A stretch of DNA of 64,000 nucleotides from Patescibacteria group bacterium UBA7435 (GTDB lineage Bacteria; Patescibacteriota; Minisyncoccia; Phycocordibacterales; UBA918). Under the pieces are notes generated by a model. The model was not told the origin of the DNA and ran no database searches. It saw nothing but the letters and a program-made list of their open reading frames with translations. The translations under genes were made by a program, and so were the position numbers. Below are positions 1 to 64,000 of this stretch, piece by piece (positions within the stretch are counted from its first letter, which is position 1; every line of letters begins with the position of its first letter). The stretch lies in contig DLQJ01000007.1 in the NCBI GenBank assembly GCA_002477545.1, positions 19,942-83,941 on the forward strand. The letters are read 5' to 3'.

Positions 1-2
1 AT

Positions 3-527
3 CTTTCTGAACTTAAGGGGCGACGTTACAACAGCAAACGTCGCGCTGCTTTAAAATGTAAAGAAAGTGCTGAGGTTACAATCAGTGACGAATCAAACAA
101 CCCGAATGTTATTACTCCGATTATTGAACTTATGAAGAAATGGGAGACAGCTAAAATGCAAAGTGATAAAAAAGTCGATATGGAGCAGGAATTCATTGCT
201 ATCCAACGAATACTTGAAAACTTAATTTCACAAGAAAGACTACTGCTTACTTTTGCAAAAAAGGGAGATGCGCTAGTTGGCTTTAGTGTTGATGAATTAC
301 TTCCAAATAAATTTGTACTTTCTCACTATTTCAAAACACTGCCTGGAACTATTGGACTTTCTGAATTCCTGAACATGAGCGTAGCTGAAAATCTAAAAAC
401 TCAAGGATACGAATACTGGAATTGGGAACAAGATCTCGGCATTGAGAGTTTGCAAACAATGAAACTCGGCTACCGTCCTCTGTCCCATCAAAAAAAGTAT
501 ATCGTGACCAAACCCACGGTATACTAA
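3..527 (+). CDS. Partial CDS (5' end outside window), hypothetical; possibly the C-terminal domain of a larger enzyme
   Basis: Reading frame is open from the window start through the first Met at 132 to the stop at 527. No domain was recognised with confidence. Confidence 0.35.
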   Translation, partial: LSELKGRRYNSKRRAALKCKESAEVTISDESNNPNVITPIIELMKKWETAKMQSDKKVDMEQEFIAIQRILENLISQERLLLTFAKKGDALVGFSVDELLPNKFVLSHYFKTLPGTIGLSEFLNMSVAENLKTQGYEYWNWEQDLGIESLQTMKLGYRPLSHQKKYIVTKPTVY

Positions 528-558
528 AGATTACTACTAGTTATTAATACAACATTTT

Positions 559-1479
559 ATGAGCTGGTTTCTTCTCGCATTAGTTGCGCCATTTTTATAC
601 GCCACAACCAATCACATCGACAAAATTCTTCTCGAGAAGTATTTCAAGGATGGTGGGGTAGGGACACTGATTTTATTTTCTGCACTCCTTTCGGTTTTGG
701 CACTTCCCGTCATTCTTTTTGCTGACCCCACAGTCTTGAGTGTAGATCTTAACAACATCTTTCTTTTAACAGGTGTTGCTATACTTGATTTAGCGATACT
801 TTGGTTTTATCTACTTGCACTTAAAGGTGACGAACCCTCGATTATTGTTGTATTTTACCAACTTGTTCCTGTACTAGCTTTAGTACTTGGATATCTGATT
901 CTTGGTGAGACCCTTACTACAATGCAACTTGTTGCTATGGGAGTTATCATATTTGGTACTACTATTGTTTCATTTGAAATTGATGATAAAAATAACTTTA
1001 AACTCCGGAAAAAGACTATAATTCTGATGTCTGCTGCTGCACTCGCATGGGCACTTGAATCAGTCCTCTTTAAAGTGGTGGCACTTGAAGAAAGTGTCTG
1101 GAGATCACTATTCTGGGAACATCTTGTGTTAGTGCTCGCTGGCCTACTTATTTTCACTTTTGTCAGATCGTACCGAAACCATTTCCTTACGGCGTTACGC
1201 AATAATTCAGTAGCTATTTTGTCTCTTAACGGTATAAATGAGGGTCTGTACATGACTGGAAATATCGTGGTTGCATTTGCCGTAATGCTCGCACCAGTGG
1301 CATTGATACTACTCGGTGAATCTTTCCAATCAATTTTTGTATTGGTAATTGGAATTCTGATAACCATCTTCCTGCCCAAACTTTCAACAGAGAGTACCGA
1401 ACGTAAACATATTGCGCAAAAACTTATAGCAATTTTGATTACTGGTATCGGTACCTACATTCTTCTTTTTGTTGCATAG
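559..1479 (+). CDS. DMT/EamA-family permease (about 10 predicted TM helices)
   Basis: Polytopic hydrophobic protein of 306 aa with an EamA-like duplicated 5-TM architecture. Confidence 0.65.
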   Translation: MSWFLLALVAPFLYATTNHIDKILLEKYFKDGGVGTLILFSALLSVLALPVILFADPTVLSVDLNNIFLLTGVAILDLAILWFYLLALKGDEPSIIVVFYQLVPVLALVLGYLILGETLTTMQLVAMGVIIFGTTIVSFEIDDKNNFKLRKKTIILMSAAALAWALESVLFKVVALEESVWRSLFWEHLVLVLAGLLIFTFVRSYRNHFLTALRNNSVAILSLNGINEGLYMTGNIVVAFAVMLAPVALILLGESFQSIFVLVIGILITIFLPKLSTESTERKHIAQKLIAILITGIGTYILLFVA

Positions 1480-1555
1480 ACACAAAAGATATACACGGAC
1501 AACTTAAAGCAGGCGTTCCTTATTTGCTATAGTTATATAAGTGTAGAAGGTACCT

Positions 1556-1918
1556 ATGAACTTCAAAAGATATATTTTACTGTACACGATTATACCGATG
1601 CTTATTCTTGCAGTAAGCGCATCGTATTTTCGTTTTATGGTCAGTCAAGATTACCTCGTAACCTATGAGGGTTTTTGTGACCCTTATACTGAATCATGTT
1701 TTATCTACTGTGAAGATGAAACTTGTACAGACCCTTTTTATTCAACGAGTATCACCCGAAAAGCTGCCGCTGTCTTTTCAGTATGCGGTGAGGACATAAC
1801 AGACTGCGAAGCAGCTGATGTGTGCACGGATAATGAAACCGAATGTTCAGTTTTGTATTGTGATCCTATACTCGATATCGATGCATGTGAAATGTTGTCA
1901 CTAACTGACCTAGAATAA
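1556..1918 (+). CDS. Small membrane-anchored cysteine-rich protein (13 Cys)
   Basis: N-terminal TM helix followed by a Cys- and Asp/Glu-rich ectodomain. Its stop is 2 nt before the start of the histidine kinase, indicating translational coupling. Confidence 0.5.
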   Translation: MNFKRYILLYTIIPMLILAVSASYFRFMVSQDYLVTYEGFCDPYTESCFIYCEDETCTDPFYSTSITRKAAAVFSVCGEDITDCEAADVCTDNETECSVLYCDPILDIDACEMLSLTDLE

Positions 1919-1920
1919 TT

Positions 1921-3597
1921 ATGATTTGTTACCTCTACGAAGCACCAACATATTTCTTTTTTGCACCAGACTTACCTGAACTTTTATATTATTCACACAT
2001 TCCCGCAAGTGTTCTGGCACTTCTTATAGGGTTCTTTGTTTTTCTACATGCACGTGACCAACTTCTTAATAAACTTCTCTTAATTATTTCAGTTTGTTTC
2101 TCACTGTGGACACTAACAAGTCTGATTGCATGGACAAATGTGGAAGCTAATTTTGTGGCATTTGTATGGCCATTCTTTGCACTTCTTTCGAGTTTCATTG
2201 CGATTTTCAGTATTTATTTTATCCATGTATTTCTTACCAAGGAAGATGTCTCATTTCGTTTAAAACTCGGCTTTTTAGCACTTTTAACACCAGTATTACT
2301 CTTGGCACATACTAATCTAAGTATATCTGGATTCAATATCACAAACTGTGATGCCTTTGGATTTGAAGGTTCTCTATACAAAGGTTATTACACACTTCTT
2401 GGGTACGTAGCGATGATTTGGATAGCAACCTTGTTGATTAAACACTATAGAAAAGCCACGAGTGAATTACGGACTCAAATTCTCTACATGGGAATTGGCA
2501 TTGAATCATTCCTTTTCTTGTTCACCACACTTACGTTTATTGGAACATACCTTGCAACCACAGGTGTTGTTGATGATTCGCGCATTGAACTCTATGGTTT
2601 GTTTGGGATGATGATTTTCATGGTCTTTATGGCTATGCTTATTGTGCGGTTCAAAACCTTTAATGTGACAGTACTTGCACCACAAGCCTTAGTATTAGCA
2701 CTTCTTATTCTTGTTGCCTCTCAATTTACTTACGTAACAACCGCAACAAGCATCACCTTAACCAGTGTCACACTCGTACTTACTGCATTGGCTGGTCTTG
2801 TCATTATTCGAAATGTAAAAAAAGAAATCAAACAAAGAAAAGAAATTGAACAACTTGCACAAAAATTGAAAAAAGCCAATAAGCGCCTAAAGGAATTGGA
2901 TCAAATGAAATCAGAATTTGTGTCCATTGCTTCGCACCAACTGCGAAGCCCACTCACTTCAATCCGCGGATATGCTTCAATGATCCTTGAAGGTTCATAC
3001 GGGAAACTACCAACAAAAGCCGAGGAGGTTGTTGGAAAAATCGTTGAATCAAGTACGTTTATGGCATCTTCAATTGAAGACTATTTGAACGTATCACGCA
3101 TTGAAGCAGGGAATATGAAGTACGAACTTGCTGACTTTAACCTCAAGGATGAGGCGGAGCATGTTGCTGACGACAAGCGACAGGAAGCTATGAAGAAGGG
3201 ATTATTACTTACATTTAAATCTGACCTTGATCGACACGGTATAGTAAATGCTGACATTGGCAAGACACGACAAATTCTGCACAACCTGATCAATAACGCG
3301 CTGAAGTACACACCACGAGGGACTATCGTTATATTTGCTCACGACGATGCAAAGAAAAAGAAAATGTATATTGATATTATCGACAGTGGAATTGGTATGC
3401 GCGCTGATGAAGTGGAAGATATCTTTGGCAAATTCGAACGGGCACACAACGCGAATGAAACAAACGTTACGGGAACTGGACTTGGTTTGTTTGTTGCTCG
3501 TAAGATGGCTCGTCACATGAACGGGGAAGTAACAGCAATGTCTGATGGACCTGGTCATGGCTCAACTTTCCGACTAGAAATGCCACTACAAATGTAG
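1921..3597 (+). CDS. Sensor histidine kinase with a multi-TM (about 8 helices) N-terminal sensor domain
   Basis: HisKA H-box 'SHQLRSPLTSIRGY'. HATPase_c N, G1 and G2 boxes ('NLINNALKYT', 'DSGIGM', 'GTGLGL'). No adjacent response regulator. Confidence 0.85.
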   Translation: MICYLYEAPTYFFFAPDLPELLYYSHIPASVLALLIGFFVFLHARDQLLNKLLLIISVCFSLWTLTSLIAWTNVEANFVAFVWPFFALLSSFIAIFSIYFIHVFLTKEDVSFRLKLGFLALLTPVLLLAHTNLSISGFNITNCDAFGFEGSLYKGYYTLLGYVAMIWIATLLIKHYRKATSELRTQILYMGIGIESFLFLFTTLTFIGTYLATTGVVDDSRIELYGLFGMMIFMVFMAMLIVRFKTFNVTVLAPQALVLALLILVASQFTYVTTATSITLTSVTLVLTALAGLVIIRNVKKEIKQRKEIEQLAQKLKKANKRLKELDQMKSEFVSIASHQLRSPLTSIRGYASMILEGSYGKLPTKAEEVVGKIVESSTFMASSIEDYLNVSRIEAGNMKYELADFNLKDEAEHVADDKRQEAMKKGLLLTFKSDLDRHGIVNADIGKTRQILHNLINNALKYTPRGTIVIFAHDDAKKKKMYIDIIDSGIGMRADEVEDIFGKFERAHNANETNVTGTGLGLFVARKMARHMNGEVTAMSDGPGHGSTFRLEMPLQM

Positions 3598-3677
3598 GGA
3601 TAAAGAACGAGTAATTTCTAATGTATTGATTTATATTAATAATTATGGTATAATTTAAATGTGCAAATGAAACAGAG

Positions 3678-4220
3678 GTGAAGCAAATGGAACCGAAAAT
3701 TACTGCTGAGGAACTTCTTCCTCTTCATGGACGTATTGGAATCAGTACTATGATTCCTGACCACGTTGGACTTATCGCAGTTAGTGATATACCTGCCAAT
3801 ACAATAATTGGACATACGTCGGTTGAACTAACTGAATATCTTTGTCCTTGGGAGGAGTATGAAAACTTAGATCAGGGAACAAGAGACTGGGTTGATGATT
3901 TTTGTCTCGGAACTCCTGCCGGATTCTATACAATTGGAAACCCAAATCATTGGCCAATTGTCTGGCACATGAACCATTCATGTGACGGAAATGTCGGATT
4001 CGACTTTATGGATAATTTTATTTCCCTGAAGAAGATCAGAAAAGGGGAGGAAATTGTCTATGATTATGCGCTTGCCGAATCAGGGCCAAAATTCAATATG
4101 TCCTGCAAATGCGGTAGTGCAAATTGCCGAGGAATAATCACTGGCAGCGACTGGAAGAAACTTGGAAAGAATCCTGAGATTCGCAAAAATATGATTTCCT
4201 ATCTAAAGGATAGTTGCTAG
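3678..4220 (+). CDS. SET-domain protein (putative lysine methyltransferase)
   Basis: 'NHSCDGN' pseudoknot motif, a conserved Tyr ('YDYAL') and a post-SET Cys cluster 'CKCGSANCRG'. Confidence 0.7.
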   Translation: MKQMEPKITAEELLPLHGRIGISTMIPDHVGLIAVSDIPANTIIGHTSVELTEYLCPWEEYENLDQGTRDWVDDFCLGTPAGFYTIGNPNHWPIVWHMNHSCDGNVGFDFMDNFISLKKIRKGEEIVYDYALAESGPKFNMSCKCGSANCRGIITGSDWKKLGKNPEIRKNMISYLKDSC

Positions 4221-4299
4221 GGCAACATATAAGGGCTACCATCTTGGTAGCCCTTTTTAATTAATTTACTTTATATCGTAATTTGCTATCATTGCACAC

Positions 4300-5241
4300 A
4301 TGACCAAAAAACGACTACTCACAGGACTACAATCCTCAGGGGACCTACATATTGGAAATTACTTTGGAGCACTCAAACCCTTTGTTGAGATGTATGAAGA
4401 CTACGATAGTTTTCTTATGATTGCTGACTACCATGCACTTACTTCAGTACGTGATCCTGAAGCAATGCGCCGGAATACGATTAATGTCGTTAAAGATTAT
4501 CTTGCGGCTGGAGTTGATCCTGCCAAAGCCGTTATCTTTCGCCAGTCAGACAACCAAGATCATACGGAACTGGGATGGGTACTTAATTGTATGGTCACCG
4601 TACCATTTCTAATGCAAGCGCATTCATACAAAGATAAAGTAGCTAAAGGTAACGAAGCAAACGCGGGACTTTTTACCTACCCAATGCTACAAGCTGCTGA
4701 CATTGCACTGTACGACATTGATGTGGTACCAGTAGGCGAAGATCAGCGACAGCATCTTGAGTATGCACGTGAGGCAGTAGGAAAATTTAATCGGGCGTAT
4801 GGAAATACACTTAAGGAACCACAAGAAAAAATTCTTGATGCTGTTGGAGTGATCCCTGGTATTGATGGCGCGAAGATGAGCAAGAGTTACGGAAACACTA
4901 TTCCTCTGTTTGGTACTCCCGAAGAAATCAAGAAAGCAGTGATGAGCATTGTGACTGACTCAGATGGTGGGCGACCTGAAAACGTCTATGCGATCCATAA
5001 GCTATTACGAAGCGAAGACGAGCTTAAAACAATCTATAAAGACAACGAGGGACGCTACGGTGACTTAAAGAACATTCTTGCAGAAGATCTTGAGACACTT
5101 ATTGCACCGATGCGAGAACGACGTAATCAAATTTCTGATGAGGATGTGAAAGCGGTATTGGAAGATGGGGCAAAGCGAGCAAAAGAAGTTTCAGGCCAGA
5201 TACTCAAGCAGGTTCGTTCTGCTATTGGTATCGAACTCTAA
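4300..5241 (+). CDS. trpS: Tryptophanyl-tRNA synthetase
   Basis: 'GLQSSGDLHIGNY' (HIGH) and 'KMSKS' motifs. The 313-aa class Ic size is typical of TrpRS. Confidence 0.9.
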   Translation: MTKKRLLTGLQSSGDLHIGNYFGALKPFVEMYEDYDSFLMIADYHALTSVRDPEAMRRNTINVVKDYLAAGVDPAKAVIFRQSDNQDHTELGWVLNCMVTVPFLMQAHSYKDKVAKGNEANAGLFTYPMLQAADIALYDIDVVPVGEDQRQHLEYAREAVGKFNRAYGNTLKEPQEKILDAVGVIPGIDGAKMSKSYGNTIPLFGTPEEIKKAVMSIVTDSDGGRPENVYAIHKLLRSEDELKTIYKDNEGRYGDLKNILAEDLETLIAPMRERRNQISDEDVKAVLEDGAKRAKEVSGQILKQVRSAIGIEL

Positions 5242-5461
5242 CTAGACCTTTACAAATAGTACGTTCACCCGTACTATTTATCTATACCACTGACACAGTT
5301 GACACCTGTTGAGGTATTGAACAAACGAGCCCAGCACCACTCTTACACAAAAGTGGTGCTGGGGAAGTAGGGTGGCACCGCGAACAATCACCAGATTGCA
5401 ATCGCCCCTATAAACATATTATTACTAATATTTTTATAGGGGCGATTTATGTATTCCTATT

Positions 5462-5761
5462 ATGATTATGGAAAAAATACCAGATAATTTTGAACACCAG
5501 CCTTCTGAGGAGGTGGTTGCCGCAGCTGAGTCACTCGGTGAATATATTGATAATATCTTTAAAATCGAAAAAATTACAACCCAAACAAATGTAGAAGGAA
5601 TTCGAATATCAGGGAGAATATCAAACGAGGAACTATCTGAACTTCATCAGTTTATACTTAAAAATACAAAACTATTTCAAAACATACTCTTTAAAGCAAA
5701 TCGTGATAGTAATGAAATCTGCACCATAGACATATCATTAAACCCTGTTAAATCAAATTAA
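5462..5761 (+). CDS. Hypothetical protein, translationally coupled to aspS
   Basis: 99-aa ORF whose end lies 4 nt before the aspS start. No motif recognised. Confidence 0.35.
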   Translation: MIMEKIPDNFEHQPSEEVVAAAESLGEYIDNIFKIEKITTQTNVEGIRISGRISNEELSELHQFILKNTKLFQNILFKANRDSNEICTIDISLNPVKSN

Positions 5762-5764
5762 AAT

Positions 5765-7126
5765 ATGAAACGAACACTTATTAAGTCTCTATCAGAGCAT
5801 GTAGAAAAGGAAGTAACAATCAACGGAATTGTTGATGTTGCACGACAGCAAGGGAAGATGGCTTTCTTTGATTTTCGTGACTACACAGGAAAAGTGCAGG
5901 GGGTAGTCTTTGGAAAACCTGAGGTGCTTGAGACTGCCAAAGAACTCGGAAGCGAATACGCAGTTTCTGTTACCGGAATGGTAAACAAACGACCTGAGAA
6001 GATGGTAAATGCTGGAGTCGTTAACGGAGACATTGAACTAGAGATTACTGGAATTGAAATTTTGAATCCAGCAGAAGCTCTGCCATTTGATATGGACGCA
6101 GATTTTGCGATTGATACGCTTCTTGATAACCGTCCACTAACACTCCGACGAGACCACGATCGAGCAGTATTTACCATACAGCATGAGATCGTTACTGCTT
6201 ACCAAGAGTTCCTTGTAGGAGAAGGATTCACCTCATTCCAAGCACCAAAGCTTGTAGGGGGTGATGCTGAAGGGGGAGCTGAAGTATTTAAAGTGAAATA
6301 CTTTAAAGAACGAGACGCCTTCCTCTCAACGAGTCCACAGCTATACAAACAAATTATGGTTGGTGTGTTTGAGCGAGTATTTTCTATTGCTACGGCATTT
6401 CGAGCTGAAAAAAGTGCAACCAGCCGTCATTTAAGTGAATATTCGTCACTTGATATGGAGATGGGATTTATTACTGATCACTTGGATGTGATGCGCGTTG
6501 AAACATCATTGATGAAGCACCTGGTTAAGCACTTGGGCGCACATGCTGTTGATGCATTGAAGACACTTGAAATTGAACTTCCTGCAATCCCTGATGGAGA
6601 CATCATGCCCTACATGAAACTTCGTGAAGCTCAAGAGCTTATCCTGAAAGAGACAGGAGTAGACAAGACAAGTGAGCCTGATCTGGAGCCGGAAGACGAA
6701 CGATGGTTGTGCGAGTATGCGAGCAAGAATCTTGGTTCTGACTTTATCTTCATTACGCATTATCCAGTTTCAAAGCGACCATTCTACACATACGAGGATC
6801 CTGAAGACCTTGGCTTCACGAAGAGTTTCGACCTTCTCTTTCGAGGGGTAGAAATTACTACTGGTGGACAGCGTGTGCATGACTACAAAACACTACAAGA
6901 AAAAATTACTGCAAAGGGAATGAACCCTGAAGATTTTTCATTCTACCTACAGGCATTCAAAAATGGAATTCCTCCACACGGTGGATGGGGAATGGGGCTT
7001 GAGCGATTGACTGCGAAGTTCTGTGGAGTTGCCAACGTAAAGGAAGCAACACTCTTCCCTCGAGACATCAACCGAATTGATGCACTACTTTCTAAGGCAG
7101 AACAGATGCCTGAGGAAACTGAATAA
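5765..7126 (+). CDS. aspS: Aspartyl-tRNA synthetase, archaeal/eukaryotic-type (about 450 aa)
   Basis: N-terminal OB fold. Class II motifs 'FRAEKS', 'GGWGMGLERL' and the flipping loop 'STSPQLYKQ'. Confidence 0.85.
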   Translation: MKRTLIKSLSEHVEKEVTINGIVDVARQQGKMAFFDFRDYTGKVQGVVFGKPEVLETAKELGSEYAVSVTGMVNKRPEKMVNAGVVNGDIELEITGIEILNPAEALPFDMDADFAIDTLLDNRPLTLRRDHDRAVFTIQHEIVTAYQEFLVGEGFTSFQAPKLVGGDAEGGAEVFKVKYFKERDAFLSTSPQLYKQIMVGVFERVFSIATAFRAEKSATSRHLSEYSSLDMEMGFITDHLDVMRVETSLMKHLVKHLGAHAVDALKTLEIELPAIPDGDIMPYMKLREAQELILKETGVDKTSEPDLEPEDERWLCEYASKNLGSDFIFITHYPVSKRPFYTYEDPEDLGFTKSFDLLFRGVEITTGGQRVHDYKTLQEKITAKGMNPEDFSFYLQAFKNGIPPHGGWGMGLERLTAKFCGVANVKEATLFPRDINRIDALLSKAEQMPEETE

Positions 7127-7207
7127 TCAAGGAATAAAAAGGGCGGAAAGCAAAACTTTCCGTCCTTTTTCGTATTTTGCTATACTACTTGTACTAACTT
7201 TTATAAT

Positions 7208-8620
7208 ATGACAAAGCTAACCCTATCCAACAAAGACATACCTGCCGTAGCAAAGAAATACTGCAAACTCGTTATCACTGAAGACGCACCAAGCTGGCAC
7301 CGACTGGTTGAGTGCGAAGACGGGTCACTTGAGTACCGCATAGGAGCAGGGAAGTGGAAGGCGATGACGGCACGCAAATACATTACGTTTGTACGAACAG
7401 TGGTGCAGGCTGCTAAGAGTCACCAGATTGAACACCTCGCAATTCAGGCGCCTGTAGCGATGCTTCCGGCAATTCTTAAGGAACACGATAGTCAATGGAT
7501 TCTTTCTACGCTCGCTGAGAATCTTACTATCGCAGCATACGAATTCACGATGTACAAAAGTACAAAATCAAAGAAAAAACAACTGCAAGAGGTTCTTGTT
7601 TGTGGAGGTCTTTCTTCAGCAGAAAAGAAAGCATTCGCTCGTGGCCTTATTGTTGGAACACAGGTAAATGTTGCTCGTGATATCGCAAATACAACTGCAG
7701 AAGACATGACGCCAACAAACCTCGGAAAAGCTGCTGTGAAGGCGGTTAAAGGAACAAAGGCATCAGTAAAGGTTCTTGGTGAAAAAGAGCTTCAAAAGCT
7801 CAAAATGGGTCTCTTATTGGCTGTTGGGGCGGGAACTAAGCATGAAACTAAGCTGATCGTGATGGAATATTACGGAGCCGGGAAAGCGAAGGGTAACCCG
7901 ACTGTATTTATTGGAAAAGGTATCACCTATGACACAGGTGGTTTGAATGTAAAACCAAGCGGACACATGCATGACATGCATATGGACATGTCCGGAGGGT
8001 CAGCGGTTATTGCTGCGGTTGCAGCAAGCGCAAAGCTCGGACTGAAGAAAAACATCATCGGTATTATCCCCGCGGCTGAAAATGCTGTATCAGATCGTGC
8101 AATGCGTGCGGGAGATATTGTTACTGCAATGAACGGCAAGACTGTTGAAGTGCTCCATACTGACGCTGAGGGACGTATGGTATTGGCTGATGCACTGACG
8201 TACTCAGAACGCTTCAAACCAAAAGTTATTCTTGATGTCGCAACACTTACTGGGGCAGCACTCTCAGCGCTCGGGCAACATGCGTCAGCAATCATGACGA
8301 AGGATGAAAAACTGGAAACCAAATTACGAACGCTTGGAGAAGCATCAGGTGATTACGTATGGCCGTTACCTTTGTGGGACGAGTACCAAGCACACATCAA
8401 ATCTACCCGAGCTGATTTAAGTAACATCGCTGCGAACTTCTCACGTTTTGGAGGGTCAATTGAAGGTGGTACATTTCTCGCTAACTTCGCGCCAAAGAAG
8501 GTGCCTTGGGCACATATTGATATCGCCCCACGGATGGAAGCAATCGCAAGCGATAAACTAGCCAAAGGTTCAACAGGTGAGCCCGTACGACTGTTGGTAC
8601 GTTTTGCTGAAGAGTACTAG
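7208..8620 (+). CDS. pepA: Leucyl aminopeptidase (M17)
   Basis: 'NTTAEDMTPTNL', 'GKGITYDTGGLNVKP' and 'NTDAEGRMVLADAL' signatures. Confidence 0.9.
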   Translation: MTKLTLSNKDIPAVAKKYCKLVITEDAPSWHRLVECEDGSLEYRIGAGKWKAMTARKYITFVRTVVQAAKSHQIEHLAIQAPVAMLPAILKEHDSQWILSTLAENLTIAAYEFTMYKSTKSKKKQLQEVLVCGGLSSAEKKAFARGLIVGTQVNVARDIANTTAEDMTPTNLGKAAVKAVKGTKASVKVLGEKELQKLKMGLLLAVGAGTKHETKLIVMEYYGAGKAKGNPTVFIGKGITYDTGGLNVKPSGHMHDMHMDMSGGSAVIAAVAASAKLGLKKNIIGIIPAAENAVSDRAMRAGDIVTAMNGKTVEVLHTDAEGRMVLADALTYSERFKPKVILDVATLTGAALSALGQHASAIMTKDEKLETKLRTLGEASGDYVWPLPLWDEYQAHIKSTRADLSNIAANFSRFGGSIEGGTFLANFAPKKVPWAHIDIAPRMEAIASDKLAKGSTGEPVRLLVRFAEEY

Positions 8621-8692
8621 TACCGCTACCTACACACAAAGGGCGGAAAAGCTTTGCTTTTCCGCCCTTTGTACATGCTAAAATAAACTTAA

Positions 8693-9436
8693 ATGGATGG
8701 AACTGCAACACTAGAAAAGTTTGAAGTTAAAACTGAGGCCTTTGAGGGACCGTTGGAACTTTTGTTAGATCTGGTAGAACGGCGGAAACTGTTGATCAAT
8801 GATATCTCGCTTGCAGAGGTGACTGATGAATATATGCGACAGGTGTCGATCATGCAGGAACTGTCGCTACCAAACACGGCACAGTTCGTGGCGCTGGCTG
8901 CGACGTTACTTTTAATTAAATCGAAGTCGCTACTTCCGGTACTTGATCTAAGCACCGAAGAGGAGGAAGGAATTGATAACCTTGAGCTACGCCTGAAGCG
9001 GTACCAAATGTATCGAGATATCGCGAAGAACGTGGAAGAACTTTTTGGAAATACGATGACGCATGAACGTCAATATGTGGCTGACAAAAATCCAGTTTTT
9101 GTAACTGATAAATTTACCACCACATCAGGATTAGAAGAAGCTATTGGGAGTGTATTAGTAAATCTACCTAAGAAAGAAATCAAGCAAAAGGTACAAGTGC
9201 GTAAAGTAATCTCCCTTGAGGAAATGATGAACCGCCTACATTTGCGTATTGAAAACCAAATAAAAATGAAGTTTAGTGAATTGGTTGAAAACTCAACAGA
9301 ACGAACCGATGTAATTGTCGGGTTCTTAGCAATCCTAGAGTCAGTTAAGCAGGGAAGTATCCTCGTGGCACAACTCAATCGTTTTGAAGATATAGAAATA
9401 GAGCAGGAAAGTGCGCAAACCCCCAAATATACATAA
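8693..9436 (+). CDS. scpA: Segregation and condensation protein A
   Basis: ScpA-like N-terminus 'FEGPLELLLDLVERRKLLINDISLAEVTDEY'. Confidence 0.8.
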   Translation: MDGTATLEKFEVKTEAFEGPLELLLDLVERRKLLINDISLAEVTDEYMRQVSIMQELSLPNTAQFVALAATLLLIKSKSLLPVLDLSTEEEEGIDNLELRLKRYQMYRDIAKNVEELFGNTMTHERQYVADKNPVFVTDKFTTTSGLEEAIGSVLVNLPKKEIKQKVQVRKVISLEEMMNRLHLRIENQIKMKFSELVENSTERTDVIVGFLAILESVKQGSILVAQLNRFEDIEIEQESAQTPKYT

Positions 9437-9485
9437 AAGGCGGGCAAATATTGCCCGCCGCTGTCTTTTATTTGAAAAATTATTT

Positions 9486-9842
9486 TCAAACAGGCTGCTG
9501 AATTTTAATCTTGTTTACAAGATAACCTCTATATTCAAGAGGACGAATAGGTCTTATATCTTCTCTCCTGAGAAGAATAATTCCCTTTTCGTGCACTTCT
9601 AAATGAAATTGGTACCATGGAATTTCATAGATTTCACCAGTTAGATGATCCTCTATAAACGAACATTCACCGCAACATTGTGCAACGTTAGTGATGTAAG
9701 ATCGTAATTCATTTATTCCATTAGTAAATAAATTAAATTCTTGGTTTTTTCGCACATGAACATCAAAATGTCCCCTAAATTGTGTTACGTCTGTTATAAG
9801 TCCTGTCTTCATTACTGCCTCCTCTTTTAAATTTTTGTACAA
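9486..9842 (-). CDS. Hypothetical protein (CCGEC motif), antisense to the scp gene direction
   Basis: 118-aa ORF. No recognised domain. Confidence 0.35.
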   Translation of the reverse strand: MYKNLKEEAVMKTGLITDVTQFRGHFDVHVRKNQEFNLFTNGINELRSYITNVAQCCGECSFIEDHLTGEIYEIPWYQFHLEVHEKGIILLRREDIRPIRPLEYRGYLVNKIKIQQPV

Positions 9843-9940
9843 CTTCTATACTTTGTAATGTACTACCTGCTTATTTTTTGTCAAAAAAAATGCCCCACTA
9901 ATATAATATGTGAGGCATTGTGCTGAAAAATTCAGCTAAT

Positions 9941-10260
9941 CTCCGTTTGAGTTCTGCATTACTAGGACTCCCCCTGTAAATAATTGCGTCCTGGTCAATC
10001 CAGACGCACGCCGGCCAAATCAGATGTTGTTTGAGACTATCGCTGGAGCGATAGTAGTCGGACCACGAATTAGCATGATCTTACTCCTTTTATCAGTTTG
10101 AGCTTTCTTCTTCAATGTGTTGACCATGCGGCCGTTTTCGAGCCAAGAAGCCTACGGGCTCTCTATGGCGATCGCAACTAGCAGTCATATGATGCCAATT
10201 TTCGCGATATCATCACCGCAGGTCAACGCGAATATACTAGCACATAGTATGGTTTTGTCA
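9941..10260. other. GC-rich ORF-free segment with several perfect hairpins; unclassified, candidate structured ncRNA or gene remnant
   Basis: No ORF of 60 aa or more on either strand. Local GC is visibly higher than the flanks. Palindrome 'gactatcgctggagcgatagtc'. No tmRNA tag or RNase P CR-I/CR-V motifs were found by eye. Confidence 0.3.
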
Positions 10261-10326
10261 ACAGCTGTACAAGTAAAATGCGTATTTGTCTAGATATTGC
10301 TATAATTAGAAGGTTAATACGACGTT

Positions 10327-10863
10327 ATGGAGCTTTCAACACAAATTGAAGGGCTGTTGTTCTATAAAGCAGCACCTATTAAACTCACTACGCTGAAAAA
10401 GATTTTTAGTGTGTCTGATGGTGAATTGGAAACAGCAGTACAGAACATCAAGGAACGTCTACATGAAGGTGCTATACGTCTTGCTATCACTGAAACGGAA
10501 GTGCAATTAGTTACAGCCCCAGAACTAGATGAACTCATAGAGTCGGTACGCAAAGATGAACTCAAGCGTGACATTGGAAAAGCAGGTGCTGAAACATTGG
10601 CGATTGTTTTATACAAAGGACCAATTAGCCGAGTTGAGATTGATCGTATTCGCGGTGTTAATTCAGGATTTATTCTGCGAAACCTTATGGTGCGTGGATT
10701 AATCGAGCGGGGAACCCAAGGAAAGAGTCACACATTTGCTCTGACGCCCACATTACTATCTCACTTGGGCATCACGCACAAAACTGAACTTCCAAACTAC
10801 GCGACGGTACTTGATCAACTTGAAAGGTTTGAGCAAGAACAAATTGACGCTGAAAATATATAA
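10327..10863 (+). CDS. scpB: Segregation and condensation protein B
   Basis: 'IEGLLFYKAAP' ScpB N-terminal motif, tandem winged-helix size and context with scpA. Confidence 0.8.
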   Translation: MELSTQIEGLLFYKAAPIKLTTLKKIFSVSDGELETAVQNIKERLHEGAIRLAITETEVQLVTAPELDELIESVRKDELKRDIGKAGAETLAIVLYKGPISRVEIDRIRGVNSGFILRNLMVRGLIERGTQGKSHTFALTPTLLSHLGITHKTELPNYATVLDQLERFEQEQIDAENI

Positions 10864-10868
10864 TCATC

Positions 10869-11927
10869 ATGACTGACACACCTGAAACTGACACAACAGA
10901 AGAAATGATGGATCAAGTACAGACAGAGGAATTTATTATGCCCGAAGAAGACCCCATACTACGCGAGAAAATCCCTGTACTACAACAGCTAACACTTCTA
11001 GCTGCCATTTTACTTCTACTCTTAGGTGGCGCAATCACACCAAAAATCATTGCCTATTTCGCAGATGAAGCTGATGTAATTCCCGCTGCTCCAATTTTGA
11101 AGGAGAAGGTGGAGCCTTTAGAAGCACAAGGGAAAAGTATCAAACCTTTTTCTGAGGTAAGTATTGCTGCTGAAGCTGCGTATGTATGGGATGTTCGTGG
11201 ACAACGACCATTGTTCAAAAAGGACGAATCTGAACAATTACCACTTGCATCAGTTACAAAGCTCATGACTGCGCTAGTAGCCTACGAATTACTTGCTGAC
11301 ACTGAAAACGTGGCTGTAACTGAGCAAGCAATCAAACAATACGGAAATAGTGGTCTCCTGCAGGGAGAAACATTCAATCGGGCAACACTTTCAAATTTGG
11401 TGTTAATGTCTTCGTCAAACGATGGAGCCTATGCATTGGCGGCCGCCGCTGGAGAAGTACTGCAAAAAGACAACGGAGCAATTGCATTCGTGCACGCAAT
11501 GAACATCCGGGCGGAAGAACTTGGACTAGTTAGCACCTACTTCAAAAATCCTACAGGTCTTGATATAGATGAGTCAGAAAATGGTGGAAACGGTTCTGCA
11601 AAAGATATGGCATTTTTAATGGAGTACATTCTTGAGAATCAGCCGGAAATACTACAGTTTACAAAAGAACCAGATGCACGCGTCTATAGTGAGGATGGTA
11701 TTTATCATGATGCGGTGAACACTAATTACTACATTCATGAAATTCCAAATCTCTTGGGATCGAAAACAGGCTACACAGAATTAGCAGGAGGAAACCTCGT
11801 GGTTGCGTTCGACGCAGGACTGGACCGACCGATTATTATTAGTGTACTTGGATCTACCCGACAAGAACGGTTTACTGACGTGTTGAAGCTTGTAAAAGAA
11901 GCACAAGACTACGTAACTCAGCAATAA
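10869..11927 (+). CDS. D-alanyl-D-alanine carboxypeptidase (S11, PBP5-like) with N-terminal TM anchor
   Basis: SxxK 'SVTK', SxN 'SSND' and KTG 'KTGYT' motifs. Confidence 0.8.
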   Translation: MTDTPETDTTEEMMDQVQTEEFIMPEEDPILREKIPVLQQLTLLAAILLLLLGGAITPKIIAYFADEADVIPAAPILKEKVEPLEAQGKSIKPFSEVSIAAEAAYVWDVRGQRPLFKKDESEQLPLASVTKLMTALVAYELLADTENVAVTEQAIKQYGNSGLLQGETFNRATLSNLVLMSSSNDGAYALAAAAGEVLQKDNGAIAFVHAMNIRAEELGLVSTYFKNPTGLDIDESENGGNGSAKDMAFLMEYILENQPEILQFTKEPDARVYSEDGIYHDAVNTNYYIHEIPNLLGSKTGYTELAGGNLVVAFDAGLDRPIIISVLGSTRQERFTDVLKLVKEAQDYVTQQ

Positions 11928-11928
11928 T

Positions 11929-12987
11929 ATGGATATTTCAATCATTAAAATTCTCATCCCTGCAGTGCTTGCTTTTGTTATTGGTATTGGTATCACTCCA
12001 TTGATTACACACTATCTTTATAAATACAAAGTCTGGAAAAAGGAAGGTGGCAAGACTGCAATGAACGGGATGATAGCTACTGAATTCAACCGACTCAAAG
12101 GAGATGGCGAAACAAAAACACCTCGCATGGGAGGTATCGTTATCTGGGGGAGTGTTCTGCTTACTGTACTCTTACTTGCCGTTTTAGGTGAGATGTTTAA
12201 AAATTCGATCTTTGCAGAACTGGATTTCTTTAGTCGTTCTCAAACCTGGATACCAATCTCAACTATGATACTCGGTGCTGCGTTGGGATTTCTTAATGAC
12301 TTTTATGATGTCACTCACCGGCGTGACGGAGTATCAATCCGTGTGCGACTTTTATTGATCTCAATTCTTGCGGGTTCTATCGGTTGGTGGTTTTACGCAA
12401 AGCTAGGAGTAGATACTGTCGGTATCCCATTTGATGGAACATTATTCGTGGGATGGCTTATTATTCCTATTTTTATCATTCTTGCTAACGCACTCTATGC
12501 GAGCGGTGTGATTGATGGTATTGATGGTCTTTCAGGTGGAGTTTTTGCGTCAATTTTTATCTCATACGCTGGAGTTGCCGTTATCCAATCACAGTTAGAT
12601 ATCGCAGCATTGTGTGCGACCATCGCAGGGGGTATTCTTGCATTCTTATGGTTTAACATTCCTCCTGCGCGTTTCTGGATGACTGAAACAGGTAGTATGG
12701 CATTAACACTCACACTTGCGGTAATTGTCTTCATGACTGATAGTCTGGGAGATGGTAACGGTATTGCACTTCTGTTTATCATTGGTCTACCACTTGTTGC
12801 AACTGTTATTTCAAATATTGTTCAGGTCATCTATCGAAAGGTAACAGGAAAGAAGTTATTACGTATTGCACCATTACATCACCACTTTGAGGCCATTGGA
12901 TGGCCCTCATATAAGGTGACTATGCGGTATTGGATTATTAGTATTTTCTGCGCTATTTTCGGTATTATTATTGCTGCAATTGCATAA
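11929..12987 (+). CDS. mraY: Phospho-N-acetylmuramoyl-pentapeptide transferase
   Basis: 'TPRMGG', 'LNDFYDV' and 'DGIDGL' MraY motifs. Polytopic. Confidence 0.9.
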   Translation: MDISIIKILIPAVLAFVIGIGITPLITHYLYKYKVWKKEGGKTAMNGMIATEFNRLKGDGETKTPRMGGIVIWGSVLLTVLLLAVLGEMFKNSIFAELDFFSRSQTWIPISTMILGAALGFLNDFYDVTHRRDGVSIRVRLLLISILAGSIGWWFYAKLGVDTVGIPFDGTLFVGWLIIPIFIILANALYASGVIDGIDGLSGGVFASIFISYAGVAVIQSQLDIAALCATIAGGILAFLWFNIPPARFWMTETGSMALTLTLAVIVFMTDSLGDGNGIALLFIIGLPLVATVISNIVQVIYRKVTGKKLLRIAPLHHHFEAIGWPSYKVTMRYWIISIFCAIFGIIIAAIA

Positions 12988-12993
12988 CTTCCT

Positions 12994-14094
12994 ATGAATA
13001 AGAACGTAGATCGTACATTATTGGTTATTATCATCACGTTAGTAACGCTTGGCTTTTTCATATTCTCTTCAGCGTCACTTGGGCTTCTTGCACGAGAAGG
13101 GGCGCATTTTTCTTCTGTAGCATTTAGCCAAATTGTCTTTGGAATCATAGGAGGGGGAATCGGGATGTTCCTGACCAGTCAGATTTATTACCGTAATTGG
13201 CGACGTTTTGCCTTCTATATATTTCTCGGGACTTGCCTGCTCACCCTGGCGGTTTTCATCCCAGGCATAGGATTCGAACATGGAGGAGCACACCGTTGGC
13301 TCATTGTGGCTGGATTTTCATTTCAACCAGCTGAACTCTTGAAGATCGGATACATCATCTATATGGCCACTTGGTTATCTGGAACGCAAAAACAAGTAGC
13401 GACATTTAAAAACGGCGTACTACCGTTTCTTGGCATCACTATGGTAGTAGGGATTATTTTATTACTCCAACCAGACACTGATACCTTCTTACTCATGGGG
13501 ACCGCGGGATTGGCAATGTTTGTGACCGCTGGAGGTAGATGGCGTGACGTTGGACTCATGATGCTTTCAGGGGTAGTGCTACTTGCGCTACTTGCATTTA
13601 GTCGTCCATACATCATGGATCGAATCACCACATTCCTCGACCCCACAACCGACCCGCAAGGAAGTAGTTACCAAATTCAGCAGTCACTTATCTCTATTGG
13701 CTCAGGTGGGTTTGCAGGGCGTGGGTTTGGACAAAGTATCCAGAAATTTGAATACCTACCCGAGCCTATTGGAGACTCGATCTTTGCCGTCTTCTCTGAA
13801 GAATTTGGATTTATCGGAAGTGTCTTTCTTATTGGACTGCTTTCGTTCTTTACCTTTCGCGGATACAAGATTGCTTCACACGCAAGCGATCTCTTTGGGA
13901 TGTTACTTGTAGTGGGATTCATGACCTTAATTGTTATTCAGGCATTTTTAAACATAGGCGCCATGCTCTCGTTAGCGCCACTGATGGGATTGCCGTTGCC
14001 GTTTGTCAGTCACGGGGGGACAGCCCTGTTAACGACACTTATTGCAGTGGGAATTGTACTTAACGTATCCAAGTACCAAAAGAAAGGGTTATAG
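12994..14094 (+). CDS. ftsW: SEDS-family peptidoglycan glycosyltransferase FtsW/RodA
   Basis: 'PAELLKIGYIIY' and 'SDSIFAVFSEEFGFIGS' SEDS signatures. Confidence 0.85.
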   Translation: MNKNVDRTLLVIIITLVTLGFFIFSSASLGLLAREGAHFSSVAFSQIVFGIIGGGIGMFLTSQIYYRNWRRFAFYIFLGTCLLTLAVFIPGIGFEHGGAHRWLIVAGFSFQPAELLKIGYIIYMATWLSGTQKQVATFKNGVLPFLGITMVVGIILLLQPDTDTFLLMGTAGLAMFVTAGGRWRDVGLMMLSGVVLLALLAFSRPYIMDRITTFLDPTTDPQGSSYQIQQSLISIGSGGFAGRGFGQSIQKFEYLPEPIGDSIFAVFSEEFGFIGSVFLIGLLSFFTFRGYKIASHASDLFGMLLVVGFMTLIVIQAFLNIGAMLSLAPLMGLPLPFVSHGGTALLTTLIAVGIVLNVSKYQKKGL

Positions 14095-14125
14095 GGAGCG
14101 TGATACACTTATATTAATATATATT

Positions 14126-15250
14126 ATGAAGAAACGTATAGTTCTTGTAGGAGGAGGCAGTGGTGGGCATTTTTACCCAGTTATTGCTGTCGCAGAGCGT
14201 CTTAACGACTATAAGGCACAGGGTACCGACCTTGAGCTGTATTACATGGGCCCTGAACCATATAGTCAGGATGATCTTGATGCGAACAACATAACATTTG
14301 TTTCCATACCAACAGGGAAGCGTCGTAAATATTTTTCTGTATTAAATTTCTTTGATTTGTTTAAGGTATTCTTTGGTCTGTTCTTTGCGGTTTGGAAACT
14401 ATACAAAATCTATCCAGATGTTGTATTTAGTAAAGGAGGGTACACCAGTGTACCTGTTGTACTAGCTGCATGGTTTTTACGCATTCCAATTATGGTGCAC
14501 GAATCAGACACTAAGGCAGGAAGTGCCAATAAGTTAGGAGGGAAGTTTGCACGGTACATTGCCATTGCATTTGATGACGCTGCAAAAGATTTTCCTGTGA
14601 CAAAAACGGCACTTGTTGGCATCCCTATGCGAAAAGCCTTCCTTGACGAAGTACAAGACCCTATACAGCAACTGCAACTACCGACAGAAAAACCGCTAAT
14701 TTTTGTAACCGGTGGGTCTATTGGTGCACAGAAAATTAACTCATTGATCATGGAGTCATTGGATGATCTTTTACCAAACTATACAATTCTGCACCAAACT
14801 GGTGAAAAAAACGAAGAAACTGTTCGTTTGACATCCTCCCAGCTCATTACAGACACTTCACTGCTCGCACGATACTTTGTAAAAGGAAGCCTCAATGCAA
14901 CGGAAATGAATCTGGCTCAAAGCGCTGCGAGCATTATCGTTTCGCGGGCAGGCACGGGAACTATCTTTGAGATTGCTCACAAAGGAAAGCCTTCTATTGT
15001 AATTCCTATTCCAGAGGACGTCAGCCACGATCAGCGAACCAATGCATATGCCTATGCACGTAGTGGTGCTGCATCGGTACTTGAGGAAGCAAATCTTACT
15101 GACGGTTTGCTAACCTCTGAAATAACCCGTATTATGGGCGATCAAGAAACTTACAAAGCAATGAGTAGCGCTGCTAAAGCATTTGCTGGAGATGATGCCG
15201 CTGCAACTATTGCCAAGACTCTTATTGAGGTTACTGAAGAGCACGTCTAA
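14126..15250 (+). CDS. murG: Lipid II synthase MurG (UDP-GlcNAc transferase)
   Basis: 'GGGSGGHFYP' G-loop. The internal Met at 14126 was chosen as the start; the longer ORF from 14042 overlaps ftsW. Confidence 0.85.
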   Translation: MKKRIVLVGGGSGGHFYPVIAVAERLNDYKAQGTDLELYYMGPEPYSQDDLDANNITFVSIPTGKRRKYFSVLNFFDLFKVFFGLFFAVWKLYKIYPDVVFSKGGYTSVPVVLAAWFLRIPIMVHESDTKAGSANKLGGKFARYIAIAFDDAAKDFPVTKTALVGIPMRKAFLDEVQDPIQQLQLPTEKPLIFVTGGSIGAQKINSLIMESLDDLLPNYTILHQTGEKNEETVRLTSSQLITDTSLLARYFVKGSLNATEMNLAQSAASIIVSRAGTGTIFEIAHKGKPSIVIPIPEDVSHDQRTNAYAYARSGAASVLEEANLTDGLLTSEITRIMGDQETYKAMSSAAKAFAGDDAAATIAKTLIEVTEEHV

Positions 15251-15270
15251 TATTTTACTGAATCACCATT

Positions 15271-16713
15271 ATGAAAAAAATCGTCACCCGTTTCGCACCA
15301 TCACCAACAGGCTTTATGCACATTGGCGGGGTTCGTACTGCACTGTACTCATACCTCTATGCTCAGAAAATGGGAGGTGATTTTATTCTGCGCATTGAAG
15401 ATACTGATAAGTCACGAGAGGTTAAAGGCTCTATCGCACACATCCAAGAATCACTTACATGGTTAGGCATTGATTGGAAATACGGTCCAGACAAGCCAGG
15501 CCCTTTTGGTTCATGCCTACAATCAGATCGATTAGACATCTACAAGAAATACGCACAAACCTTGGTTGATAAAGGTCTTGCGTACCCTGATCCATACACC
15601 AATGAAGAACTTGAAGCATTTCGTGAACAAGCAAAAGCAGAGAAGCGGCCATTCCTCTACAGAGAACATCGGCCAGAAACATTTGGTGTATGGGACGGAA
15701 CTAAACCATTACGATTTAAGGTGTCTGAAGTAAAGCGATACCACTGGACTGACGCGGTGCGTGGCGAGCTTGAAGCTGGAGAAGAAATGCTTGACGATAT
15801 TATCATCATCAAAGCTGACGGATATCCTACTTATAACTTCGCACATATCGTGGACGATCATGAGATGGAAGTAACACATGTCATGCGCGGGGAAGAGTTC
15901 ATTGCAAGTACTCCAAAGTTTCTGAGTCTTTATGACGCACTTGAAATTCCATATCCCGTATTTGTAACTATGCCACCGATTATGGCTGCAGATGGTAAAA
16001 AGAAGCTTGGTAAACGTGATGGAGCAAAAGACTTACTTGAATACCGAACTGAAGGATACTTACCAGAAGCAATGGTTAACTTCTTGGCACTTATCGGTTG
16101 GAATCCAGGAACAGAGCAGGAAGTCTTTGGTGAAACTGAACTTATTGAGACATTCACTCTTGAAAAAATACAAAGATCCGGAGGAGCTTTCAATGAAGAA
16201 AAACTATTATGGATGAATAAAGAATACCTACAAAAACTCAGCACTGAAGATTTTGCAAAGTATGTGAAAGATGCACTTCCTGAAACAATTACGAGTCTAC
16301 CTCTGTTTACCGAGCAAACACTTTTGAAGCTCGCACCATCTATTCAAGAACGAGTACACAGTAAAGCTGAGATCACACAAGCCGCTGAGGAAGGGGAGTA
16401 TTCATGGGCATTTAGTACACCTAAGGTTGATCCAGCACTCGTACAATGGAAGAAAGATGAGTCACCTAAAGATGCACTCCCACGACTACAAAAAGCTCTA
16501 GAATTACTAACTGACGCCGATTTTAGCACTGCAGACACAATTAAGAGCGCAGTCTGGGACTATGCAGAAGAAGTAGGGAGAGGAGAACTCCTGTGGCCGT
16601 TACGCGTATCACTTACCGGACGAGAACGTTCACCAGATCCATTTACCTGCGCGTTTGTAGTAGGGAAGGAGGAAGCTCTGTTACGAATACAGTCAATTCT
16701 AAATTCTATTTAA
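15271..16713 (+). CDS. gltX: Glutamyl-tRNA synthetase
   Basis: 'RFAPSPTGFMHIGG' HIGH and 'KLGKRDG' (KMSKS-equivalent) motifs. Confidence 0.9.
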   Translation: MKKIVTRFAPSPTGFMHIGGVRTALYSYLYAQKMGGDFILRIEDTDKSREVKGSIAHIQESLTWLGIDWKYGPDKPGPFGSCLQSDRLDIYKKYAQTLVDKGLAYPDPYTNEELEAFREQAKAEKRPFLYREHRPETFGVWDGTKPLRFKVSEVKRYHWTDAVRGELEAGEEMLDDIIIIKADGYPTYNFAHIVDDHEMEVTHVMRGEEFIASTPKFLSLYDALEIPYPVFVTMPPIMAADGKKKLGKRDGAKDLLEYRTEGYLPEAMVNFLALIGWNPGTEQEVFGETELIETFTLEKIQRSGGAFNEEKLLWMNKEYLQKLSTEDFAKYVKDALPETITSLPLFTEQTLLKLAPSIQERVHSKAEITQAAEEGEYSWAFSTPKVDPALVQWKKDESPKDALPRLQKALELLTDADFSTADTIKSAVWDYAEEVGRGELLWPLRVSLTGRERSPDPFTCAFVVGKEEALLRIQSILNSI

Positions 16714-16783
16714 ATATTGACGAAATGTTATTTTCGTTATATAGTTGATTTAAAATCAAACAAGCAACACAGGAGGTTAGACC

Positions 16784-17395
16784 ATGCTTGAGCGAATTGG
16801 AAAGCTCTTTACAGAAAACAAAAATCGAGAAGCATTCTTCAAGATCGTTGGACGTCACTGGCCAATGGGAAGTGCAGAATATAGGCTCATAGAAAAAGCC
16901 TACGACGCAGCAAAAAATGCGTTCCGTCACACCAATCGTGAGGGAGGTGAGAGGTATTTTGAACACCTTCGTGGTGTGGCACTTATCATTCTGGAACACC
17001 TACGTTGTCGTGACCATGAAGTAATCATTGCTTCACTGCTTCACGACATTGTTGAAGATAGACCTGAATGGACTCATGAAAGAGTTTCGTTTGAATTTTC
17101 TCAGTCAATATCAGAATTGGTCTGGTGGGTTACAAAGCCTCCAGTATCTGATTACGATGATGACAAGGAAGCGAGAAATCGGGCATATCACAACAATCTA
17201 GGTCGTGCTCCACGCAAGGCACTGATCGTAAAATTAGCTGACCGCCTTCATAATCTTATGACACTTTGGGATTGTACTCCCGAAAAACGTCTGCGGAAAG
17301 TTCTTGAAACACAAGATTATTACCTTCACTTAGCTGAGAAGGAAATGCTTCTGATTCATGAAATTGAGGATGCGCTACGCAAGCTTCTTGCATAA
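16784..17395 (+). CDS. HD-domain (p)ppGpp hydrolase-like protein (RelA/SpoT HD domain only)
   Basis: 'HLRGVA' and 'LLHDIVEDRPEWT' HD motifs. No synthetase domain. Confidence 0.6.
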   Translation: MLERIGKLFTENKNREAFFKIVGRHWPMGSAEYRLIEKAYDAAKNAFRHTNREGGERYFEHLRGVALIILEHLRCRDHEVIIASLLHDIVEDRPEWTHERVSFEFSQSISELVWWVTKPPVSDYDDDKEARNRAYHNNLGRAPRKALIVKLADRLHNLMTLWDCTPEKRLRKVLETQDYYLHLAEKEMLLIHEIEDALRKLLA

Positions 17396-17397
17396 AC

Positions 17398-17426
17398 ACA
17401 AAACGGGCCCTTACGGCCCGTTTTTC
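17398..17426 (+). terminator. Rho-independent terminator
   Basis: 'cgggcccttacggcccg' stem followed by a T-run. Confidence 0.6.
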
Positions 17427-17428
17427 AT

Positions 17429-18751
17429 ATGGTAAAATATATACATATTCTTATGTGTACACGTACGATAGCTGTTTTTATTTTGGGTCTTTTAATAGCT
17501 CCGCTTTTGACTGTGGGTACGCATTTTGCGCAGGCACAAAGTGAGGTTCAAAAACTCCAAGGGCAAATTACTGAACGCAATGACCGACTGTCAGATATTG
17601 AAAAAGAAATTGCAGAGTACGAAGCTGCGCTTAATGAAGTTGGGGCTGAGAAAGACACACTGCAGCGAGCAATTAACCAGCTTAGTCTTGAACGCAAGAA
17701 AGTACTTGCCGACATCAGTTACACTGAAAATAAAATCTCTTCAACCGATCTCACCATCAACAAACTCACTCTTGAAATTGGTGTTGCAGAAAAAGATATT
17801 GCTCGTAACGAAGAATCCATTAAGGCAATCTTACGCAAATTTAATACGGCTGACAATGAATCATTCATTGAGGTATTCTTACGTCAAGAAAATATTTCAG
17901 CTTTTTGGAATGAATTTGAAGAACTTGAAACAGTAAAGGAAACAATGTTCCTTCAAATCGAGGATCTTAATGAATCAAAATCGATCCTTGAGCAAAAACG
18001 ATCACAAAGCACCTCTGAGCGAAGTAACTTGGTAGATCTTAAAGATCAGTACGACGACCAACAGAGTATCCTTGCTCATAACACGGCTAACAAATCAAAC
18101 CTGCTTTCAGCGACTAAGAATGAGGAAGCTAGTTATCAAACACTACTTGAACAAAAGAAAAACGCTCGCGATACACTCTTAGCTGAAGTTCGTGACATCG
18201 AATCACAGATTCAATTTATCCTAGACCCAAATACTATTCCAACTCCAGGAACTGCAGTATTTCGCTGGCCATTGGACAGTCCGTATATCACACAGTATTT
18301 CGGGTATACCAAATTCGCACAATCAGGAGCCTACGGGGGAAGCCAGCATAATGGTATGGATCTTGGTGCACCTATTGGCACAAAACTCTATGCGCCATTA
18401 ACAGGGACAGTACGAAACGTTGGGAACACTGATGCGGTACCTGGTTGTTATTCATGGGGACAATGGCTTTTGATTGATCATCCTAACGGTCTTTCTTCTA
18501 TGTTTGCTCATTTAAGTCAAATCTCAGTCTCACCAGGACAGAAGGTAAACACGGGAGATATTGTTGGGTATGTTGGGAGCACAGGATACTCAACAGGTCC
18601 TCACCTACACTACACGGTATATGTAACTGATGGAGTACAAGTAAAACAATTCAATCAGTTTAAGAAGGTGACAGGTTGTGGGGCAGCATTGTCACCGTTC
18701 GCTGCAATTGATGCGTACTTGGATCCGTTGGATTATTTGCCGACACTGTAA
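17429..18751 (+). CDS. M23/LytM peptidase with long N-terminal coiled coil (EnvC-like)
   Basis: 'HNGMDLGAPIGT' and 'GSTGYSTGPHLHY' M23 motifs. Confidence 0.8.
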   Translation: MVKYIHILMCTRTIAVFILGLLIAPLLTVGTHFAQAQSEVQKLQGQITERNDRLSDIEKEIAEYEAALNEVGAEKDTLQRAINQLSLERKKVLADISYTENKISSTDLTINKLTLEIGVAEKDIARNEESIKAILRKFNTADNESFIEVFLRQENISAFWNEFEELETVKETMFLQIEDLNESKSILEQKRSQSTSERSNLVDLKDQYDDQQSILAHNTANKSNLLSATKNEEASYQTLLEQKKNARDTLLAEVRDIESQIQFILDPNTIPTPGTAVFRWPLDSPYITQYFGYTKFAQSGAYGGSQHNGMDLGAPIGTKLYAPLTGTVRNVGNTDAVPGCYSWGQWLLIDHPNGLSSMFAHLSQISVSPGQKVNTGDIVGYVGSTGYSTGPHLHYTVYVTDGVQVKQFNQFKKVTGCGAALSPFAAIDAYLDPLDYLPTL

Positions 18752-18782
18752 CAATGGGCACGCCCCTTGCGTACTACTATAT

Positions 18783-20183
18783 ATGAATGAATCACAAGCA
18801 ACACAAATAGTAATACTTGGAGGAAGCGGGGATCTGGCAAAGCGGAAACTTATTCCAGCACTGCTTGATCTCTATGTGCACAGAAAACTCCCTGACGTTT
18901 TTTCTGTTATCGGGTTAGCTCGAACACCTCGAAGCGACGAAGAGTACCGACAATTTGTAAACGACTCCCTTACAGCCCATGAACATGGCCATAGTCAAGA
19001 AGATATTTCTGCATTTTGTTCACGTGTATCATACATCTCTGGATCTTTTGACGACCCACAAAGTTACCAGACACTTAAAACTTCTTTAGATTCATTTTCT
19101 GATTCACAAAATGTCTGTACTAACAGGCTTTTTTATCTTGCGGTACCACCACAATATTACGAAACTATTTTTGAATATATTCACCAAACTGGGCTCGCGG
19201 AAAATTGCTCTGATGGGGAAGGGTGGGCACGTATTTTAGTTGAAAAACCATTTGGTCACGACCTTGAAACTGCACAAAAACTCGATCAAAAACTAAGCTC
19301 TTTGTTTACAGAAGATCAGATCTTTCGTATTGACCACTATCTTGCGAAGGAAGCGGTACAAAACATACTTTCATTTCGTTTTGCCAACACACTCTTACGA
19401 TCACCTTGGAACAAGGAACACGTGAAAGAAGTACGGATCACCATGCATGAAGATATCGATGTCCAAGACAGAGGAAATTTTTATGACGGTATCGGCGCGT
19501 TGCGCGACGTGGGGCAAAATCATCTACTGCAATTACTTGCTCTAATAACTATGGACGAACCTCAGGAGTTTACCGCAAAAAATATTAGAAAAAATCGAGC
19601 AGAAATTCTTAGTGCACTTATTCCCTTTACAGACCAAACAATACAAACACAACTACAACGTGCTCAGTACGAAGGATATACCAATACTACAGGTGTCGAT
19701 GAAAACTCAACGACCGAAACATTCTTTGCGCTTACCGCATATCTAGACACTGAAACTTGGCAAGGAGTACCGTTCCACATAGAAGCAGGGAAGGGGATGG
19801 CAGAAAAGAAAGTTTCTATTGAAATAGTATTTAATGATGTTGCATCAGGTTTGTTTGAAACTGACAGCTGTCACACCATACAAAACAAAGTCGTACTACA
19901 AATTTCTCCCGAGCAGAGTATGCATATTACACTCAATGCAAAAATGCCTGGGACAGGATACCAAATGGAATCACGCACACTTTCATTTGACTGCGATAAA
20001 TCAACACTAGAAATCAGTGCCTACGAAAAAGTCTTACTTGACTGCATTTCAGGTGACCAAACACTCTTTACACAGACCGAAGAAGTACTTGCATCTTGGA
20101 AATTCATAACTTCAATTCTTGAACGTTGGGGAGATCAAGAACTGCATATATATCCAAAGGGAAGTAAGACTCCTGTACAATAA
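18783..20183 (+). CDS. zwf: Glucose-6-phosphate dehydrogenase
   Basis: 'ILGGSGDLAKRKL', 'EKPFGHDL' and 'RIDHYLAKE'. The start was set at MNESQ because the longer ORF overlaps the upstream gene. Confidence 0.9.
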   Translation: MNESQATQIVILGGSGDLAKRKLIPALLDLYVHRKLPDVFSVIGLARTPRSDEEYRQFVNDSLTAHEHGHSQEDISAFCSRVSYISGSFDDPQSYQTLKTSLDSFSDSQNVCTNRLFYLAVPPQYYETIFEYIHQTGLAENCSDGEGWARILVEKPFGHDLETAQKLDQKLSSLFTEDQIFRIDHYLAKEAVQNILSFRFANTLLRSPWNKEHVKEVRITMHEDIDVQDRGNFYDGIGALRDVGQNHLLQLLALITMDEPQEFTAKNIRKNRAEILSALIPFTDQTIQTQLQRAQYEGYTNTTGVDENSTTETFFALTAYLDTETWQGVPFHIEAGKGMAEKKVSIEIVFNDVASGLFETDSCHTIQNKVVLQISPEQSMHITLNAKMPGTGYQMESRTLSFDCDKSTLEISAYEKVLLDCISGDQTLFTQTEEVLASWKFITSILERWGDQELHIYPKGSKTPVQ

Positions 20184-20193
20184 GATTATATTT

Positions 20194-21111
20194 ATGAAAA
20201 AAGAATTAACTTTTATAGGACTCGGAAGGATGGGAGCAGCAATGGCAGCAAATCTTGTTGAGCAAGACTACACAGTACACGGGTACGATGTGGACGACAA
20301 AGCGCGGTCTTCAGCAGATGTTGATGGTGTCATCGTACACAAAACACTTGAGGAGGCAGTTTCTACATTGCAGACACCTCGTACTATCTGGCTGATGCTC
20401 CCTTCAAAATATGTTGACGCTACACTCAAACAATTACGTCCTTTACTCACCTCAGGTGACACTATTATTGATGGAGGCAATAGTTTCTTTAAAGACTCAA
20501 TACACCGCCACAATGATCTCATGGCGGAGCCGATTCATTTTCTTGATTGTGGCACCTCGGGTGGTGTTAGCGGTGCACGTAATGGCGCATCTCTTATGGT
20601 TGGTGGACCAAAGGAAATTGTAAAGCAGCATGAACATATTTTTACTGCACTTGCCATAAAGGATGGGTACGGGCACGTTGGAGGTTCTGGTGCAGGACAC
20701 TTCGTAAAAATGGTACACAACGGCATTGAATACGGCATGATGGGTGCAATTGCTGAAGGAATTAATGTACTACATCATCATAAAGATGGCCTAGACTTAA
20801 ACATCAACGAAACACTCAAACCGTACCAACACGGGAGTATTATTGAAAGTAATTTAATGAACTGGATTTCTGATGCATATCACCTTGATGGGTATTTAGA
20901 AAAAATTGCCGGGGAAGTACCTACGGGAGAAACAGAGATGGAGATGGAGTATTTGATAGACCACGAAGATGTGCGGGTACTTGACGCGGCTGTACTACAA
21001 CGTAAACTGACGCGAATAGAACCCTCGTTCATTGGTACTCTTATTTCTGCAATGCGTAATCAATTTGGAGGTCATAAAATAGTAGACAAGGAGCCTGTTG
21101 ATACCGAATAA
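20194..21111 (+). CDS. gnd: 6-phosphogluconate dehydrogenase, short (YqeC/Gnd-like) form
   Basis: 'FIGLGRMGAAMAANL' Rossmann motif and 'GTSGGVSGARNG'. Confidence 0.8.
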   Translation: MKKELTFIGLGRMGAAMAANLVEQDYTVHGYDVDDKARSSADVDGVIVHKTLEEAVSTLQTPRTIWLMLPSKYVDATLKQLRPLLTSGDTIIDGGNSFFKDSIHRHNDLMAEPIHFLDCGTSGGVSGARNGASLMVGGPKEIVKQHEHIFTALAIKDGYGHVGGSGAGHFVKMVHNGIEYGMMGAIAEGINVLHHHKDGLDLNINETLKPYQHGSIIESNLMNWISDAYHLDGYLEKIAGEVPTGETEMEMEYLIDHEDVRVLDAAVLQRKLTRIEPSFIGTLISAMRNQFGGHKIVDKEPVDTE

Positions 21112-21116
21112 CTAAT

Positions 21117-21827
21117 ATGTCTATACCTAACATGCTCAATATCATGAAAGACACTGCGCAAGCAGTATCTGTTGCATTAGAGACTCACAAAAACAGTGAG
21201 GTGCTTCTGCTACTTGCCGGCGGCTCTGCACTGGATGTGCTTGAATATGTGGACACAAGTAGTATTAATGAATACACAACGATCATGATGATGGACGAAC
21301 GCTTTTCGAGTAAACCAGATGAAAATAATTACCTACAAATGAGTAAGTCATCCTTCTTCGAAAAAATTACTAAAAATGAAGCATACACCATTCCAACAGT
21401 TCCTGAGGAAGGGGAGACTTTAGAAAGTTTTGCTGAAATACTAAACAATACCCTACATACCTATTTTTCTGAACACCCAAACGCAACTGTACTTGCTTTG
21501 TTTGGCATAGGCGCAGATGGGCACACTGCAGGTATTTTTCCAATGAAGAATGTGGACTTTGTTGACACATACGGGCAAGGAGAGCTGTACGTACCAGTAC
21601 ACACAGCTCCAGCACCCTTTACACAACGATCGAGCATTACACCAAAATGCATTATGCAGCATGTAACAACTGCCTTTGTATATGCAGTGGGAGCAGAGAA
21701 AACTGCTATTTTGCAAACATTACATGATCCATATGAACTACATGAACTTCCTGCATATATCCATACACAAATTGAATCAAAGATTTTTACTGACCTTCCT
21801 TTGCAAAGAGAGCAAACTAGCACATGA
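21117..21827 (+). CDS. pgl: 6-phosphogluconolactonase
   Basis: 'LLLAGGSALDVL' and 'FGIGADGHTAGIFP' GlcN6P-deaminase/Pgl family motifs. Confidence 0.8.
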   Translation: MSIPNMLNIMKDTAQAVSVALETHKNSEVLLLLAGGSALDVLEYVDTSSINEYTTIMMMDERFSSKPDENNYLQMSKSSFFEKITKNEAYTIPTVPEEGETLESFAEILNNTLHTYFSEHPNATVLALFGIGADGHTAGIFPMKNVDFVDTYGQGELYVPVHTAPAPFTQRSSITPKCIMQHVTTAFVYAVGAEKTAILQTLHDPYELHELPAYIHTQIESKIFTDLPLQREQTST

Positions 21828-22312
21828 TGCAAAATTTATTACTTACCAAAACCAACAGTGCGATATTTACTCTAACTATACTTCTGATTGGATCTTCAAC
21901 GTTTATATATACAAACAATAAACACAGCGTTTCTAATATTGAAGATTTCGAGTCTCCTGTAGCTGCATGTATTCAAGCACTTCCTAAGAAAAAGAGGAGC
22001 AGTCACTACGAGTCCATAGTAGTACAGATCAACACAGATCTACAAAAAGACATCATCCTTAAAGAAACCGACACTACCTATTGCAACAAATTTGGATGTG
22101 CATACGAACTGTGTCTTATCACGAATACTTCTGCCGAAATAATTCCTTTTGGGTATACAGCTAAACGTCTAGTTGTAAAAAATACACACAACAATGGTTT
22201 ATACGACATTCAACTACTTGGGGAGCAGGCAACAGACCTTCAATGGGACGGCAACCAGTACATAATTAGTGGTCACTCACAGATTACAGAACCTGCAGAG
22301 CATTACCACTAA
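21824..22312 (+). CDS. Hypothetical membrane-anchored protein, ATGA-overlapped with the pgl stop
   Basis: N-terminal TM helix. No recognised domain. Confidence 0.4.
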   Translation: MMQNLLLTKTNSAIFTLTILLIGSSTFIYTNNKHSVSNIEDFESPVAACIQALPKKKRSSHYESIVVQINTDLQKDIILKETDTTYCNKFGCAYELCLITNTSAEIIPFGYTAKRLVVKNTHNNGLYDIQLLGEQATDLQWDGNQYIISGHSQITEPAEHYH

Positions 22313-22385
22313 AAGTTATTTAAATACTAAGGGTCGCACAATATTTCTACATAGGGAAGTGCAGTCGGTTGGGAAGATAGCTAAA

Positions 22386-22418
22386 ACAACTCAATCTTGA
22401 GTTGTTTTTAGCATTACA
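22386..22418 (+). terminator. Hairpin terminator after the zwf-gnd-pgl operon
   Basis: 'aaaacaactcaatcttgagttgttttt'. Confidence 0.55.
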
Positions 22419-22868
22419 GCAGCAACTCTGATACTCAGAGTGTTCCAGGATGAAAAAACAGGTACTAAGGTACCAGTAGAAATTTTTTGGCAAAAATTAT
22501 TTTGAAAATTTGAAATTATTTTTTGAAATAAATATACACGACTCAATACTCAAGCAGAAAGTTTTAAGATGCTTAGAATCCATTACAGAAGCGTGAAATA
22601 CAAGCAAAATGGATAATTATAGATATTATCTACATAAGCCTAATTCGATTCAATATGTTACTTATAGGTACATTAGGTCACAAAAGTACACTGTACGACG
22701 TGTATTAGGATGCTCTTACTACAAACATATCTGTTTGCGACGTATACACATGGCTTTGCCATTATGTATACGTCGCAAAAGATATATTGTGCGACGCTTA
22801 TAAGAATAGTTACGCTTGTACAATAAGCCCTTCCCGACTATAGTGTGCGTATCAACAAGGAGGTTAAA

Positions 22869-22988
22869 ATGATTTGGATAAAATCTATCACAGCAGTTCT
22901 TTTGTTTATCGCAGTTTCGGGATGTACTGCTCCATGTAATACAGGTTCAGGCCCTCTAACAATGTTCTTCGAATCTGTTTGCGATTAA
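22869..22988 (+). CDS. Small (39 aa) putative lipoprotein
   Basis: RBS 'aaggagg' about 7 nt upstream of the ATG. Signal peptide plus lipobox 'AVSGC'. Below the ORF-track size cutoff. Confidence 0.35.
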   Translation: MIWIKSITAVLLFIAVSGCTAPCNTGSGPLTMFFESVCD

Positions 22989-23045
22989 AGAAATTTCACA
23001 TAACAACAAAAGCGCCAAACGGCGCTTTTACTCTATTCCCCTTCC

Positions 23046-23507
23046 CTAGCCTGAAATCTCACTTTTAACAATATTTTTTTCAGCATCAAATACGAAGGCT
23101 CCAATAAATTTTTTACTTTCCAGGAGCATGGGCATCCAATGCGGATCATCTTTCCACATTTGATGATATGGAATTTCAGTATCAGGAAACCACTCAGGCA
23201 CCATTTCATCAGTTTCTGTTATTTTCCCTTCAAATTCCTCCACTTTATATATATGTACTTCATGGAGCTCGTCGGTATCCATATAGGAAAATTCTATAAT
23301 CCCCATTTTATGTTCAGCAGTAATGACAACACTGACACCTGACTCCTCATGCATCTCTCGCACTGCAGCTTCTTCAGGAGTTTCATGAGCTTCAACTTTT
23401 CCGCCAAAACCATTAAAGAGACCTTGACCAAAACCACGTTTTTTCATGCCCAGCAGTACACGGCCTTCAGTATGTAAAATACAAAGTGTTAAAATTTTTC
23501 TATCCAT
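23046..23507 (-). CDS. NUDIX hydrolase
   Basis: Nudix box 'GGKVEAHETPEEAAVREMHEESGV'. Confidence 0.8.
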   Translation of the reverse strand: MDRKILTLCILHTEGRVLLGMKKRGFGQGLFNGFGGKVEAHETPEEAAVREMHEESGVSVVITAEHKMGIIEFSYMDTDELHEVHIYKVEEFEGKITETDEMVPEWFPDTEIPYHQMWKDDPHWMPMLLESKKFIGAFVFDAEKNIVKSEISG

Positions 23508-24307
23508 GCTTGCTCACTTAAAAACTGGCCTTCTAGTAACATTGCGATGTGTTGATCGTACATGCTGGTATGTTGTGTAAGGAATACATTGCGTAATTGT
23601 GCCTCTTTGCTCAGGAGTGTCTCAATCTCAGGATGTGATTGAAGGTACGTTCTGAGTTTCATTGGGATGCTTTCTGTTTGTGAAAATACGGTAACACCGT
23701 TTCCAAATCGTTTCCTAATTTTCGAAGCAAGTAATGTGTAATGTGTACAGCCCAATATAATGCCATCCACGGCGACGCCTTGTAATAATCGATCGTCAAT
23801 CAACGCTTCGGTAATTGCGTAAGCACCAGCTATGTTCCCATCTTCAAGTAACGGAACTAATTCAGGTGTCGCTATAGCTTCGATTTTTACATCAAATTCA
23901 TTACGCTTACCAAGCTCAAGATGATATTTACCAGAACTTACTGTCCTTTGCGTTGCGAACATAAGTACTCGTTTACAGTCACTTTCTATGACATCTTCAA
24001 TAACAGGCACAATAACACCCAATATCTTACGATCTGGATACTCCAGTGGCAAAAATTCTTCCTGTAAGCGCCGTAACGTCTCCGCAGAGGCCGTATTGCA
24101 GGCAATTACTACCAAACTACAGTCTTTGGTAAAAAGATACTCTACGCCTATTTTTGTTAGTTCATAAATCTCCTCCTCAGTACGATCACCATACGGAAGA
24201 TGTTTAGTGTCCCCATAATATTCATAGTCATACTGTGACAGTTCTTTAGCTACTGCTTTCAGCACCAGTAATCCACCCAATCCAGAATCAAAAAAACCTA
24301 TTTTCAT
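23489..24307 (-). CDS. murI: Glutamate racemase
   Basis: 'FFDSGLGGL', 'VIACNTASA' and 'LGCTHY'. Confidence 0.9.
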   Translation of the reverse strand: MKIGFFDSGLGGLLVLKAVAKELSQYDYEYYGDTKHLPYGDRTEEEIYELTKIGVEYLFTKDCSLVVIACNTASAETLRRLQEEFLPLEYPDRKILGVIVPVIEDVIESDCKRVLMFATQRTVSSGKYHLELGKRNEFDVKIEAIATPELVPLLEDGNIAGAYAITEALIDDRLLQGVAVDGIILGCTHYTLLASKIRKRFGNGVTVFSQTESIPMKLRTYLQSHPEIETLLSKEAQLRNVFLTQHTSMYDQHIAMLLEGQFLSEQAWIEKF

Positions 24308-24465
24308 AATATCTATACAGACACTATAGCAAATAGATTCTAAATTACCTCATGAAAACAATTTCTTTACATCAACAACCGAGGTCATCCGAGGATCTGA
24401 TGAAAGAACTCTTCCTTGATTATTAATGATACTCAGCACATCAACCTCAACAGAAGAACGATGCA

Positions 24466-25026
24466 CTAGTACTTGCGGATCACTCCTTTTACGATCGCTG
24501 CGATTCGCATGTCGTATTCTGGATAAATTGGTTTGTAGTTTTTGTTTGCCGGTTCGAGCCATACTTTTTTTCCATCAGTTTTAAAATATTTAAGAGTCCA
24601 TCCATCGTCAACTTCAGCTATAACGATATCTCCATCTTTAGCAGTCTGTGATCGTTCTGCAATAACCAAGTCTCCTTCATCAATATGTGCTTCAATCATC
24701 GAATCTCCTTTCACTTCCAGAATAAAGGTCTTTTCTTTCTTTGGGACAAGGTATTCTTCAATACTTAATGTGTCGAGCACTTGCGAGTCTGCTGTACTTG
24801 GGATACCAGCTTCAACAAGACCAAGTAAGGGAATTTCCCCTGCGCTCATTGCAGGGAGAATTTTACCCTGTGCATCTTTTTCCAGTATTCCAGCGTCAAT
24901 AAGCTTGTGAACAAGTTTAGAAACAGCGTTCTTTGATTTGAATCCAACGAGCTCCATAATCTCCGCATAACTTGGCATGCGTTTGTTTCGATTATAGAAT
25001 TCGAAGATTTTATCTTGGTGACTCAT
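24466..25026 (-). CDS. lexA: LexA repressor
   Basis: N-terminal winged HTH, Ala-Gly cleavage site ('VEAGIP'), and an S24 domain with 'GDSM' and a catalytic Lys. Confidence 0.9.
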   Translation of the reverse strand: MSHQDKIFEFYNRNKRMPSYAEIMELVGFKSKNAVSKLVHKLIDAGILEKDAQGKILPAMSAGEIPLLGLVEAGIPSTADSQVLDTLSIEEYLVPKKEKTFILEVKGDSMIEAHIDEGDLVIAERSQTAKDGDIVIAEVDDGWTLKYFKTDGKKVWLEPANKNYKPIYPEYDMRIAAIVKGVIRKY

Positions 25027-25059
25027 AATTAGTATTGGTAACTATAGTTCTATAGTACC

Positions 25060-25260
25060 CTATGCTCGACTAAAGAAGTTAAGACGTAGTGGACTAATAA
25101 TAAGTCGTGCCCGTTCTTCCCTTCGGATCTGTCGTAGTAATTGTCGGTGTCGTCGCGCTTCTCTTTTGTAATCTGCATGTTCAACGATCTTGCAATCGAT
25201 GATACCGTTTAGATTTTGAATCTCTTTGTTTAATGCCTTTAGATATTGTTTTTTACTCAT
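25060..25260 (-). CDS. Small basic hypothetical protein, first gene of the lexA operon
   Basis: 66-aa ORF directly downstream of the LexA-box promoter. Arg-rich C-terminus. Confidence 0.45.
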   Translation of the reverse strand: MSKKQYLKALNKEIQNLNGIIDCKIVEHADYKREARRHRQLLRQIRREERARLIISPLRLNFFSRA

Positions 25261-25295
25261 ACTATTTTTACTTATTTCCCCTCGTAATTAAATAT

Positions 25296-25324
25296 AGTAT
25301 AGGTGAACGATCGTTCACCGTCAA
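25296..25324 (-). promoter_or_regulatory. Sigma-70-type promoter (TTGACG-17 nt-TATACT) with a Cheo-type LexA box (GAACGATCGTTC) filling the spacer
   Basis: Perfect 18-bp palindrome 'ggtgaacgatcgttcacc' at 25302-25319. The -35 is at 25319-25324 and the -10 at 25296-25301 on the minus strand. Confidence 0.75.
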
Positions 25325-25370
25325 GTAATTATCTCCCCGTAAATGTGTGGACAAGGAATGGACCCTATTT

Positions 25371-25601
25371 TTAGCCAATTACAATAAATCTATCCATCAT
25401 TTTTCCATCAACGTCAATAGTTTCCTCAAACATTTCCTGAGGACGTGCAAACACTGGCTTGGGCCCTAAGTCATCAGTATCATACTCCGCTCGGTAAATC
25501 ACGAGCATCTGCATGGTCTCGCTATGATGGGCGATTGCTATTACAGTATACTCTTTCCCATTTTTGTAATGTCTGTATTTTTTTCCTGTCTCAGCCTTCA
25601 T
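25371..25601 (-). CDS. DUF1653-like small protein
   Basis: 'YRHYKNGKEY...HSET...LVIYRAEY' pattern. Confidence 0.55.
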   Translation of the reverse strand: MKAETGKKYRHYKNGKEYTVIAIAHHSETMQMLVIYRAEYDTDDLGPKPVFARPQEMFEETIDVDGKMMDRFIVIG

Positions 25602-25603
25602 AC

Positions 25604-26809
25604 TTAGTTATGCTTTGCGTGATAAATTGCATTTACTGCAAGGGATGCCAGTGCACCAATGATGAACGTCCATTCAATTGAGAAATAGAATGTTAGTGCA
25701 ACCATACCAAACAACGCAAGAGCTCGTCCGATGTGCGACGCCATCTCACGCATCACAGTAAATTCATCAACGTACCTCCCCTGCTCCCCAGACATGTCAT
25801 AAAGAATTGCACTGTATGGTGTTTTTATAAAAATCTTAGTGATGTTGTGATACAGACCCACAAAGAAAATCTGGGTTGCCGAAAGCACAAACATTTTAAT
25901 CACCCAACCAAATGCATAAAGAATGCTCCCCCGTTTAAGCGTCTGCACTTTACTGTGTCCCTTCCCGTCAAGATACTTCCCGACAAACAACTGTACAAAG
26001 ATAGTAACTCCAACAATCACCGTGGAGAGTGCCCCAATCTCAAGCATGTTTCCGTTGAGTACTTCGTATAGAAAAATAGGCCATGCAATAAGATTAACCA
26101 CTACCTCAGCACCGTTTGCCATTTCTCCCACTAATACGTTACGGAAATCAGGAGAAAAGAGATGTTGTGTTGTTTCTTTATACGTCCACGTAAACTGCTC
26201 CTCTACTGCGGGAACAAACAAATACGACACTCCGGCTGCGGCAAGAAGTACGACACCAATAGCAAAGAGCACTTCGTAGCCACTGTTTTGTACAATATAC
26301 CCGGCCAAAATTGGCCCAAGCATTCCCATGAATGCAATAGTCGCAAACATAAGTGAGACGTCTCTTCCCCGCTCCCCTCCTTTTGTAAAGGCGGTAAAAT
26401 CAACATGATACGGCACCCAGTGAAAGACACGAAACCCAACCATGGCTATAACCAGAGGTGCGAGCAAATGCCAAATATTTATTCCATCAGCAAAAAAGAG
26501 GATGATGAATTGAACAACCGAGAACACGGCACCTAGTGCAAGTGTTTTACTAAAACCAAGTATATTGGTGATTCGCATTCCAGGAACCAAAAATAAAGCA
26601 TATCCAATAGAGACAGCAGCATAGAATAGACCCACGATCCAAAATTCTAAACCAGTAGTCTCATACAAAAAGATAGGGACAAACATCCCCATCATGGCGG
26701 TTGCGAGACCTTGTATCAGACGCTTGGAGATAAATAACTGCAAAAAACCACCTTTTCGCTGTGTTCCTCTTTGGACAAGTCGGGAAAGTACTACCGTAAT
26801 TCGTTCCAT
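25604..26809 (-). CDS. MFS transporter
   Basis: 12-TM hydrophobic profile, 401 aa. Confidence 0.65.
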   Translation of the reverse strand: MERITVVLSRLVQRGTQRKGGFLQLFISKRLIQGLATAMMGMFVPIFLYETTGLEFWIVGLFYAAVSIGYALFLVPGMRITNILGFSKTLALGAVFSVVQFIILFFADGINIWHLLAPLVIAMVGFRVFHWVPYHVDFTAFTKGGERGRDVSLMFATIAFMGMLGPILAGYIVQNSGYEVLFAIGVVLLAAAGVSYLFVPAVEEQFTWTYKETTQHLFSPDFRNVLVGEMANGAEVVVNLIAWPIFLYEVLNGNMLEIGALSTVIVGVTIFVQLFVGKYLDGKGHSKVQTLKRGSILYAFGWVIKMFVLSATQIFFVGLYHNITKIFIKTPYSAILYDMSGEQGRYVDEFTVMREMASHIGRALALFGMVALTFYFSIEWTFIIGALASLAVNAIYHAKHN

Positions 26810-26875
26810 ATCTATGTATTGTACCGCACACTGCTTTTTTAAAAGGTTATGTTACGCACGTATACAAAGTTAAAC

Positions 26876-27358
26876 TTATGCTTTTGCAAGCTTCACAACG
26901 TATTCAAAATGTTTTTTTGATACAGGGGTTATAGAAAGTCTACTCCCTTTTTTTGTCACTATCATCCCCTCTAACTTTGGATCAAGTTTCAATTCATTAA
27001 GTGTCACAATCCGTGGAAATTTCTGAATGAATTTCACATCCACCAGTAGCCATGTAGGATTCTCCTTTTTACTCTTCGGATCTGGATGATCACTCTTGGA
27101 ATCAAACTGTGTCGGGTCTGGATAGGCCTCACTTACAATTTTCATTTCTCCAACTACACCAATTTCTTTTGCATTGGAGTGATAGAACAGCACGTGATCT
27201 CCAATATGCATATCATCACGAATCATATTGCGCACTTGATAGTTACGAATACCATCCCAAGGTTCAACCTTGTTCCGCTTAAGATCATCAATCGAGAAGC
27301 AATCGGGCTCAGATTTCATTAGCCAATATTGTGCACTTTGGGAGGTTTTTGTATTCAT
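26876..27358 (-). CDS. EVE (PUA-like) domain protein
   Basis: 'YWLMKSEP...WDGIRNYQVRN...GDHVLFYHS' EVE signature. Confidence 0.75.
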   Translation of the reverse strand: MNTKTSQSAQYWLMKSEPDCFSIDDLKRNKVEPWDGIRNYQVRNMIRDDMHIGDHVLFYHSNAKEIGVVGEMKIVSEAYPDPTQFDSKSDHPDPKSKKENPTWLLVDVKFIQKFPRIVTLNELKLDPKLEGMIVTKKGSRLSITPVSKKHFEYVVKLAKA

Positions 27359-27404
27359 TGTTCTAGTATACTAAATATATAGTTTTATTACATAACTAAC
27401 GCCT

Positions 27405-27833
27405 ATGAACTTAACCACACTTAACCAATACGCAGCACCAGCTGGACGTATCCTTGTAGGAGCATTCTTCCTCCTCGCTGGAATTGGGAAGCTTACCAAC
27501 ATTGAAGGTACTGCAGGATATATCGCTTCAACAGGATTACCTATGAGCACATTCTTAGCATGGGATGCTGCACTATTTCTTATACTTGCAGGAGGAGTAC
27601 TCATCATTGGTAAATATATGAAAGAAGCACTTGGGTTGCTTGCTTTGTACACCATTCTCGTAACTGCACTCTTTCACGGGCCTCATCTATGGGCTGATGA
27701 TCCTACAGGAGGACAACAACTCAACTTCATGAAGAACATGGCATTGCTTGGAGGTATTTTGTACATGTTTGCACACACAGGAAAAGGACATGCCGAGAAA
27801 CGAACTGAATCACAATCACAAGAACAAATGTAA
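27405..27833 (+). CDS. DoxX-family membrane protein
   Basis: 'RILVGAFFLLAGIGKL' DoxX motif, 4 TM. Confidence 0.7.
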   Translation: MNLTTLNQYAAPAGRILVGAFFLLAGIGKLTNIEGTAGYIASTGLPMSTFLAWDAALFLILAGGVLIIGKYMKEALGLLALYTILVTALFHGPHLWADDPTGGQQLNFMKNMALLGGILYMFAHTGKGHAEKRTESQSQEQM

Positions 27834-27888
27834 GTTACATACATACAAAAAAGCCACAGCATGCTGTGGCTTTTTTGTATGTTCAAAT

Positions 27889-28287
27889 CTAGAGCGTTGG
27901 TGTTCCGGGTATTGTGGGTACTGTGGTGGTCCCAAACAATCCTCCTGCGATGATATTCACAATTCCCCAAATGGAAACCATGAGCACAAAGCCGATGATG
28001 GCATATGTTATTAGTTGTTTCCCTTTCTCTCGTTCTGCCTCATTTCCTCCACCAAGGATGAAGTACTTAAACATTCCGAACACAAATACCAACAGGGCAA
28101 GTGTGAATAATAACGGGATGAGAATGTTATCTATAAAACCTCCGATGTTTGTAAAAAATGTATCTACCTCTCCAAAGTATTGTTGTGCAGATGTCACTAT
28201 TGGCATTAACAGGATCAACATTGCATACTTCCCTATTGTTTTCTGAGCTTTATTCATATTAGTTATATTACCGTATACAGCTATCAT
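27889..28287 (-). CDS. VirB2/TrbC-like pilin-family small membrane protein (paralog 1)
   Basis: Signal peptide, TM1, charged loop 'GGGNEAEREKGKQ' and TM2 'GFVLMVSIWGIVNIIAGGLF'. Near-identical core to the next gene. Confidence 0.45.
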   Translation of the reverse strand: MIAVYGNITNMNKAQKTIGKYAMLILLMPIVTSAQQYFGEVDTFFTNIGGFIDNILIPLLFTLALLVFVFGMFKYFILGGGNEAEREKGKQLITYAIIGFVLMVSIWGIVNIIAGGLFGTTTVPTIPGTPTL

Positions 28288-28290
28288 TAT

Positions 28291-28662
28291 CTACGCACCA
28301 ATATCAGGTCCTGATGGAGTGTTTGGCGGTGTGTTATCAGGAAACAATCCTCCTGCGATAATATTTACAATTCCCCAAATAGAAACCATAAGAACAAAAC
28401 CAACTATCGCATACATCACTAGTTGCTTTCCTTCTTCTCGAGCTGACTCATTACCTCCGCCAAGAATAAAGTACTTGAATACGCCATATAGGAAAACCAG
28501 TAGTGCTATGGCAAAAATAAGCGGAATAAGTACTGAATTAATAAACCCGCTTATGTTATTAAAAAATGTATCTACCGTTCCAAACTGAGCTAATGCCATA
28601 ACTGGCAGAGCAAAGAGACTTCCAACAATTGCTATTCTTTTCATATACACAGTATATAGCAC
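28291..28662 (-). CDS. VirB2/TrbC-like pilin-family small membrane protein (paralog 2)
   Basis: Same architecture. The shared block 'LLVF.YG.FKYFILGGGNE.AREEGKQL..YAI.GFVLMVSIWGIVNIIAGGLF' is also similar at the DNA level. Confidence 0.45.
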   Translation of the reverse strand: MLYTVYMKRIAIVGSLFALPVMALAQFGTVDTFFNNISGFINSVLIPLIFAIALLVFLYGVFKYFILGGGNESAREEGKQLVMYAIVGFVLMVSIWGIVNIIAGGLFPDNTPPNTPSGPDIGA

Positions 28663-28690
28663 TGTTTTGTATAAAATAAGTCATATACAC

Positions 28691-28725
28691 AAAAGGCCGG
28701 AAGCAAAGCTTCCGGCCTTTTGTTG
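28691..28725. terminator. Bidirectional Rho-independent terminator
   Basis: 'ggccggaagcaaagcttccggcc' flanked by A- and T-runs. Confidence 0.65.
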
Positions 28726-28766
28726 TGTATACCGAGTCTTAAACTCTACACGTGGAGTTGCAAATG

Positions 28767-29063
28767 TTAGACAGACGCAAGTGTCCGACTCCAACACGGT
28801 GCTGATGCACTCCATGGTTGTGTACCTGATCGCTCATAGAGGTCTCGGGCATACGCCATGTTATCGTAGATATCTTCCATATCGAGTCCCATTCGATCTG
28901 CAGTCTCACCATGGTAACCAAGGTTGATCTGCATTACTCCTGTATCTCGATTGTCTACATGTCCACGAAGAACGGTACCGTCAGCTAATGTGTGTCGAAA
29001 TGTCGATTCACATCGCGCAACCTGGATCATTACTGGGATATCCGCAAAGTACTCTCGTACCAC
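28767..29063 (-). CDS. SLT/lysozyme-like (lytic transglycosylase or Rpf-like) domain protein; true N-terminus probably upstream (to about 29215) with a non-canonical start
   Basis: 'ARCEST...DTGVMQIN' resembles the SLT catalytic E-S...GLMQI motif. Upstream in frame there is no ATG, but a TM-like segment 'WLIISTVIAAIIAVTG' is encoded. Confidence 0.5.
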   Translation of the reverse strand: MVREYFADIPVMIQVARCESTFRHTLADGTVLRGHVDNRDTGVMQINLGYHGETADRMGLDMEDIYDNMAYARDLYERSGTQPWSASAPCWSRTLASV

Positions 29064-29664
29064 TGCTTCAGTATCTCCAACAACAACGACCTGGGTTGCT
29101 GTATCTTCAATTGTTGCGATATTTCCGTACGCGGTATCAGTAGATTGTACTGATACGGTTCCTGTAACAGCGATAATTGCTGCAATAACAGTGGATATAA
29201 TAAGCCAATTGTCTTATCTAACAATAAAGCGTCGTGAGAGTCACACAGGTCGTGAGACTTGTTACATTGCGGAGGCACCTAGATATTAAAGTTTACTTTC
29301 ATATCTTGGGACCGTAGCAATGTCAGAACTGTTCACAGTTCTGTATGACCGAACAAGCGCAGATTGTATGGCCTTGTGCCCTACAATAAACCCTCCTCAC
29401 AACCACTTCTGTATACCAAAGTGGTAATACAAACATCTCCCGAAGGAGACAACCGGACAATCATAGCATGATTCTCGGATTTATATGACTATACCATGTT
29501 TTCCTCTTTATGTCAATGTATATAGCTTTCTTGCAATCAAAAAACGGCTCTACTACAATGTTTCATAGTACCTTTAGATCTTCACCGAGACTAAAAATCG
29601 TTGCAAATTACATAATATAGGCTATAGTGCTAAGTAGAAACAACAGATCATATGGGAGACGGAA

Positions 29665-30117
29665 ATGTATTTGTTAAGATGGAAAAAACCTTGGCATAAG
29701 CAAGCAGAATTGCGTACGATTACTATTGCAATGCGTTTACTTGAAGTCCTTAGACTTAGGTATAATTGCAATATAAATGAGACTGTATTAAGTGAAGTTA
29801 TTTTTGAAAAACATACAAAAACAGATTTCTCTGTTATTTGTGTTTTTAATAACCCAAAACTTGATCATTTCAGGGTAAGAGTTTGTTTTATTAAAAAATC
29901 AGAGACCTATACCTCTACGGCCGGTGAAATAAGAGTAGGCATAGATAGCATTCTGTCACGCTCAGGATCATTCACAATTTCTGATACTAACGAAATAATT
30001 TTACTTCTTGACGGGATAAATCCTTTTGGTACAGCACAGGAATATACTTTAAGAACAAGCATTACAACCAGAACAGCGGCGGAAGTATATAATCTGAAAA
30101 CAAAAAAGCGTGCCTAG
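29665..30117 (+). CDS. Hypothetical protein (isolated gene flanked by long non-coding DNA)
   Basis: 150-aa ORF. No motif recognised. Confidence 0.35.
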   Translation: MYLLRWKKPWHKQAELRTITIAMRLLEVLRLRYNCNINETVLSEVIFEKHTKTDFSVICVFNNPKLDHFRVRVCFIKKSETYTSTAGEIRVGIDSILSRSGSFTISDTNEIILLLDGINPFGTAQEYTLRTSITTRTAAEVYNLKTKKRA

Positions 30118-30130
30118 GCACGCTTTTTTA
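30101..30130. terminator. Bidirectional terminator
   Basis: 'agcgtgcctaggcacgct' followed by TTTTTT. Confidence 0.65.
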
Positions 30131-30145
30131 TGTTCCAATGGTGTT

Positions 30146-30913
30146 CTATTCTGTTTTCTTGTTTGTCAGAGAATCCATCAAGTGAGTTGCAGACTCTACC
30201 GACCGTAAGATCTCAAGAGGAACCGCAAAGACAACCGTATTAGATTGGTCTGAGGAAAGGTCGTTCAAAGATTGCAGTGTACGCAAATGAAGCGCTCCTG
30301 TAGACCCTGAAAGCATCTTTGCAGCCTTTGCCATGTTCTCAGCAGCAGCTACTTCCCCTTCAGCCTTAATGATCACTGAACGTCGTTCACGCTCAGCCTC
30401 AGCTTGCTTACCGATAGTTCGCTCCATATCTTCAGGGAGGAAGAAATCTTTAAGCTCCACATTTTCTACCGTAATTCCCCACTCATCTGTCTCCTTGTCG
30501 ATAATAGTCTGGATACGTGCAGAAAGCTCATCTCTCTGCGAAAGCACCTCATCAAGCTCAGCACCTCCCACAATGTTACGCATAGTCGTTTGTGCAAGTT
30601 GTGAGACTGCATGTCGGAAGTCTTCTACTTCAAGAATAGCGCGCGACGCATCAGATACCTTGTAGTAAATTACTGCATTAATACTTGCAGACACATTGTC
30701 TTTAGTGATCACCTTCTGATCAGGCACATCTACCGCCTTCACCCGCATATCCACCTTCTGCATTTTCTGAAAAATAGGCACCAAGATGCTCCACCCAGGC
30801 TGTCGAATACCCGTAAATTTACCCATAGTAAGCACTACCCCACGTTCATACTGCTTGACCTCCCGCAAAAACGAGAGAACCACAACCGCTGCCCCAAATA
30901 GAATCCATCCCAT
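30146..30913 (-). CDS. SPFH/band-7 (stomatin-like) protein
   Basis: N-terminal TM, then an SPFH domain ('YYKVSDASRAILEVEDF'), then a coiled coil. Confidence 0.85.
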   Translation of the reverse strand: MGWILFGAAVVVLSFLREVKQYERGVVLTMGKFTGIRQPGWSILVPIFQKMQKVDMRVKAVDVPDQKVITKDNVSASINAVIYYKVSDASRAILEVEDFRHAVSQLAQTTMRNIVGGAELDEVLSQRDELSARIQTIIDKETDEWGITVENVELKDFFLPEDMERTIGKQAEAERERRSVIIKAEGEVAAAENMAKAAKMLSGSTGALHLRTLQSLNDLSSDQSNTVVFAVPLEILRSVESATHLMDSLTNKKTE

Positions 30914-30998
30914 AGTTTTATATAATTAATACAATAAAGTCCTCCCAGTATAGCAAAAATACAGAATTCACACTAAATATCGCAGATTATAAAATTTT

Positions 30999-31847
30999 TC
31001 AGACCTTCTGGTTGAGTAAGGCCATTGCGCCGTAAAGTCCACCCTGATCCGCCAAAGTCGCATCCAAAATAAGTGGTGTGGGGACCACATCATTCATAGC
31101 CTCATTTGTGTGTTTTATAATGTCATCAAGCAAAATGCGTGGATCTCCCACAATCATTGAACCACCAAGCACGATAGCATCTGGCGACCAATACAAAATT
31201 GAATTACGTAGCCCATGCCCTAGGTACATCGCGAGTTGATCCCATACCGCATCACTTTGTGGTATATCATACGGCTTTACACCCATTCGACGTTCTAAGG
31301 CAGTACCTGAAACAAGATTTTCAAGGGTAGGCTCAATATCTTCCCCTAGAATTGTATGGTCAATATCTAAAATTTGATGACCTGGTTCAAACCCATAACT
31401 GTAGTCATCAACAACACCTCCTTCAATTTTCGCTCCCCCAACGCCAGTACTAACGGTAAGATAAACGATTATATCGTGACCAATACCTGCACCAAAAACA
31501 GCCTCGCCTAAACCAACCATTGCTGCATCATTTTCTAAATATACTTTGGCGCCAAGACCTTTTTCAAGCACCTCGGCCAAAGGTTCATCCTCCCAAGTAG
31601 ACAAAGCCATACCTGGATCCCGAATGATCCCCGTCTTTTCACCATTAAGGATGCCTCGCATACCGCCCGCCATTGCCTGTACCTTATTCCCTCCAATCAG
31701 TTTTTTTGCTTCTTCTATAATTTTTTTAGTACCTGCAGAAAAATCCTTAGGCGTATCAAATTTCACAGAATCAGAAATAGTCTTCAAATCCTCTGAAACT
31801 GCAACGCGTGTTTTAGTACCACCAATATCGAAAAGAACGTAACTCAT
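30999..31847 (-). CDS. ROK/BadF-type sugar kinase (putative glucokinase)
   Basis: 'VLFDIGGTKTRVAV' N-terminal ATPase motif, 282 aa. Confidence 0.6.
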   Translation of the reverse strand: MSYVLFDIGGTKTRVAVSEDLKTISDSVKFDTPKDFSAGTKKIIEEAKKLIGGNKVQAMAGGMRGILNGEKTGIIRDPGMALSTWEDEPLAEVLEKGLGAKVYLENDAAMVGLGEAVFGAGIGHDIIVYLTVSTGVGGAKIEGGVVDDYSYGFEPGHQILDIDHTILGEDIEPTLENLVSGTALERRMGVKPYDIPQSDAVWDQLAMYLGHGLRNSILYWSPDAIVLGGSMIVGDPRILLDDIIKHTNEAMNDVVPTPLILDATLADQGGLYGAMALLNQKV

Positions 31848-31888
31848 ATGTATGTGTATTGTATCAGGTAAAATTATTTGTTTTTCAG

Positions 31889-32824
31889 CTACTCCACTAT
31901 CGCTTTTAAATCCTGTCCAAAAATCTTTGACGCAGTCTGAACGTATTGCTCGATTGACTGCTTGAAGTATGGTGGATGTGCAGCTTGGATCTTTCCTACC
32001 ACAAAGTAGCTAATGGCGATAAACGCCCCGTAATCAACATTCTTCGGTAATGAAACCTGTAATCTATTCTTAGGGAGTCCGTAATATTCATTTTCTACTC
32101 CGAAACTAATAAACAGTTCATCGCCTGAGGGTACCACTGTCTTTGCATGCTTTACTTCTTCATCAGTAAACACACGACCTGTGATCTGTGGCCCAAACAA
32201 TTCATCAAACTTGGTGCGCAGCATGGAGCGAGCGTGTTCAAAATGTGATGGAATGAGGATGGCATACGCACTGTAGTCACCAAAATTACGAAGCAATTTT
32301 GGTGATACTTCCTCCAAAATAAATGCAGTAATTTCTTCAGCGTTCTCCCCTGTCTTTCCCAAAATCGGACTCAAGTATGTTGAAGTGTTGTAAGTGTACG
32401 GTTCACGATTCTTTGGGAACACATGGACGCAATCCACTGATACAGCTTCTGAAGCTGGTGCGTTTAGTGTGTTAGTAACCAAATGAACCTCCAGACCCTT
32501 TGCTTGCAGATCAGCGACCATCTCTATGGCATGCTTGCTACCAGAGGCACTAAATACAACCGCACCATCAATACCTGCTTCCTTTTCCAAGACCGAATAA
32601 TACGAAGACTCATCGGCAAACAAAGCTGATTGTTCTGAAAAGACAATTTGTGCAGTGAGGTACGCGTTACCACTACCGAGCACCAACGGTTTCTTCATAT
32701 GAGAAAAATTAAGCTTCGGTAATTCAGCTTCCGCAAAAAGCTCAAGTGCACCAAGTACAACCACATCAAGATCTGGTAATGAATCGATTGTAAATTGTGC
32801 CAATGTGTCTTGGTGTATACCCAT
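31889..32824 (-). CDS. Hypothetical; SIS-like fold, possibly a sugar-phosphate isomerase (archaeal PGI/PMI-like)
   Basis: 'LVLGSGNAYLTAQI' and 'VVFSASGSKHAIEM' resemble SIS motifs. Adjacent to a sugar kinase. Confidence 0.3.
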   Translation of the reverse strand: MGIHQDTLAQFTIDSLPDLDVVVLGALELFAEAELPKLNFSHMKKPLVLGSGNAYLTAQIVFSEQSALFADESSYYSVLEKEAGIDGAVVFSASGSKHAIEMVADLQAKGLEVHLVTNTLNAPASEAVSVDCVHVFPKNREPYTYNTSTYLSPILGKTGENAEEITAFILEEVSPKLLRNFGDYSAYAILIPSHFEHARSMLRTKFDELFGPQITGRVFTDEEVKHAKTVVPSGDELFISFGVENEYYGLPKNRLQVSLPKNVDYGAFIAISYFVVGKIQAAHPPYFKQSIEQYVQTASKIFGQDLKAIVE

Positions 32825-32826
32825 GA

Positions 32827-33585
32827 CTATAGTTGCTTAGTTTTCTTTCCGCTGGTTGCTTTCACAACGTACTTGTACGCCTCATCAACAGAATCAACTA
32901 CTTGAAACAAGTCCATGTCCTCTTTGCTGATTGTCTTGTACTCCTTAAGTAGTGTCTTCTTAAATACAGAAACCATTGGTCCCCAGAAATCCGCTCCGTA
33001 TAACACAATAGGAATACGCTCAATTTTCTTCGTTTGGATAAGGGTAAGCATTTCAAAGAGCTCATCCATCGTTCCAAACCCTCCTGGGAAGTAGATATAC
33101 GCTTCGGACGCGAACGCGAGCATCACCTTTCGAGAGAAGAAGAAGTCAAAATCAAGAGACTCAGTAGTGTACGGGTTTAATTTTTGCTCAAATGGAAGTT
33201 GGATATTTAGTCCAACAGACTGCCCTCCAACTTTAAACGCACCGACATTACCTGCTTCCATAATTCCCGGACCTCCTCCAGTAATTACCGTAAAATTTTT
33301 CTTAGCCAACTTCGCAGCCAATGCTTCAGCAGCTTTGTAGTATGGGTCACCTGGATTGGTTCGTGCACTTCCGTAAATACTTACCGCTAACCCTTGCTTC
33401 CGTAAAAGTTCGAATCCCATCACAAACTCCGACATAATTCGAAACACACGCCATGATTCAATAGCATCTCCGTTAGTATCCAGTAATTCAGTGACAATAC
33501 GACAGTTCTCAACCGTATCACCCTTCTTAGCTTTTGAAGCTTTCCCTCCCAAAATTTTACGTACCATATGCATACAGTTTATCAT
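32827..33585 (-). CDS. LOG-family protein (cytokinin riboside 5'-monophosphate phosphoribohydrolase-like, TIGR00730)
   Basis: 'YGSAR', 'ITGGGPGIMEA' and 'FPGGFGTMDELFE'. Confidence 0.85.
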   Translation of the reverse strand: MINCMHMVRKILGGKASKAKKGDTVENCRIVTELLDTNGDAIESWRVFRIMSEFVMGFELLRKQGLAVSIYGSARTNPGDPYYKAAEALAAKLAKKNFTVITGGGPGIMEAGNVGAFKVGGQSVGLNIQLPFEQKLNPYTTESLDFDFFFSRKVMLAFASEAYIYFPGGFGTMDELFEMLTLIQTKKIERIPIVLYGADFWGPMVSVFKKTLLKEYKTISKEDMDLFQVVDSVDEAYKYVVKATSGKKTKQL

Positions 33586-33635
33586 GGGTGTAAAATCAAA
33601 AGCATAGTTGCTCCCAGGTACGGTATACTGAAATC

Positions 33636-33980
33636 ATGATAAAACGGCATCTTGGAAGATTTAAATATGCATTTTCTGGACTCTATTTTGCACTACGCAA
33701 TGACTTCAGTTATGCATCACAAGTGTATGGAGGTGCTTTAGTTATCGGTATATTCACCTACTTCGTTTCACCCAACCAAACCGAACTAATGTTCCTGACA
33801 CTAGCATGGGTACTTATCCTTATTACAGAAATACAAAACTCAGCGCTTGAAGAAGCACTCGATCATATGCATCCTGATTTGCATCACAAAATTGGTCGAT
33901 CAAAAGACATGGCTGCCGGTGCCGTGCTTACTGCAGGATTCTTCCTTATCTTTGTAATGGTTGTTATCACTTTTTTCTAA
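33636..33980 (+). CDS. dgkA: Prokaryotic diacylglycerol/undecaprenol kinase
   Basis: 114-aa 3-TM protein with 'EIQNSALEEALD' and a DgkA-like N-terminus. Confidence 0.75.
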   Translation: MIKRHLGRFKYAFSGLYFALRNDFSYASQVYGGALVIGIFTYFVSPNQTELMFLTLAWVLILITEIQNSALEEALDHMHPDLHHKIGRSKDMAAGAVLTAGFFLIFVMVVITFF

Positions 33981-34567
33981 AACGGAATTTTGAACTTTTC
34001 AAATTCTGGCAGAAGTTTTTGACCATAGAGCAAACGAGAGGTCACCTCAGCGTGGCACAAGGCTCCTGTAAGTGCATTGTGCGGGTGTGGTTCTTCTGGT
34101 ATACCACAATACGTAAGCACCGCATCTAGGTCGAGGTTTGAACGATGTCGCTTCGGGTCAACTGGAGGTGTTAGTCCCCGCTTCACAATATGCATCCAAC
34201 ACAATGAGTGTGTATCAATGGTTCGATACGCTAAATCCCAATTAAGACCCGCTCTTTGTGCTGCTGCACGCAGAAAATCGCGATCAAAGGATATGTTCTG
34301 CCCTGTGAGTGTTCGATCAATAAACACTTTTGACCACTCGAGAAATTTTGCTGTAATCTCAGCTTCAGTCTGCTTATTCGTGTCAGTAATCTCAGCTTCA
34401 GTAAATCCATTGACCTCAAGGGCACCGTCCATTACATGCGCACCAGTCCATATCTGACACTCCTCATAAAAACGGTTATTCGGATTGTTAAAATCAATCG
34501 CCCCTATAGAGACAATGGAGTGCTTTTGGTAATTAACTCCTGATGCTTCAATATCTACAATTAACAT
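33977..34567 (-). CDS. DEDDh 3'-5' exonuclease (DnaQ-like)
   Basis: 'LIVDIEASG' Exo I, 'FDRDFL' Exo II and a C-terminal 'H...D' Exo III. Confidence 0.7.
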   Translation of the reverse strand: MLIVDIEASGVNYQKHSIVSIGAIDFNNPNNRFYEECQIWTGAHVMDGALEVNGFTEAEITDTNKQTEAEITAKFLEWSKVFIDRTLTGQNISFDRDFLRAAAQRAGLNWDLAYRTIDTHSLCWMHIVKRGLTPPVDPKRHRSNLDLDAVLTYCGIPEEPHPHNALTGALCHAEVTSRLLYGQKLLPEFEKFKIPF

Positions 34568-34606
34568 ACGTCTATGGTATCACGGACATTTTGATACAAT
34601 ACCTAC

Positions 34607-35272
34607 ATGACTGTTCACATTACTGAATCTTGGAAGGAAATTCTTGCTGACGAACTCAATACAAAGCATTTTAAAAAACTCTGGAACACTGTAGATAATG
34701 CTTATGCTTCTGATACGGTGATCTTTCCTCCCCAAGAACTTATATTCAATGCATTTAATCATTGTGCCTTCAATGAGATCAAAGTTGTCATCATCGGACA
34801 AGATCCCTATCATGGGCCCGGACAAGCACACGGGCTCTCATTCTCAGTACCTAACGGAATCTCAAATCCACCCTCATTACAAAACATTTTTAAAGAAGTG
34901 CACAAAGATGACGTCAGCAAGGTCCCTAAGTCCGGAAATCTTGAACGTTGGGCAGACCAAGGAGTCCTCATGCTAAACAGCACCCTTACTGTAGAAGCTG
35001 GCAAAGCAGGATCACACCAAGATCTAGGGTGGGAACAGTTTACTGATGCGGTAATCACCAAGATTTCACAAAATAAGGAACATATTGTGTTTCTACTCTG
35101 GGGTGCGTTTGCGCAGAGAAAAAATCTACTAATTGATGAAACGAAGCACTTAATACTCAAAGCACCGCACCCTTCCCCGCTTTCATCATATCGAGGTTTT
35201 TTTGGTTGTGATCATTTTAATAAAACAAATCAATATTTAGATAAACATAATTTGGGAACTGTTAAATGGTGA
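34607..35272 (+). CDS. ung: Uracil-DNA glycosylase, family 1
   Basis: 'GQDPYHGPGQAHGLSFSV', 'LLWG' and 'HPSPLS'. Confidence 0.9.
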   Translation: MTVHITESWKEILADELNTKHFKKLWNTVDNAYASDTVIFPPQELIFNAFNHCAFNEIKVVIIGQDPYHGPGQAHGLSFSVPNGISNPPSLQNIFKEVHKDDVSKVPKSGNLERWADQGVLMLNSTLTVEAGKAGSHQDLGWEQFTDAVITKISQNKEHIVFLLWGAFAQRKNLLIDETKHLILKAPHPSPLSSYRGFFGCDHFNKTNQYLDKHNLGTVKW

Positions 35273-35347
35273 GACAAAAATGCTTACTTTCTATAATACT
35301 GTTTCTAACTTCTTGTATTCCAATGTACGAATACATGATGCGCTACT

Positions 35348-35698
35348 TTAAAAATCGCAATTAACTGCAGGTGTATAACCTGATGCACGTGCTTCCTCTT
35401 GTGAAGCGAAATATATTTTGTTTTCTTCATTAATACGTTGAGCACCTGAACAATCCAACAGGTGGTACTTTGTTCCCTTTTTTGAGGCAACAAAGTTTTG
35501 TTCTGTTGACGATCCATAGGTTGCGATGGCGGCCTGCAGAGATAATACAACCCCTGGTTCGTTAGTTGTTGCCACTACTGGTTCAGTAACTGACAAGCGT
35601 CCCAATGCGAATGAAAGCATTCCTACCGTCAGCAACAATACAGTGTAAAAGTAAACGTCCTCCTCAAAAATACGTTTATATAGTTCTTGTATTTTCAT
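35348..35698 (-). CDS. Membrane-anchored protein with C-terminal Ada-like metal-binding (YHxxxC...FxSxxEAxxxGYxPxxxC) domain
   Basis: N-terminal TM helix; C-terminal 'KYHLLDCSGAQRINEENKIYFASQEEARASGYTPAVNC'. Confidence 0.35.
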   Translation of the reverse strand: MKIQELYKRIFEEDVYFYTVLLLTVGMLSFALGRLSVTEPVVATTNEPGVVLSLQAAIATYGSSTEQNFVASKKGTKYHLLDCSGAQRINEENKIYFASQEEARASGYTPAVNCDF

Positions 35699-35748
35699 AC
35701 GTTGCCATAAGTATAGGAAATTTAGTATGAGTAAAATCTAAAGAAAAA

Positions 35749-35771
35749 TGTGTAAGGGTAGCCCTTACACA
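35749..35771. promoter_or_regulatory. Perfect 10-3-10 palindrome TGTGTAAGGG-TAG-CCCTTACACA (candidate operator) in the divergent promoter region
   Basis: Seen directly. The same half-sites recur twice at 46855-46906. Confidence 0.5.
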
Positions 35772-35854
35772 CATCTATACGCTCAAGAGCTTGAGTTTTT
35801 GCTCCATATCTTGTATACTCACTCCCGTTATTAATTCGATTATACCTATATTGT

Positions 35855-36133
35855 ATGTCAACTAAGAAAGCCGGCGGAACAGCCAAAAACCTGCGTGATT
35901 CGCAGCCAAAATATCTCGGTGTCAAAAGCGCTGATGGGCAGTCTGTAAAGACCGGCCAGATCATCGTTCGACAACGAGGTACTAAAGTCGAAGCAGGAAA
36001 AAACGTTAAAATTGGGAAAGATCACACTCTTTTCGCAGCATGCCCAGGAAAAGTTTCTTTCCGAAGTATGCGAAAGACCAGTTTCAGTGGCCACATCAAG
36101 GTCAAGAAGATGGTAGACGTTGTAACTGCGTAG
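35855..36133 (+). CDS. rpmA: 50S ribosomal protein L27
   Basis: '[21 protein letters not shown]...IIVRQRGTK...GKDHTLFA'. Confidence 0.9.
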
Positions 36134-36237
36134 AAAGACTCCATTGAAAAAGCGTACGGTATACCGTACGCTTTTTCATAAACAAAAACAAACGACCAAT
36201 GCGCTAAGCGCATTGGTCGTTTGTTTTGTACGTGCCT

Positions 36238-36951
36238 CTACCCTTCAGCCTTGATAGTCACAGACTCAACAATAACTGGCTCGATCGGGAGATCGCGTGG
36301 TCCAGTTTCTACCGTTGAAATAACATCAATAATATCCATTCCTGAAACAATACGTCCAAATACTGGATGCTTTGAGGTGAATGGTTGCTTATCAAAGTCT
36401 AACGCAAGGTTATCAACCGTGTTGATGAAGAATTGACTTCCTCCTGAATTTGGCTGTCCTGTATTTGCCATTGAGATTGACCCTCGTGTGTTTGTAAGTA
36501 ACTCACCTTCCACAAATTCATCTTGAATGGTGAACCCTGGCCCTCCAGTTCCATAGATAGAACTATCGTCTCCCTTAGAGTTAGGATCTCCCCCTTGGAT
36601 CATGAATCCATCAATAATTCGGTGGAACTTAATACCATCGTAGAATCCGTCTTCAATAAGCGTAATAAAGTTTCCTGTAGTAATAGGCATCTGGTCAGCG
36701 TAAAGCTCAAGCTCAAACGTTCCTTTACTAGTTGTAAATACTGCTACTGGGTTCATAGTGTTTGTTATAGCTAACTGTTCATTTTCCGCGAGTACCTCTG
36801 GTGATAATGGTGCTTCCAATTCGATGACTGAACCATCGTCATTCAGAAGCAGTGCAGGTGCCTGAGATTCACGTGACGTTAAGTACATGAGTCCTGCAAC
36901 TAATACCGCACATCCTACAAGTACCAATACAATTTGTTTGATATCTGCCAT
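36238..36951 (-). CDS. Cyclophilin-type peptidyl-prolyl isomerase with N-terminal TM anchor
   Basis: 'FHRIIDGFMIQGGDP', 'GTGGPGF' and 'SMAN'. Confidence 0.9.
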   Translation of the reverse strand: MADIKQIVLVLVGCAVLVAGLMYLTSRESQAPALLLNDDGSVIELEAPLSPEVLAENEQLAITNTMNPVAVFTTSKGTFELELYADQMPITTGNFITLIEDGFYDGIKFHRIIDGFMIQGGDPNSKGDDSSIYGTGGPGFTIQDEFVEGELLTNTRGSISMANTGQPNSGGSQFFINTVDNLALDFDKQPFTSKHPVFGRIVSGMDIIDVISTVETGPRDLPIEPVIVESVTIKAEG

Positions 36952-36956
36952 AGACG

Positions 36957-37400
36957 TTATTTAGCAACTACTGATACTTTTACTGATGATTGTGTATCTC
37001 CTGATACTAATTCAATAGCATGTTCCCCGACCTCTTTAATTGGAGATTTGATAACAATCTGAGATTCAAGCACCTCTTTTCCTGTTGCAGTTTTAACTGC
37101 TTCAAGAATAGCATCAACTTTTAATGCCTGGAACATACGTCCCTCTTCGTTTGCTTCAGCTGCAATTTCTAGTGTTGTTTCTTTAATTGCCGCAAGCGCT
37201 TCTTGGAATACATTGTCAGACGCAGCTCGATCAGCTTCAGTTTTTGCTGATTGTGCATTAATTGCCTTAACGTTTTCTGGTGACGCTTGTTTAGCCATTC
37301 CTTGTGGAATCAGTTTGTTTAGTCCGTAGCCGCTTGGTACTTCAACGATATCGAATCGTCGTCCTACTTTCGCAACATCCTGTAGCAGAATTACTTTCAT
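36957..37400 (-). CDS. rplI: 50S ribosomal protein L9
   Basis: 'MKVILLQDVAKVGRRFDIVEVPSGYGLNKLIP'. Confidence 0.85.
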   Translation of the reverse strand: MKVILLQDVAKVGRRFDIVEVPSGYGLNKLIPQGMAKQASPENVKAINAQSAKTEADRAASDNVFQEALAAIKETTLEIAAEANEEGRMFQALKVDAILEAVKTATGKEVLESQIVIKSPIKEVGEHAIELVSGDTQSSVKVSVVAK

Positions 37401-37699
37401 GTTTAACTTTTTTACGTGTAAATTCGTGTCGTACTATAGCATTTAAAGCGATTTACTTCTAGATCATATGTGGTATATTTGACGTCTTACGTTCTTGTTG
37501 TACAAACCAGATCTGGAGAGACAACTTAATGTCAGTAGCCTACATAAAAACCGAGAATAAATTTGCTAAAAAAATTTTGAAAATTGGCCCAAAGACATGG
37601 CGCTTCTATATCGGTAAAACACTTCACCATATAACTTTTTTCAGCGGTGTAAACTACACTTGGTCACGACCTATACGAAAAACTAGAAACTGCTGATAT

Positions 37700-37732
37700 T
37701 AAAAAGGCGCATCACCATGATGCGCCTTTTTC
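37700..37732. terminator. Bidirectional terminator
   Basis: 'ggcgcatcaccatgatgcgcc' flanked by A- and T-runs. Confidence 0.6.
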
Positions 37733-37737
37733 ATTGT

Positions 37738-39054
37738 CTACTCAACTACTTCTATGATTTCTTCGTTTTCTTTCTCCCCGACAGTCTTGTCTCCATTGAG
37801 CCATTTCACTGCAGCTTCTATCTGTGGGTCCTCTCCTGCAATCACCTGCTGTGGTGTGCGGTCGATTTCAATATCAGGCGCAAGTCCCTCAAATGAAATT
37901 GACGTGCCATCTGGCGTAAACCATCGTGCGATAGTTACCTTCAGCGACGACCCATTTGGCAAGTCTACTAATTCTTGCACTGACCCTTTCCCAAAGGTTG
38001 TCTTTCCCATAAGCGTTGCGATACCGTGTTGTGCAAGAGCTCCAGCAAGAATTTCTGATGCTGATGCTGACCCTCCGTCAATCAATACGATCATTTCTTC
38101 AGGAGCATATTTTCCCAAGGACCGTCCTTGTGAACGATAGAGTTCTTCTTCTGATCCATCACCAAAGTCCTCACGTACCACCACCTCTCCTACTGGAACA
38201 AAGAATGAAGCGATAGACACAGCACTTTGCAAGAATCCTCCAGGGTTACCCCGTAAATCTAAAACAAGTTTCCGTGTCCCACTCTTTGTGTATTCTTGTA
38301 ATGCATCCTGTATTGCAGAGTCTGCAATAGCGTTAAAGCTGTAGAGTGAAATAATGAATACACCATCTCTTACTTCAGTATTAATGGTCGGAATAGTGAT
38401 ACTGTCTCGAATAACTGGAATTTCTAACAACTCAATCTCACCTTCACGATAGACCGACAGCACTACTTCAGTTCCCTTTTCTCCACGAATTAATTGAACT
38501 GCGTCATCAATTCCCATTCCTTCGGTTGAAGTACCATCAATTTTTACAATAATATCCGCAGCAACAATGCCTGCTTTCTGTGCCGGAGTATCAGGTAATG
38601 GTGCAATCACTGTCACAACCTCATCGCGGATACCTACCTCCATCCCCACGCCACTGAATTCTCCAGAAATATTTTCATCAAATGCTGCAGCATCTGTTGG
38701 TGGCAAGAATACAGTATAGGGATCACCATAACTCTTAACCAATCCAGAAATCGCACCTTCAATACGATCTTGATTGCTCATTAGATCAGTTGAGGTTGAT
38801 TCCACAAATTTTTCATCAAGCAAATGCCAAACACGCCAGAACTCAGCAAGGTCAACGTCTTCCGCTGGAGCTGGTGTTTTTGCGAAGAGTGAAAAGAGCC
38901 CCGCTTCAAGTGGTCCACTATTAGAACCGCCTGTGCCCATGTGTACCCCTGAAAAAAAGGCAGCTGCTGCCAAAATCAAAGCAAGCCCTACTCCTAAGAA
39001 GCTTCGCGTATGAGTCGACGAGGACCCTGCGTGCGATTCAGTGTTGTCATTCAT
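37738..39054 (-). CDS. ctpA: Carboxyl-terminal processing protease (S41) with PDZ domain
   Basis: PDZ 'GVGMEVGIRD...AQKAGI' and S41 'LDLRGNPGGFLQSAV'. Start set at MNDNTES, followed by a TM helix. Confidence 0.85.
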   Translation of the reverse strand: MNDNTESHAGSSSTHTRSFLGVGLALILAAAAFFSGVHMGTGGSNSGPLEAGLFSLFAKTPAPAEDVDLAEFWRVWHLLDEKFVESTSTDLMSNQDRIEGAISGLVKSYGDPYTVFLPPTDAAAFDENISGEFSGVGMEVGIRDEVVTVIAPLPDTPAQKAGIVAADIIVKIDGTSTEGMGIDDAVQLIRGEKGTEVVLSVYREGEIELLEIPVIRDSITIPTINTEVRDGVFIISLYSFNAIADSAIQDALQEYTKSGTRKLVLDLRGNPGGFLQSAVSIASFFVPVGEVVVREDFGDGSEEELYRSQGRSLGKYAPEEMIVLIDGGSASASEILAGALAQHGIATLMGKTTFGKGSVQELVDLPNGSSLKVTIARWFTPDGTSISFEGLAPDIEIDRTPQQVIAGEDPQIEAAVKWLNGDKTVGEKENEEIIEVVE

Positions 39055-39129
39055 AGAGCTATTATTACACACATATATGACATCGCAAAAAAGATGACGT
39101 GTTAAACTATATGCATAGAATTTGTTCCT

Positions 39130-40038
39130 ATGATTCAGCGATTTACACAAAAAAAACTCACCTGGTTGGATGTACTAAATCCAACTACTGAAGATATACG
39201 TGAAATTGCTGCTGAAGCAGGAATCCCCTCAGAATTTACCAATGACCTTACGGTAACCATTCCTCATAATGAGGTCTTCCATGTAAAAGGAGCGCTTAAA
39301 ATCACACTTGATTTTCCTATTGTAAAACGTACGGACATCAACCATCCTCATGAAATCAAATTTATTGTCACAAAGACTCACTTAGTCACTATCCGTTTTG
39401 AGGATATTGAGTCTATTCACCGCTTTGGAAAAGAATTTGAGGTTCTATGTATGCTTAATAACAAACAAGTAACACAACCTATTAATTTGTTTATTACCCT
39501 CCTGAATTACCTATACGATGCAATGTATTTAAAGCTCGATTATCTGGAAACAAAGATGCGTGACATCGAGGAAGAAATATTTAACGAACATGAGCGTGAG
39601 ATGGTATTTGAAATATCGAGTGTGAGCCGTCGCCTAATTACCTTTAAACAAACAATTTCAGCACACGAAAACGCCTTAATGCGTTTGCGCGGCTCTGTCG
39701 GTTTTGCATTTGGTAAGAAATACGAAGAACGTATAAATGAGCTTGAGCATCATTTCCGTAATCTCAATCGACAAGTCTATGCGCTTTCAAGCACACTTGA
39801 TGACCTTCGTGATACCAACATGGCTCTGCTTTCAACAAAACAAAACGAAACCATGAAGATTTTTACCATCCTCGCCTTCATTACCTTTCCACTTACCCTA
39901 TTCACCTCGATGTTTGGCATGAACACCGTTACTACACCGATTGTTGGCCAAGAAGGAGACTTTTGGATTATCTTAAGTGTCATGGCTATTGTTTCTGTTT
40001 TCTTCTTTGTGTTTTTCAAGTATAAGAAATGGATCTAA
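39130..40038 (+). CDS. corA: CorA-family Mg2+/Co2+ transporter
   Basis: C-terminal 2-TM segment with 'MFGMN'. Confidence 0.8.
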   Translation: MIQRFTQKKLTWLDVLNPTTEDIREIAAEAGIPSEFTNDLTVTIPHNEVFHVKGALKITLDFPIVKRTDINHPHEIKFIVTKTHLVTIRFEDIESIHRFGKEFEVLCMLNNKQVTQPINLFITLLNYLYDAMYLKLDYLETKMRDIEEEIFNEHEREMVFEISSVSRRLITFKQTISAHENALMRLRGSVGFAFGKKYEERINELEHHFRNLNRQVYALSSTLDDLRDTNMALLSTKQNETMKIFTILAFITFPLTLFTSMFGMNTVTTPIVGQEGDFWIILSVMAIVSVFFFVFFKYKKWI

Positions 40039-40147
40039 AGTGGTTGGCACCACTTTAGATCTGATCCGAGGGCGAGCGAAGCTCCAGCGATTTGCCCTAG
40101 GAAGGAAAAAATCGGGACATCAATTCACAGTAGTTAAGCAAACTAAG

Positions 40148-40212
40148 AAGCGCAGCGACTATAGTTTTCTTATGTCAGAACCTGTTCTGTCCTTGGGCAG
40201 ATTCTGACCACT
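40148..40212. repeat. Copy A of a conserved intergenic hairpin element (5' box AGCGCAGCGACTAT, an 11-bp stem with one mismatch, loop TTCTGTCCTTGGG)
   Basis: Copy B lies at 43866-43930. The loop and 5' box are conserved while the stem differs by paired changes. Confidence 0.5.
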
Positions 40213-40364
40213 ACGTTCCTTTCTTCATTTAATTTTCTGATCTTTAGGAGGAAATGGTGGGGCGCAGTTTGTATTTCTAACCCTTGTGCTACATAATAAC
40301 TCTTTCGCATAAAATTCACCTGAGTCACATTTGATCCCTCGCATCCATCTGCTACACTACATCA

Positions 40365-41819
40365 ATGTTTAACCTCTTTAAATCAGAGAAGGATTCTAGT
40401 GCACTCTTTCCTCCTGTTACGCTTTTTAATAGTGAATCACGCGAAACCGAAACGTTTGAACCACTTTCAAAAAAGGAAGTGCGCGTATACTCATGCGGGC
40501 CAACTGTCTACGACTACGCACACATCGGTAACCTTCGTGCATACACGTTCTCTGACATACTTAAGCGAACGCTTCTGTACAATGGATACAACGTAAACCA
40601 CACGATCAACTACACTGACTTTGGTCACCTTGTGTCTGACGCTGACGAGGGTGAGGACAAAATGATGAAGGGCTTGAAACGTGAGAATATGGAAGTATCC
40701 CTTGAGTCTATGCGACTACTCTCTGATAAGTTCATTGCTGCATTTGAAAAAGACATGGAATCACTCAATGTGATCCCTCCAACACAATACGCGCGAGCAA
40801 GTGAGTATGTGACCGAACAGATTAAACTCATTCAAACACTTGAAGAAAAAGGCTATACATACAAAACCTCAGACGGCGTGTACTTTGATATTTCAAAATT
40901 CCCTACCTATGGACGCCTTGGTAACATCAACGTAGAAGAACTTCGTGGTGGTGCACGTGTAGAAGAAAATTCAGAAAAGAAACATCCTGCAGATTTTGCC
41001 GTTTGGAAGAATGGTGACCTTGGTTGGGACAGCGCGTGGGGTAAAGGTTTCCCAGGATGGCACATTGAGTGTTCTGCCATGGCATTTGCGACACTTGGTA
41101 AACAAATTGATATTCATACTGGAGGCGTAGACAATATGCCAACGCATCACAACGGTGAAATTGCGCAGTGTGAAAGTGCAACAGGAAAACAATTTTCAAA
41201 ATACTGGATGCATAGCGAGCATATTCAAATACAAGATCAAAAAATTGCAAAGTCTGAAGGTAACGGAATTATTCTTAGTGACCTTCTTGAAAAAGGATAC
41301 TCAGGTACTGATTACCGCTACTGGCTACTACAAAGCCATTACCGTTCACAGGTAAACTTTAGCTATGAGGCCTTGGATGCAGCAAAGCAAGGACTCATCC
41401 GTTTGAAGCGTTTAGTGTTTGAAGAATGGAGGGACGAACGAGGAAAAATTAATGAAGAAAAACAGCTCGAGATTGTATCTGCAATCAATAACGATTTAGA
41501 TACTCCAAAAGTGATCGCAATGATGCATGACCTTACTAAAGACGAAACCTTGACCACCGGCGAGCGAAAGGCACTAATCTTGGAATGCGACGCACTGTTA
41601 GGACTTGGATTATCTGACGATCCAGAAGATGGTCTAAGGGCGATGGGACATGTCGCTCTAACCTCGTTGCCCCAAAACATACTCGAGATGATTGACCAAC
41701 GCGAAGCTGCTCGCGTAGCCCGAAACTGGGCAGAGGCAGATCGCTTACGTGACGCACTTTTATTGGCAGGTTACACCGTCGAGGATTCCTCAGAAGGACC
41801 AAAGGTTACCAAGCAATAA
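40365..41819 (+). CDS. cysS: Cysteinyl-tRNA synthetase
   Basis: 'YSCGPTVYDYAHIGNLR' (HIGH) and a 'KIAKSEGN' (KMSKS-like) motif. The zinc-site Cys was not checked. Confidence 0.9.
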   Translation: MFNLFKSEKDSSALFPPVTLFNSESRETETFEPLSKKEVRVYSCGPTVYDYAHIGNLRAYTFSDILKRTLLYNGYNVNHTINYTDFGHLVSDADEGEDKMMKGLKRENMEVSLESMRLLSDKFIAAFEKDMESLNVIPPTQYARASEYVTEQIKLIQTLEEKGYTYKTSDGVYFDISKFPTYGRLGNINVEELRGGARVEENSEKKHPADFAVWKNGDLGWDSAWGKGFPGWHIECSAMAFATLGKQIDIHTGGVDNMPTHHNGEIAQCESATGKQFSKYWMHSEHIQIQDQKIAKSEGNGIILSDLLEKGYSGTDYRYWLLQSHYRSQVNFSYEALDAAKQGLIRLKRLVFEEWRDERGKINEEKQLEIVSAINNDLDTPKVIAMMHDLTKDETLTTGERKALILECDALLGLGLSDDPEDGLRAMGHVALTSLPQNILEMIDQREAARVARNWAEADRLRDALLLAGYTVEDSSEGPKVTKQ

Positions 41820-41820
41820 T

Positions 41821-41858
41821 AGATAAAAGCGGGCCCAGAGGTCCGCTTTTTATCTGTG
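41821..41858 (+). terminator. Rho-independent terminator after cysS
   Basis: 'gcgggcccagaggtccgc' followed by TTTTT. Confidence 0.6.
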
Positions 41859-41863
41859 TAGCT

Positions 41864-42070
41864 CTAGCCATACTCGCCTTTTTTCCAATATAACACACCT
41901 GTTACTCGTCTCACTGTAGGCTTTTGCTTGTAAAAATATTGCAACAACCATACAGTAACAACAAGAATTAGCATTAGTAGGAAAAATACATAAGGTACCG
42001 GGCATTTTTCCCAAGAAATATATGCGCTTGTCAGAGATCCACAGATGATTAATGTAAATCTAATTAACAT
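41864..42070 (-). CDS. Small hydrophobic hypothetical protein (2 TM)
   Basis: 68-aa ORF. Weak call. Confidence 0.25.
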   Translation of the reverse strand: MLIRFTLIICGSLTSAYISWEKCPVPYVFFLLMLILVVTVWLLQYFYKQKPTVRRVTGVLYWKKGEYG

Positions 42071-42449
42071 TGTTTTGTCCTTTCTTCTATATTCTCACTA
42101 TACACCCAGCATAAGCACTTATCATCTGTATTTTTAAAAAACAGTGGATTACTAAACAAAAACAAAAGCGGACCTGTGGCCCGCTTTTTTGAATCAGAAT
42201 GTCCACCAACCGGAGTTCTGCTCATTTTTCTTTCGCTCTGTTCGTTGTTTTTTCCACACAAGAAAGAGCAAATATGCAACAAATGGAAATATTGATAAAA
42301 CGAAAATCCAAGATAAGAATTGATTCACTACTACCCCCCCCTTTTTTTAGGTTATTGTATCTCTATAAGAAATAATACACATATTTTCCACAAAATCCAT
42401 ACAATAGTCGATTCTCAAATACATGGTAAAATAGCTTCATAATAAATTT

Positions 42450-43856
42450 ATGGCTGACACATCCAAACCATTGGCTCGAAGCCTCCGTACACCGCCTCAC
42501 AATATTGAAGCTGAAAAAGCGCTTATTGGTGCAATCATGCTCAAACCTGAGGTAATGCATGATGTGTCAGTGAATATTTATCCTGAGAGTTTCTATGCTG
42601 ATAAACACAGTCAGATCTTTCAAGCGATTCTTACCATCTTTACCAAAGGTGATCCTATCGATCTTCTTTCGGTAACCACACGTCTGAAGTCTGAAGGGCA
42701 ACTTGACCGTGTTGGTGGAGCAACATACATTAACGAGCTTGTGGACACTGTACCTGCTGCTGGTAACGCTTCATACTATATGGAGCTCGTGCAAGCAAAA
42801 GCAGTTCTTCGGGGTCTTATTCACGCTGCAGACGAGATTGCTGAGATGAGTTACGCAGATCCTGAAAATCTTGACGAAACACTTGATCAGGCAGAAAAGA
42901 AAGTCTATGGAGTAACCAACTCTACCTCAACAGGAAAATTCAAGACCATCGGTAACTCACTTACCGAAGCCTGGGAACGATTTGAATACCTTAGTGCAAA
43001 CCAAGACGAAAAACGTGGAGTGCCTACAGGTTTCCATGCGCTTGATAATGTACTGGCCGGTTTCCAAAAATCTGACCTTATCATTCTTGCAGCGCGTCCA
43101 TCTATGGGTAAAACAACCTTCGCCTTAGACCTTGCGCGTAATGCAGCACTTGAGTACGGAAAGTCAGTTGGTATCTTTTCATTGGAGATGAGTGATCAAC
43201 AGTTGGTTGACCGTATGCTTGCCGCTGACGCGGGAGTAGACTCATGGAAACTGCGTACCGGTAAACTCAATACTGACGCTGAATTCGAAGCAGTACAAGC
43301 ATCAATGGCTAAGCTTTCTGACGCACGCATTCATATTGATGATCAGCCAGGGACAAACATTCTTAAGATGCGTTCTGCGGCACGGCGATTGAAGAACGAG
43401 CATGGTCTTGATCTTCTTATTGTGGACTACCTCCAACTTATGAGTCCTACCAACTCAAAAGCAAGTGACTCGATGACACAACAGGTGACAGAAATTTCTC
43501 GTGCACTGAAGCTTCTTGCTCGTGAACTTGATGTACCGGTGCTCGCACTCTCACAGCTGTCGCGTGCGGTTGAACAACGTGGTGGAAAGCCGAGATTGTC
43601 AGACCTTCGTGACTCAGGGTCTATTGAGCAGGATGCTGACGTGGTGATGTTTATTCACCGCGAGGACAAAGCAAACAGAGACGTTGAATCAGAACGACCA
43701 AACATCGCAGAAATCATGGTTGAGAAACACCGTAATGGTCCAGTTGGGTCAGCTGAGCTATACTTCGACGGTCAGCATGTACGCTTCCTTAATCTGGACA
43801 CGAACCATTCAAGTAATGCGATAGAGCATGCAACAGCACAGGATGATGACTTCTAA
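42450..43856 (+). CDS. dnaB: Replicative DNA helicase
   Basis: 'PPHNIEAEKALIGAIML' N-terminus, Walker A 'ARPSMGKTT' and 'SGSIEQDADVVMF'. Confidence 0.9.
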   Translation: MADTSKPLARSLRTPPHNIEAEKALIGAIMLKPEVMHDVSVNIYPESFYADKHSQIFQAILTIFTKGDPIDLLSVTTRLKSEGQLDRVGGATYINELVDTVPAAGNASYYMELVQAKAVLRGLIHAADEIAEMSYADPENLDETLDQAEKKVYGVTNSTSTGKFKTIGNSLTEAWERFEYLSANQDEKRGVPTGFHALDNVLAGFQKSDLIILAARPSMGKTTFALDLARNAALEYGKSVGIFSLEMSDQQLVDRMLAADAGVDSWKLRTGKLNTDAEFEAVQASMAKLSDARIHIDDQPGTNILKMRSAARRLKNEHGLDLLIVDYLQLMSPTNSKASDSMTQQVTEISRALKLLARELDVPVLALSQLSRAVEQRGGKPRLSDLRDSGSIEQDADVVMFIHREDKANRDVESERPNIAEIMVEKHRNGPVGSAELYFDGQHVRFLNLDTNHSSNAIEHATAQDDDF

Positions 43857-43865
43857 TGAACAAAG

Positions 43866-43930
43866 GAGCGCAGCGACTATTGTGAATTAATGTCGGAAAT
43901 TGTTCTGCCCTTGGGTAATTTCCGACCTAG
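43866..43930. repeat. Copy B of the conserved intergenic hairpin element (10-bp perfect stem gtcggaaatt/aatttccgac, loop GTTCTGCCCTTGGGT)
   Basis: See copy A at 40148-40212. Confidence 0.5.
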
Positions 43931-44083
43931 TGACATACTGTAAGAACGAAGGGTATATTATGAATTTAGTCCCCAATTTCACCTTTTGTCCTAAGGCAAA
44001 TCGCTGGACCTAACAACTCTCAATTCTCCTCTCGCTCCAATGTAACCACCACAACAACCTAAACAACTTTTTACACCAACAAG

Positions 44084-44701
44084 ATGACAAACCTAGACAA
44101 ACTCATTAAACACTTCGAACGCTTCCCTGGTATTGGAGGCCGACAAGCACGACGCTTTGCGTTTCATGTTCTTACCTTGCCTGATGCTGATGTAACTGAA
44201 ATAGCTGAATTACTGACAAACTTACAATCATCAGTAATTGAGTGTTCACGGTGTCATCGATTCTTTTCAAAAAATGATGGTCCTACTGAGATGTGTTCTA
44301 TCTGCACCGATGGTAACCGAGATCGATCAAAGCTGATGGTAGTCGAGCGCGACACTGACGTACAATCAATCGAGCGGTCAGGTATCTACAACGGCCTCTA
44401 CTTTGTGCTCGGAGGCACTATTCCCCTGCTTGAATCAGCTGAATCAAACAAACTTCGCGGAGGTGCACTGAAGGCTTCTATTGATGCACAGATAACCGAA
44501 GACCTCACAGAAATAATCTTAGGATTCTCAGTAAATCCTGATGGAGAAAATACTGGGCGCTATGTAGAAACATTACTTAAGGAGCATATTGCAGAACATA
44601 ATCTCACCATCACCCAATTAGGACGTGGACTTTCTACCGGAAGTGAACTCGAGTATGCTGACCCCGAGACTATTAAGAACGCTTTGAAGAATAGATCCTG
44701 A
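44084..44701 (+). CDS. recR: Recombination protein RecR
   Basis: 'RFPGIGGRQARRFAFHVL' HhH region, a C4 zinc finger 'CSRCHRF...CSIC', then Toprim. Confidence 0.9.
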   Translation: MTNLDKLIKHFERFPGIGGRQARRFAFHVLTLPDADVTEIAELLTNLQSSVIECSRCHRFFSKNDGPTEMCSICTDGNRDRSKLMVVERDTDVQSIERSGIYNGLYFVLGGTIPLLESAESNKLRGGALKASIDAQITEDLTEIILGFSVNPDGENTGRYVETLLKEHIAEHNLTITQLGRGLSTGSELEYADPETIKNALKNRS

Positions 44702-44730
44702 TGTCACAACTGTGATCTCGCAACGACAAA

Positions 44731-44760
44731 CAAAAAACTCCCTTTCGGGAGTTTTTTGTT
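44731..44760. terminator. Bidirectional terminator between recR and rplU
   Basis: 'aactccctttcgggagtt' flanked by A- and T-runs. Confidence 0.6.
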
Positions 44761-44889
44761 TCAGCTGTCTGTATTTGATTCAAAATTGCCTTAGCTACGA
44801 ACCATCCAAGGAAAATTGTTCGAGTGCACATGATAGTACGGTGAGAATAATTTTCTGTGAGAGGGTGACGTGGATGAGGTGATTTTAGA

Positions 44890-45213
44890 TTAAATACTTT
44901 CGATTCGTACTCGAGAGTACTTCTGTCGATGCCCAATCTTTCGGTCTCGGTTACTCTTAGCCTTGTATCGAAGGATAGAAATTTTCTTTGCCTTCTTTAG
45001 CTCCATGTATGATGCCGTTACTTTTGCACCTTTTACATGTGGAGTACCAACTGCAGCACTGTTCATGAGCACTTTATCAAACTCAATCTTAGCGCCTTCT
45101 TCGTGCTCACCAAGAAGCTCTACATCAAGAACGTCACCTACAGAAACAATGTATTGTTTTCCGCCAGTTTCGATTACTGCAAAGTCTTCTGTTTTTACTG
45201 CTGTTGTAGTCAT
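44890..45213 (-). CDS. rplU: 50S ribosomal protein L21
   Basis: 'FAVIETGGKQYIV' and 'KIGHRQKYSRVRIESI'. The internal Met at 45213 was chosen; the longer ORF has an implausible N-terminal extension. Confidence 0.85.
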   Translation of the reverse strand: MTTTAVKTEDFAVIETGGKQYIVSVGDVLDVELLGEHEEGAKIEFDKVLMNSAAVGTPHVKGAKVTASYMELKKAKKISILRYKAKSNRDRKIGHRQKYSRVRIESI

Positions 45214-45313
45214 AATGCGCGATATAGTACTAGATATTGTTGCATAATGCAAGAAGATACTGTACGTTTTGTGTAGACGCGCACTAAACATGAATAATTG
45301 ACTGGAGGCATAA

Positions 45314-45655
45314 GTGGATAGAACAAAAGTAATTCTCAACTTTGACAATCACCGTTGGATTGGGCCTAAATTTTTACTTCCCGACATGTGGTTTAATCAA
45401 GACGGAAACCGACTAACTTTCTCGATAAAGGCTTCTGAAACACATCTACAACTTATAAATATTGCATTTGTTCGGCAAATGCATTTATGTGAGGTTGATA
45501 CTGATTCAGCGCCTGAAATCTACAGACCTGCAATCCGCCCGAGTTATCACATAATTACTCGTTTAGATTCAGAACTTGCAAAAAACAAGCTCTGGGTGCG
45601 ACGTAAGAACGTTGCAGTAGACTTACCACTAGGAGCACGCCAAAGCGCGCGATGA
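45314..45655 (+). CDS. Hypothetical ORF (doubtful)
   Basis: 113-aa ORF in the rplU leader region. No motif recognised. Confidence 0.15.
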   Translation: MDRTKVILNFDNHRWIGPKFLLPDMWFNQDGNRLTFSIKASETHLQLINIAFVRQMHLCEVDTDSAPEIYRPAIRPSYHIITRLDSELAKNKLWVRRKNVAVDLPLGARQSAR

Positions 45656-45692
45656 ACAAAGCCGCGACCCACTTGGGTCGCGGCTAAAATTT

Positions 45693-46814
45693 TTATTCCT
45701 CAATCTGCGCAGGCTTATCCAATTCCAACTTCTCTACCCCAATGCTGTCCCCAGAAATCTTCGTCACATCCTTATCAATCTTTCCTAACTCTTTCTGCGC
45801 AGCATTGTAGTGGTTTACCGTTGTTCCCAGTGTATTTCCCAACTTCTCGAAGTACTCATTGTACGCTGAAAGATGTCGGGTTAGCTTCTCTACATTCTTT
45901 TGAATTTCTTTTGCTGACTCCTCTACCTTAAACGCACGGAATCCATACAATACCGATTGCAGATACGCAGCAAATGTTGTTGGAGAAACAATGATCACGT
46001 TCTTGTCTTTATACGCGTAATCAATAAGTGATCGTGTGTTTACTTTTACTGATCCAACTTCATTTACCAACAAGTCATAATAGATTGCTTCAGCCGGAAT
46101 ATACATAAACGCAAATGGTAGCGTGCCATCCTTCGGACGGATGTATTTTGCTGTTTCATCAATACGCTTCTTTAGATCATTCTTGAACTCCTTCTCTAGC
46201 GCTTCACGCTTAGAGTCATCAGTCTCCTCAACCAACCGCCGATAGTTATCAAGCGAGAACTTCGCATCTACAGGAATCAATCCATCTTTGGTAATAATCG
46301 CTGCATCTACCGCTTCACCTCCTGGAAATTGATATTGCAGTTTGTAGCCAGTTGCAGGCAGAATATTTTCAAGAGCAAGCAGAAGTGAGGCTTCTCCAAG
46401 GTTTCCACGTTGTTTTTGGTGTTTCAACACCTTCTCAAGACTTTGTAACTGTTCAGCAACCGTAAACACCTGTTTTGAGCTCTCAGACACCTCAGAAACA
46501 CTCTTTTGTACATTCAGCAGCTTTGCACCCACACTCTCTTGTATGGACTGAATTTGGGCATTCACGTCCCTATTTATCTCCTGAATAAGCTCCTTACTCT
46601 CCTTAAACTGCACGCGAGCATTATTCTGCATTTGTGCACTACTCTCCCCCATTCGTTCGTGCATCGTTCGATTAAGTTCTTGAAGCTGTTGTTGCATCAG
46701 TAACATACTCTTATCGTCTGTTTTATCTTCCTCTTTCTTAAAAAATGAGTTGTACACCAATATAGCTAACACTGCAACAAGGAGCAGGAGCACCGCAATC
46801 TGAATTATTTCCAT
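45693..46814 (-). CDS. rmuC: DNA recombination protein RmuC
   Basis: N-terminal TM, long coiled coil, and a C-terminal RmuC nuclease-like region ('FAFMYIPAEAIYYDLL'). Confidence 0.75.
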   Translation of the reverse strand: MEIIQIAVLLLLVAVLAILVYNSFFKKEEDKTDDKSMLLMQQQLQELNRTMHERMGESSAQMQNNARVQFKESKELIQEINRDVNAQIQSIQESVGAKLLNVQKSVSEVSESSKQVFTVAEQLQSLEKVLKHQKQRGNLGEASLLLALENILPATGYKLQYQFPGGEAVDAAIITKDGLIPVDAKFSLDNYRRLVEETDDSKREALEKEFKNDLKKRIDETAKYIRPKDGTLPFAFMYIPAEAIYYDLLVNEVGSVKVNTRSLIDYAYKDKNVIIVSPTTFAAYLQSVLYGFRAFKVEESAKEIQKNVEKLTRHLSAYNEYFEKLGNTLGTTVNHYNAAQKELGKIDKDVTKISGDSIGVEKLELDKPAQIEE

Positions 46815-46854
46815 AGTCCGACTATTTTACCACGTAATGAAAAACACAAAAATG

Positions 46855-46906
46855 TGTGTAAGGGTAGTCCTTACACAACATATTGTGTAAGGACTACCCT
46901 TACACA
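46855..46906. promoter_or_regulatory. Two inverted copies of the TGTGTAAGG-N6-CCTTACACA palindromic unit, forming a hairpin with a 24-bp stem and a 4-nt loop, directly upstream of rmuC
   Basis: Seen directly. Same half-sites as the 35749-35771 palindrome. Confidence 0.5.
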
Positions 46907-46916
46907 CATTTTCGCC

Positions 46917-49628
46917 TTACTTCCCTTCGTAGAAAAAGAGTTTTCCTAGCTCGATAGTGACCAGAGAAAGAAGACTTGCTCCCACTGCATATCCAATAAG
47001 ATTCCACGGCAGTGGTGTGTACGAAAGAAGGTATTGGAAGAACGGTACGGTAAGTACTACGGCCAACATACATACACTAATCAAGAATGAACCAACAAAG
47101 AAAAGGTTGGTATGTAGCGGGATTTTCCATATCGGTACAGTAAGTGATCTAAATGCGAATGAGATAAACAGTGAGTCCATCGAAATAGCAAGGAACATAA
47201 CACTTCGTAACTCTGCCAATGGCAATTCTAGATATTGTAGATACAAATATAGTGAGATGGTAATAGCACTCAAGACAGTGATAACAAATACCATAAACCA
47301 AACCATATGCTTTGAAAGTAAACCTTCTTCGTGAATATCAAACGGCTTACGCTTCATTGCATTTTTATCTCCCTTCTCGAAAGCAAACGCAACACTCATT
47401 AACCCCTCTTCGATCATATTTGCCCAGAGAATCTGTGCAGGAAGAATTGGTACAGCTGAAGATGTCAGCAATGCGGTGGCAATAAGCGCAACCTCACTCA
47501 AACTCGTTGAAAGTAAGTACCCCACAATCTTCCGAAGGTTTGCGGTAATACGGCGTCCTTCTTCAATAGCAGCATAGATAGTTTCAAAACTATCATTAAC
47601 CAAAACTAAATCAGAGGCTTCCTTGGCAACTTCAGTACCTGAGCCAATTGCAATACCAATGTTCGCACGGCGTAGGGCAGGAGCATCATTTATTCCGTCA
47701 CCAGTCATCGCAACAATCTCACCTTTTTGTTGCAATACAATAGCAATACGCATTTTTTGTTTTGGCAGTATGCGGGCAAAAACACTCACTGTGGTGAGAG
47801 CCTCGATAAGTTCTTCGTCTGAGAGCTGTGCCAAATCATCTCCGGTAAGAGCCACATCATCGGGTCCTGCGATACCTACATGCTGTGCGATAGACAATGC
47901 TGTCTGTGGATTGTCTCCTGTGATAAGTACCACGTTCGCACCTGCCGATTGCACGCCTTCAATAGCATGTTCAACGCCCTCTCGTAATGGATCGTCAATA
48001 ATTAAAACTCCTGCAAACACAAGATCTTCGAGTAGTGTCGGTTCAGTTTCAGGAATATCATCGTACTGAACCTTTTTATACCCAACGGCAATCAAACGCT
48101 TTCCTTCGTGGGTATATTTTGCAATCGCTTGTGAAAGGTGCAATTTTGCTTCATCATGAAATACTTCAATTCCAGACTCATGAACAATTGACGTTGCATG
48201 CTTAATAAGCGTCTCAGGTGAACCATTAACACACAATCGAAAACCATCTACTTCTTCAGATAATCCAGCTGCAAAGCGATTCTCCGAAGTAAACGAAAGA
48301 TAATCAATGCGGTTAGATCGCAAACTTCCCTTTTTCTCATCAATATCTAAAGAAGCCGCAGACTCCAAGATTGCTCGTTCAACTGCCTCTCCTCGTATAA
48401 CACGTTCGTGCGTTGCTACGTCTGTATATGCATCGGCAGCTGATAGGGACACATCAAATAGTTCATATACATCATCGACATTTGAAAAATCTTCTTGATC
48501 AACATATTTATTTTCTTCAAGTAGAACACCAGTTACTGCCATTGTCGCTTGGGTAAGTGTACCGGTCTTATCAGTTAGTACATATGTGGTTGAACCAAGT
48601 GTTTCTGCAGCCAGCAGGTTTCTCACTAGTCCACCGCGAGTAAGCAGTGCCTCCATCCCTACAGCAAGAATAATAGTCACCGCAGCAGGAAGTCCTTCAG
48701 GAATAGCAGCAACTGCAATGGCAATAGACATCAGTAACATGTCATGTAGCGTCTGATCTTGGAAAAGACCAATCACAAAAATAAAGACCACCAGTGCTCC
48801 AATGATGTAGAGCATAATTGCAGAAAGTTTTTTCATTTCCTCCTGCAGTGGTGTTCTCACCTCTTCAACCATATGTACACTCGCTGCCAATACACCCACC
48901 GCAGTATCGTCTCCAAGAGCCACAACAACTCCCTGTGCGTACCCCTCAGACACAAACGTTCCCATCCATGCCATAGAGGAACGTTCAGCAAATGGTGTCC
49001 CCACCGCAACTGCATCAATACTCTTATCTACCGGCATCCACTCCCCCGTAAGAGCTGCTTCGTTTACCGTGAGTTTTTTACACCGAATCAAACGCACATC
49101 TGCTGGTACTTGTGTACCCGCAGTTAAAACCACCACATCACCTATAACAACCTCTACTGCTTCGATTTGATGTTTCCTGCCATTACGAATGACGGTTGCA
49201 GTGCGTACTTGTGACTGTGCAAGCTTCTGGAATGCTCGTGATGCTTTTCCTTCTTGCAATACTCCAACAAAAACAGCAACACATAATGCCAACGCGATAA
49301 CACCAGCATCCACATATTCTCCAAGCGCTATGGTAATAGCAAACGCAAGTACCAGCACGTACACCAGCGGACTTTTAAACTGCCCCGCAAAGCGATCGAC
49401 AAAGGTCTCTTCTTTACTTGGAGTAAAACTATTTGAAGGTCCCTCTTTTTGTCGCTTCCGGACTTCGCTTGTAATCAGACCATCATCAGTAGATCCAACA
49501 ACAGTAAGTACCTCACGAGGATCGTGCGCGTGATACGCATACGACTTTTCCTGTAGCTTCGTGGCATGCACCACGTGTACGTTTGGGTCTTTTGGAGAAC
49601 TCGACATAATGGTAGTATAGCAAGACAC
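46917..49628 (-). CDS. P-type cation-transporting ATPase (P2-type, Ca2+/Mg2+ family)
   Basis: 'DKTGTLT', 'TGDN' and 'GDGINDAPAL'. About 10 TM helices. Confidence 0.85.
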   Translation of the reverse strand: MSCYTTIMSSSPKDPNVHVVHATKLQEKSYAYHAHDPREVLTVVGSTDDGLITSEVRKRQKEGPSNSFTPSKEETFVDRFAGQFKSPLVYVLVLAFAITIALGEYVDAGVIALALCVAVFVGVLQEGKASRAFQKLAQSQVRTATVIRNGRKHQIEAVEVVIGDVVVLTAGTQVPADVRLIRCKKLTVNEAALTGEWMPVDKSIDAVAVGTPFAERSSMAWMGTFVSEGYAQGVVVALGDDTAVGVLAASVHMVEEVRTPLQEEMKKLSAIMLYIIGALVVFIFVIGLFQDQTLHDMLLMSIAIAVAAIPEGLPAAVTIILAVGMEALLTRGGLVRNLLAAETLGSTTYVLTDKTGTLTQATMAVTGVLLEENKYVDQEDFSNVDDVYELFDVSLSAADAYTDVATHERVIRGEAVERAILESAASLDIDEKKGSLRSNRIDYLSFTSENRFAAGLSEEVDGFRLCVNGSPETLIKHATSIVHESGIEVFHDEAKLHLSQAIAKYTHEGKRLIAVGYKKVQYDDIPETEPTLLEDLVFAGVLIIDDPLREGVEHAIEGVQSAGANVVLITGDNPQTALSIAQHVGIAGPDDVALTGDDLAQLSDEELIEALTTVSVFARILPKQKMRIAIVLQQKGEIVAMTGDGINDAPALRRANIGIAIGSGTEVAKEASDLVLVNDSFETIYAAIEEGRRITANLRKIVGYLLSTSLSEVALIATALLTSSAVPILPAQILWANMIEEGLMSVAFAFEKGDKNAMKRKPFDIHEEGLLSKHMVWFMVFVITVLSAITISLYLYLQYLELPLAELRSVMFLAISMDSLFISFAFRSLTVPIWKIPLHTNLFFVGSFLISVCMLAVVLTVPFFQYLLSYTPLPWNLIGYAVGASLLSLVTIELGKLFFYEGK

Positions 49629-49674
49629 AACGGTAATTTTCTTACATATCTACAAATTAACGCACAACTAACTT

Positions 49675-50127
49675 ATGACACTACACGAACAAGTAAAATC
49701 TCAGTTAAAGGATGCAATGAAAGCAAAGGACGAAGTACGACTGCGGGTTGTGCGCGGATTAATGACTGCGTTTATGAACGATTTAGTTGCAAACGGCAAA
49801 ACTCCTCAGGATATACTTTCTGACGATGAAGCACTTGCAGTCATTAAGCGTTCTGCAAAACAACGTAAAGAATCAATCACACAATACGAAGCAGCAGATC
49901 GACCTGAACTAGCTGTACCCGAAAAAGAAGAACTTATCGTGCTTGAAGAATATCTTCCGCAGCTGCTCTCGCAGGATGCCATTCGTCCTATCGCAGAAGC
50001 AAAGAAAACTGAGCTCGGTATAGATGACAAAGCAAAGATGGGGATCCTCATTGGTGCAGTTATGAAGGAACTAGGAGGAACTGCAGACGGAGGTGATGTG
50101 AAGGCAGTAGTAGAATCACTTTTTTAA
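49675..50127 (+). CDS. GatB/YqeY-domain protein
   Basis: 'LKDAMKAKDEVRLRVVRGL' YqeY N-terminus. Confidence 0.75.
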   Translation: MTLHEQVKSQLKDAMKAKDEVRLRVVRGLMTAFMNDLVANGKTPQDILSDDEALAVIKRSAKQRKESITQYEAADRPELAVPEKEELIVLEEYLPQLLSQDAIRPIAEAKKTELGIDDKAKMGILIGAVMKELGGTADGGDVKAVVESLF

Positions 50128-50128
50128 T

Positions 50129-50395
50129 ATGGGTTCAGAAGCTTTTAACAAAAAACCAAAAGCCGTTAATGAAGCAGTAAAAGCTGCGGATCATGAACGA
50201 CTTTCTGCTATGGGCAAAAAAGGAGCTGAAGTCGCAAACACAAACCGTGATCTAAAAAATGCATCCGAGAAGGCGCGGGAAGAATTGAAACAGATACAGC
50301 GTGAGATTGAAGAACAGGAACGTGCAATGTCAGCAAATGAACACATCATTGATCCAGATGGAAACGATCAGGACTACTCAAAAGAGGCAGACTAA
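50129..50395 (+). CDS. Hypothetical small hydrophilic protein
   Basis: 88-aa ORF followed by a 17-bp-stem terminator. Confidence 0.4.
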   Translation: MGSEAFNKKPKAVNEAVKAADHERLSAMGKKGAEVANTNRDLKNASEKAREELKQIQREIEEQERAMSANEHIIDPDGNDQDYSKEAD

Positions 50396-50436
50396 AAACT
50401 AAAACTGTACAACGTGCTGTACAGTTTTAGTTTTTA
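50394..50436 (+). terminator. Rho-independent terminator (long stem)
   Basis: 'ctaaaactgtaca-acgtgc-tgtacagttttag' followed by TTTTT. Confidence 0.7.
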
Positions 50437-50602
50437 TGGTATAAAAGTACTAGCAGAAATAAAGTACAGGACGAAAAAATGCGCATATTCACATACAAGG
50501 GTCGTTCTTTTAAAACAGACGGCTCTAAGGTCATTTACGGATCACACGAAATCAAACCACTTCCATTAGGCCTCGCAGAAGCAGCTAGTTTACCTACTCC
50601 AT

Positions 50603-50983
50603 GTGAAGTCATTGACATTGGTGACACCCATGATCGATGACCTTGATCGACTGAGAATCGCTTGTAAAATAGTTCAAAAGGAACGACAAAATTCTGAAGT
50701 AATAGAGCTAGAACATACGGTTCCCATTCATGGAATCACTCTTACTAAACTCTTAACAGCGGTAACACAAATAAACGCTGTGTACCACAAGAGAAAAAAA
50801 GAGCGTAAAAAACCTGATTTTGAAGAAATTGTCGAGGATCATGTCCTTCAAATTTTTAAATCAGAGGAAGCGTGTGCTATTGCTAAACACATTTTGTGTC
50901 ATTTCTTTACATGGAGGAGACACAAAGCGTTATCTAAGCGAGCACACACTATTGCATTAGAGATGGAGCTGATACTTCTCTAA
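50603..50983 (+). CDS. Hypothetical protein
   Basis: 126-aa ORF. No motif recognised. Confidence 0.3.
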   Translation: MKSLTLVTPMIDDLDRLRIACKIVQKERQNSEVIELEHTVPIHGITLTKLLTAVTQINAVYHKRKKERKKPDFEEIVEDHVLQIFKSEEACAIAKHILCHFFTWRRHKALSKRAHTIALEMELILL

Positions 50984-51078
50984 AAATAATCGAGCTGGGC
51001 AGACATTGCCCAGCTTTTACTTTACTTATCTAATAAATAGCGTTAAATGTAAATAGATGCTGCCGGAAAGGAGGTACT

Positions 51079-51279
51079 TTGTTTCGCATTGATGATGATT
51101 TACTCACTGAAGATGAACGATCGGAATTTCCAATATATTTTCCTAATGCAGGCAAAACATATCGTGAAGCAAAAATTTTTGCAGATCGGTTGTATTCATT
51201 TGGGTTAGTTGGGAAGATTTTTAGAAAAAAACGACATAAACATAAAGTGTACTATCTTGTTTTAGAATTATACGAGTAA
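51079..51279 (+). CDS. Hypothetical small protein
   Basis: 66-aa ORF. Confidence 0.25.
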   Translation: MFRIDDDLLTEDERSEFPIYFPNAGKTYREAKIFADRLYSFGLVGKIFRKKRHKHKVYYLVLELYE

Positions 51280-51332
51280 TGTACGCAGCGAGGCACTTGA
51301 GCTCCCGACACAGATTGTGTTGGGGGTTTTAT

Positions 51333-52031
51333 TTATATGTTTTCCAACAAAACAGCCTCTGTAATAGAAAAATCACCAACCTTCGTCCTTCGCAATGCTT
51401 GTAGTGTTGCAGGGTACCCCAGTCTCTTCCCAAGTTCCTCTCCAAGCGAACGAACATACACACCACTTGCCACTGCAAAGCGCACCGTCACCACTAGTCG
51501 AGCTTTACCCGAAACTATGATGTTTGCACTATCTAAAACCTCTGCTTCGTACACCGTCATTTCTCTCACGGGAACATCGGTAATCACTTCCCCTTTCTTT
51601 TCAGCTTCACGGGCTCGTTTGTACATCGGCTTCCCTTCTTTCTTAATTGCACTATAGGCCGAGACAGGGAGCGTTAGCGTTCCAACCATACTCGCAACAA
51701 CATTTTTGATTGTTTCTTCCGAAATTTGGTCAACCTCTTTTTCTGCAACAATTGCTCCTTCGAGATCGCCGGTAGTGCGCTGTTCTCCAATGCGTACCTC
51801 TGCAGTATACTCCTTATCAAGTTTCACTAACTCAGTGAGCTTCTTGGTACCCTTCCCCACACCAAGAATCATTAAGCCAGTAGCTAAGGGATCGAGAGTT
51901 CCTGCATGCCCCACTTTCAAACGACCTTCACCTCCCTCTTCTTTGTGCCGACGACGTAGTGCACGAATAATATCAAAAGACGTCATCTCTAACGGCTTAT
52001 CAATCAGGAGTATTTCGGGTAGTTCTAACAT
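51333..52031 (-). CDS. truB: tRNA pseudouridine(55) synthase
   Basis: 'GHAGTLDPLATGLMILGVGKGTK'. Confidence 0.9.
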   Translation of the reverse strand: MLELPEILLIDKPLEMTSFDIIRALRRRHKEEGGEGRLKVGHAGTLDPLATGLMILGVGKGTKKLTELVKLDKEYTAEVRIGEQRTTGDLEGAIVAEKEVDQISEETIKNVVASMVGTLTLPVSAYSAIKKEGKPMYKRAREAEKKGEVITDVPVREMTVYEAEVLDSANIIVSGKARLVVTVRFAVASGVYVRSLGEELGKRLGYPATLQALRRTKVGDFSITEAVLLENI

Positions 52032-52050
52032 CCCGCTAGACTAGCACATC

Positions 52051-53004
52051 CTACAAAAAGTCTACAAGTTTCAGTATAAAGAAGGCGAAGAATAGGAGCA
52101 TCATCATACCTTCCCATCGCATAATCTGGCGGGCCAAGCCATTTACAAAGAAAATAGCAGACGCAGCAAGTAAGATACCCAGACCAAGTTGCATCACAAC
52201 CGCATCAGCAATCAGCGGTGTAATCAATCCAGGAATACCAATCACCACCAGAATGTTAAATGCATTTGATCCAAAAATATTACCGATAGCAAGTTCAGCC
52301 TCTCCTGTTTTAATTGCGTTGATTGATACAAATAATTCAGGTAGCGATGTACCAAGTGCGATTGCACCAATAGAAACTAAACCTAGAGGAACCGACATTA
52401 CCGTTGCAATATTAACCACCATGTCTACCGTGTAGTTTGCACCTACAAGCACCGCAAGAATACCAATGAGAATTAAGGCAATTGATTTTCCCTTCAGATG
52501 TTCATGACGACCCTTCTTCTGCAACTCAACCGAGTCCTCAGTGCGAGCTTCAACAAATAGATACCACATATATGCAGCAAATGTTCCAAGTAGAAGCATC
52601 GCTTCAAGTCGATCCACTGTACCATCGTACACCACAGCAATGAAGTGTGTGGTTGCGATAAAGAAAATTGGAAGTTCAGTCTTAATCAAGTCCCGTTTAA
52701 TTACCACCCTTCCTCCAATAGTCGCAAGGACACCGACCACCAAAAGAATATTGGTAATGTTCGACCCAACTGCGTTAGCAAGTACGATTTCAGTTGATCC
52801 TTCAAGTGCTGCAGCAATTGATGATGCCAGTTCCGGTAATGACGTACCAAACCCTACGATAAGTACCCCGATAGCAAACTTGCTCATTCCCAACGACGCC
52901 CCTACCTGCTTAGCACCAACTACGAACATATCCGCTCCACGCACCAATGCAAAAAGTGCTGCAGCAAGGTATAACGTCCATATGCCAATCTGAATCCATT
53001 CCAT
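52051..53004 (-). CDS. CaCA-family Na+/Ca2+ (cation/Ca2+) antiporter
   Basis: Two alpha-repeats, 'GTSLPELASSI' and 'GTSLPELFVSI'. Start set at MEWIQIG. Confidence 0.8.
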   Translation of the reverse strand: MEWIQIGIWTLYLAAALFALVRGADMFVVGAKQVGASLGMSKFAIGVLIVGFGTSLPELASSIAAALEGSTEIVLANAVGSNITNILLVVGVLATIGGRVVIKRDLIKTELPIFFIATTHFIAVVYDGTVDRLEAMLLLGTFAAYMWYLFVEARTEDSVELQKKGRHEHLKGKSIALILIGILAVLVGANYTVDMVVNIATVMSVPLGLVSIGAIALGTSLPELFVSINAIKTGEAELAIGNIFGSNAFNILVVIGIPGLITPLIADAVVMQLGLGILLAASAIFFVNGLARQIMRWEGMMMLLFFAFFILKLVDFL

Positions 53005-53107
53005 ATTGTGCCCATTGTACAGCACTTCTTGTTTTAAACACGCATATACTAAGGATAAATATAAAAACACAGGCAAAGCCTGTGTTTTTATACCCCTCTA
53101 GATAGCG

Positions 53108-54475
53108 CTACTGAAATAGGTACAAAAAGTCTCCGTACCCCTCATTCTCCATGTCTGCCAATGGCACAAATCGTAATGAAGCTGAGTTCATACAGTACCG
53201 GACACCACCAAGTTCAGGTGGAGCATCATTAAATACGTGCCCTAAGTGCGAATCGGCAATTACTGAACGGATTTCGGTTCGCTTCTTAAGCAAGACATAA
53301 TCATCATGTTCAGTAACGAGACTAAATTCGATAGGTCGCGTGAACGAAGGCCATCCTGTACCTGAATCAAATTTATGGGTTGATGAGAACAAAGGTTCAC
53401 CTGAAACGATGTCAACGTAAATACCATCTTCATGATTATCCCAATATTCATTACTAAATGAACGCTCAGTCCCGTTCTTCTGCGTTACTTTGTATTGAAT
53501 AGCGTTTAATGTTTCCTGAAGTGTCGCATCAGTGGGTTTTACAAAGTTACTCCATGTATCAGTACTGCTATTGGTTTGTGCAGTTCGCCACGAAAGTGAA
53601 GCTGATGTATCAGTTGGCCAGTATTTATCAATGAACGCATCACGTCCAGATGCTTTACGGTAAAAACCATACTTCAACTTTGAGAGTGTACCTTTATAGT
53701 AATCTTGATGAAAGTCTTCAGCAGGCCAAAAGGTTGGTCGTTGCATCACATCAACGGCCAATGGTGCGTCGTACGGACCAAACTCATCTATCTCAGCAAT
53801 CAGATCCTCAATAATTTTCTTTTCAGCATCATTCTCGTAGTACAGTGCTGTTGAGTAGTAATCACCTCTATCACCAAACGAACCATCATCGTCAGTAGGA
53901 TCAGTGTGCTTGAGTGTATAAATAAGAATTTCCTCGTAGGTAACAACCATTGGATTAAAAATAACTTCAGCTACTTCTCGGTGACCATTTTTGTTGTAAT
54001 CACTGTATGTTGGATTTTCATTAGTTCCGTCAGCATATCCTGAAACCACCTCTAGTACTCCAGGAAGCTTCTCAAGGTCAGCTTCAACACACCAGAAACA
54101 TCCTCCCGCCACCAGTACGGTGTCTACTGTAATATCATCTGTGTCCACAGAAATATTGGCTGCAATCATACTGTCTCCTTCTGGTTCAGTATTTAATACC
54201 ACCTGAGTGTCACTGGAAACGTCTTCCGTCGCATTCTCAGTTTCCGTTTCGTGTTCATCTTCCATCTGATCATTCTCGTGTTCCATTTCAGCCTCAAGAA
54301 GATCAGAATCAGACATTTGTACACCTTCTTGTTCAGTAAAGGCATCTAAGACCGCGCGTTCAGTAGCATTCTCTTGCTGAGTACCACCACGCATCATATC
54401 GCTTCCCATTAAGAAAGTGACGCCTCCTACACCAATAACCAATACAGCAACGCTTACGAGTACTTTATATTTCAT
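53108..54475 (-). CDS. msrAB: Bifunctional methionine sulfoxide reductase MsrA-MsrB with N-terminal TM anchor and acidic linker
   Basis: MsrA 'GGCFWCVEA' and MsrB '[11 protein letters not shown]' with 'GHVFND'. Confidence 0.9.
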
Positions 54476-54490
54476 ACATTAACTATAGCT

Positions 54491-54970
54491 TTATATACCT
54501 TCTACTACGCTTTGTTTTTGAACATCTTTCAATTTTTCAAGACGCACATACGACATCCCGCCCAATTCAATTGCGCGCAATTCTCGTATATGCGTCTGAT
54601 AATCAGGGATTTGTTGGGCAACCAAATTCCAAAATTGCTGACCGTGATTCAATTCTGCTAAATGACACAACTCGTGCACGATGATGTAGTCCTGCAGATG
54701 TTCTGGGAGAAACAGAATTTTATAACTAAAATTTAGATTACCTAGGGACGTACAACTCCCCCAGCATCGTCGTTGGTTACGTATCGAAACGCGGTTGTAT
54801 TGTAGATTATAAAACTGATTCCAATAAAGAAGCTTTGCCTGAATCACTGCGCGAGCAGTTTCTTTATGCATTACATAATGCTTAGTCACACTACTGGCTC
54901 TTTTTCGTTTTCGTTTTACAATCCAATACATACTTGACGACTTATTGTACCAGAGGGTATAACAATACAT
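54491..54970 (-). CDS. DUF45/YgjP-like zinc metallohydrolase (M48-like)
   Basis: 'IIVHELCHLAELNHGQQFW' HExxH...NH motif and 'WGSC'. Confidence 0.7.
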   Translation of the reverse strand: MYCYTLWYNKSSSMYWIVKRKRKRASSVTKHYVMHKETARAVIQAKLLYWNQFYNLQYNRVSIRNQRRCWGSCTSLGNLNFSYKILFLPEHLQDYIIVHELCHLAELNHGQQFWNLVAQQIPDYQTHIRELRAIELGGMSYVRLEKLKDVQKQSVVEGI

Positions 54971-55263
54971 GGAGGTACATCATGCAAACACAAATTAATG
55001 CCGTCTCGCCTTTTTCCAAAAAGCAAATTAATTTGCCCTTACTTGTCACTCTAGAAATGCGTAGTCAATACTGCAAATTTAGAGTCTATTGGCACAAAAA
55101 AATGAAAGCTTACGTCGCACAATACCAGAATCGTCACAAAACCGAACTGTATGTATCCGATCAGGAGTACCTTGCAATTCTTTCCCATCTTGCTAATGAG
55201 TTTGATGTCCAGATTCTTTTGTTTGTCGTAGAAATAAAAGCTCCACTAAAAGGCACCTCATAG
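54934..55263 (+). CDS. Hypothetical protein with one copy of a novel ~45-aa repeat
   Basis: Shares a 'Y.F.VYWH...(A)YVA.Y' pattern with the next gene. Confidence 0.35.
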   Translation: MTTYCTRGYNNTWRYIMQTQINAVSPFSKKQINLPLLVTLEMRSQYCKFRVYWHKKMKAYVAQYQNRHKTELYVSDQEYLAILSHLANEFDVQILLFVVEIKAPLKGTS

Positions 55264-55350
55264 GTGCCTTTTATATACAAGCAACCTTGATCATCACTCA
55301 AATTAAGCGTATCCTGAAAAAGGAAAAGAAAAAGAAAAGGATGATACATC

Positions 55351-56049
55351 ATGAATGAGGCTGAAATAATCCATATGCTTGGAATGATTGCGAGCAATAC
55401 GCCAACCACACGCACGTTCTTAACAACTATCGTATCTCAAGAAATCAAATACAGTTTTATCGTAAAGTATTGCAGGGGTTCAGGAACTTTTGTTGCAGAA
55501 TTCTCAGGTGATGCACTCAGGGAATCACTTACTCTATTCTACGAAGAGTACGACGAACTTAAGCGTGTAATCCAGCACAACTACGGGATTGGCATAATAA
55601 CCAATGTTTCGTTTTTGGTTGAGGTCAATATATATAACGAAAAATATCTCTTTAATGTATATTGGCATCCACCTCTTGTTGCAATGATCGCATCTTACTC
55701 AGATGGAGCTAAGAACTCATTGATTACTGATCAAGATACCTCAGTAGAAATAGTGAAAATTCTACAAGACCTTTATTACATTGAAGCAATAGAATATGTA
55801 TATGATGCTCACGAAATAACTGAGTTTGAAAAACCGCTCACTTTAGGGTTTGGGTGGCATAAAGATAGCAACACTTTTGTGGCAATGTATATTGGAGAAA
55901 AAAAGAAGCTTTTACTTTCAAAAGAAAACTTCGATGATCTTTCTCAATTCCTTAAAAAGAAATACAATATCCAACGGCTCAAAAACATTTATTGTACTCA
56001 GGGTCACGAGGCCCTAAAGAAGGTACTTGTCATGACTAAAGTTTTGTAA
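55351..56049 (+). CDS. Hypothetical protein with three copies of the same ~45-aa repeat
   Basis: Internal repeats around 'KYCRGSGTFVAEF', 'VYWHPPLVAMIASY' and 'GWHKDSNTFVAMYIG'. Confidence 0.4.
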   Translation: MNEAEIIHMLGMIASNTPTTRTFLTTIVSQEIKYSFIVKYCRGSGTFVAEFSGDALRESLTLFYEEYDELKRVIQHNYGIGIITNVSFLVEVNIYNEKYLFNVYWHPPLVAMIASYSDGAKNSLITDQDTSVEIVKILQDLYYIEAIEYVYDAHEITEFEKPLTLGFGWHKDSNTFVAMYIGEKKKLLLSKENFDDLSQFLKKKYNIQRLKNIYCTQGHEALKKVLVMTKVL

Positions 56050-56061
56050 TTCACAAAACAA

Positions 56062-56094
56062 AAAGCAGCGCTCATGAGCGCTGCTTTTTTATTA
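56062..56094. terminator. Bidirectional terminator
   Basis: 'gcagcgctcatgagcgctgc' flanked by A- and T-runs. Confidence 0.6.
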
Positions 56095-56104
56095 TTTCTT
56101 AGTT

Positions 56105-57601
56105 TTACACATCCAAATCAAGTTCCTTCTCTACATCATCTTCGTTAAGATTAAGCGAATCAGCAATTTCTTCGATGATATCGTCCTCGTCTTCGTCTTC
56201 GTCAAATGTAAACTTCACGTCCACATCAGATTCAAAATACACACGAACTAGGAATGTTGAACCATTAAGTGAGGTAGTTATCTTATCAAGATCCCCATAA
56301 TCAAATTCAACAAGATCTTCAATATCATCTTCGTCCATATCTAATTCATCTGCAATTTCCTCGATAATATCTTCTTCGTCTTCGTCTTCAACAGTGAATT
56401 TTTCATCATCGCCATTGTCATATTCAACTTTCACTCTTGCTTCACCTTCTTTAATGTCTACTTCAATGACATCAATGTCGTCTGAATTGTTGCCACCACC
56501 TCCAATCTCATCAACAGCTTCCTCAGCGAGATCTTCAGCCTCTTCGGCTAATTCTACAGCTTCGTCATATTCTTCGTCATCTAAAGCATCACGTGCCTCA
56601 TTGTATAACTCGCGCGCTTCGTCGTAGAGTTCATCTGCATCGTCAATATCGTCACCATCATCATCTGCTTCCTTAATTTCATCTCGTGCCTTATCGATTG
56701 CTTTATCAGCATCTTCAATTGCATCTTCAGCATCGTTTTCATCTGAATTGTTACTTGATTTTTTTGAATCAAAATCTAAGTCATCTTCATCAATAAGTGA
56801 TCGAACTTCAGATTCTGATGCTCCAAGTTTCTTCGCAATCAATTCAATAAGGTCATCTCCATCCTCAGGGTACAAGATGATATCACGGTTACGTGTACCA
56901 TTTGTCTGGTAACTTCGCACAATATACTCGTCATCGTCATTAGACAACGTAATTGATCGCACTACATTTGATGAAGATATCACTGGTGTAGTTACCGGAG
57001 TCTGGGTTGTAGATGCTCCTGCAACAACTGGTGCGGGTACTGACTTCTTGAGTACGTCTTCTGGATAATTTCCAGCTGGATATGCCGCGAAGAACACCTC
57101 GAGCAATGCTCGAGTCGATGGTCCAACTACCCCTACAGGATCAAGGTTAAAGCGTGACTGAAAGAGTTTAATAGCTTCTTGTGTCTTTGGCCCAAAAAAT
57201 CCAGAAGATACTCCATATGGATAGATATCACTATCAGTCGCCAAAAGTGTCTGTATTTTTTTAATATCATCATTAGTGGAACCGTAGGCAAGATCAGTAC
57301 CAAGCGTACTCCCCGCCTGTGATCCCTGTACTGCAGGAGTTGGTGTTGTTACTGATGTTGAAGAAACTAACGCAACTAATTCAGCCCGAAGTGACTGCAT
57401 TTCCGCAATAATTTGATCAATGCGCTCTAAAGCACCTGATACGTCTTGTGCATTTGCTGTATGTGTCGCAAAGGAAAAACCAAGCATCGCAACCATAAAG
57501 AAAGAAAATAACTGTTTGAACATACCCAAAGATTTAAATAATAGTACCTTTATTATACCTTGGCTGACACAGCCAGCAAATGCACTCGTACACATACCCA
57601 A
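56105..57601 (-). CDS. Secreted peptidoglycan-binding-domain (PG_binding_1-like) protein with highly acidic repeated C-terminal modules
   Basis: Signal peptide, coiled coil, 'IKKIQTLLATDSDIYPYGVSSGFFGPKTQEAIKLFQ', then two or more repeats of '...KFTV/FDEDEDEDDIIEEIAD.L...EDD'. Confidence 0.55.
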   Translation of the reverse strand: MGMCTSAFAGCVSQGIIKVLLFKSLGMFKQLFSFFMVAMLGFSFATHTANAQDVSGALERIDQIIAEMQSLRAELVALVSSTSVTTPTPAVQGSQAGSTLGTDLAYGSTNDDIKKIQTLLATDSDIYPYGVSSGFFGPKTQEAIKLFQSRFNLDPVGVVGPSTRALLEVFFAAYPAGNYPEDVLKKSVPAPVVAGASTTQTPVTTPVISSSNVVRSITLSNDDDEYIVRSYQTNGTRNRDIILYPEDGDDLIELIAKKLGASESEVRSLIDEDDLDFDSKKSSNNSDENDAEDAIEDADKAIDKARDEIKEADDDGDDIDDADELYDEARELYNEARDALDDEEYDEAVELAEEAEDLAEEAVDEIGGGGNNSDDIDVIEVDIKEGEARVKVEYDNGDDEKFTVEDEDEEDIIEEIADELDMDEDDIEDLVEFDYGDLDKITTSLNGSTFLVRVYFESDVDVKFTFDEDEDEDDIIEEIADSLNLNEDDVEKELDLDV

Positions 57602-57649
57602 AAGGCAGCCATATGTGGCTGCCTTTTGGGTTGCGACTTGATTTAGTTT

Positions 57650-58570
<921 letters not shown>

Positions 58571-58678
58571 ATGTAAACTATAATATTAACAATAATATAA
58601 GCGGTGCATCCAAAGTCACACAACATAAACATTGTGTACCTCCTCTTCAATAGTGAAGACGAAGGATCTTGGTCCCTC

Positions 58679-60382
58679 TTACACGATTTTTCCATTATGC
58701 AATCGATACACCATACGTGCAAGCCGTATCTGATTGTAATCGTATTCCTCATTTGTCGCTTCAAAAATAGGCTTCAATTTTTCAGTACCAACCTCATCCA
58801 TTACTGCCTGTAGTACCTCATATTCATCACTCCAATTTTTATACTGTGACGTAAGCGAGACAAGATCACTGTCAGTTAGATCTTGATCAACTACCAATTT
58901 CTCTAAGTGCGTCCAGACTGTCGATTCTCCAATTTTTCGTTTCTTTGCAATCTGTGGGACGGTATTTCCTTCGAGTAATGCTTCTTTAGTAAGGGCAAAT
59001 GTACTTTCTTTCTGAACCCGCTCGTACCCCTTCTTCTCCTGTACTTTAATTTCACCACTGACGTACTCGCCTCCTGAAGCTTTCACAAACGCCTTGTGCA
59101 TAGATTCAATCTCGTCTTCTTCCATTTCAGTAAAGGCATCTTCTGCTTGACCTGATTCATCTCTAAAGCGTGCGTCAATGGAAACAATCTTCGGGTCAAC
59201 ACGAAGTGCCGTTGGACTCATACCCAGCATCTTTAATCCAGCCAAAGTTCGCACCCGAGAAAGTGCTACATATCCCTGCCCATACACAAACGCTCGAGAA
59301 AGATCAATCTCAGCAGCATCAAGTGACATTCCCTGACTCTTGTGTACGGTAATAGCCCACGCAAGCCGCAATGGTACTTGAGTAACCTCAGCAAGTACTT
59401 TGTTATCCTCCGCCATACTCCAACTGGTTGGCTTAATGGTAATCTGCTTCCCTTCGGTGGTTTCGATTATTGGGTTTCCATCCTCACCATCAAAGTTCAC
59501 CACCCGTCCCAACGTTCCATTTACATACCCCTCCTCAAAGTTGTTCTTCGTACACATCACCATCGCTTCTTCCTTAAGTTCCAAAAGTTCAGGAGACAGA
59601 CAGTTCTTAGCTAATCCTTGTTGCATGATCTTATTCCCCACCCCACTCATCTTGAAACGTGTGACAGAACCTCCAAGCTCACCAAGTTTTGTTGCATTCA
59701 CTGAATCAACGTCGGCGTTGTGGGTATAGAGTTTCGTTGGCTCAATACCTTCATACGCAATCTCAGTTTGTTCCGAAAGGAGTGTAAAGTGCTCATCATC
59801 CACGTCGTTTTTTCGAATAGATTGCAGAAGACTTAAGAGCATCTCGTCTTCCTGACGATACTGATCGGTAAGGTAGCAAATAAGTGGTCGCGCATCTTCC
59901 CATCCACGTGATTCAAATGCGTAGCGCATCATGTCCCCCTGCCGAGTAACGGGAGGCAACTGAAAGAAGTCACCTACAAAAATTGTCTGGATACCACCAA
60001 ATGGTTCAGAACTCTGACGAATGGTCTTGCAGACAATATTCACCATATCAACCAACTTCCCATCAAGCATCGAAATCTCATCAATCACCAACACCTGTGC
60101 CTTCTTCACCCGCTTTACAATCTTTTCTTTGGTAGTAATCTGCTCAAGATCGTACTCATTAAGTTGATCGCGCGCGCCAATACCACTCCATGCATGGATT
60201 GTCATCCCACCAATGTGCGTTGCAGCAATCCCGGTACTCGCCGCCACAGCGACCTTCACCCCACATGCCTCAAGGTACGCAATGTATTGGTTGATCACAT
60301 ACGTCTTACCAGCACCCGGTTCTCCCGTTAGAAACACATTTCCTCCCGTCTTCAGAATTTCAAGCGCTCTGTCTTGTGTCAT
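58679..60382 (-). CDS. Pif1-family SF1 DNA helicase with C-terminal HTH-like extension
   Basis: Walker A 'GEPGAGKT', 'VLVIDEISM', 'QLPPV' and 'AITVHKSQGMSLD'. Confidence 0.8.
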   Translation of the reverse strand: MTQDRALEILKTGGNVFLTGEPGAGKTYVINQYIAYLEACGVKVAVAASTGIAATHIGGMTIHAWSGIGARDQLNEYDLEQITTKEKIVKRVKKAQVLVIDEISMLDGKLVDMVNIVCKTIRQSSEPFGGIQTIFVGDFFQLPPVTRQGDMMRYAFESRGWEDARPLICYLTDQYRQEDEMLLSLLQSIRKNDVDDEHFTLLSEQTEIAYEGIEPTKLYTHNADVDSVNATKLGELGGSVTRFKMSGVGNKIMQQGLAKNCLSPELLELKEEAMVMCTKNNFEEGYVNGTLGRVVNFDGEDGNPIIETTEGKQITIKPTSWSMAEDNKVLAEVTQVPLRLAWAITVHKSQGMSLDAAEIDLSRAFVYGQGYVALSRVRTLAGLKMLGMSPTALRVDPKIVSIDARFRDESGQAEDAFTEMEEDEIESMHKAFVKASGGEYVSGEIKVQEKKGYERVQKESTFALTKEALLEGNTVPQIAKKRKIGESTVWTHLEKLVVDQDLTDSDLVSLTSQYKNWSDEYEVLQAVMDEVGTEKLKPIFEATNEEYDYNQIRLARMVYRLHNGKIV

Positions 60383-60413
60383 AGTGCACGCAGTCTACCA
60401 TTATTGAAATGAT

Positions 60414-62390
60414 GTGGAAATAAAGACCTACTCAGAGGACGCACAGTGCGTTACAATGTATGGAATGAAAAAGGGTTCTTCACGATCTTTGACGGTTCGT
60501 CACGCAGATGCAAAAAAAAAGAAAATCACCGCCAAGAAAGCGGTTGTTAAAAAGTCTGCAAAAAAGACCGTTAGGAAAGTGAAAACCGTTACTAAGAAAG
60601 TGATTAAGAAGGTCGCTACAAAGAAGAAAGTGACTGCAAAGAAAACTCCTGCTAAAAAGACCATAGCTAAAACTGTCGCAGTAACACCGATTAAACGTGA
60701 ACCATTAGGTCATCTTCTTATTGAAAAACTCTTACGAGAAGCTGGGTTTCGTGGTGGCGTCTCAACGAACAAAGACATCCTTACACGATACAGTACTGAC
60801 GAAAGTATTTTTTGCATCCGTCCTCAGATTGCACTGCAGCCAAAAAATCAAACCGATATAGAAATTGCCGTACAAACGCTGCAAAAAGAAACTAACCGCT
60901 TCCCTTCAGTATCACTCACACCCAGAGCTGCTGGTACAGGACTTTCTGGTGGGTCGCTGACTGACTCGATCGTGATGGATGTCACAACCCACATGCATCA
61001 CATTGATGAAGTAGTAACTCACAAAGGAATAACAACCATTACCTGCGAACCAGGAGCGATGTGGCGAGATGTTGAAAAGAAACTTAAAAAGCACGGGGTT
61101 TATCTTCCTTCCTACCCTGCTTCAAAGGACATCTGTTCTATTGGAGGTGCTGTTGGTAACAACTCAGCAGGTCCAGATTCATTGCGTTACGGACACACCG
61201 CAGACTGGGTAGAATCACTAAACGTCACCCTGCACGATGGAAATACATACACCCTACGACCGCTTACATACAAGGAATACAAAATTCTTATTAAAAAGAA
61301 GAACGCACACGCCGAAATTGCCAAAGAAATTTTTGAGCTTATTGAAAAGAACGAAGAGTCAATCCAGCGCTGCAAACCCAAGACAAAAAAGAATTCTGCA
61401 GGATATCCTCTATGGGACGTTATGTCTACAACCGTTGCAAGCTTCAAGAAAGGAAACGGTACATTTGACCTAACCCACCTTATCTCAGGAAGCCAAGGAA
61501 CTATTGGAGTCATAACCTCAATAACGATGCGTACTGAGCCGATCCAAAACAACACACAATTAATTGTTGTGCCGGTATTTGATTTGCTTGATGCAGGAGC
61601 GGTTATCACTAAAGCACTTGAATTCAACCCAAACAACATCGAACTCTTCGATGGCTTCACCTTTGACTTAGCACTTAAAAACCCAGAATTCTTTAAGGAT
61701 CGACTCGGAAAGATCGACTACTATAAAGTGCTCTTGTCTATGTATACGACGTACCATGTACGCTACGCACGAAAAACTCCTGAGTTCACGCTTCTGATTA
61801 CTTTAGACACTGAAAAACTCGGAAAGCGGTCGGTTGCAGGTATTGTGAAAACATTGCGTGCAAATCGTGGTAAACGAGCGCGACTGGTACAAAACACTAT
61901 TGAAAAAGAAATGTTCTGGCAGATTCGTCGTGCAAGCTACACCCTTTCAAAATTCCAAGATCCAAACAAACGTCCTGCTGCCTTCCTTGAAGACATGACC
62001 GTGCCTCCGCAGAATCTTTCGCGTTTCTTTGTTGATATTAAAAAACTCCTAAAGAAATTTAATGTAACTGCAGCAGTACATGGACACGGAGGTAATGGAC
62101 ACTTACACTTCTATCCTCTATTAGATTTCACGAGTAAAGCAACTCCAGCGTTGGTAGAAAAGATGGCGGAAGAATTCTTTGCAACAGCTGTAAGGTACGA
62201 TGGAAATATTTGTGGTGAGCATAACGATGGAATTATTCGTACTCCACACCTCAACAAAATGTTTAATAAGAAAACATTAGAAATGTTCCGTACCGTTGAA
62301 CATACTTTTGACCCCACTGACATCTTTAATCCCGGAAAGAAGGTAAATCCTCGTTTTGATGTGAAAGAGTCTTTACGGAAGACAAATTAA
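60414..62390 (+). CDS. FAD-linked oxidase (FAD_binding_4, D-lactate dehydrogenase/GlcD-like) fused to an N-terminal lysine-rich histone-H1-like tract
   Basis: 'RAAGTGLSGGSL' FAD-binding motif. Residues about 30-95 are AKK/VKK repeats. The exact start is uncertain. Confidence 0.7.
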   Translation: MEIKTYSEDAQCVTMYGMKKGSSRSLTVRHADAKKKKITAKKAVVKKSAKKTVRKVKTVTKKVIKKVATKKKVTAKKTPAKKTIAKTVAVTPIKREPLGHLLIEKLLREAGFRGGVSTNKDILTRYSTDESIFCIRPQIALQPKNQTDIEIAVQTLQKETNRFPSVSLTPRAAGTGLSGGSLTDSIVMDVTTHMHHIDEVVTHKGITTITCEPGAMWRDVEKKLKKHGVYLPSYPASKDICSIGGAVGNNSAGPDSLRYGHTADWVESLNVTLHDGNTYTLRPLTYKEYKILIKKKNAHAEIAKEIFELIEKNEESIQRCKPKTKKNSAGYPLWDVMSTTVASFKKGNGTFDLTHLISGSQGTIGVITSITMRTEPIQNNTQLIVVPVFDLLDAGAVITKALEFNPNNIELFDGFTFDLALKNPEFFKDRLGKIDYYKVLLSMYTTYHVRYARKTPEFTLLITLDTEKLGKRSVAGIVKTLRANRGKRARLVQNTIEKEMFWQIRRASYTLSKFQDPNKRPAAFLEDMTVPPQNLSRFFVDIKKLLKKFNVTAAVHGHGGNGHLHFYPLLDFTSKATPALVEKMAEEFFATAVRYDGNICGEHNDGIIRTPHLNKMFNKKTLEMFRTVEHTFDPTDIFNPGKKVNPRFDVKESLRKTN

Positions 62391-62500
62391 GTCGTAACCA
62401 ACTCAAGTATCACATAAGTTTGAACTAGTGCCCTGATCACGTTTTTTGACATGGTATAGTAAAAATATCGTAGAGACTATTACATATAATATCTATAGTT

Positions 62501-63106
62501 ATGAAACAATACCGAATGTATGTAGCGGAGTTTATTGGAGCAGGTACACTTTCTCTGGCGGTTCTTCTTTCCGTTAGTACTGAACTGGGAACACTCGCAA
62601 CCCCCATCCTTGCAGCCTTAGTCCTTGGACTCTTTGTCTATACCATTGGAGGTGTTTCTGGATGCCACATCAACCCAGCAGTTACATTGGGCGTGTACGC
62701 ACGAGGGAAAATTAAGCTGGCACAAACTGTAGGATATATTGTTGCGCAATGTCTAGGCGCATTTGCGGCGATATTAATAGTAAGCAACACTGTTATGGAT
62801 CTAAGTGGGTACACAATGACTACACCAGAATCAATGAGTGTCTTTATTGCTGAATTTATAGGCATGGCCTTATTTACTTTCGGTATCGCAAGCGTTGCTT
62901 TCGGTAAGGTATCTCAGGTTGCTTCAGGAGTAGTTATCGGAGGTTCCCTACTCTTAGGAATCACAGTGGCATCATTACTCGGCTCAGCTGGGGTACTTAA
63001 TCCTGCAGTTGCATTAGCGCTGGGGACAGTAAGCTACAGTTATCTAGGTGCGATGATCTTAGGATCAATTGCTGGTATGCACTTGCATGGATGGCTGTGT
63101 GAGTAA
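62501..63106 (+). CDS. MIP-family channel (aquaporin-like), short form
   Basis: Two NPA boxes, 'HINPAVTLG' and 'LNPAVALA'. Confidence 0.8.
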   Translation: MKQYRMYVAEFIGAGTLSLAVLLSVSTELGTLATPILAALVLGLFVYTIGGVSGCHINPAVTLGVYARGKIKLAQTVGYIVAQCLGAFAAILIVSNTVMDLSGYTMTTPESMSVFIAEFIGMALFTFGIASVAFGKVSQVASGVVIGGSLLLGITVASLLGSAGVLNPAVALALGTVSYSYLGAMILGSIAGMHLHGWLCE

Positions 63107-63164
63107 GTTATAAACAAATTCTTTTAAGTTAACAGGAGTATAGTAAGAAAGAAAGGAGTTCTTT

Positions 63165-63404
63165 ATGGACAAACCAACACAAGCTGTTTTGGTAAAATCC
63201 ATTGATCTTACCAAAACAAGTATCGCTAAAATTACGCTCCATACTGGTGAATCTATTTCAATTAAACCTCATGTTGAACCCAAAGGGATTCTCTATGGAA
63301 GAGTCCCTCATGACGCACCAGGAAAATGGGGTACCTTACAAAATAAGCCACTAGAATTTAAAGTAGGCACTGTTCCAAGTTTATGGGACACAACCAAAGA
63401 ATAA
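63165..63404 (+). CDS. Hypothetical small protein
   Basis: RBS 'aaaggag' upstream. 79 aa. Confidence 0.35.
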   Translation: MDKPTQAVLVKSIDLTKTSIAKITLHTGESISIKPHVEPKGILYGRVPHDAPGKWGTLQNKPLEFKVGTVPSLWDTTKE

Positions 63405-63522
63405 ACCACCCAAATTTGGGTGGTTTGTTTTACTTATAGAGATTAATTTGACAAATTATATTTTAGTGGTATTTTTATGCAGTCAGTGCTTTTGCTGACA
63501 TAAGCAAGAAGAAAGGAATAGT

Positions 63523-63702
63523 ATGAGATTTGTACTATTACTGACACTTTCTTTGGTGCTTGTAACACCCATTACCGCAGCTGCGCAAGCAGTCGGGTGC
63601 GACAAGACACATACTTCTGAAAAGAAGAAAAAGACGTGTCACTGGACTCTTACAAAGGGAAAGGTTTGTCCGGAAACGGCAAGCTCGAAACTGAGTAAGT
63701 AG
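63523..63702 (+). CDS. Small secreted Cys-containing protein (59 aa), not in the ORF track
   Basis: RBS 'gaaaggaa', signal peptide 'MRFVLLLTLSLVLVTPITAAAQA', 3 Cys. Confidence 0.3.
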   Translation: MRFVLLLTLSLVLVTPITAAAQAVGCDKTHTSEKKKKTCHWTLTKGKVCPETASSKLSK

Positions 63703-63862
63703 TTCTACATCAACGAGTTCAGCGGATTAATTCGCTGGACTCACCTTGACAGATTTTTGTATCTAGGTACTATTGTCTATAGGTGCTGATGTACACCAAC
63801 TTCTTGCTTATCGTTGTCGGGCTAGCGGTAGCCTGCAACAACAAATATCATCAATATAAAAC

Positions 63863-63895
63863 CTGGTCGGCGAAATTTCGCCGGCCTTTTTCTTT
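63863..63895 (+). terminator. Rho-independent terminator
   Basis: 'ccggcgaaatttcgccgg' followed by TTTTT. Confidence 0.55.
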
Positions 63896-64000
63896 GGGGT
63901 GTGACCATAACCATGCCACTTATCGAACTAATCATCAAAGTACAGAAGAAACGGAGTGCGAAAGTAAGCTTCAACGGTATATAGAATTTTGTGTAGATAC

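Follow-up and report, generated by a model that had tools for sequence, protein, structure and literature searches.

Bacterial dual-function small RNAs, such as SgrS/SgrT, RNAIII/delta-haemolysin and SR1/SR1P, also encode a small peptide. Minigene RNAs include the CreT RNA toxin of CreTA and the bar minigenes of phage lambda. The genomes of Patescibacteria (CPR) are tiny and contain very little non-coding DNA; to our knowledge, the regulatory RNAs and micro-proteins of these bacteria have hardly been characterised. We analysed a 64,000-nt stretch of Patescibacteria group bacterium UBA7435 (the window) together with related scpA-scpB loci, designated by L numbers (L005, L013 etc.). With somewhat better than even confidence, we favour a single reading in which a separate small gene, running on the minus strand antisense to both scpA and scpB, occupies the scpA-scpB spacer and encodes a lineage-specific, structured, probably translated small RNA of an undescribed family.

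Like the dual-function RNAs, the candidate RNA would be a stand-alone gene that has a predicted promoter and intrinsic terminator of its own; it spans a few hundred nt, is strongly structured and lineage-restricted, and carries an SD-led small ORF. It differs from them in having two micro-ORFs of just 18 and 7 codons, in its peptides (conserved N-terminus, variable remainder), and in showing no sequence or Rfam relationship to them. With minigene RNAs it shares a strong SD, an AUG, few codons, a stop and a stem-loop; the shortest ORFs in the family are AUG AGG CGA CGA UAA in L165 and a two-codon ORF in L082. Unlike minigene RNAs, the family has no consistent rare-codon run, and no CRISPR-Cas or CreA-like partner was found nearby. 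The very short SD-led ORF with a conserved Arg-Gly-Pro core also recalls leader and arrest peptides (ErmCL/ErmBL-type, SecM RAGP, RAPP/RGPP; PMC12992588, PMC10951233). Further likenesses to these are flanking hairpins that ribosomes could remodel and an ORF start that is more conserved than the end. In RAPP-like arrest peptides, the motif R-(A/G)-(P/G)-P lies C-terminally in a longer nascent chain, which fills the tunnel, and a regulated gene follows (PMC12992588). In contrast, the RNA family carries RGPT or RGSP at residues 4-7, has a second type with NAPN, and in most members lacks a downstream gene. We rejected membership among the RAPP-like arrest peptides for the window peptide, where the motif is RGPT at residues 4-7 and not C-terminal.

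In the window, scpA (8693-9436; PF02616) and scpB (10327-10863; PF04079) are 890 nt apart. An earlier note on this DNA had stated that the two genes are normally adjacent, which our survey bore out. Among loci with ScpB <50% identity, the median gap was 33 nt, and 78 of 92 had a gap of ≤120 nt. The gap was at least 250 nt in 18 of the 23 loci with ScpB ≥60% identity. Synteny showed the pair adjacent in distant Patescibacteria and an RNA unit in close relatives. The segment 9843-10326 had been described as GC-rich and free of ORFs. Its GC content was 0.415, which equals the window mean (48th percentile of 484-nt windows), and we rejected a GC anomaly because comparison against the window revealed no GC excess. 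The RNA core has a GC content of 0.459 (89th percentile), and the segment appears GC-rich because of its contrast with the AT-rich ORF108 region (0.336). The absence of ORFs holds only for those of ≥60 aa (longest, 58 aa on the plus strand and 35 aa on the minus strand), but two SD-led micro-ORFs lie inside. The 58-aa plus-strand ORF had no match in Pfam. An antisense ORF is indeed present between scpA and scpB, but it encodes 108 aa from an SD-preceded ATG (9812) and not 118 aa. The earlier note did not give the strand of the RNA, either micro-ORF, or the status of the 108-aa ORF as a separate conserved gene.

We performed a promoter scan and observed a candidate promoter for the RNA gene on the minus strand (10234..10261; 10/12 consensus matches plus TG), with a -35 TTGACA at 10261-10256, a 16-nt spacer and an extended -10 TGcTAGTAT at 10242-10234. 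A TTGACA-N14-TGnTAnnnT layout was present upstream of the RNA in most relatives. From a start site that would lie at ~10228 to a 3' end at the U-tract, the predicted transcript is ~345 nt long (9883..10228, minus strand). The predicted intrinsic terminator (9883..9916, minus strand; fold) consists of a GCCUCAC...GUGGGGC hairpin followed by U8. In the strain variant L007, the sole difference in the terminator is a 5-nt loop deletion; the terminator hairpins of relatives showed compensatory changes in 7 of 9 pairs. The delimited transcript folded with an MFE of -113.3 kcal/mol (z = -3.97), and 0 of 100 shuffles were as stable. Segment 9843-10326 folded more stably than its shuffled versions, whether read on the plus (z = -3.4) or the minus strand (z = -2.8). 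We assigned the RNA to the minus strand because the promoter (10261-10234) and the terminator hairpin with U8 exist only there, and because G-U pairs in the conserved helices of relatives become C-A mismatches if read from the other strand. A plus-strand TTGTCA-18-TATAAT at 9878-9907 was not seen in L005, the one relative inspected by eye.

The folds begin with a multi-branched 5' domain (10120..10226, minus strand) closed by helix P1, in which UUGACCUGCGG (10226-10216) pairs with CCGCAUGGUCAA (10131-10120) over 11 bp. A closing helix of 9-14 bp that starts a few nt from the transcription start was predicted in 14 family members, and its sequence differs in each (e.g., GUCAGACUGCC/GGCAGUCUGAC in L013 versus GUCAGACCGCC/GGCGGUCUGAC in L082). 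The motif CACAUGG is conserved 5' of the 3' strand of P1. Within micro-ORF A lies a hairpin that the earlier note had quoted, ACUAUCGC-UCCA-GCGAUAGU (10036..10055, minus strand). It is real, with 9-nt arms (10036-10044/10047-10055) that are 100% complementary, although the outermost g-c pair given in the note is absent. The L005 counterpart, CUCUAUCG-AAAAAA-CGAUAGAG, carries compensatory changes. Directly 3' of the AUCUGAU box/stop codon of micro-ORF A is the conserved GGCCGGCG box (GCCGGCG box; 10016-10009, minus strand), and 3' of this box is the hairpin GCGUCUGG-AUUGA-CCAGGACGC (10007-9986, minus strand). L156, L011, L087, L157, L005 and L162 likewise have the box, together with a hairpin whose apex is of the GG-AUGA-CC type and whose stem differs. 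A post-stop hairpin, GCUGAA-UUU-UUCAGC (9922..9936, minus strand; fold), abuts the stop codon of micro-ORF B and is homologous to a family hairpin, GCUGGnnCCAUAAnnCCAGC. In 8 relatives, pairing in that family hairpin is 100%, and G-C/A-U covariation is present. MAFFT alignment of the region from the GCCGGCG box to micro-ORF B was poor. Support for the window's own helices comes mainly from comparison with one close relative (L005) and from folding energy.

An iterated nhmmer profile built from relatives only matched 10088-9938 on the minus strand (E = 1.5e-9 to 2.9e-10), the sole match in the window, with 128 kb searched. Pairwise nhmmer comparison of the window with L005 gave E = 4e-8. A MAFFT-based profile of the relatives did not recover the window; the nhmmer-iterated alignments alone succeeded. 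The RNA unit also lies between scpB and scpA in L005, L009, L011, L013, L076, L082, L087, L099, L156, L157, L162, L163 and L165, all carriers being Patescibacteria with ScpB identity of at least about 55-60%. The window has the shared locus features of the family, with the RNA antisense, back-to-back with the scpB promoter, under a TTGACA/extended -10 promoter and ended by an intrinsic terminator. It also has the shared order of P1-closed 5' domain, micro-ORF A, GCCGGCG box and hairpin, micro-ORF B and post-stop hairpin. These data suggest a previously undescribed RNA family, confined to one Patescibacteria clade at the scpA-scpB position.

In the structure of the relatives, 31 pairs including a pseudoknot were 91% paired, compared to 30-43% in slid controls. 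Compensatory changes occurred at 12 pairs, and 0 of 500 shuffles attained this result. An H-type pseudoknot (CGGN/NCCG plus loop-downstream pairing) and a CAGGU/ACCUG hairpin precede the terminator in L156, L157, L009, L099, L087, L011, L162, L163 and L165. Both are absent from the window and L005, where the post-stop hairpin leads straight to the terminator. The window RNA is a reduced family member, and the pseudoknot module missing from it carries much of the covariation evidence for the family. Among close relatives the scpA-scpB gap ranged from 58 to 1936 nt, and the RNA body was lost in L079 and L081. The RNA unit is accessory, and some close relatives have deleted it.

Micro-ORF A (10076-10020, minus strand) follows an AAGGAG SD (10089-10084) and has 18 codons (MLIRGPTTIAPAIVSNNI*), beginning M-L-I-R-G-P-T. 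Its start codon is paired with its own Arg codon in the hairpin GAUCAUG/CGUGGUC. M-x-IRGPT was kept in L005, L013, L156, L157 and L163, with nucleotide variation at third codon positions only. A second peptide type in the family is M-P-N-A-P-N, and the relatives contain the variants RGSP, RDPT and NAPN. We observed that the [IVLP]RGS?P motif was confined to the sORFs of the family among 4088 SD-led sORFs in 1.66 Mb. Micro-ORF A also shows an in-frame indel of one codon (AUG NNN AUU vs AUG AUU). A search for micro-ORF A plus GCCGGC at fixed spacing found none across the loci because the spacing varies.

Micro-ORF B (9959-9936, minus strand) follows a GGGGGAG SD (9974-9968) and encodes MQNSNGD* in 7 codons. 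MQ(D/N)S(N/S)G... was kept in L009, L099, L087, L162 and L163 with many synonymous changes. The peptide differs in L156, L157 and L165 (MRFRP, MNWLP and MRRR), where the SD, the AUG and an ORF of 4-5 codons are kept. At both micro-ORF positions, every member has an AUG preceded at 5-9 nt by a canonical SD, despite sequence divergence. In four peptide blocks, third codon positions were variable in 12 of 19 cases compared to 6 of 38 first and second positions (P = 5e-4, Fisher test), a comparison that is partly circular because the blocks were picked for peptide conservation. In the IRGPT block, defined by nucleotides, all three variable columns were at codon position 3 (P = 0.02). Part of the third-position variation in the Gly codon covaries with base -3 of the start codon, so RNA structure could explain some of the "synonymous" pattern. 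Overall, the sequence comparisons suggest that micro-ORFs A and B are probably translated.

Downstream of the RNA lies ORF108 (9812-9486, minus strand; 108 aa), which has a GAGGAGG SD (9824-9818). The promoter scan identified a candidate ORF108 promoter (9857..9884, minus strand; 10/12 matches) with TTGACA at 9884-9879, 16 nt, and TACATT at 9862-9857, overlapping the end of the RNA terminator. A -35-like hexamer was present directly 3' of the RNA terminator in every ORF-bearing relative (TTGACA in L005, L009, L099, L156 and L157; TTGCCT in L076). The RNA was found with no downstream ORF in L011/L164, L013, L080/L087, L082, L162 and L165. Because ORF108 has its own predicted promoter and many members have no downstream ORF, we do not consider the RNA to be an ORF108 leader; ORF108 appears to be a separate orphan gene and not part of the RNA. 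Its homologues formed 5-6 clusters in 1.8 billion representatives, and all of those with enough context were at the scpA-scpB locus. An AF2 model from 6 sequences (pLDDT 83.7, pTM 0.77) had one helix and seven strands. ORF108 had no match in Pfam, PADLOC, PDB or BFVD, and its weak best fold matches (Hfq/Sm-like, Pelota-N and Tudor barrels) were not significant (best E = 0.2 in PDB and 0.02 in BFVD).

We searched for known RNA classes. At the gathering threshold, Rfam 15 gave no match in the whole window. The region 9400-10400 gave only noise at E ≤ 10 (a snoU49 C/D-box-like match at E = 0.034 and terminator-driven "leaders"). Searches of 34 related loci (gathering threshold) and of four fuller members (E ≤ 1) likewise gave noise only. 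ARAGORN found no tmRNA in the window or in 26 loci. Because Rfam and ARAGORN found nothing, we do not assign the RNA to tmRNA, RNase P, 6S or SRP RNA. This agrees with the earlier note, which had seen no convincing tmRNA, RNase P or SRP RNA; the 6S RNA that it had offered as an option had no Rfam match at gathering or at E ≤ 10. RNase P, 6S and SRP RNA were rejected on the lack of a match to the Rfam covariance models (P4/CR-I/CR-V, central bubble and domain IV, respectively), and no known family or pseudogene remnant was identified. A type I toxin-antitoxin system was also rejected, since peptides A and B are polar with no hydrophobic stretch of transmembrane length, and no conserved antisense promoter was found. 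The idea of an insertion stood in part: a clade-specific unit splits an otherwise adjacent pair, but blastn in distant mode found no match in phages or plasmids. A scan of viral contigs gave 0 matches for the conserved hairpin and 16 for the micro-ORF A pattern, which we attribute to chance because all were inside coding regions and had neither an SD nor a promoter.

Several alternative explanations bear on these data. The RNA could be purely non-coding, either an sRNA that base-pairs in trans or an RNA that binds a protein or the ribosome. The SD-AUG elements would then serve structure or binding, and the peptides would not matter. In keeping with this are the strong structure, the covarying helices, the start codon of micro-ORF A buried in a hairpin, the covariation of the Gly wobble base with position -3, the variability of peptide B across the family and the conserved non-coding boxes (CACAUGG, AUGAAAC, AUCUGAU-GCCGGCG and a CCAUAA loop). 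The CCAUAA loop of relatives complements UUAUGG at the scpB start codon, over 6-7 nt only, and is absent from the window. A purely non-coding RNA nevertheless seems unlikely to us, given the canonical SD 5-9 nt before AUG at both positions in every member, the three-periodic substitutions with an in-frame codon indel, and a peptide A motif unique to the scpA-scpB locus. Gene decay, or an insertion that left a neutral spacer whose hairpins arose by chance, would fit the variable locus (gaps from 58 to 1936 nt; body lost in L079 and L081) and the AT-rich ORF108 region. Yet conservation of the promoter, terminator, SDs, boxes and helices extends to a ScpB identity of only 60-80%, the fold has a z of -3.97, no ORFs occur apart from micro-ORFs whose N-termini are conserved, and no similarity to phage or plasmid DNA was found. 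Decay, which the earlier note had listed as an option, is therefore highly improbable. A lineage-specific structured RNA, another of its options, gains from the minus-strand promoter and terminator, conservation at the same locus, a profile E of ~1e-9 and covarying helices. We give next to no weight to the idea of a housekeeping RNA (tmRNA, RNase P RNA, 6S RNA or SRP RNA) too divergent for current models to detect. The RNA is superficially tmRNA (ssrA)-like in its size of ~345 nt, strong promoter, terminator and short internal frame with the stop abutting a hairpin, after which fuller members have a pseudoknot. Against this, Rfam gave noise only in the window and 38 related loci, and ARAGORN found no tmRNA. 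The family has no tRNA-like domain (acceptor stem, T-arm or CCA end), and both of its frames have an SD and AUG, unlike a tag frame. Its absence from the close relatives L079 and L081 is unexpected for an essential RNA unless encoded elsewhere.

Two further explanations link the RNA to ORF108. In one, they form a single module, e.g., an RNA with a cognate RNA-binding protein or a type III-like toxin-antitoxin. Homologues of ~100 aa lie directly downstream of the RNA terminator wherever context suffices (the window, L005, L009, L076, L099, L156, L157 and L163) and almost nowhere else (5-6 clusters in 1.8e9 representatives). The order of promoter, structured RNA, terminator and small protein gene resembles ToxIN, and the small beta-rich AF2 model has weak matches that include Hfq/Sm-like, Pelota-N and Tudor barrels. 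Unlike ToxIN, the RNA has no tandem repeats (TRF, 0 arrays), and the protein is unlike ToxN/AbiE-type toxins, without a PADLOC or Pfam match or a significant fold match; we rejected a ToxIN-like type III system on these grounds. The protein gene also has its own predicted promoter and is often absent, with the RNA kept in many genomes that have no ORF, and we regard a joint module as distinctly improbable. In the other explanation, the RNA is a cis-acting leader or attenuator, with leader peptide and terminator controlling read-through into ORF108. The order of promoter, SD-led short ORFs, terminator and ORF108 is like that of classical attenuation, and the conserved N-terminal R-G-P recalls ribosome-arrest motifs. 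An attenuator is very unlikely, however: the loci listed above as lacking an ORF have no gene to control, TTGACA-16-TACATT gives ORF108 a predicted promoter of its own, inspection showed no antiterminator that could pair with the 5' arm of the terminator, and the micro-ORF stops are too distant from the terminator in fuller members. A riboswitch or leader-peptide attenuator of ORF108 was rejected accordingly.

In our preferred reading, a structured and probably translated small RNA, a near-consensus sigma-70 promoter with an extended -10 would drive a ~345-nt RNA that ends at an intrinsic terminator. The helix-closed multi-branched 5' domain would be followed by micro-ORFs A and B, each framed by conserved hairpins, and the RNA would be of a "dual-function" or leader-like type. 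Such an RNA may have a regulatory role. Its structure could gate ribosome access to micro-ORF A, and ribosomes crossing the micro-ORFs could remodel the downstream hairpins. The output would be the micro-peptides or the conformational state of the 3' part of the RNA. A more specific version, which we consider improbable, is a translation-gated RNA device. Here, the M-x-I-R-G-P-T (or N-A-P-N) nascent peptide would be an intra-ribosomal sensor or arrest element at codons 4-7, and ribosome occupancy of both micro-ORFs would switch the hairpin/pseudoknot module, possibly acting in trans on the divergent scpB or convergent scpA. If true, the peptide would represent a minimal arrest peptide that departs from the RAPP/SecM rules and is tied to a stand-alone RNA and not to a downstream gene.

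The locus is a clean, well-delimited candidate, with a predicted structured RNA behind a strong candidate promoter and two conserved micro-ORFs in >12 related uncultured lineages, and is absent from Rfam. If translated, the micro-ORFs would join the smallest conserved coding sequences of bacteria; if ribosome traffic is how the RNA works, it would offer a compact model of RNA switching coupled to translation. "ORF-free" spacers of reduced genomes can hide genes overlooked by standard annotation pipelines.

In this clade, the junction of scpA and scpB is a hot spot that gathers small genes, namely the RNA, the ~100-aa orphan protein family and other units. A terminator scan identified a bidirectional terminator common to scpA (plus strand) and ORF108 (minus strand) at 9439..9459, with 9 pairs, 7 of them GC, and T-runs on both strands. 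Reading the sequence at the other end of the spacer, we observed an extended -10 element of scpB, TGcTATAAT (10298..10306, plus strand), ~20 nt upstream of the scpB ATG. This element may work as the scpB promoter, and scpB may have gained a promoter of its own at this junction. All relatives keep the extended -10 block, even where the RNA gene is missing.

In the window, scpA (8693-9436, +; PF02616) and scpB (10327-10863, +; PF04079) were 890 nt apart. We observed a median gap of 33 nt in 92 loci with ScpB <50% identity, which supports the earlier note's view that the two genes are normally adjacent. That note had described 9843-10326 as a GC-rich, ORF-free spacer. The spacer is real and holds no ORF of ≥60 aa (longest: 58 aa on the plus strand, 35 aa on the minus strand), but it is neither GC-rich nor empty. 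Its GC content of 0.415 equals the window mean (48th percentile of 484-nt windows), with a slightly raised core (0.459, 89th percentile); it looks GC-rich because the adjoining antisense ORF is AT-rich (0.336). This ORF, reported as 118 aa by counting from an upstream TTG, has 108 aa from the ATG at 9812 (ORF108). On either strand, the segment folded more stably than sequences shuffled by dinucleotide (z = −3.4 and −2.8). We read the locus as a predicted gene, missed by annotation, for an antisense RNA that carries micro-ORFs; it belongs to a new family, and both its transcription and its translation are predicted.

A sigma-70-type promoter scan placed the RNA promoter (TTGACA-16 nt-TAGTAT, with TG before the −10) at 10261-10234 (−). 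The terminator lies ~345 nt downstream of it (9916-9883, −) and consists of a GC-rich stem-loop, GCCUCAC...GUGGGGC, with a run of eight U behind it. The RNA delimited in this way (~10228 to 9883, −) had an MFE of −113.3 kcal/mol (z = −3.97) and contained no tandem repeats. It opens with a 5′ domain closed by the helix UUGACCUGCGG/CCGCAUGGUCAA (10226-10216 with 10131-10120, −). Micro-ORF A (10076-10020, −; AAGGAG upstream; peptide MLIRGPTTIAPAIVSNNI) comes next, and a hairpin pairs its AUG with the CGU-GGU codons of the same frame. Within this frame sits the hairpin quoted in the earlier note, which we confirmed (arms 10036-10044 and 10047-10055, 9 nt, perfect complementarity). An AUCUGAU/stop box, GGCCGGCG and a hairpin topped by GG-AUUGA-CC (10007-9986, −) precede micro-ORF B (9959-9936, −; GGGGGAG upstream; MQNSNGD), after which a hairpin abuts its UAG and the terminator follows. 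An extended −10 element for scpB (TGcTATAAT, 10298-10306, +) stands back-to-back with the RNA promoter. A promoter-like site, TTGTCA-18-TATAAT (11/12), at 9878-9907 (+) points to scpB, antisense to the RNA, and overlaps the RNA terminator and the ORF108 −35; no counterpart was seen by eye in the terminator region of the related locus L005. The RNA is best read as an independent small RNA, structured and under a strong promoter, that is probably translated at two micro-ORFs.

We compared the window, whose organism is a member of Patescibacteria, with the scpA-scpB loci (L-numbers) of the nearest ScpB-bearing contigs from GTDB genomes and metagenomes. These were labelled Saccharibacteria, Parcubacteria, Paceibacterota and Minisyncoccia. 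The contigs labelled 'Patiriisocius' (L009, JBLHQB010000007.1) and 'Acidimicrobiales' (L011, JBLIMJ010000031.1) are probably mis-binned; both show Patescibacteria-type synteny, with ScpB 90% and 76% identical to that of the window, respectively. Gap size tracked ScpB relatedness, and 18 of the 23 loci with ScpB ≥60% identity had gaps of 250-1936 nt. Antisense to scpB, the long gaps carried a TTGACA-N14-TGnTAnnnT promoter, a structured RNA (260-575 nt in the relatives, with SD-led micro-ORFs) and an intrinsic terminator. In L079 and L081 (ScpB 78% identity) the gap was 81 nt and the promoter block alone remained; these two loci have therefore lost the RNA body by deletion, which makes the gene accessory. 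That gap holds the scpB promoter block and an antisense −35 relic (TTGTCAA...AAAATGCG...TGTTATACT). The L016 gap (2827-3000) is a run of N in the GTDB genome, and its content is masked.

Homology of the RNA body was assessed with the promoter left out. The window matched L005 (E = 4e-8), L005 matched L156 (E = 1e-3), and L156 matched L157, L011, L099, L087 and L009 (E = 1e-8 to 1e-30). An nhmmer profile iterated on relatives without the window had 10088-9938 (−) as its sole match in the window (E = 1.5e-9 to 2.9e-10). The family is confined to one Patescibacteria clade.

Structure was assessed on the 3′ module, which aligned well in eight relatives, with 31 pairs, comprising the post-stop hairpin (CCAUAA loop), an H-type pseudoknot, a CAGGU/ACCUG hairpin and the terminator. 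The pseudoknot combines a CGGN/NCCG stem with pairing of its loop to a downstream segment. The model was 91% paired in the eight relatives, compared to 30-43% in slid controls. Compensatory changes occurred in 12 of its pairs, and none of 500 shuffles reached the observed values; L165 shows the pseudoknot stem in a third covarying form. G-U pairs in the conserved helices fix the minus strand. In 14 members the 5′ domain was predicted to be closed by a helix of 9-14 bp from the predicted 5′ end, different in sequence in each, with a conserved CACAUGG just before its 3′ strand. Neither the pseudoknot nor the CAGGU hairpin is present in the window or in L005, which are therefore reduced members. 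Support for the window's helices comes from energy, from compensatory differences with L005 (in-ORF hairpin) and from homology (post-stop hairpin and terminator). The CCAUAA(C) loop, conserved in L009, L099, L087, L162, L156 and L157, is complementary over only 6-7 nt to (G)UUAUGG, a stretch of the divergent mRNA that spans the start codon of scpB; the loop is missing from the window's post-stop hairpin.

A canonical SD lay 5-9 nt before the AUG at both micro-ORF positions in every member. Micro-ORF A reads M-(x)-I-R-G-P-T in the window, L005, L013, L156, L157 and L163, with exactly one codon of difference between AUG and AUU in L157 and L163. It reads I-R-G-S-P in L076 and L020, P-R-G-S-P in L015 and M-(P/M)-N-A-P-N in L099, L087 and L162; L076 unites both types (MFAPPNGHIRGSPT). 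We surveyed 4088 SD-led sORFs of 5-60 codons in 1.66 Mb, and an [IVLP]RGS?P motif in the N-terminal region was found in the gap sORFs alone. A caveat is that base −3 of micro-ORF A and the wobble base of its Gly codon covary (A-U in the window; L013 and L157 have U-A). Together with the AUG-CGU pairing, this means that RNA structure and coding constraints overlap there. In six members micro-ORF B reads MQ(D/N)S(N/S)G... and shows numerous synonymous changes; it reads MRFRP in L156, MNWLP in L157 and MRRR in L165 (gap 1577-2000, antisense; AUG AGG CGA CGA UAA), and in L082 an SD precedes an ORF of two codons, AUG AAG UAG. The frames of these last four loci are minigene-like and recall CreT or bar minigenes. 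What the family conserves is the short, putatively translated frame rather than peptide B. The R-G-P core of micro-ORF A is reminiscent of the arrest peptides SecM (RAGP) and RAPP/RGPP. We rejected a RAPP/RGPP identity, as micro-ORF A departs in both motif and position from the RAPP-like family definition (PMC12992588).

The highest-ranked rival explanation is a purely non-coding RNA, in which the SD-AUG elements would be structural or binding motifs. Codon-position patterns support reading of the micro-ORFs. The block AUUCGUGGNCCNACN, defined by nucleotide sequence, has three variable columns, each of them at codon position 3 (p = 0.02). Four peptide blocks showed 12 of 19 third positions variable vs 6 of 38 first and second positions (p = 5e-4); since these blocks were picked out by their peptides, this second test is circular in part. 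Ranked fourth and fifth among the rivals are a decayed gene and a divergent housekeeping RNA. Rfam 15 at gathering thresholds gave zero matches across the whole 64-kb window and, in 9400-10400 at E ≤ 10, chance-level matches only. ARAGORN reported neither tRNA nor tmRNA in the window (1-64000 carries no tRNA gene). Rfam was likewise negative for 38 related loci, fuller family members included, and ARAGORN for 26 loci. These negatives exclude known families as the identity of the RNA. Among the readings offered in the earlier note, a lineage-specific structured RNA is supported, with the unit conserved at the matching locus in relatives, and 6S RNA is not; tmRNA, RNase P RNA and SRP RNA are likewise unsupported.

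Two further rivals, ranked second and third, involve ORF108 (9486-9812, −), which would form one module with the RNA or be attenuated by it. All ORF108 homologues with context lay directly downstream of the RNA terminator, between scpB and scpA. However, ORF108 has its own promoter (TTGACA-16-TACATT, 9884-9857, −; promoter scan), directly 3′ of the RNA U-tract, and the RNA occurs in many genomes that lack ORF108; the RNA is therefore not simply an ORF108 leader. ORF108 looks like a real orphan gene. It is preceded by a strong Shine-Dalgarno, GAGGAGG, and closed, together with scpA, by a bidirectional terminator (9439-9459). Word-indexed and exhaustive profile searches of 1.8 billion representatives gave only five or six clusters of homologues, and more divergent ones were visible in L076, L099 and L163. 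A confident AlphaFold (AF2) model from six sequences (pLDDT 83.7, pTM 0.77) showed one helix then seven strands, and CCGxC and PWY motifs were conserved. Pfam, PADLOC and PDB sequence profiles were negative. A structure search of PDB and BFVD gave no significant match; Hfq/Sm-like, Pelota-N and Tudor barrels were among the best PDB matches (E = 0.2-1).

In the best-supported reading, the predicted RNA gene adds a new, lineage-specific member to the wide dual-function/leader-like RNA class. Because the start codon is hairpin-sequestered, conserved boxes lie at the end of micro-ORF A and hairpins or a pseudoknot stand immediately behind micro-ORF B, the arrangement suggests that ribosome entry and passage may be coupled to RNA folding. 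We can only infer a downstream target of the RNA.

L007:1-338, from a variant strain of this organism, differed in the RNA region only by a 5-nt terminator-loop deletion (window 9905-9909). A more distant subgroup (ScpB 66-70%; L084:1392-2500, L090, L085, L086, L094) carries, in the scpA-scpB gap and antisense to scpB, a longer unit behind a promoter of the same type; ARAGORN and Rfam were both negative for it. These units carry several SD-led mini-ORFs (MTW[KSR]S.., MKWTCINA/MTWIGTNA, M[KS]KW.RPPIRA.. and MIFLM.SK.VGH) and a tRNA-like minihelix, GGGCGCGGGGTCGAAACCCCGCGCCC-ACC.

Follow-up and report, generated by a model that had tools for sequence, protein, structure and literature searches.

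Autoregulation of LexA through a GAAC-N4-GTTC box is textbook knowledge and represents ordinary SOS wiring. GAAC-N4-GTTC is the established LexA motif of Gram-positive bacteria, and in B. subtilis, S. aureus, and M. tuberculosis this palindrome overlaps the lexA promoter, as it does in the locus described here (PMC11442139; PMC3323433). Also shared with the Gram-positive systems are the repressor, of predicted winged-helix/S24 type, with its Ala-Gly site and Ser/Lys dyad, and the probable control of error-prone polymerase genes by the same regulator. Other features differ. The operator flanks are C-GAAC...GTTC-G in Gram-positive bacteria and GT-GAAC...GTTC-AC here (TA...TA in a sister clade), so the extended Gram-positive consensus, CGAACRNRYGTTYC or CGAAC-N4-GTTCG, is not matched and the motif is a variant; in most loci, the operator exactly fills the spacer between the -35 and -10 hexamers; lexA comes second in an operon of two genes; and LexA, with 186 aa, is a short protein.

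For Patescibacteria, Sanchez-Osuna, Barbe and Erill (Environ Microbiol, 2017; doi 10.1111/1462-2920.13826) are cited for the LexA-binding motif (PMC8565304); as far as this citation goes, the SOS network they describe concerns the same superphylum and the same regulator as here. Since LexA regulation has already been studied in this clade, the promoter design with GAAC-N4-GTTC, i.e., a Gram-positive-type SOS box, is not new. A literature search for LexA in Saccharibacteria or in the candidate phyla radiation (CPR) yielded nothing relevant, and we know of no LexA-linked small-protein family from the 2017 study.

The locus lies in a 64-kb window (the whole stretch of DNA analyzed), and its regulatory architecture is very probably that of an autoregulated lexA operon of a Saccharibacteria/Patescibacteria bacterium, with a small ORF, encoding a 66-aa protein, as the first gene (Table 1).

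Table 1. Elements of the lexA operon, listed in the direction of transcription; positions are those of the window.
Feature	Position	Strand	Remarks
DnaA-box-like element TTGTCCACA	25346..25354	-	1 mismatch from TTATCCACA; 21 nt upstream of -35
-35 hexamer TTGACG	25319..25324	-	TTGAC(G/A) kept in most orthologous loci
Promoter spacer GTGAACGATCGTTCACC	25302..25318	-	17 nt
LexA operator (predicted), 18-bp perfect palindrome GGTGAAC-GATC-GTTCACC (GGTGAACGATCGTTCACC)	25302..25319	.	fills the 17-nt promoter spacer
Perfect palindromic 16-mer GTGAACGATCGTTCAC	25303..25318		
Operator core GAAC-N4-GTTC, GAACGATCGTTC	25305..25316		
-10 hexamer TATACT	25296..25301	-	(C)TATACT directly after the operator in nearly all orthologous loci
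Shine-Dalgarno-like purine-rich GAGGGG	25278..25283	-	17 nt before ATG; putative role
Small ORF, 66-aa basic protein MSKKQYLKALNKEIQNLNG...NFFSRA	25260-25060	-	first operon gene
Near-operator GAACTATAGTTA	25039..25050	-	within the 33 nt that separate the small ORF from lexA; 1 mismatch from the operator core
lexA, 186-aa S24-peptidase/LexA gene	25026-24466	-	TIGR00498, Peptidase_S24

Promoter, operator, and LexA in the window

The minus-strand promoter with a 17-nt spacer, proposed in the initial annotation, is read directly from the sequence; its TTGACG/TATACT pair matches 10 of 12 consensus positions and is the best promoter-like match within 24300-25700. The spacer itself had been described as a perfect palindrome containing GAAC-N4-GTTC. 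A perfect palindrome with this core is indeed present, but the 17 nt cannot themselves form one; the 16-mer and the 18-mer are perfect palindromes, the latter using the final G of the -35 hexamer. The core conforms to the Gram-positive-type (Cheo) inverted repeat. The leader of the small ORF, about 29 nt long, contains GAGGGG, and most orthologues have TAGGRAAW 8-10 nt before the ATG of the small ORF.

The bare core GAACN4GTTC occurs in four copies in the window, versus 1.0 expected. The other three, at positions 21019, 33783, and 53387, are located inside genes (6-phosphogluconate-dehydrogenase-like, diacylglycerol kinase, and MsrAB), have neither GT/AC flanks nor a promoter bracket, and were rejected as operators. 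The 18-mer with at most three mismatches yields three matches versus 2.2 expected, and only the perfect copy stands out. No second convincing operator was found in the window by the 18-mer and core scans, and the initial statement that there was no other copy is essentially right. A single site within one window is statistically not decisive; the proof beyond chance is conservation elsewhere. Separately, the near-operator preceding lexA is a candidate second site, weak and unconserved: it is seen only in the strain group of the window (L001-L003), not in the corresponding spacers at other loci, and was set aside. A motif scan of the window for SOS-type genes (recA, uvrA/B, recN, ruvB, Y-family polymerase) was negative; no tRNA or Rfam family was found there either.

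The window LexA matches the NCBIfam equivalog TIGR00498 at 135.2 bits (cut-off 110.95) and Pfam Peptidase_S24 at 3e-28, and its residues 10-184 align to the E. coli LexA structures 7B5G and 1JHH. In this alignment, VEA73-G74IP, GDS109M, and TLK146Y correspond to A84-G85, S119, and K156 of E. coli LexA, respectively; the A73-G74 cleavage site and the S109/K146 dyad are invariant in 14 diverse relatives. The Pfam model LexA_DNA_bind scores 20.2 bits, slightly under its gathering score of 23.7, and the same region is spanned by the TIGR00498 model and by the structure alignment. Members of the LexA cluster are named LexA in public sources. Judged by these matches, the downstream gene is a genuine lexA.

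By the geometry of the site and the way LexA works elsewhere, a LexA dimer on GTGAAC-N4-GTTCAC, placed between the hexamers needed by RNA polymerase, would block transcription. Upon DNA damage, activated RecA would induce self-cleavage of LexA at the Ala-Gly bond via the Ser/Lys dyad; the residues are seen in the sequence, and the reaction is presumed from them. Release of the promoter would then yield one transcript for both the 66-aa protein and new LexA, resetting the switch.

Operator conservation and sites upstream of lexA

The initial annotation had made its reading depend on the palindrome recurring at orthologous loci, and it is found at each orthologous locus for which sufficient upstream sequence exists. 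Twenty-two loci on distinct Saccharibacteria/Patescibacteria contigs share the arrangement TTGAC(G/A)-GTGAAC-N4-GTTCAC(C)-TATACT. Here, GTGAAC and GTTCAC are invariant, in contrast to the divergent central N4 and flanking sequence.

We also considered an independent sample of loci gathered by LexA sequence only, 72 of which had enough upstream DNA. In 63 of the 72, GAACN4GTTC is present no more than 260 nt ahead of the leading operon gene, be it the small ORF or lexA, and in 52 of these 63 it lies inside a TTGnnn-(16-18 nt)-TAnnnT bracket; the remaining nine of the 72 have no exact core upstream. At one distant small-ORF locus (L023), the available 121 nt of upstream sequence contain no GAAC box. 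The operator flanks are GT...AC in 42 of the 63 loci and TA...TA in 16, and they co-vary with the recognition helix of LexA: GTGAAC is paired with SKNAVxK(L/V), TAGAAC with SKSVV(N/H)(F/Y)W, and CTGAAC with SKNAVxG. As these three classes coincide with clades, the co-variation reflects no more than a few independent events; still, it provides a natural specificity series for LexA-DNA recognition.

In a related genome, an identical promoter-operator, TTGACGGTGAACTATAGTTCACCTATACT, heads a lexA paralogue and a Y-family polymerase (L020), and the operon order small ORF, lexA, (umuD-like), Y-family polymerase is observed in L021, L026/L027, and L028. The evidence for a regulon consists of lexA itself and the polymerase operons. 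Because of the conservation, the co-variation with the recognition helix, and the site shared with the operon of the lexA paralogue and Y-family polymerase, the palindrome is, as initially proposed, assigned as a Gram-positive-type LexA operator.

It is very improbable that the palindrome instead serves another regulator as its operator, forms an RNA hairpin or terminator belonging to the upstream DUF1653 gene, or arose by chance. Such readings could draw on the single full copy in 64 kb and on the 7-bp stem with a 4-nt loop, which could fold in RNA. However, the stem bases are invariant and never co-vary, and it is the N4, equivalent to the loop, that changes, a pattern characteristic of a protein site and not of an RNA helix; no T-run follows the palindrome. 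On the invariant stem and the terminator scan, which does not report the palindrome, the hairpin or terminator reading was rejected. The palindrome also tracks lexA across more than 80 loci; the bracketing by -35 and -10 hexamers, the change of flanks with the LexA helix, and the same site ahead of the Y-family polymerase operon all speak against these readings, as does the identity of the core with the known Gram-positive LexA motif (PMC3323433).

The promoter-embedded operator is a design general to lexA across the CPR (Patescibacteria) and not peculiar to this locus. This generality is an observation additional to the initial annotation.

A further observation made only in the present analysis is the DnaA-box-like element upstream of the -35 hexamer. 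TCCACA is present in the same orientation in 15 of the 22 orthologous promoters and in 27 of the 63 independent LexA loci, with a background of 0.26 per kb per strand. At the three unselected bases preceding it, T (34/40), T (39/40), and A (32/40) predominate; the resulting consensus of 40 promoters, T-T-A-TCCACA, equals that of the DnaA box, TTATCCACA or TT(A/T)TNCACA, with the first three positions unused in site selection. Between the end of the box and the downstream -35 hexamer lie 8-11 nt in 29 promoters and 18-21 nt in nine. The DnaA-box motif is not enriched in the window (16 matches with at most one mismatch, versus 18.7 expected). The consensus suggests that DnaA may bind the TTATCCACA element, and a DnaA-type box that precedes the -35 hexamer by approximately one or two helical turns would probably add a replication-status input to the lexA promoter. 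The fixed position of the box suggests that replication status and DNA damage might be read at one promoter.

The 66-aa protein

As stated in the initial annotation, the promoter precedes an ORF for a 66-aa basic protein, followed by lexA. The net charge of the protein is +10. In the loci retrieved by the small-protein search, the ORF adjoins lexA on the same strand wherever a neighbor gene is identifiable; among 80 loci found by LexA, it is adjacent to lexA in 34, with the small ORF first in 28 and lexA first in 6. The spacer between the two genes ranges from an overlap to 143 nt, and in some loci is 4-15 nt. By this arrangement, the 66-aa protein would share the promoter and operator of lexA, and must then be made whenever LexA is made.

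Homologues of the 66-aa protein form 42 clusters with 53-100% identity, nearly all of 63-67 aa, and the whole family comprises about 300 clusters at the 50% identity level. M1, Y6, N18, I21, D22, H38, and 15 more positions are invariant in the alignment of 42 close-family sequences; N18, I21, D22, and H38 remain invariant in 143 family members, down to approximately 30% identity. The ratio of synonymous to non-synonymous differences is 2724:1689 in frame versus 290:4127 out of frame, and changes at the third codon position dominate. Structure prediction, suggested in the initial annotation, was run with AlphaFold2 and yields a helical hairpin (H3-28 and H31-55; mean pLDDT 81.5). By its pattern of substitutions, we judge the small ORF to be a real, conserved gene under purifying selection. 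That it is only a leader or upstream ORF whose translation tunes lexA expression, and not a gene of a functional protein, is barely credible: it is indeed short, directly precedes lexA, at times overlapping it or lying 4-15 nt away, and encodes no known domain, but the conservation at the amino acid level is strong, synonymous changes dominate in the coding frame only, the hairpin fold is predicted confidently, the distance to lexA varies from an overlap to 143 nt, and in the six loci with the gene downstream of lexA a leader role is impossible.

Database searches did not relate the protein to a described family. For the 66-aa protein and 143 relatives, Pfam gave only scattered single matches of coiled-coil type and no match to LysM, SulA (PF03846), Sda, or DUF896 domains. 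For the 66-aa protein, there were no matches in NCBIfam and PADLOC, nothing below E = 0.02 in PHROGs, and only a tag-sequence artefact (E = 0.25) in a profile search against PDB sequences; Foldseek against PDB and viral predicted structures found no match, and tblastn against 50,697 phage records found no homologue. There is no transmembrane segment in the protein, the maximum Kyte-Doolittle mean over 19 residues being 0.07 versus a threshold of about 1.6, which only two of the 143 family members exceed; we regard the protein as soluble. The C-terminal 12 residues of the family contain on average 3 aromatic residues, versus 0.8 per 12 residues elsewhere; this pattern would fit a short membrane- or partner-binding tail. 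In our own reading, the tail in the clade of the window may resemble the beta-clamp motif (RLNFF, KLSLF vs. QLxLF). The helical hydrophobic moment of the tail of the window protein is low (0.08-0.19).

The initial annotation had suggested a division inhibitor with a YneA- or SulA-like role. Structurally, this does not hold, as the protein lacks a transmembrane segment and any LysM or SulA domain; on sequence grounds, we regard the identity with a membrane inhibitor of the YneA/SosA type as excluded. A functional counterpart of YneA/SosA/SulA or Sda is rather unlikely: here, the 66-aa protein would be an SOS-induced checkpoint effector, soluble or peripherally membrane-bound, inhibiting cell division or replication initiation, and located in the lexA operon only to share its single operator. 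Consistent with an effector are the LexA operator ahead of the gene; the location of the Gram-positive SOS division inhibitors SosA and YneA, which typically adjoin lexA (PMC11442139); the upstream DnaA-box consensus, which recalls B. subtilis sda; and the aromatic tail, possibly binding a membrane or a partner, with its resemblance, as we read it in the clade of the window, to QLxLF. On the other hand, the protein has no transmembrane helix, no LysM, SulA, or Sda domain, and no profile similarity to Sda or YnzC, and the hydrophobic moment of the tail is low. Moreover, due to the co-transcription with lexA, the protein is a poor fit to a tightly silenced toxic division inhibitor; a growth-arresting factor would be awkward on the transcript of an autoregulated lexA, unless it is unstable or poorly translated.

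We tentatively prefer the 66-aa protein to be an accessory factor of the LexA/RecA switch that acts, e.g., as a co-repressor or modulates how LexA binds or is cleaved, as the logic of the operon would suggest. In a broader form, held with slightly less than even confidence, the 66-aa protein would found an undescribed family confined to the CPR and integral to the SOS switch, acting as an accessory factor or as a soluble replication or division checkpoint effector, with the operon wired to both LexA (damage) and DnaA (replication).

It is the partner gene that may matter here: it is found beside lexA in either order, forms hundreds of clusters, and has no relative among curated families or solved structures. 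The host genomes, of about 1 Mb, have shed almost everything dispensable, yet keep it. If the protein modulates LexA or RecA, the view of the SOS switch in the CPR changes; should it act as a checkpoint effector, no earlier one is known from these episymbiotic bacteria, and it would be soluble, unlike the membrane-anchored Gram-positive inhibitors. As an integral part of SOS, it would add a novel element to the bacterial response to DNA damage, in a large group of bacteria that are ultra-small and for the most part uncultured. These readings are directly testable, as a few members of the Saccharibacteria can be cultivated and the promoter spans only some 80 bp.

Small proteins linked to LexA in other bacteria

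YneA of B. subtilis, SosA of S. aureus, and ChiZ of M. tuberculosis resemble the 66-aa protein in being small, LexA-controlled, and encoded beside lexA (PMC11442139). However, they are poorly conserved, whereas the 66-aa family is well conserved across a deep clade; their genes are transcribed divergently from lexA, whereas the gene described here is co-directional and on the transcript of lexA; and they have an N-terminal transmembrane anchor, with LysM in YneA and ChiZ, neither of which is present in the 66-aa protein.

Because of the shared theme of a hairpin combined with SOS or DnaA, homology was also tested for two small proteins of B. subtilis, YnzC and Sda. YnzC (DUF896; 77 aa) has an N-terminal two-helix hairpin, a flexible C-terminal tail, and an unknown function, and is encoded in the SOS-regulated yneA-yneB-ynzC operon beside lexA. 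The identity of the YnzC sequence with PDB 2HEP was checked. Homology to YnzC/DUF896 (PF05979) was rejected, with an hhalign probability of 0.2% and no DUF896 match among 143 members; nor is YnzC basic in the manner of the 66-aa protein. Sda is a very small checkpoint protein folded as a helical hairpin, and DnaA boxes in its promoter link replication status to a downstream decision. Homology to Sda (PF08970) was likewise rejected (hhalign probability 2.5%, no Pfam match). Sda is an inhibitor of sporulation kinases, enzymes without relevance to the bacteria considered here, and its gene is neither LexA-operated nor linked to lexA.

Precedents for small partners are gp7 of phage GIL01, a LexA co-repressor, and DdrR of Acinetobacter, which acts with UmuDAb. 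Both are very small proteins working with a LexA-like repressor, which for the 66-aa protein is a candidate role.

The promoter, the operator, and the LexA gene in the window

A consensus scan of positions 24300-25700 gives its top promoter-like match (10 of 12 consensus positions, 17-nt spacer) on the minus strand, followed by a small ORF and then lexA, in the order stated by the initial annotation (see table). The LexA box that the annotation had placed in the promoter spacer is also seen there as a palindrome; however, the spacer itself is not the perfect palindrome, which is either the 16-mer GTGAACGATCGTTCAC within it or an extended 18-mer. The window has four copies of the core GAACN4GTTC taken by itself, where 1.0 would be expected. 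The other three copies are intragenic (6-phosphogluconate-dehydrogenase-like, diacylglycerol kinase, and MsrAB genes), have neither flanks nor promoter context, and were rejected as operators; with up to three mismatches, the remaining matches of the 18-mer in the window are at chance level. The gap separating the small ORF from lexA holds a near-site, GAACTATAGTTA (25039-25050, minus strand), that differs from the operator core at one position; it is embedded in a CTATAG-AA-CTATAG repeat and is not conserved in other lineages. A single window is insufficient as proof of function, hence the decisive evidence is comparative.

The 186-aa product of the second gene scores 135.2 bits with the NCBIfam LexA equivalog model, above the cut-off of 110.95, has a strong Peptidase_S24 domain (3e-28), and aligns over residues 10-184 with solved LexA structures; members of its 90% cluster are named LexA in public sources. 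The Pfam LexA_DNA_bind score is slightly below threshold. The protein keeps the Ala-Gly cleavage site (A73-G74), Ser109 as nucleophile, and Lys146, none of which varies among 14 diverse relatives.

Genes near the locus encode DUF1653, an MFS transporter, EVE, DoxX, T4SS_pilin, glutamate racemase, and NUDIX proteins; a motif scan found no recA or uvr genes in the 64-kb window. Two small minus-strand ORFs at 27889-28662 are counterparts of genes matching T4SS_pilin (PF18895) in the identical locus L001; such genes are a hallmark of candidate-phyla-radiation genomes. Matches in genomes come from MAGs that bear the label Candidatus Saccharibacteria or Patescibacteria group. Two further loci of Saccharibacteria type with the typical neighbours, L009 (JBLIMJ010000007.1) and L015 (JBLHGD010000051.1), come from MAGs labelled Acidimicrobiales and Candidatus Azotimanducaceae, and these contigs are probably mis-binned (bin contamination).

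Features of the lexA operon and related loci
Feature	Location	Strand	Remark
Promoter TTGACG + GTGAACGATCGTTCACC + TATACT	window 25324-25296	-	from sequence reading
18-mer palindrome GGTGAACGATCGTTCACC	window 25302-25319		extends the 16-mer, taking in the final G of TTGACG
DnaA-box-like element TTGTCCACA	window 25354-25346	-	21 nt from -35
Small ORF, 66 aa	window 25260-25060	-	starts about 29 nt past the expected transcription start
lexA ORF, 186 aa	window 25026-24466	-	33-nt gap after the small ORF
dnaB, replicative helicase gene	window 42450-43856
LexA-like gene and Y-family polymerase	L020 1990-3912		promoter TTGACG-GTGAACTATAGTTCACC-TATACT, identical; no small ORF
Reversed order, lexA then small ORF	L039, L046, L056, L057, L067, L069		small ORF starts 10-80 nt past the lexA stop

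Conservation and specificity of the operator

Among loci with small-protein homologues, taken from assemblies and genomes, the block (C)TTGAC(G/A)-GTGAAC-N4-GTTCAC(C)-TATACT is kept in 22 distinct loci, while the sequence around it is unalignable. The palindrome, whose absence from orthologous loci was named at the outset as evidence against a LexA site, is thus retained, with the central N4 varying among GATC, GTTC, GAAC, GAAT, GTAC, GTCC, GCTC, GACC, and GTTT. Compensatory changes in the stems were never seen across the loci, which disfavours reading the palindrome as an RNA hairpin. For an independent sample, metagenomes were scanned by LexA alignment alone and the best 80 loci (L030-L109) were kept. 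Of these, 72 have over 150 nt of upstream sequence; in 63 of the 72, GAACN4GTTC is found at most 260 nt before the operon's first gene, and 52 of the 63 have the 12-mer within the frame TTGnnn-(16-18 nt)-TAnnnT; hence, the spacer-placed operator is the general design of lexA promoters in this radiation.

The outer operator bases change together with the recognition helix of LexA. GTGAAC...GTTCAC operators (42 loci) pair with SKNAVxK(L/V), TAGAAC...GTTCTA operators (16 loci) with SKSVV(N/H)(F/Y)W, and CTGAAC...GTTCAG operators (3 loci) with SKNAVxG; the flavours can be compared in L077, L079, L082 vs. L030, L034 vs. L085, L092, L099. The three classes are also clades, hence they represent few independent events; still, this covariation between a site and the DNA-reading helix encoded by the adjacent gene is good evidence that LexA binds it, and the three flavours form a natural specificity series.

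A link to the SOS response is seen in L020, a 440-kb Saccharibacteria contig, where a second copy of exactly the same promoter, TTGACGGTGAACTATAGTTCACCTATACT, precedes a LexA paralogue (191 aa, slightly below the equivalog cut-off) and a Y-family polymerase. In L021, L026/L027, and L028 the operon comprises the small ORF, lexA, (a UmuD-like gene), and a Y-family polymerase. In Firmicutes and Actinobacteria, the LexA motif is established as GAAC-N4-GTTC (PMC3323433; PMC11442139), and a Patescibacteria LexA motif was reported in 2017, going by its citation in PMC8565304. Identification of the palindrome as a LexA operator is strongly supported; the promoter-operator is a variant of a well-known design, probably one already described for the Patescibacteria superphylum.

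Several loci deviate locally. In L013, an insertion of ~180 nt (1825-2036) separates the start codon of the small ORF from the conserved promoter-operator; it is absent from every other locus and has no Rfam match. In L023, which has a distant small-ORF family member, the short available upstream sequence (1-121) lacks a GAAC box and has the palindrome CTGTATTCACAATACAG instead, and the 143-nt spacer between small ORF and lexA (329-471) is rich in TTTCAA/TTGAAA repeat units. In L028 (2466-2503) only 6 nt separate the end of TATACT from the small-ORF ATG, so that the transcript would be leaderless or nearly so, compared with a leader of ~29 nt in the window.

A DnaA-box-like element upstream of the promoter

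TCCACA occurs upstream of the -35 hexamer, in the same orientation, in 15 of the 22 promoters and 27 of the 63 independent loci, against a background of 0.26 per kb per strand. Small-ORF loci account for 21 of these 27 cases, that is, for 21 of the 26 small-ORF loci with an operator core. In 40 non-redundant promoters (from the window, L004-L028, and L030-L109), the three bases preceding TCCACA, which played no part in site selection, are T in 34, T in 39, and A in 32. The resulting consensus, TTATCCACA, is the canonical DnaA box and comes mostly from promoters that also have the small ORF. The gap between the box and the -35 hexamer is 8-11 nt in 29 cases and 18-21 nt in 9, two classes that are one helical turn apart. 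Judging by the consensus, DnaA would bind here. The motif is not enriched across the window as a whole; two TTTTCCACA motifs (42250-42258 and 42384-42392, plus strand) within the 630 nt of intergenic DNA preceding dnaB may be DnaA-type boxes too.

The small protein and the LexA switch

An S24/LexA gene directly adjoins the small ORF on the same strand in every locus found via the small protein that has an identifiable neighbour. Among the 80 LexA-found loci, 34 contain the small ORF, 28 upstream of lexA and six directly downstream; all 34 belong to the group of LexAs closest to that of the window (roughly at least 52% identity), and the small ORF is missing from the TAGAAC clade. In the reversed loci the operator is still upstream of the first gene; the exceptions are L039, where no exact core precedes that gene, and L067, whose contig begins within lexA. 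Adjacency that survives reversal of gene order rules out a mere leader peptide and favours a functional tie. In L044 (417-644) the operator is present, and the about 215 nt preceding lexA hold just a 52-aa ORF starting MSQAQYTALEK, which looks like a decayed copy.

The small ORF is a real gene. Changes by codon position in 17 orthologues are 1590, 857, and 3722, the third position dominating, and the ratio of synonymous to non-synonymous changes is 2724:1689 in the annotated frame vs. 290:4127 and 273:4092 in the others. Homologues form 42 clusters (53-100% identity, nearly all 63-67 aa, 21 invariant positions), and an exhaustive profile search extends the family to about 300 clusters (50% level), every one of them made up of small proteins matching N-terminally. 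In the AlphaFold2 model (mean pLDDT 81.5), helices 3-28 and 31-55 form a hairpin, and the tail is of low confidence. N18, I21, D22, and H38 are invariant in 143 family members, and G28 and Y31 nearly so; the family is highly basic (net charge +8 at the median and +10 in the window), has no transmembrane segment, and its short C-terminal tail is aromatic-rich (~3 aromatics per last 12 residues). No match was found among curated families, solved structures, phage proteins, or defence models. The initially proposed analogy to YneA/SulA holds for gene position only; the protein itself represents a new, uncharacterised family.

A LexA dimer in the spacer would occlude RNA polymerase, RecA-stimulated self-cleavage of LexA would lift the block, and the transcript would replenish LexA and reset the switch; DnaA may additionally modulate the promoter. 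As the small ORF and lexA share this autoregulated promoter, the small protein would be made whenever LexA is, a pattern more in keeping with an accessory factor of the switch than with a toxic arrest factor. We tentatively favour the accessory factor, at somewhat less than even odds; a soluble checkpoint effector seems a little less likely. What merits attention is the small protein linked to lexA, together with the DnaA box at its fixed position. Precedents for an accessory factor are GIL01 gp7 and DdrR with UmuDAb. Two analogues that looked attractive were also compared and are not homologous to the small protein: YnzC of B. subtilis, a hairpin protein with a tail that is under SOS control and whose gene neighbours lexA, and Sda, a checkpoint protein that is likewise a hairpin and whose promoter has a DnaA box.

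Follow-up and report, generated by a model that had tools for sequence, protein, structure and literature searches.

A dispersed two-hairpin repeat in intergenic spacers of Paceibacterota and Kaiserbacteria with the features of a non-autonomous mobile element

Introduction

Two hairpins that resemble each other, one following corA and one following dnaB, are found in a 64-kb stretch of DNA from a patescibacterial (CPR) genome. In the sequence-only reading of this stretch, called the window throughout this paper, they were taken for two copies of a single element consisting of a conserved 5' box and a stem-loop. Both copies were noted to lie immediately 3' of their genes, and the element was read as a functional RNA structure or as a protein-binding RNA or DNA hairpin. 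This raises the question of what the element is: a regulatory structure that belongs to the genes it follows, or a sequence that came to lie behind them by other means. We addressed the question by comparing the two copies with each other, with their relatives in other genomes and metagenomes, and with the orthologous spacers of related bacteria.

Results

The two copies in the window

The 14-mer AGCGCAGCGACTAT, which makes up the box, has exactly two occurrences in the window, at 40149 and 43867 and both on the plus strand, where ~0.25 matches are expected even with two mismatches permitted. The sole exact matches to the loop motif TTCTGYCCTTGGG are located at 40185 and 43903. With box and loop exact in both, the presence of two look-alike elements was confirmed, as was their location 3' of plus-strand genes: copy A lies between the genes for CorA (39130-40038) and CysS, and copy B between those for DnaB (42450-43856) and RecR. 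Overall the two copies are 72% identical. From the sequences and single-sequence folds, their common hairpin, here termed P2, has a stem of 14 bp (including G.U pairing) and a 7-nt loop, UG[U/C]CCUU. At stem position 4, copy A has A-U where copy B has G-C, in agreement with the two-sided change described earlier, and the single mismatch that had been seen in the copy A stem is C.A. The view that these are not simple terminators also holds, since no U-tract follows either copy and a terminator scan flagged neither.

The extent of the element had to be revised. The hairpin is real, but the conserved unit begins 14 nt further 5' than had been proposed, and the box is in fact a covarying mini-hairpin within a larger helix, P1. 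Copy A is a complete 74-nt unit (40135-40208, plus strand) that opens with TAAGCAAACT and closes with TTCTGAC. Its P1 (~40135-40173, plus strand) takes in the box at 40149-40162, and its P2 stem-loop follows at 40174-40208 (plus strand) with the loop at 40188-40194. Copy B, likewise a complete unit of 74 nt, occupies 43853-43926 on the plus strand, opens with CTAATGAACA and closes with TTTCCGAC; the dnaB stop codon TAA (43854-43856) falls within its 5' end. Covariance model R2 gave scores of 71 bits (E 6e-14) for copy A and 85 bits (E 4e-17) for copy B. The two-hairpin fold was returned by RNA minimum free energy (MFE) folding for copy A (z -3.8), and MFE likewise gave the fold of copy B. The ends were set by reconstruction of a nested insertion in the case of copy A, and by flank comparison in that of copy B.

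Each window copy is adjoined by one older copy. Next to copy A this is a reverse unit that copy A interrupts. Its 3' part (40082-40134, minus strand; covariance model match of 34 bits) contains the 3' strand of P1 (ACTACTGTGAATTGATG) and a P2 with a CU bulge, and its 5' part lies at 40209-40231 (minus strand; reverse complement TAAATGAAGAAAGGAACGTAGTG). Copy B is followed directly and head-to-tail by the decayed unit X2 (43927-44009, plus strand), which yielded weak covariance model matches of 11.6 and 17 bits. X2 is orthologous to an intact unit in the dnaB-recR spacer of the relative L010, and the downstream flanks of the two are homologous. The corA stop codon is where a palindromic hairpin of 13 perfect base pairs begins (40032-40061), upstream of the repeat cluster; relatives have other hairpins at this position, and it is probably the real corA terminator.

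A repeat family in Paceibacterota and Kaiserbacteria

Copies A and B have many relatives in related genomes, so that the proposed ground for refutation, a total of only two copies, does not hold. The box-plus-loop pattern, searched over 185,579 species genomes, identified one more copy, in L001, a Candidatus Paceibacterota MAG. A first covariance model built from these three copies (A, B, and L001) revealed weak relatives directly beside both window copies, and, in two related genomes, divergent but intact copies between dnaB and recR. The pattern common to all known copies was found at 60 metagenome loci. Covariance-model searches gave 75-84 matches; 52 of the 75 were distinct, and the full-length distinct copies numbered 51, from Paceibacterota/Kaiserbacteria contigs. 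The metagenome pattern fixed 20 positions (ACTAT, GAA, ATGTC, TTCT, CCT), so that conservation at these positions is partly ascertainment, and it left the covarying columns free. Among viral contigs there were 0 matches to the family pattern, and a loose P1 pattern gave chance-level matches only, plus one weak match of 27 bits.

The unit is 74-77 nt long, its true 5' start being recognised from flank comparison. Judged by its named relatives, the family ranges over Paceibacterota and Candidatus Kaiserbacteria, and the samples include both marine or saline sites and Rifle groundwater. In the window's own genome, ~84 kb hold three intact copies, located after grpE, corA, and dnaB. Copies A and B were present in every strain sampled.

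An Rfam covariance search had been suggested for these hairpins, and no family matched. Rfam 15 gave no match at gathering in the whole window, and a tRNA/tmRNA scan detected no tRNA gene anywhere in the 64 kb. Between 40000 and 44200 nothing in Rfam overlapped the copies at E<=10, and one consensus-like copy drew chance-level Rfam matches only. The literature searched for CPR repeats or structured RNAs contained no description of the element. According to Rfam 15 and the searchable literature, the 74-77-nt repeat is previously uncatalogued; we classify it with a known kind, the interspersed structured bacterial repeats.

Two hairpins formed by one strand

The whole unit is occupied by two adjacent hairpins, P1 and P2, that are formed by one strand. 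Written as DNA, the consensus of the strand that folds reads T[G/A]AATGA-NNN-AAnGAGC-(GTA/GCA/GAA/GNRA)-GCGACTAT-N'N'N'-GAATTTAT for P1, followed by GTCCCGATTTGTTC-TGCCCTT-GGGCAAATCG-CT-GGAC for P2. In the outer helix of P1, the 5' end of the unit, T[G/A]AATGA-NNN, pairs with the segment after the box, N'N'N'-GAATTTAT. The interior of P1, AAnGAGC-(GNA or GNRA loop)-GCGACTAT, has a 2-bp mini-stem that is closed by either a GNA triloop or a GNRA tetraloop. P1 is irregular and contains two symmetric tandem G.A motifs; because divergent members have Watson-Crick pairs in place of both motifs, we regard it as one continuous helix. P2 is the hairpin noticed before, with its 14 bp and a loop of the form U-N-Y-C-C-U-U; in most copies its 3' strand has a CU bulge. 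Even divergent members that lie outside the selection imposed by the search pattern retain the loop motif YCCU[U/A].

The structure was drawn by hand and then tested on an alignment of the 51 distinct full-length copies. In this alignment 93.3% of the base-pair cells were paired, and 20 of the 27 pairs tested had changed on both sides (164 cells). The observed score was reached in 0 of 500 shuffles, and when the partners were moved by 1-3 columns pairing was only 28-47%. The NNN/N'N'N' triplets are complementary in ~15 different versions, the mini-stem occurs as GC/GC, GU/AC, AC/GU, and AU/AU, and MFE folds of single copies gave the same two hairpins. These data verify a conserved, covarying structure, as had been proposed, far beyond what two copies could show. 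Some units are longer (~135 nt) and carry an extra hairpin between P1 and P2, with the extra conserved segment TTGCTGGAAAATAAYGACTGWAAGGAATATATTTTCTGTATGCAGAGCC (L017 1948-2082, L051 ~6745-6865, and L028 1801-1835 plus 1910-2007). These long forms may be an ancestral or an alternative version of the element.

Two U.G wobbles near the apex of P2 are almost invariant, and a G.U pair is common in P1; read on the complementary strand, the same wobbles are A.C mismatches. With RNA parameters the predicted folding energies were -22.8 kcal/mol for the sense strand vs. -14.6 kcal/mol for the antisense strand, whereas with DNA parameters both strands folded about equally and the P2 apex was predicted to be open. 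The change of wobbles into A.C mismatches on the complement, together with the strand difference under RNA parameters, indicates that the fold belongs to one strand. In its details the modelled fold resembles RNA somewhat more than DNA, although single-stranded DNA also forms GNA mini-hairpins, sheared G.A pairs, and G.T pairs. Two further structural readings were rejected. A pseudoknot joining the P2 loop to the 5' AGGAG displayed no covariation. A K-turn or box C/D motif (AUGA...CUGA) was discarded because the apparent boxes are a product of the variable triplets that pair, and because the G.A motifs form symmetric 2x2 loops.

Genomic context and orientation

All matches are intergenic. Between co-directional genes there were 19 sense and 10 antisense distinct copies (~2:1); six more were located between convergent genes and four between divergent genes. 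The antisense copies had covariance model scores as high as the sense copies and were structurally intact. As about one third of the copies between co-directional genes are antisense yet intact, an RNA that is read out with the upstream gene and acts only in cis is disfavoured. No protein family recurred among the neighbours, which are unrelated housekeeping genes (nrdB, SIMPL protein, nusG/rplK, clpP, RNase Y, rpsS-like, grpE/dnaK, corA/cysS, and dnaB/recR). Relative to the sign of the local GC skew the two orientations were represented by 8 vs. 10 copies, in short loci where skew is confounded with gene strand.

In three related genomes a reverse unit, antisense to the gene, abuts the ATG of an rpsS-like gene (L013 7600-7686, L027 3314-3400, and L020 8236-8322), and several compensatory differences are seen among these retained units. 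The 5' leader of the rpsS-like gene is therefore the antisense of the element, without a Shine-Dalgarno sequence. Two reading frames meet a stop codon at the 5' end of the unit, which provides or overlaps the stop of upstream genes such as dnaB and grpE; upstream ORFs often run into the unit. Promoter and terminator scans flagged nothing at the window copies, and the flanks of the 51 copies displayed no promoter-like or T-run signal, the 12 nt downstream of the unit mostly containing 1-3 T only. The motif AGGAG was considered as a Shine-Dalgarno sequence and rejected: it lies 21 nt from the ATG, is variable (ACGAG, AAGAG, AGAAG), and the neighbouring genes are without Shine-Dalgarno sequences.

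Empty sites, nesting, and tandem copies

The corA-cysS-dnaB-recR synteny was present in three relatives, with CysS identities of 88%, 79%, and 77%. None of the three (L010, L011, and L012) has a unit in the corA-cysS spacer. The dnaB-recR spacer is empty in L011 (8 nt), contains a plus-oriented unit that starts at the dnaB stop in L010 and a minus-oriented unit in L012, and in the window holds copy B and then the decayed unit. Units have thus been gained, lost, replaced, and inverted at orthologous spacers. With related spacers empty, occupied, or inverted, and copies in either orientation, we rejected a cis-regulator tied to corA or dnaB. In L010, the closest relative, dnaB was called as two ORFs of 335 and 136 aa (11929-13356), which could be a frameshift or an assembly error. 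The same relative has a Ham1-like gene (9520-9984) between corA and cysS, at the position of the window's repeat cluster.

Copy A is nested within the older reverse unit. Deletion of exactly 40135-40208 joins ...GTAGTG to ACTAC..., and the restored unit is 76 nt long, aligns to the family consensus without gaps, and has no duplicated target. Further nested copies in L028 and L046 have the same unit ends as in the window case. Removal of the nested copy in L028 restores the P1 of the host unit, and in both loci insertion took place in a reverse-oriented P1, at the G^A step within its other tandem G.A motif. Tandem copies abut exactly and head-to-tail, the closing GGAC of one being joined to the opening TGAATGA of the next with no spacer. 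Beyond the unit ends, flank information is ~0 except for T at position -1 (39/51; 0.7 bit) and C at position +1 (28/51). The favoured insertion junction is T^C, which includes the G^A steps in the P1 of resident copies that lie in reverse orientation.

A conserved 4-5-nt target abutting the left end was not found among the 51 copies, where information is confined to position -1. There are no terminal inverted repeats, as T[G/A]AATGA at one end bears no inverted-repeat relation to GGAC at the other, and the nested-insertion reconstructions revealed no target-site duplication. A permutation test for direct repeats flanking the unit (p ~0.06) owed its value to the tandem copies and was not significant without them; direct repeats of the unit 5' end in the 3' flank were seen at tandem copies or remnants only. 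In the loci examined, no copy was split into a P1 and a distant P2 on either side of an ORF. No gene for a transposase or an HUH protein was detected in the vicinity of the copies or among the window ORFs examined, no RAYT (Y1 HUH) gene was seen in ~0.5 Mb of loci, and no reverse transcriptase was seen near the copies.

A two-copy element tied to its upstream genes was not sustained: the copies belong to a dispersed repeat with sharp ends that is polymorphic in presence and orientation and forms tandems and nested insertions. In the proposal of a functional RNA or protein-binding hairpin, the conserved structure stands, and a link to the upstream genes does not.

Other features of the window

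A second small palindromic repeat, TGTGTAAGGGTAGCCCTTACACA, unrelated to the first, has three intergenic copies at 35744-35771, 46850-46877, and 46879-46906; the latter two are adjacent and lie between the RmuC and P-type ATPase genes. At 62448-62508, upstream of a MIP-family gene, there is a weak likeness to P1 only (ATCGTAGAGACTATT; 14.7 bits, E 0.3) that is probably due to chance. The GC skew changes from positive to negative at ~18000-23000, and genes are on the plus strand up to 22312 and on the minus strand from 23046, which looks like a replication terminus or the boundary of a large inversion. Two tandem paralogous ORFs of 132 and 123 aa (27889-28662, minus strand) have in common a 243-nt repeat of 74% identity and are set in a 2.3-kb stretch without a long ORF. 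Finally, two adjacent genes at 56100-58050 (minus strand) contain poly-Asp/Glu tracts that are encoded by long runs of GAT/GAC/GAA-type codons.

Discussion

We consider it somewhat probable (roughly 55%) that copies A and B represent a non-autonomous, REP/MITE-like mobile element whose folded single strand is what is recognised. The fold would be kept because a trans-acting mobilisation enzyme recognises it on the single strand, and the covariation among copies would then reflect selection on transposition-competent master copies. Mechanistically, the closest model would be "peel and paste" chemistry of the HUH/Y1 type, as in the IS200/IS605 and REP-RAYT systems. An HUH-type mechanism is favoured by the absence of inverted repeats and of target duplication, by the sharp ends, by the one-strand fold, and by the clustering of copies and their insertion into one another. 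By analogy with these systems, we infer that mobilisation of single-stranded DNA hairpins by an HUH enzyme is the most likely mechanism. Points against it are that no such enzyme turned up near the copies or among the window ORFs examined, that neither a 4-5-nt target nor, in a weak test, a replication bias was detected, that P1 and P2 are dissimilar, and that the fold has RNA-like details. Co-transcription of a unit would place a stable double hairpin in the 3' or intercistronic part of the RNA; mobility and an RNA-level role of the folded strand can coexist.

Among known systems, the REP/REPIN-RAYT elements of proteobacteria are likewise short, intergenic, and multi-copy, occur in both orientations, and are often clustered. 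Their imperfect hairpin also has conserved mismatch or wobble positions kept by compensatory change, and they are without terminal inverted repeats and target duplication. The unit described here differs in being twice as long, in having two dissimilar hairpins, and in its CPR host, and its copy density looks like tens per genome, not hundreds. No RAYT gene accompanies it in the ~0.5 Mb of loci, and it has no invariant GTAG 5' of the hairpin; GTAG is present in the unit only as the loop of the commonest mini-hairpin variant, other copies having GCAG, GAAG, or GCAAG. The PATEs derived from IS200/IS605 are comparable in having no terminal inverted repeats or target-site duplication, structured ends, a functional fold on one strand, and precise excision and insertion. 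Unlike in PATEs, the hairpins here are terminal and not subterminal, P1 and P2 are dissimilar, the left flank has only T^C and no conserved tetra- or pentanucleotide target, and no autonomous partner with the same ends was found. IS200/IS605 elements display an orientation bias relative to replication, whereas none was detected here (8 vs. 10 copies, a weak test on short loci).

The BOX elements of Streptococcus pneumoniae and the MIRUs of mycobacteria are, like the present family, modular and highly structured intergenic repeats of small genomes. They too occur in both orientations and in tandem, often at gene ends over stop codons, and no mobilising enzyme is known for them. Neither has sequence or module similarity to this unit: BOX elements are built of boxA/B/C modules and MIRUs are tandem minisatellites with in-frame mini-ORFs, whereas this unit has a fixed length of 74-77 nt plus a long form of ~135 nt. 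Classical MITEs (Correia/NEMIS, RUP, and ERIC) resemble it in being small, non-autonomous, and intergenic and in forming RNA hairpins on transcription, but they have terminal inverted repeats and a target-site duplication (e.g. TA), both of which are missing in this element.

Two other assignments were tried and rejected. Integron attC sites were dismissed because the unit has no inverse core RYYYAAC, though some left junctions read G|TTRRRY, and because the nested junction is incompatible with a G^TT crossover. A TIGR array or an IS110 bridge RNA does not agree with copies that are dispersed among housekeeping genes, nor with variable triplets that pair with each other in place of being exposed in loops. 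Those systems, which are also reported in CPR bacteria, have another organisation, with a regular array or an IS-end RNA beside the gene of a Nop-domain Tas protein or of an IS110 recombinase, and with unpaired guide segments (PMC12045711).

The main rival to a mobile element is a cis-acting RNA module, useful to the host, that has spread to many transcripts and may serve there in stabilising 3' ends or intercistronic RNA, in RNase processing, or in protein binding, with selection acting on the RNA fold. GNRA loops, tandem sheared G.A motifs, and conserved U.G wobbles are typical of RNA, the strand asymmetry of folding appears with RNA parameters only, and the loop YCCU[U/A] persists even in divergent members that no pattern selected. 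The 2:1 sense bias between co-directional genes is consistent with such a module, and so are the many sense copies whose start coincides with the stop codon of a well-expressed housekeeping gene (dnaB, grpE, nusG, and nrdB). We nevertheless regard it as unlikely, if worth serious consideration: ~1/3 of the copies are antisense to both neighbours and intact, one of them at the rpsS start codon in three genomes, and the fast gain, loss, and inversion at orthologous spacers are ill-suited to a function required at each site. Nested and tandem copies are, moreover, hard to account for by function. If the copies were instead stand-alone genes for trans-acting small RNAs, which pair the C/U-rich P2 loop with purine-rich mRNA sites, one would expect their orientation to be free relative to the neighbours, as is observed, and the loop CCCUU/CUCCUU does resemble an anti-Shine-Dalgarno sequence. 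This is very doubtful given that there is no conserved upstream promoter or downstream terminator (flank information ~0, scans empty), that tandem copies abut without a spacer, and that upstream ORFs often enter the unit.

More doubtful again is an RNA-mediated mobile element, either a structured RNA copied back by a retroelement enzyme or a ribozyme-like insertion. Precise insertion without target duplication would suit it, as would a unit exactly as long as the RNA-like fold, and CPR genomes are rich in introns and retroelements. However, no ribozyme family matched even at E<=10, the fold supported by covariation amounts to two plain hairpins with no catalytic-core-like junction, and the neighbourhoods of the copies revealed no reverse transcriptase. 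Hardly credible, finally, is an ordinary intrinsic terminator, operator palindrome, or small coding ORF. The hairpin does lie immediately after genes, but it has no U-tract, and the conserved wobble positions make the DNA palindrome imperfect. ATG-initiated mini-ORFs can be read in some copies (MSExVL..., or MKKGA-stop from the 5' end), but a mini-loop of 4 nt destroys both the frame and its stop, neither of which is conserved, and the compensatory changes alter codons, e.g. TGA to CGA between copies A and B. The mini-ORFs were accordingly rejected.

A more far-reaching possibility, which we advance tentatively and think on balance improbable, is that the repeat stands for something new. This could be a bacterial mobile-element class with a 74-77-nt RNA-like two-hairpin unit and precise T^C insertion, including at the G^A steps of other copies and without duplication; its agent would be either an RNA intermediate or enzymes of a family that has so far not been connected with substrates of this kind. 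Or else it could be an abundant protein-binding CPR RNA that hitch-hikes on mobility. If the mobilising activity is a single-strand-specific nuclease/ligase that needs only T^C, it would be a possible tool.

Returning to the favoured reading of a structured mobile repeat, the strong covariation provides a ready covariance model for annotating copies and for typing and linking metagenome contigs, and phylogenetic profiling with this model could find the partner enzyme or an RNA-binding protein. The genomes of CPR/Patescibacteria are tiny and usually described as repeat-poor; here, active structured repeats reshape the intergenic spacers. A repeat family that supplies stop codons and replaces its own older copies gives a handle on the genome dynamics of unculturable organisms.

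Follow-up and report, generated by a model that had tools for sequence, protein, structure and literature searches.

A covarying two-hairpin repeat at the dnaB 3′ end in Patescibacteria and the case for a miniature mobile element

The dnaB–recR spacer

The genes corA, cysS, dnaB, and recR follow one another on the forward strand of the patescibacterial DNA analysed here, a stretch of 64 kb that is referred to as the window (Table 1). An earlier note on this DNA had described, between the replicative helicase gene dnaB and recR, one copy (copy B) of an intergenic hairpin element: a perfect 10-bp inverted repeat, GTCGGAAATT / AATTTCCGAC, which closes a 15-nt loop, GTTCTGCCCTTGGGT, and is preceded by a box, AGCGCAGCGACTAT. 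All of these parts are borne out. The two arms occupy positions 43892-43901 and 43917-43926, the box lies at 43867-43880—10 nt past the dnaB stop codon at 43854-43856—and the recR start codon follows at 44084.

A 10-bp stem alone is unremarkable in this DNA, as 84 pairs of inverted repeats 10 nt or longer are present in the window, most of them bidirectional terminators. Copy B becomes noteworthy because it is repeated and conserved, both as copy A in the same window and in other genomes. The box has a single further exact match in the window, at 40149-40162 between corA and cysS, at a chance expectation of 0.25. The kinship of copy A and copy B, likewise proposed beforehand, is upheld: the two agree at 85% over 76 nt, and the covariance model R1—built from both copies and applied without filters to the entire window—scores copy A at about 100 bits and copy B at 99 bits, with everything else at 13 bits or less. 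Hairpins are plentiful in the window, and one might hence dismiss copy B as a hairpin that arose by chance or as an intrinsic terminator of the ordinary kind, without a family behind it. A second copy at about 100 bits versus a background of at most 13, covarying homologues elsewhere, and the missing T-run after the stem make this idea practically negligible.

Table 1. Features of the corA–recR segment of the window.
Feature	Position	Strand	Evidence and remarks
corA	39130-40038	+	Upstream of A′ and A; own 13-bp hairpin at 40032-40061
Copy A′	40074-40234	−	Older full-length element, split by copy A; R2 43.9 bits, E = 4e-8
Copy A	40136-40209	+	Intact 74-nt unit AAGCAAAC...TCTGACC, inside A′; R1 99.9 bits
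cysS	40365-41819	+	Downstream of A′ and A; ORF domain scan
dnaB (replicative helicase)	42450-43856	+	Upstream of copy B; 468-aa ORF; Pfam DnaB, DnaB_C
Hairpin P1 of copy B	43853-43890	+	RNAalifold consensus; 10/13 P1 pairs with double-sided changes
Copy B	43854-43927	+	Intact 74-nt unit TAATGAAC...CCGACC; R1 99 bits, R2 88.8 bits
Hairpin P2 of copy B	43892-43926	+	14 bp including a tandem U.G pair; loop UGCCCUU
Copy B′	43936-44017	+	Decayed tandem copy; nhmmer E = 0.006; R2 18.4 bits, E = 0.07
recR	44084-44701	+	Downstream of copies B and B′; Pfam RecR_HhH, Toprim_4, RecR_C

The boundaries of the copy B unit were set by homology to the insertion boundaries of copy A (see below). The first three bases of the unit are the dnaB stop codon TAA. 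Deleting the unit in silico joins GACTTC to TAGTGA, by which the dnaB stop is retained at the same codon.

Two covarying hairpins on one strand

The element at copy B is larger than had been drawn in the earlier note. A second hairpin, P1, covaries as well and has the box as its apical loop; below this loop, it consists of an outer stem (P1a), a middle stem (P1b), and a 2-bp tip (P1c). The dnaB stop codon lies in the base of P1, and the same holds for the counterparts of copy B in the related contigs L024, L034, and L035. The 10-bp stem belongs to the hairpin P2, for which a comparison of ten copies adds four pairs (G.U, U.G, U.G, C-G). Since these form beyond the 10-bp stem, P2 extends to about 14 bp, and its loop is reduced to the 7 nt UGCCCUU.

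An alignment of ten of the eleven intact copies describes a unit of 74-85 nt that is made almost wholly of P1 and P2 with 1 nt between them. Therein, P1 comprises an outer 5-bp stem, a middle stem of 4-6 bp, a 2-bp tip, and the loop GAGCGYAGCGACUAU, and P2 comprises about 14 bp with the 7-nt loop UGYCCUU. The two hairpins resemble each other neither in sequence nor in loop. On this structure, 91.7% of the cells are paired, versus 31-45% when partner columns are slid by 1-3 positions. Double-sided changes are found in 17 of 27 pairs—compared with 8.2 ± 1.8 after shuffling, where 0 of 500 shuffles reach 17—and for P2 taken alone in 7 of 14 pairs, with 95% of cells paired. The P1 and P2 helices are recovered independently by RNAalifold, and each copy folds by itself into both hairpins. 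Two other folds were considered and rejected. A pseudoknot of AAGG in P1 with CCUU in the P2 loop shows no covariation, and an alternative P2 tip, in which GUUC bulges out and CUUG forms a tetraloop, is disrupted in L024, L034, L035b, and L040, so that the continuous stem is favoured.

The fold is specific to one strand, as judged from U.G pairs that are conserved on that strand and from the greater stability of the sense strand. Near the tip of P2, the U.G pair of alignment columns 62/74 is conserved in nine of ten copies, and columns 63/73 hold U.G in six copies of ten and U-A in two. With RNA parameters, the sense strand is the stabler one in eight of ten copies (mean −22.2 vs −18.1 kcal/mol). 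When DNA energy parameters are used instead, neither strand has a clear advantage, and the prediction misses upper P2 with its G.T pairs. As the conserved U.G pairs suit RNA better than DNA, a role at the RNA level or an RNA intermediate is a live alternative to a purely DNA-borne element. Folding of one strand brings the two ends of the unit, 5′ and 3′, next to each other. The left flanks are T-rich—column 4 is T in eight of the nine copies that have a base there, and column 5 covaries within P1a—and beyond this T preference the ten-copy alignment holds no fixed motif next to the left end.

The pattern of substitutions also bears on the possibility that the palindromes form a duplex DNA site for a dimeric regulator such as LexA. 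The tip of P2, TGCCCTTGGGCA, is near-palindromic, a LexA gene lies in the window (24466-25026), and both dnaB and recR belong to DNA replication and repair. A protein site would however keep its sequence, whereas the stem arms here swap bases and yet stay paired (G-C to C-G, A-U to G-C), and the U.G positions would be mismatches in duplex DNA. Together with placements beside cysS, rsmI, and yqeY and with the insertion behaviour described in the following, this renders a regulator site very improbable. A micro-ORF starting ATG TCG GAA... was rejected too: neither its frame nor its length is conserved, the ATG is missing in L034 and L040b, and the substitutions in it are those expected of stem compensation.

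A nested insertion between corA and cysS

The spacer between corA and cysS holds two elements, one inside the other. Copy A is intact and interrupts the older minus-strand element A′, whose halves lie at 40074-40135 and 40210-40234, with the two elements arranged head to head. R2 matches the A′ interval from end to end, with a large insert inside, and the 3′ half is found by nhmmer at E = 1.5e-8. The split falls into the P1 apical loop of A′, at GGAACGTAGT^AACTAC. Excising exactly 40136-40209 (74 nt) rejoins A′ as a gap-free full-length minus-strand element, which aligns without gaps to L026, L035a, L035b, and L024 at roughly 80% identity. The restoration of a gap-free A′ identifies copy A as a precise insertion that lies inverted within the P1 loop of A′. 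At this junction—the one clean junction—the target duplication amounts to 0-1 nt. Terminal inverted repeats are absent, as the ends of copy A, AAGCAAAC... and ...TCTGACC, are not inverted repeats of each other.

A profile search of the window brought up both decayed copies, A′ on the minus strand beside A and, downstream of dnaB, B′ on the plus strand 13 nt past the 74-nt copy B unit. Copy B′ has lost its P1 loop by deletion and has a stem of the older type, ...AAATCGCTGGACC. On its 3′ side, it shares an orthologous flank with the lone copy of the relative L024. The B/B′ pair may stem from insertion or from tandem duplication. Counting decayed copies, the window holds four copies at two loci, and each intact copy adjoins a decayed older one: A by A′ and B by B′.

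Two further observations concern the corA–cysS spacer. The 13-bp hairpin of corA, GATCTAAAGTGGT..ACCACTTTAGATC, overlaps the stop codon of that gene. In L030, too, corA is followed by such a hairpin (AAAGTGG...CCACTTT), along with a partial second copy, and this may be a conserved corA 3′ hairpin. Upstream of cysS, at 40340-40367 in the window and in the corA–cysS spacers of L026, L028, L030, and L032, a −10-like motif (TGGTACACT / GCTACACTA) stands 8-12 nt before the start codons, and no Shine–Dalgarno sequence is seen. Judged from the sequence, this suggests leaderless or near-leaderless mRNAs in the lineage of the window. If so, copy A would lie upstream of the cysS promoter and not within the cysS 5′ UTR.

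The corA–cysS–dnaB–recR locus among relatives

The order corA–cysS–dnaB–recR is kept in relatives whose RecR is 67-90% identical to that of the window, and the element is not kept along with it. One plus-strand copy occupies the dnaB–recR spacer of L024/L025 (RecR 90%), where the P2 arms are rewritten by compensatory changes and carry a CU bulge, and another that of L034 (RecR 72%). In L026/L027 (RecR 84%), two independent assemblies agree on one minus-strand copy in this spacer. L035 (RecR 79%) bears one plus-strand copy at the dnaB stop and another copy between an ATPase gene and yqeY, and L040 (RecR 67%) bears a minus-strand copy abutting the recR ATG and about 1.5 copies upstream of cysS. 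The element is absent from L028, L030, L032, and L037 (RecR 72-83%), where the spacers measure 5-51 nt and hold at most a simple GC-rich hairpin. Every known copy lies between genes or overlaps a gene end, and the family is found in both orientations: of the independent placements, about five run in the direction of the neighbouring genes, and about four (~4/9: L026, L040, L002/L042, and A′ of the window) are antisense. The spacing from the element to the downstream start codon is not conserved.

These placements bear directly on the two suggestions that had been made for copy B, namely a 3′-UTR regulatory element or a small mobile or repeat element family. The latter gains support from the copies in relatives, their presence and absence, their two orientations, and the nesting of copy A. 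A regulatory 3′ UTR as the primary nature of the element, on the other hand, is not supported, given the share of antisense placements, the four relatives without the element, and the variable distance to the start codon. A secondary effect of copy B on the 3′ end of the dnaB transcript is conceivable nonetheless.

In its more elaborate form, this regulatory alternative would have the element act in cis as a structured RNA in the dnaB 3′ UTR or the dnaB–recR spacer—as a stabiliser, an RNase site, or a noncanonical terminator—which is inherited vertically and duplicated locally. Copy B and its counterparts in L024, L034, and L035 all begin at the dnaB stop in the orientation of dnaB. Stem covariation and the conserved U.G pairs point towards RNA; moreover, relatives without the element bear a different GC-rich hairpin at the same place, and exactly one intact copy is kept at each locus of the window. 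In L026/L027 and L040, however, the element lies on the opposite strand, which puts its strand-specific fold outside the dnaB/recR transcript, and four syntenic relatives do without it. Elsewhere the surroundings are unrelated, with copies antisense to the 3′ end of rsmI and between divergent genes. No U-tract is present although canonical terminators are the norm in this genome, and an inverted nested insertion such as that of copy A is not what a cis-acting RNA predicts. Taken together, we consider a cis-acting RNA unlikely. Still, the same two or three spacers are filled across lineages with RecR identities of 67-90%, which could reflect long-term retention for a host function instead.

Some side observations were made at these loci. 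Just past the dnaB stop of L040 (5722-5800), a fragment, AACCTGTCCGTGGGCAGAAT, resembles the P2 tip of the element, and this resemblance suggests a further, decayed copy besides the intact minus-strand copy beside recR. In L024 (8417-9844), dnaB is called as two ORFs of 335 and 136 aa on a JGI/NCBI contig, and the Logan assembly L025 has it intact at 466 aa; a frameshift or an assembly error in the one contig is the likely cause. Where the element is absent or lies further upstream, a different recurring hairpin, GGGGTCNGACCCC or GGGGTTCAACCCC, is found upstream of recR—at L028:9955-9990, at about 5900-5925 of L035 (in the spacer between a 192-aa ORF and recR), and at L032:7018-7036—and may represent a second small conserved hairpin family.

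The family in other genomes

Eleven intact copies form the family as it stands: two in the window and nine in related Patescibacteria/Paceibacteria contigs, that is one each in L002, L024, L026, L034, and L042 and two each in L035 and L040. When 185,579 species-representative genomes were scanned with a strict pattern, one true further copy, in L002, and two chance matches came up. L002 is a Candidatus Paceibacterota MAG without genes orthologous to those of the window; its copy scores 83 bits and lies between two minus-strand genes. The density of copies is low, with two loci in the 64 kb of the window and one strict-pattern match in a 623-kb Paceibacterota contig. The pattern scan of metagenome contigs returned 12 chance matches only, from a collection that evidently lacks the JGI sample bearing the window sequence. 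Viral contigs, scanned with four patterns, gave no true copy and three chance matches (L016, L017, L041), and no meaningful match came from blastn searches of plasmids and phages. At least 24 contigs, drawn from ENA, JGI, Logan, and NCBI, encode the RecR protein of the window, and on six of these (L018-L023) all element copies are identical to those of the window; RecR homologues carry Patescibacteria labels. Across the family, sequence identity between copies does not track the relatedness of their hosts: copy A is 82% identical to the L002 copy and 73% to copy B, and L035b is the copy nearest to all others.

Insertion polymorphism and nesting are also seen away from the dnaB locus. The site at rsmI is occupied in L002 and L042 and empty in the relative L044, which has a 9-nt spacer there. 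In Candidatus Nomurabacteria CP060227.1 (L042/L043), the ortholog of the L002 copy carries two insertions: one of 55 nt splits its P1 loop (GAGCGC^AGCGAC), and the other, about 96 nt long, lies in upper P2. Both inserts are composed of P1-like pieces, and a further intact copy lies 8 kb off. In L002, the rsmI ORF enters the antisense element by 16 codons and thereby reaches 239 aa, compared with 223-226 aa in most homologues.

The conserved unit has no promoter, terminator, or coding capacity of its own, and similarity between copies ends at the hairpin bases. This has to be weighed against a further RNA-based explanation, in which the copies would be genes of a small trans-acting RNA with two hairpins and a length of about 80 nt; such an RNA would bind a protein or pair with targets, and redundant duplicates of its gene would decay. 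Strong strand-specific covariation, the conserved loops GAGCGYAGCGACUAU and UGYCCUU, and the indifference to the orientation of flanking genes would suit such a stand-alone gene, which would be a new RNA as it has no Rfam match. A unit that brings neither promoter nor terminator, with nothing terminator-like after P2, that overlaps the stop and start codons of its neighbours and lengthens the rsmI ORF, and that is absent from close relatives fits this picture poorly. Nesting of members in the loops of one another is moreover what mobile DNA typically shows, unlike sRNA genes, and we deem a trans-acting RNA quite unlikely.

Comparison with known RNAs, terminators, and recombination sites

Rfam 15 gave no match above the gathering threshold in the window or in six loci, and a search of both window copies and one L035 copy at E values up to 10 returned only nonsense matches of at most 18 bits. 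ARAGORN found no tRNA or tmRNA. A T-box leader, which the position of cysS downstream of copy A might bring to mind, lacks T-box and Stem I motifs and an Rfam match, and the element precedes recR and yqeY as well. The SRP RNA, whose gene is often found near recR, was rejected for its unfit architecture and the missing Rfam match, and a tRNA-like minihelix, considered for the GACCA end of several copies, for a loop unlike a T-loop. No consistent −35/−10 pair indicates a promoter, and the next ATG follows at distances from 32 to 212 nt. An intrinsic terminator would require a U-tract, but P2 is followed by CCTAGTGAC, and a terminator scan does not call this hairpin; the true terminators of the window are canonical hairpins of A-run, GC-stem, and T-run. 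The element shares with terminators and 3′ stabilisers a stable hairpin right after a stop codon, and differs from terminators by the missing U-tract, its second conserved hairpin and conserved loops, its two orientations, and its occurrence away from gene 3′ ends.

Among recombination sites, an integron attC was rejected, as GTTRRRY/RYYYAAC cores are missing and the neighbours are housekeeping genes without an integrase. The same applies to a TIR-type MITE moved by a DDE transposase, since the element has neither terminal inverted repeats nor a fixed target duplication. Transposase, integrase, or HUH-nuclease domains are absent from the roughly 56 scanned ORFs of the window and from the vicinity of the other copies, and Y1_Tnp/RAYT is absent from the window ORFs and the retrieved loci. 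Neighbouring hypothetical ORFs carry no transposase domain; the 192-aa ORF of L035 is weakly RNase_T-like.

Relation to known mobile repeats

Several bacterial repeat families resemble the element in part. With REP sequences and BIMEs, it shares its small size, noncoding nature, and hairpin formation, its place in spacers at gene ends in either orientation, its adjacent or inverted pairs (A′/A), the maintenance of stems by compensatory change, and the lack of terminal inverted repeats. A REP is however one palindrome of about 20-40 nt with a GTAG-type head, whereas the element measures 74-85 nt and has two unlike hairpins with conserved loops and no such head. Moreover, REPs usually occur in tens to hundreds of copies; the element appears to be low-copy in the DNA covered here, and a RAYT gene is not seen among the window ORFs.

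The IS200/IS605 family leaves no target duplication on insertion. IS200/IS605 elements and their gene-less derivatives, the PATEs, carry subterminal palindromes on the top strand (PMC10055086). Like PATEs, the element is devoid of genes, has asymmetric ends, and shows neither terminal inverted repeats nor a target site duplication. Functional hairpins on one strand at both ends are matched in part: two hairpins fill the unit and U.G pairs are conserved on one strand, yet these hairpins are terminal instead of subterminal, and folding with DNA parameters gives no clear difference between the strands. Unlike PATEs, it has no demonstrated adjacent motif of 4-5 nt, tnpA, tnpB, and iscB are absent nearby, and its 74 nt are far fewer than those of described PATEs. 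The left and right hairpins of IS200/IS605 are alike and bound by the same TnpA, whereas P1 and P2 are unrelated in sequence; likewise, the element ends flush with its hairpin bases, whereas IS200/IS605 ends lie 10-20 nt outside the hairpins.

ERIC/IRU, the Correia elements of Neisseria, the pneumococcal RUP and BOX elements, and the RPEs of Rickettsia resemble the element as intergenic, hairpin-forming sequences of variable presence, some of which overlap gene ends. RPEs add residues to ORFs, as the element does in the 16-codon extension of rsmI in L002. These families nevertheless have terminal inverted repeats and/or target duplications (TA for Correia) or are modular (BOX), and they bear no sequence similarity to the element. 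Literature searches brought up no report of ERIC/IRU, Correia, RUP/BOX, or RPE from Patescibacteria and nothing relevant on such small repeats in this group. To our knowledge, no small repeat or noncoding RNA family has been described in Patescibacteria (CPR). The best reading of the family is that of a previously undescribed, hairpin-type miniature mobile repeat, with REP and IS200/IS605-derived elements as its nearest counterparts.

Interpretation and proposed mechanism

Insertion polymorphism, indifference to orientation, self-nesting, decay in place, and the lack of an own promoter together point to a non-autonomous mobile element. On balance, we somewhat favour copy B as a member of a low-copy family of such repeats (~74-85 nt) in Paceibacteria-like Patescibacteria, which would be mobilised in trans via a single-stranded intermediate in the manner of REP or IS200/IS605 elements. 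Membership in one family, conserved structure, asymmetry between the strands, insertion polymorphism, and nesting are shown by the comparison of copies. The single-stranded-DNA route and the type of enzyme are what we infer from likeness: IS200/IS605 "peel-and-paste" elements (PMC10055086) and, likewise, REP elements with their RAYT transposases move as single strands that are recognised by their hairpins, and trans-mobilisation via a single strand is proposed here because these systems share hairpins, missing terminal inverted repeats, and missing target duplications with the element. As no transposase, integrase, or HUH nuclease was found in the scanned ORFs, the mobilising enzyme is hypothetical.

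In such a mechanism, P1 and P2 would be the structure by which an enzyme acting in trans recognises the unit, and this enzyme would excise or copy the unit as a single-stranded intermediate. The unit would then be pasted without target duplication into sites that are themselves exposed as single strands, such as short gene-end spacers and the loops of resident copies. Selection for transposition competence would keep the stems paired, and copies that are no longer needed would decay in place, as A′ and B′ may have done. The insertion at dnaB would supply or overlap the stop codon incidentally, and any effect on the expression of dnaB or recR would be a side effect.

A bolder variant is rather unlikely but of greater consequence. 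Here, the element would be a hairpin-only mobile "dumbbell", its ends joined by the stacking of its two hairpins, that inserts into single-stranded loops, chiefly those of its relatives, by means of neither a known HUH nor a known DDE transposase; host functions in replication or repair, or else an intermediate made of RNA, would be candidates for the machinery. Alternatively, it would be a functional RNA domesticated by the host. Either would be a first for the CPR/Patescibacteria, which are poor in mobile elements, and the significance of the family would rise considerably if the mobilising activity were new or the RNA functional.

For the favoured mobile repeat, too, some consequences can be named. 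Patescibacteria (CPR) genomes are very small and compact, and a covarying, self-nesting element of 74 nt shows that miniature mobile DNA persists in them. The element reshapes gene ends, as it supplies the stop codon of dnaB and adds 16 residues to RsmI. It might serve as a handle for finding its mobilising enzyme and as a strain-level marker for metagenomes. For annotators, it calls for caution, as conserved hairpins of this kind should not be taken for riboswitches or UTR regulators.

Other features of the window

Further palindromes are found outside the family. Between rmuC and a P-type ATPase gene (46849-46912) lies a perfect inverted repeat, AAAATGTGTGTAAGGGTAGTCCTTACACAA, whose 30-nt arms are separated by a spacer of 4 nt. 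Sub-palindromes are nested within it, the ordinary terminators of the window are far shorter, and no T-run is present. The spacer between the L27 gene and a peptidyl-prolyl isomerase gene (36145-36227) holds two adjacent perfect palindromes with arms of 19 and 21 nt, to which the covariance model gives only weak matches at chance level.

On a larger scale, the cumulative GC skew turns from rising to falling at about 20000-24000 (peak at about 18 kb), and gene orientation changes from mostly plus to mostly minus near 22-23 kb, with the LexA gene just beyond. This switch is consistent with converging replication (a terminus) or with a rearrangement point. Two small tandem genes at 27889-28662 match the T4SS_pilin family and lie beside a gene for an EVE-domain protein (26876-27358), and a PIF1-type helicase with an HTH_40 domain is encoded at 58679-60382.
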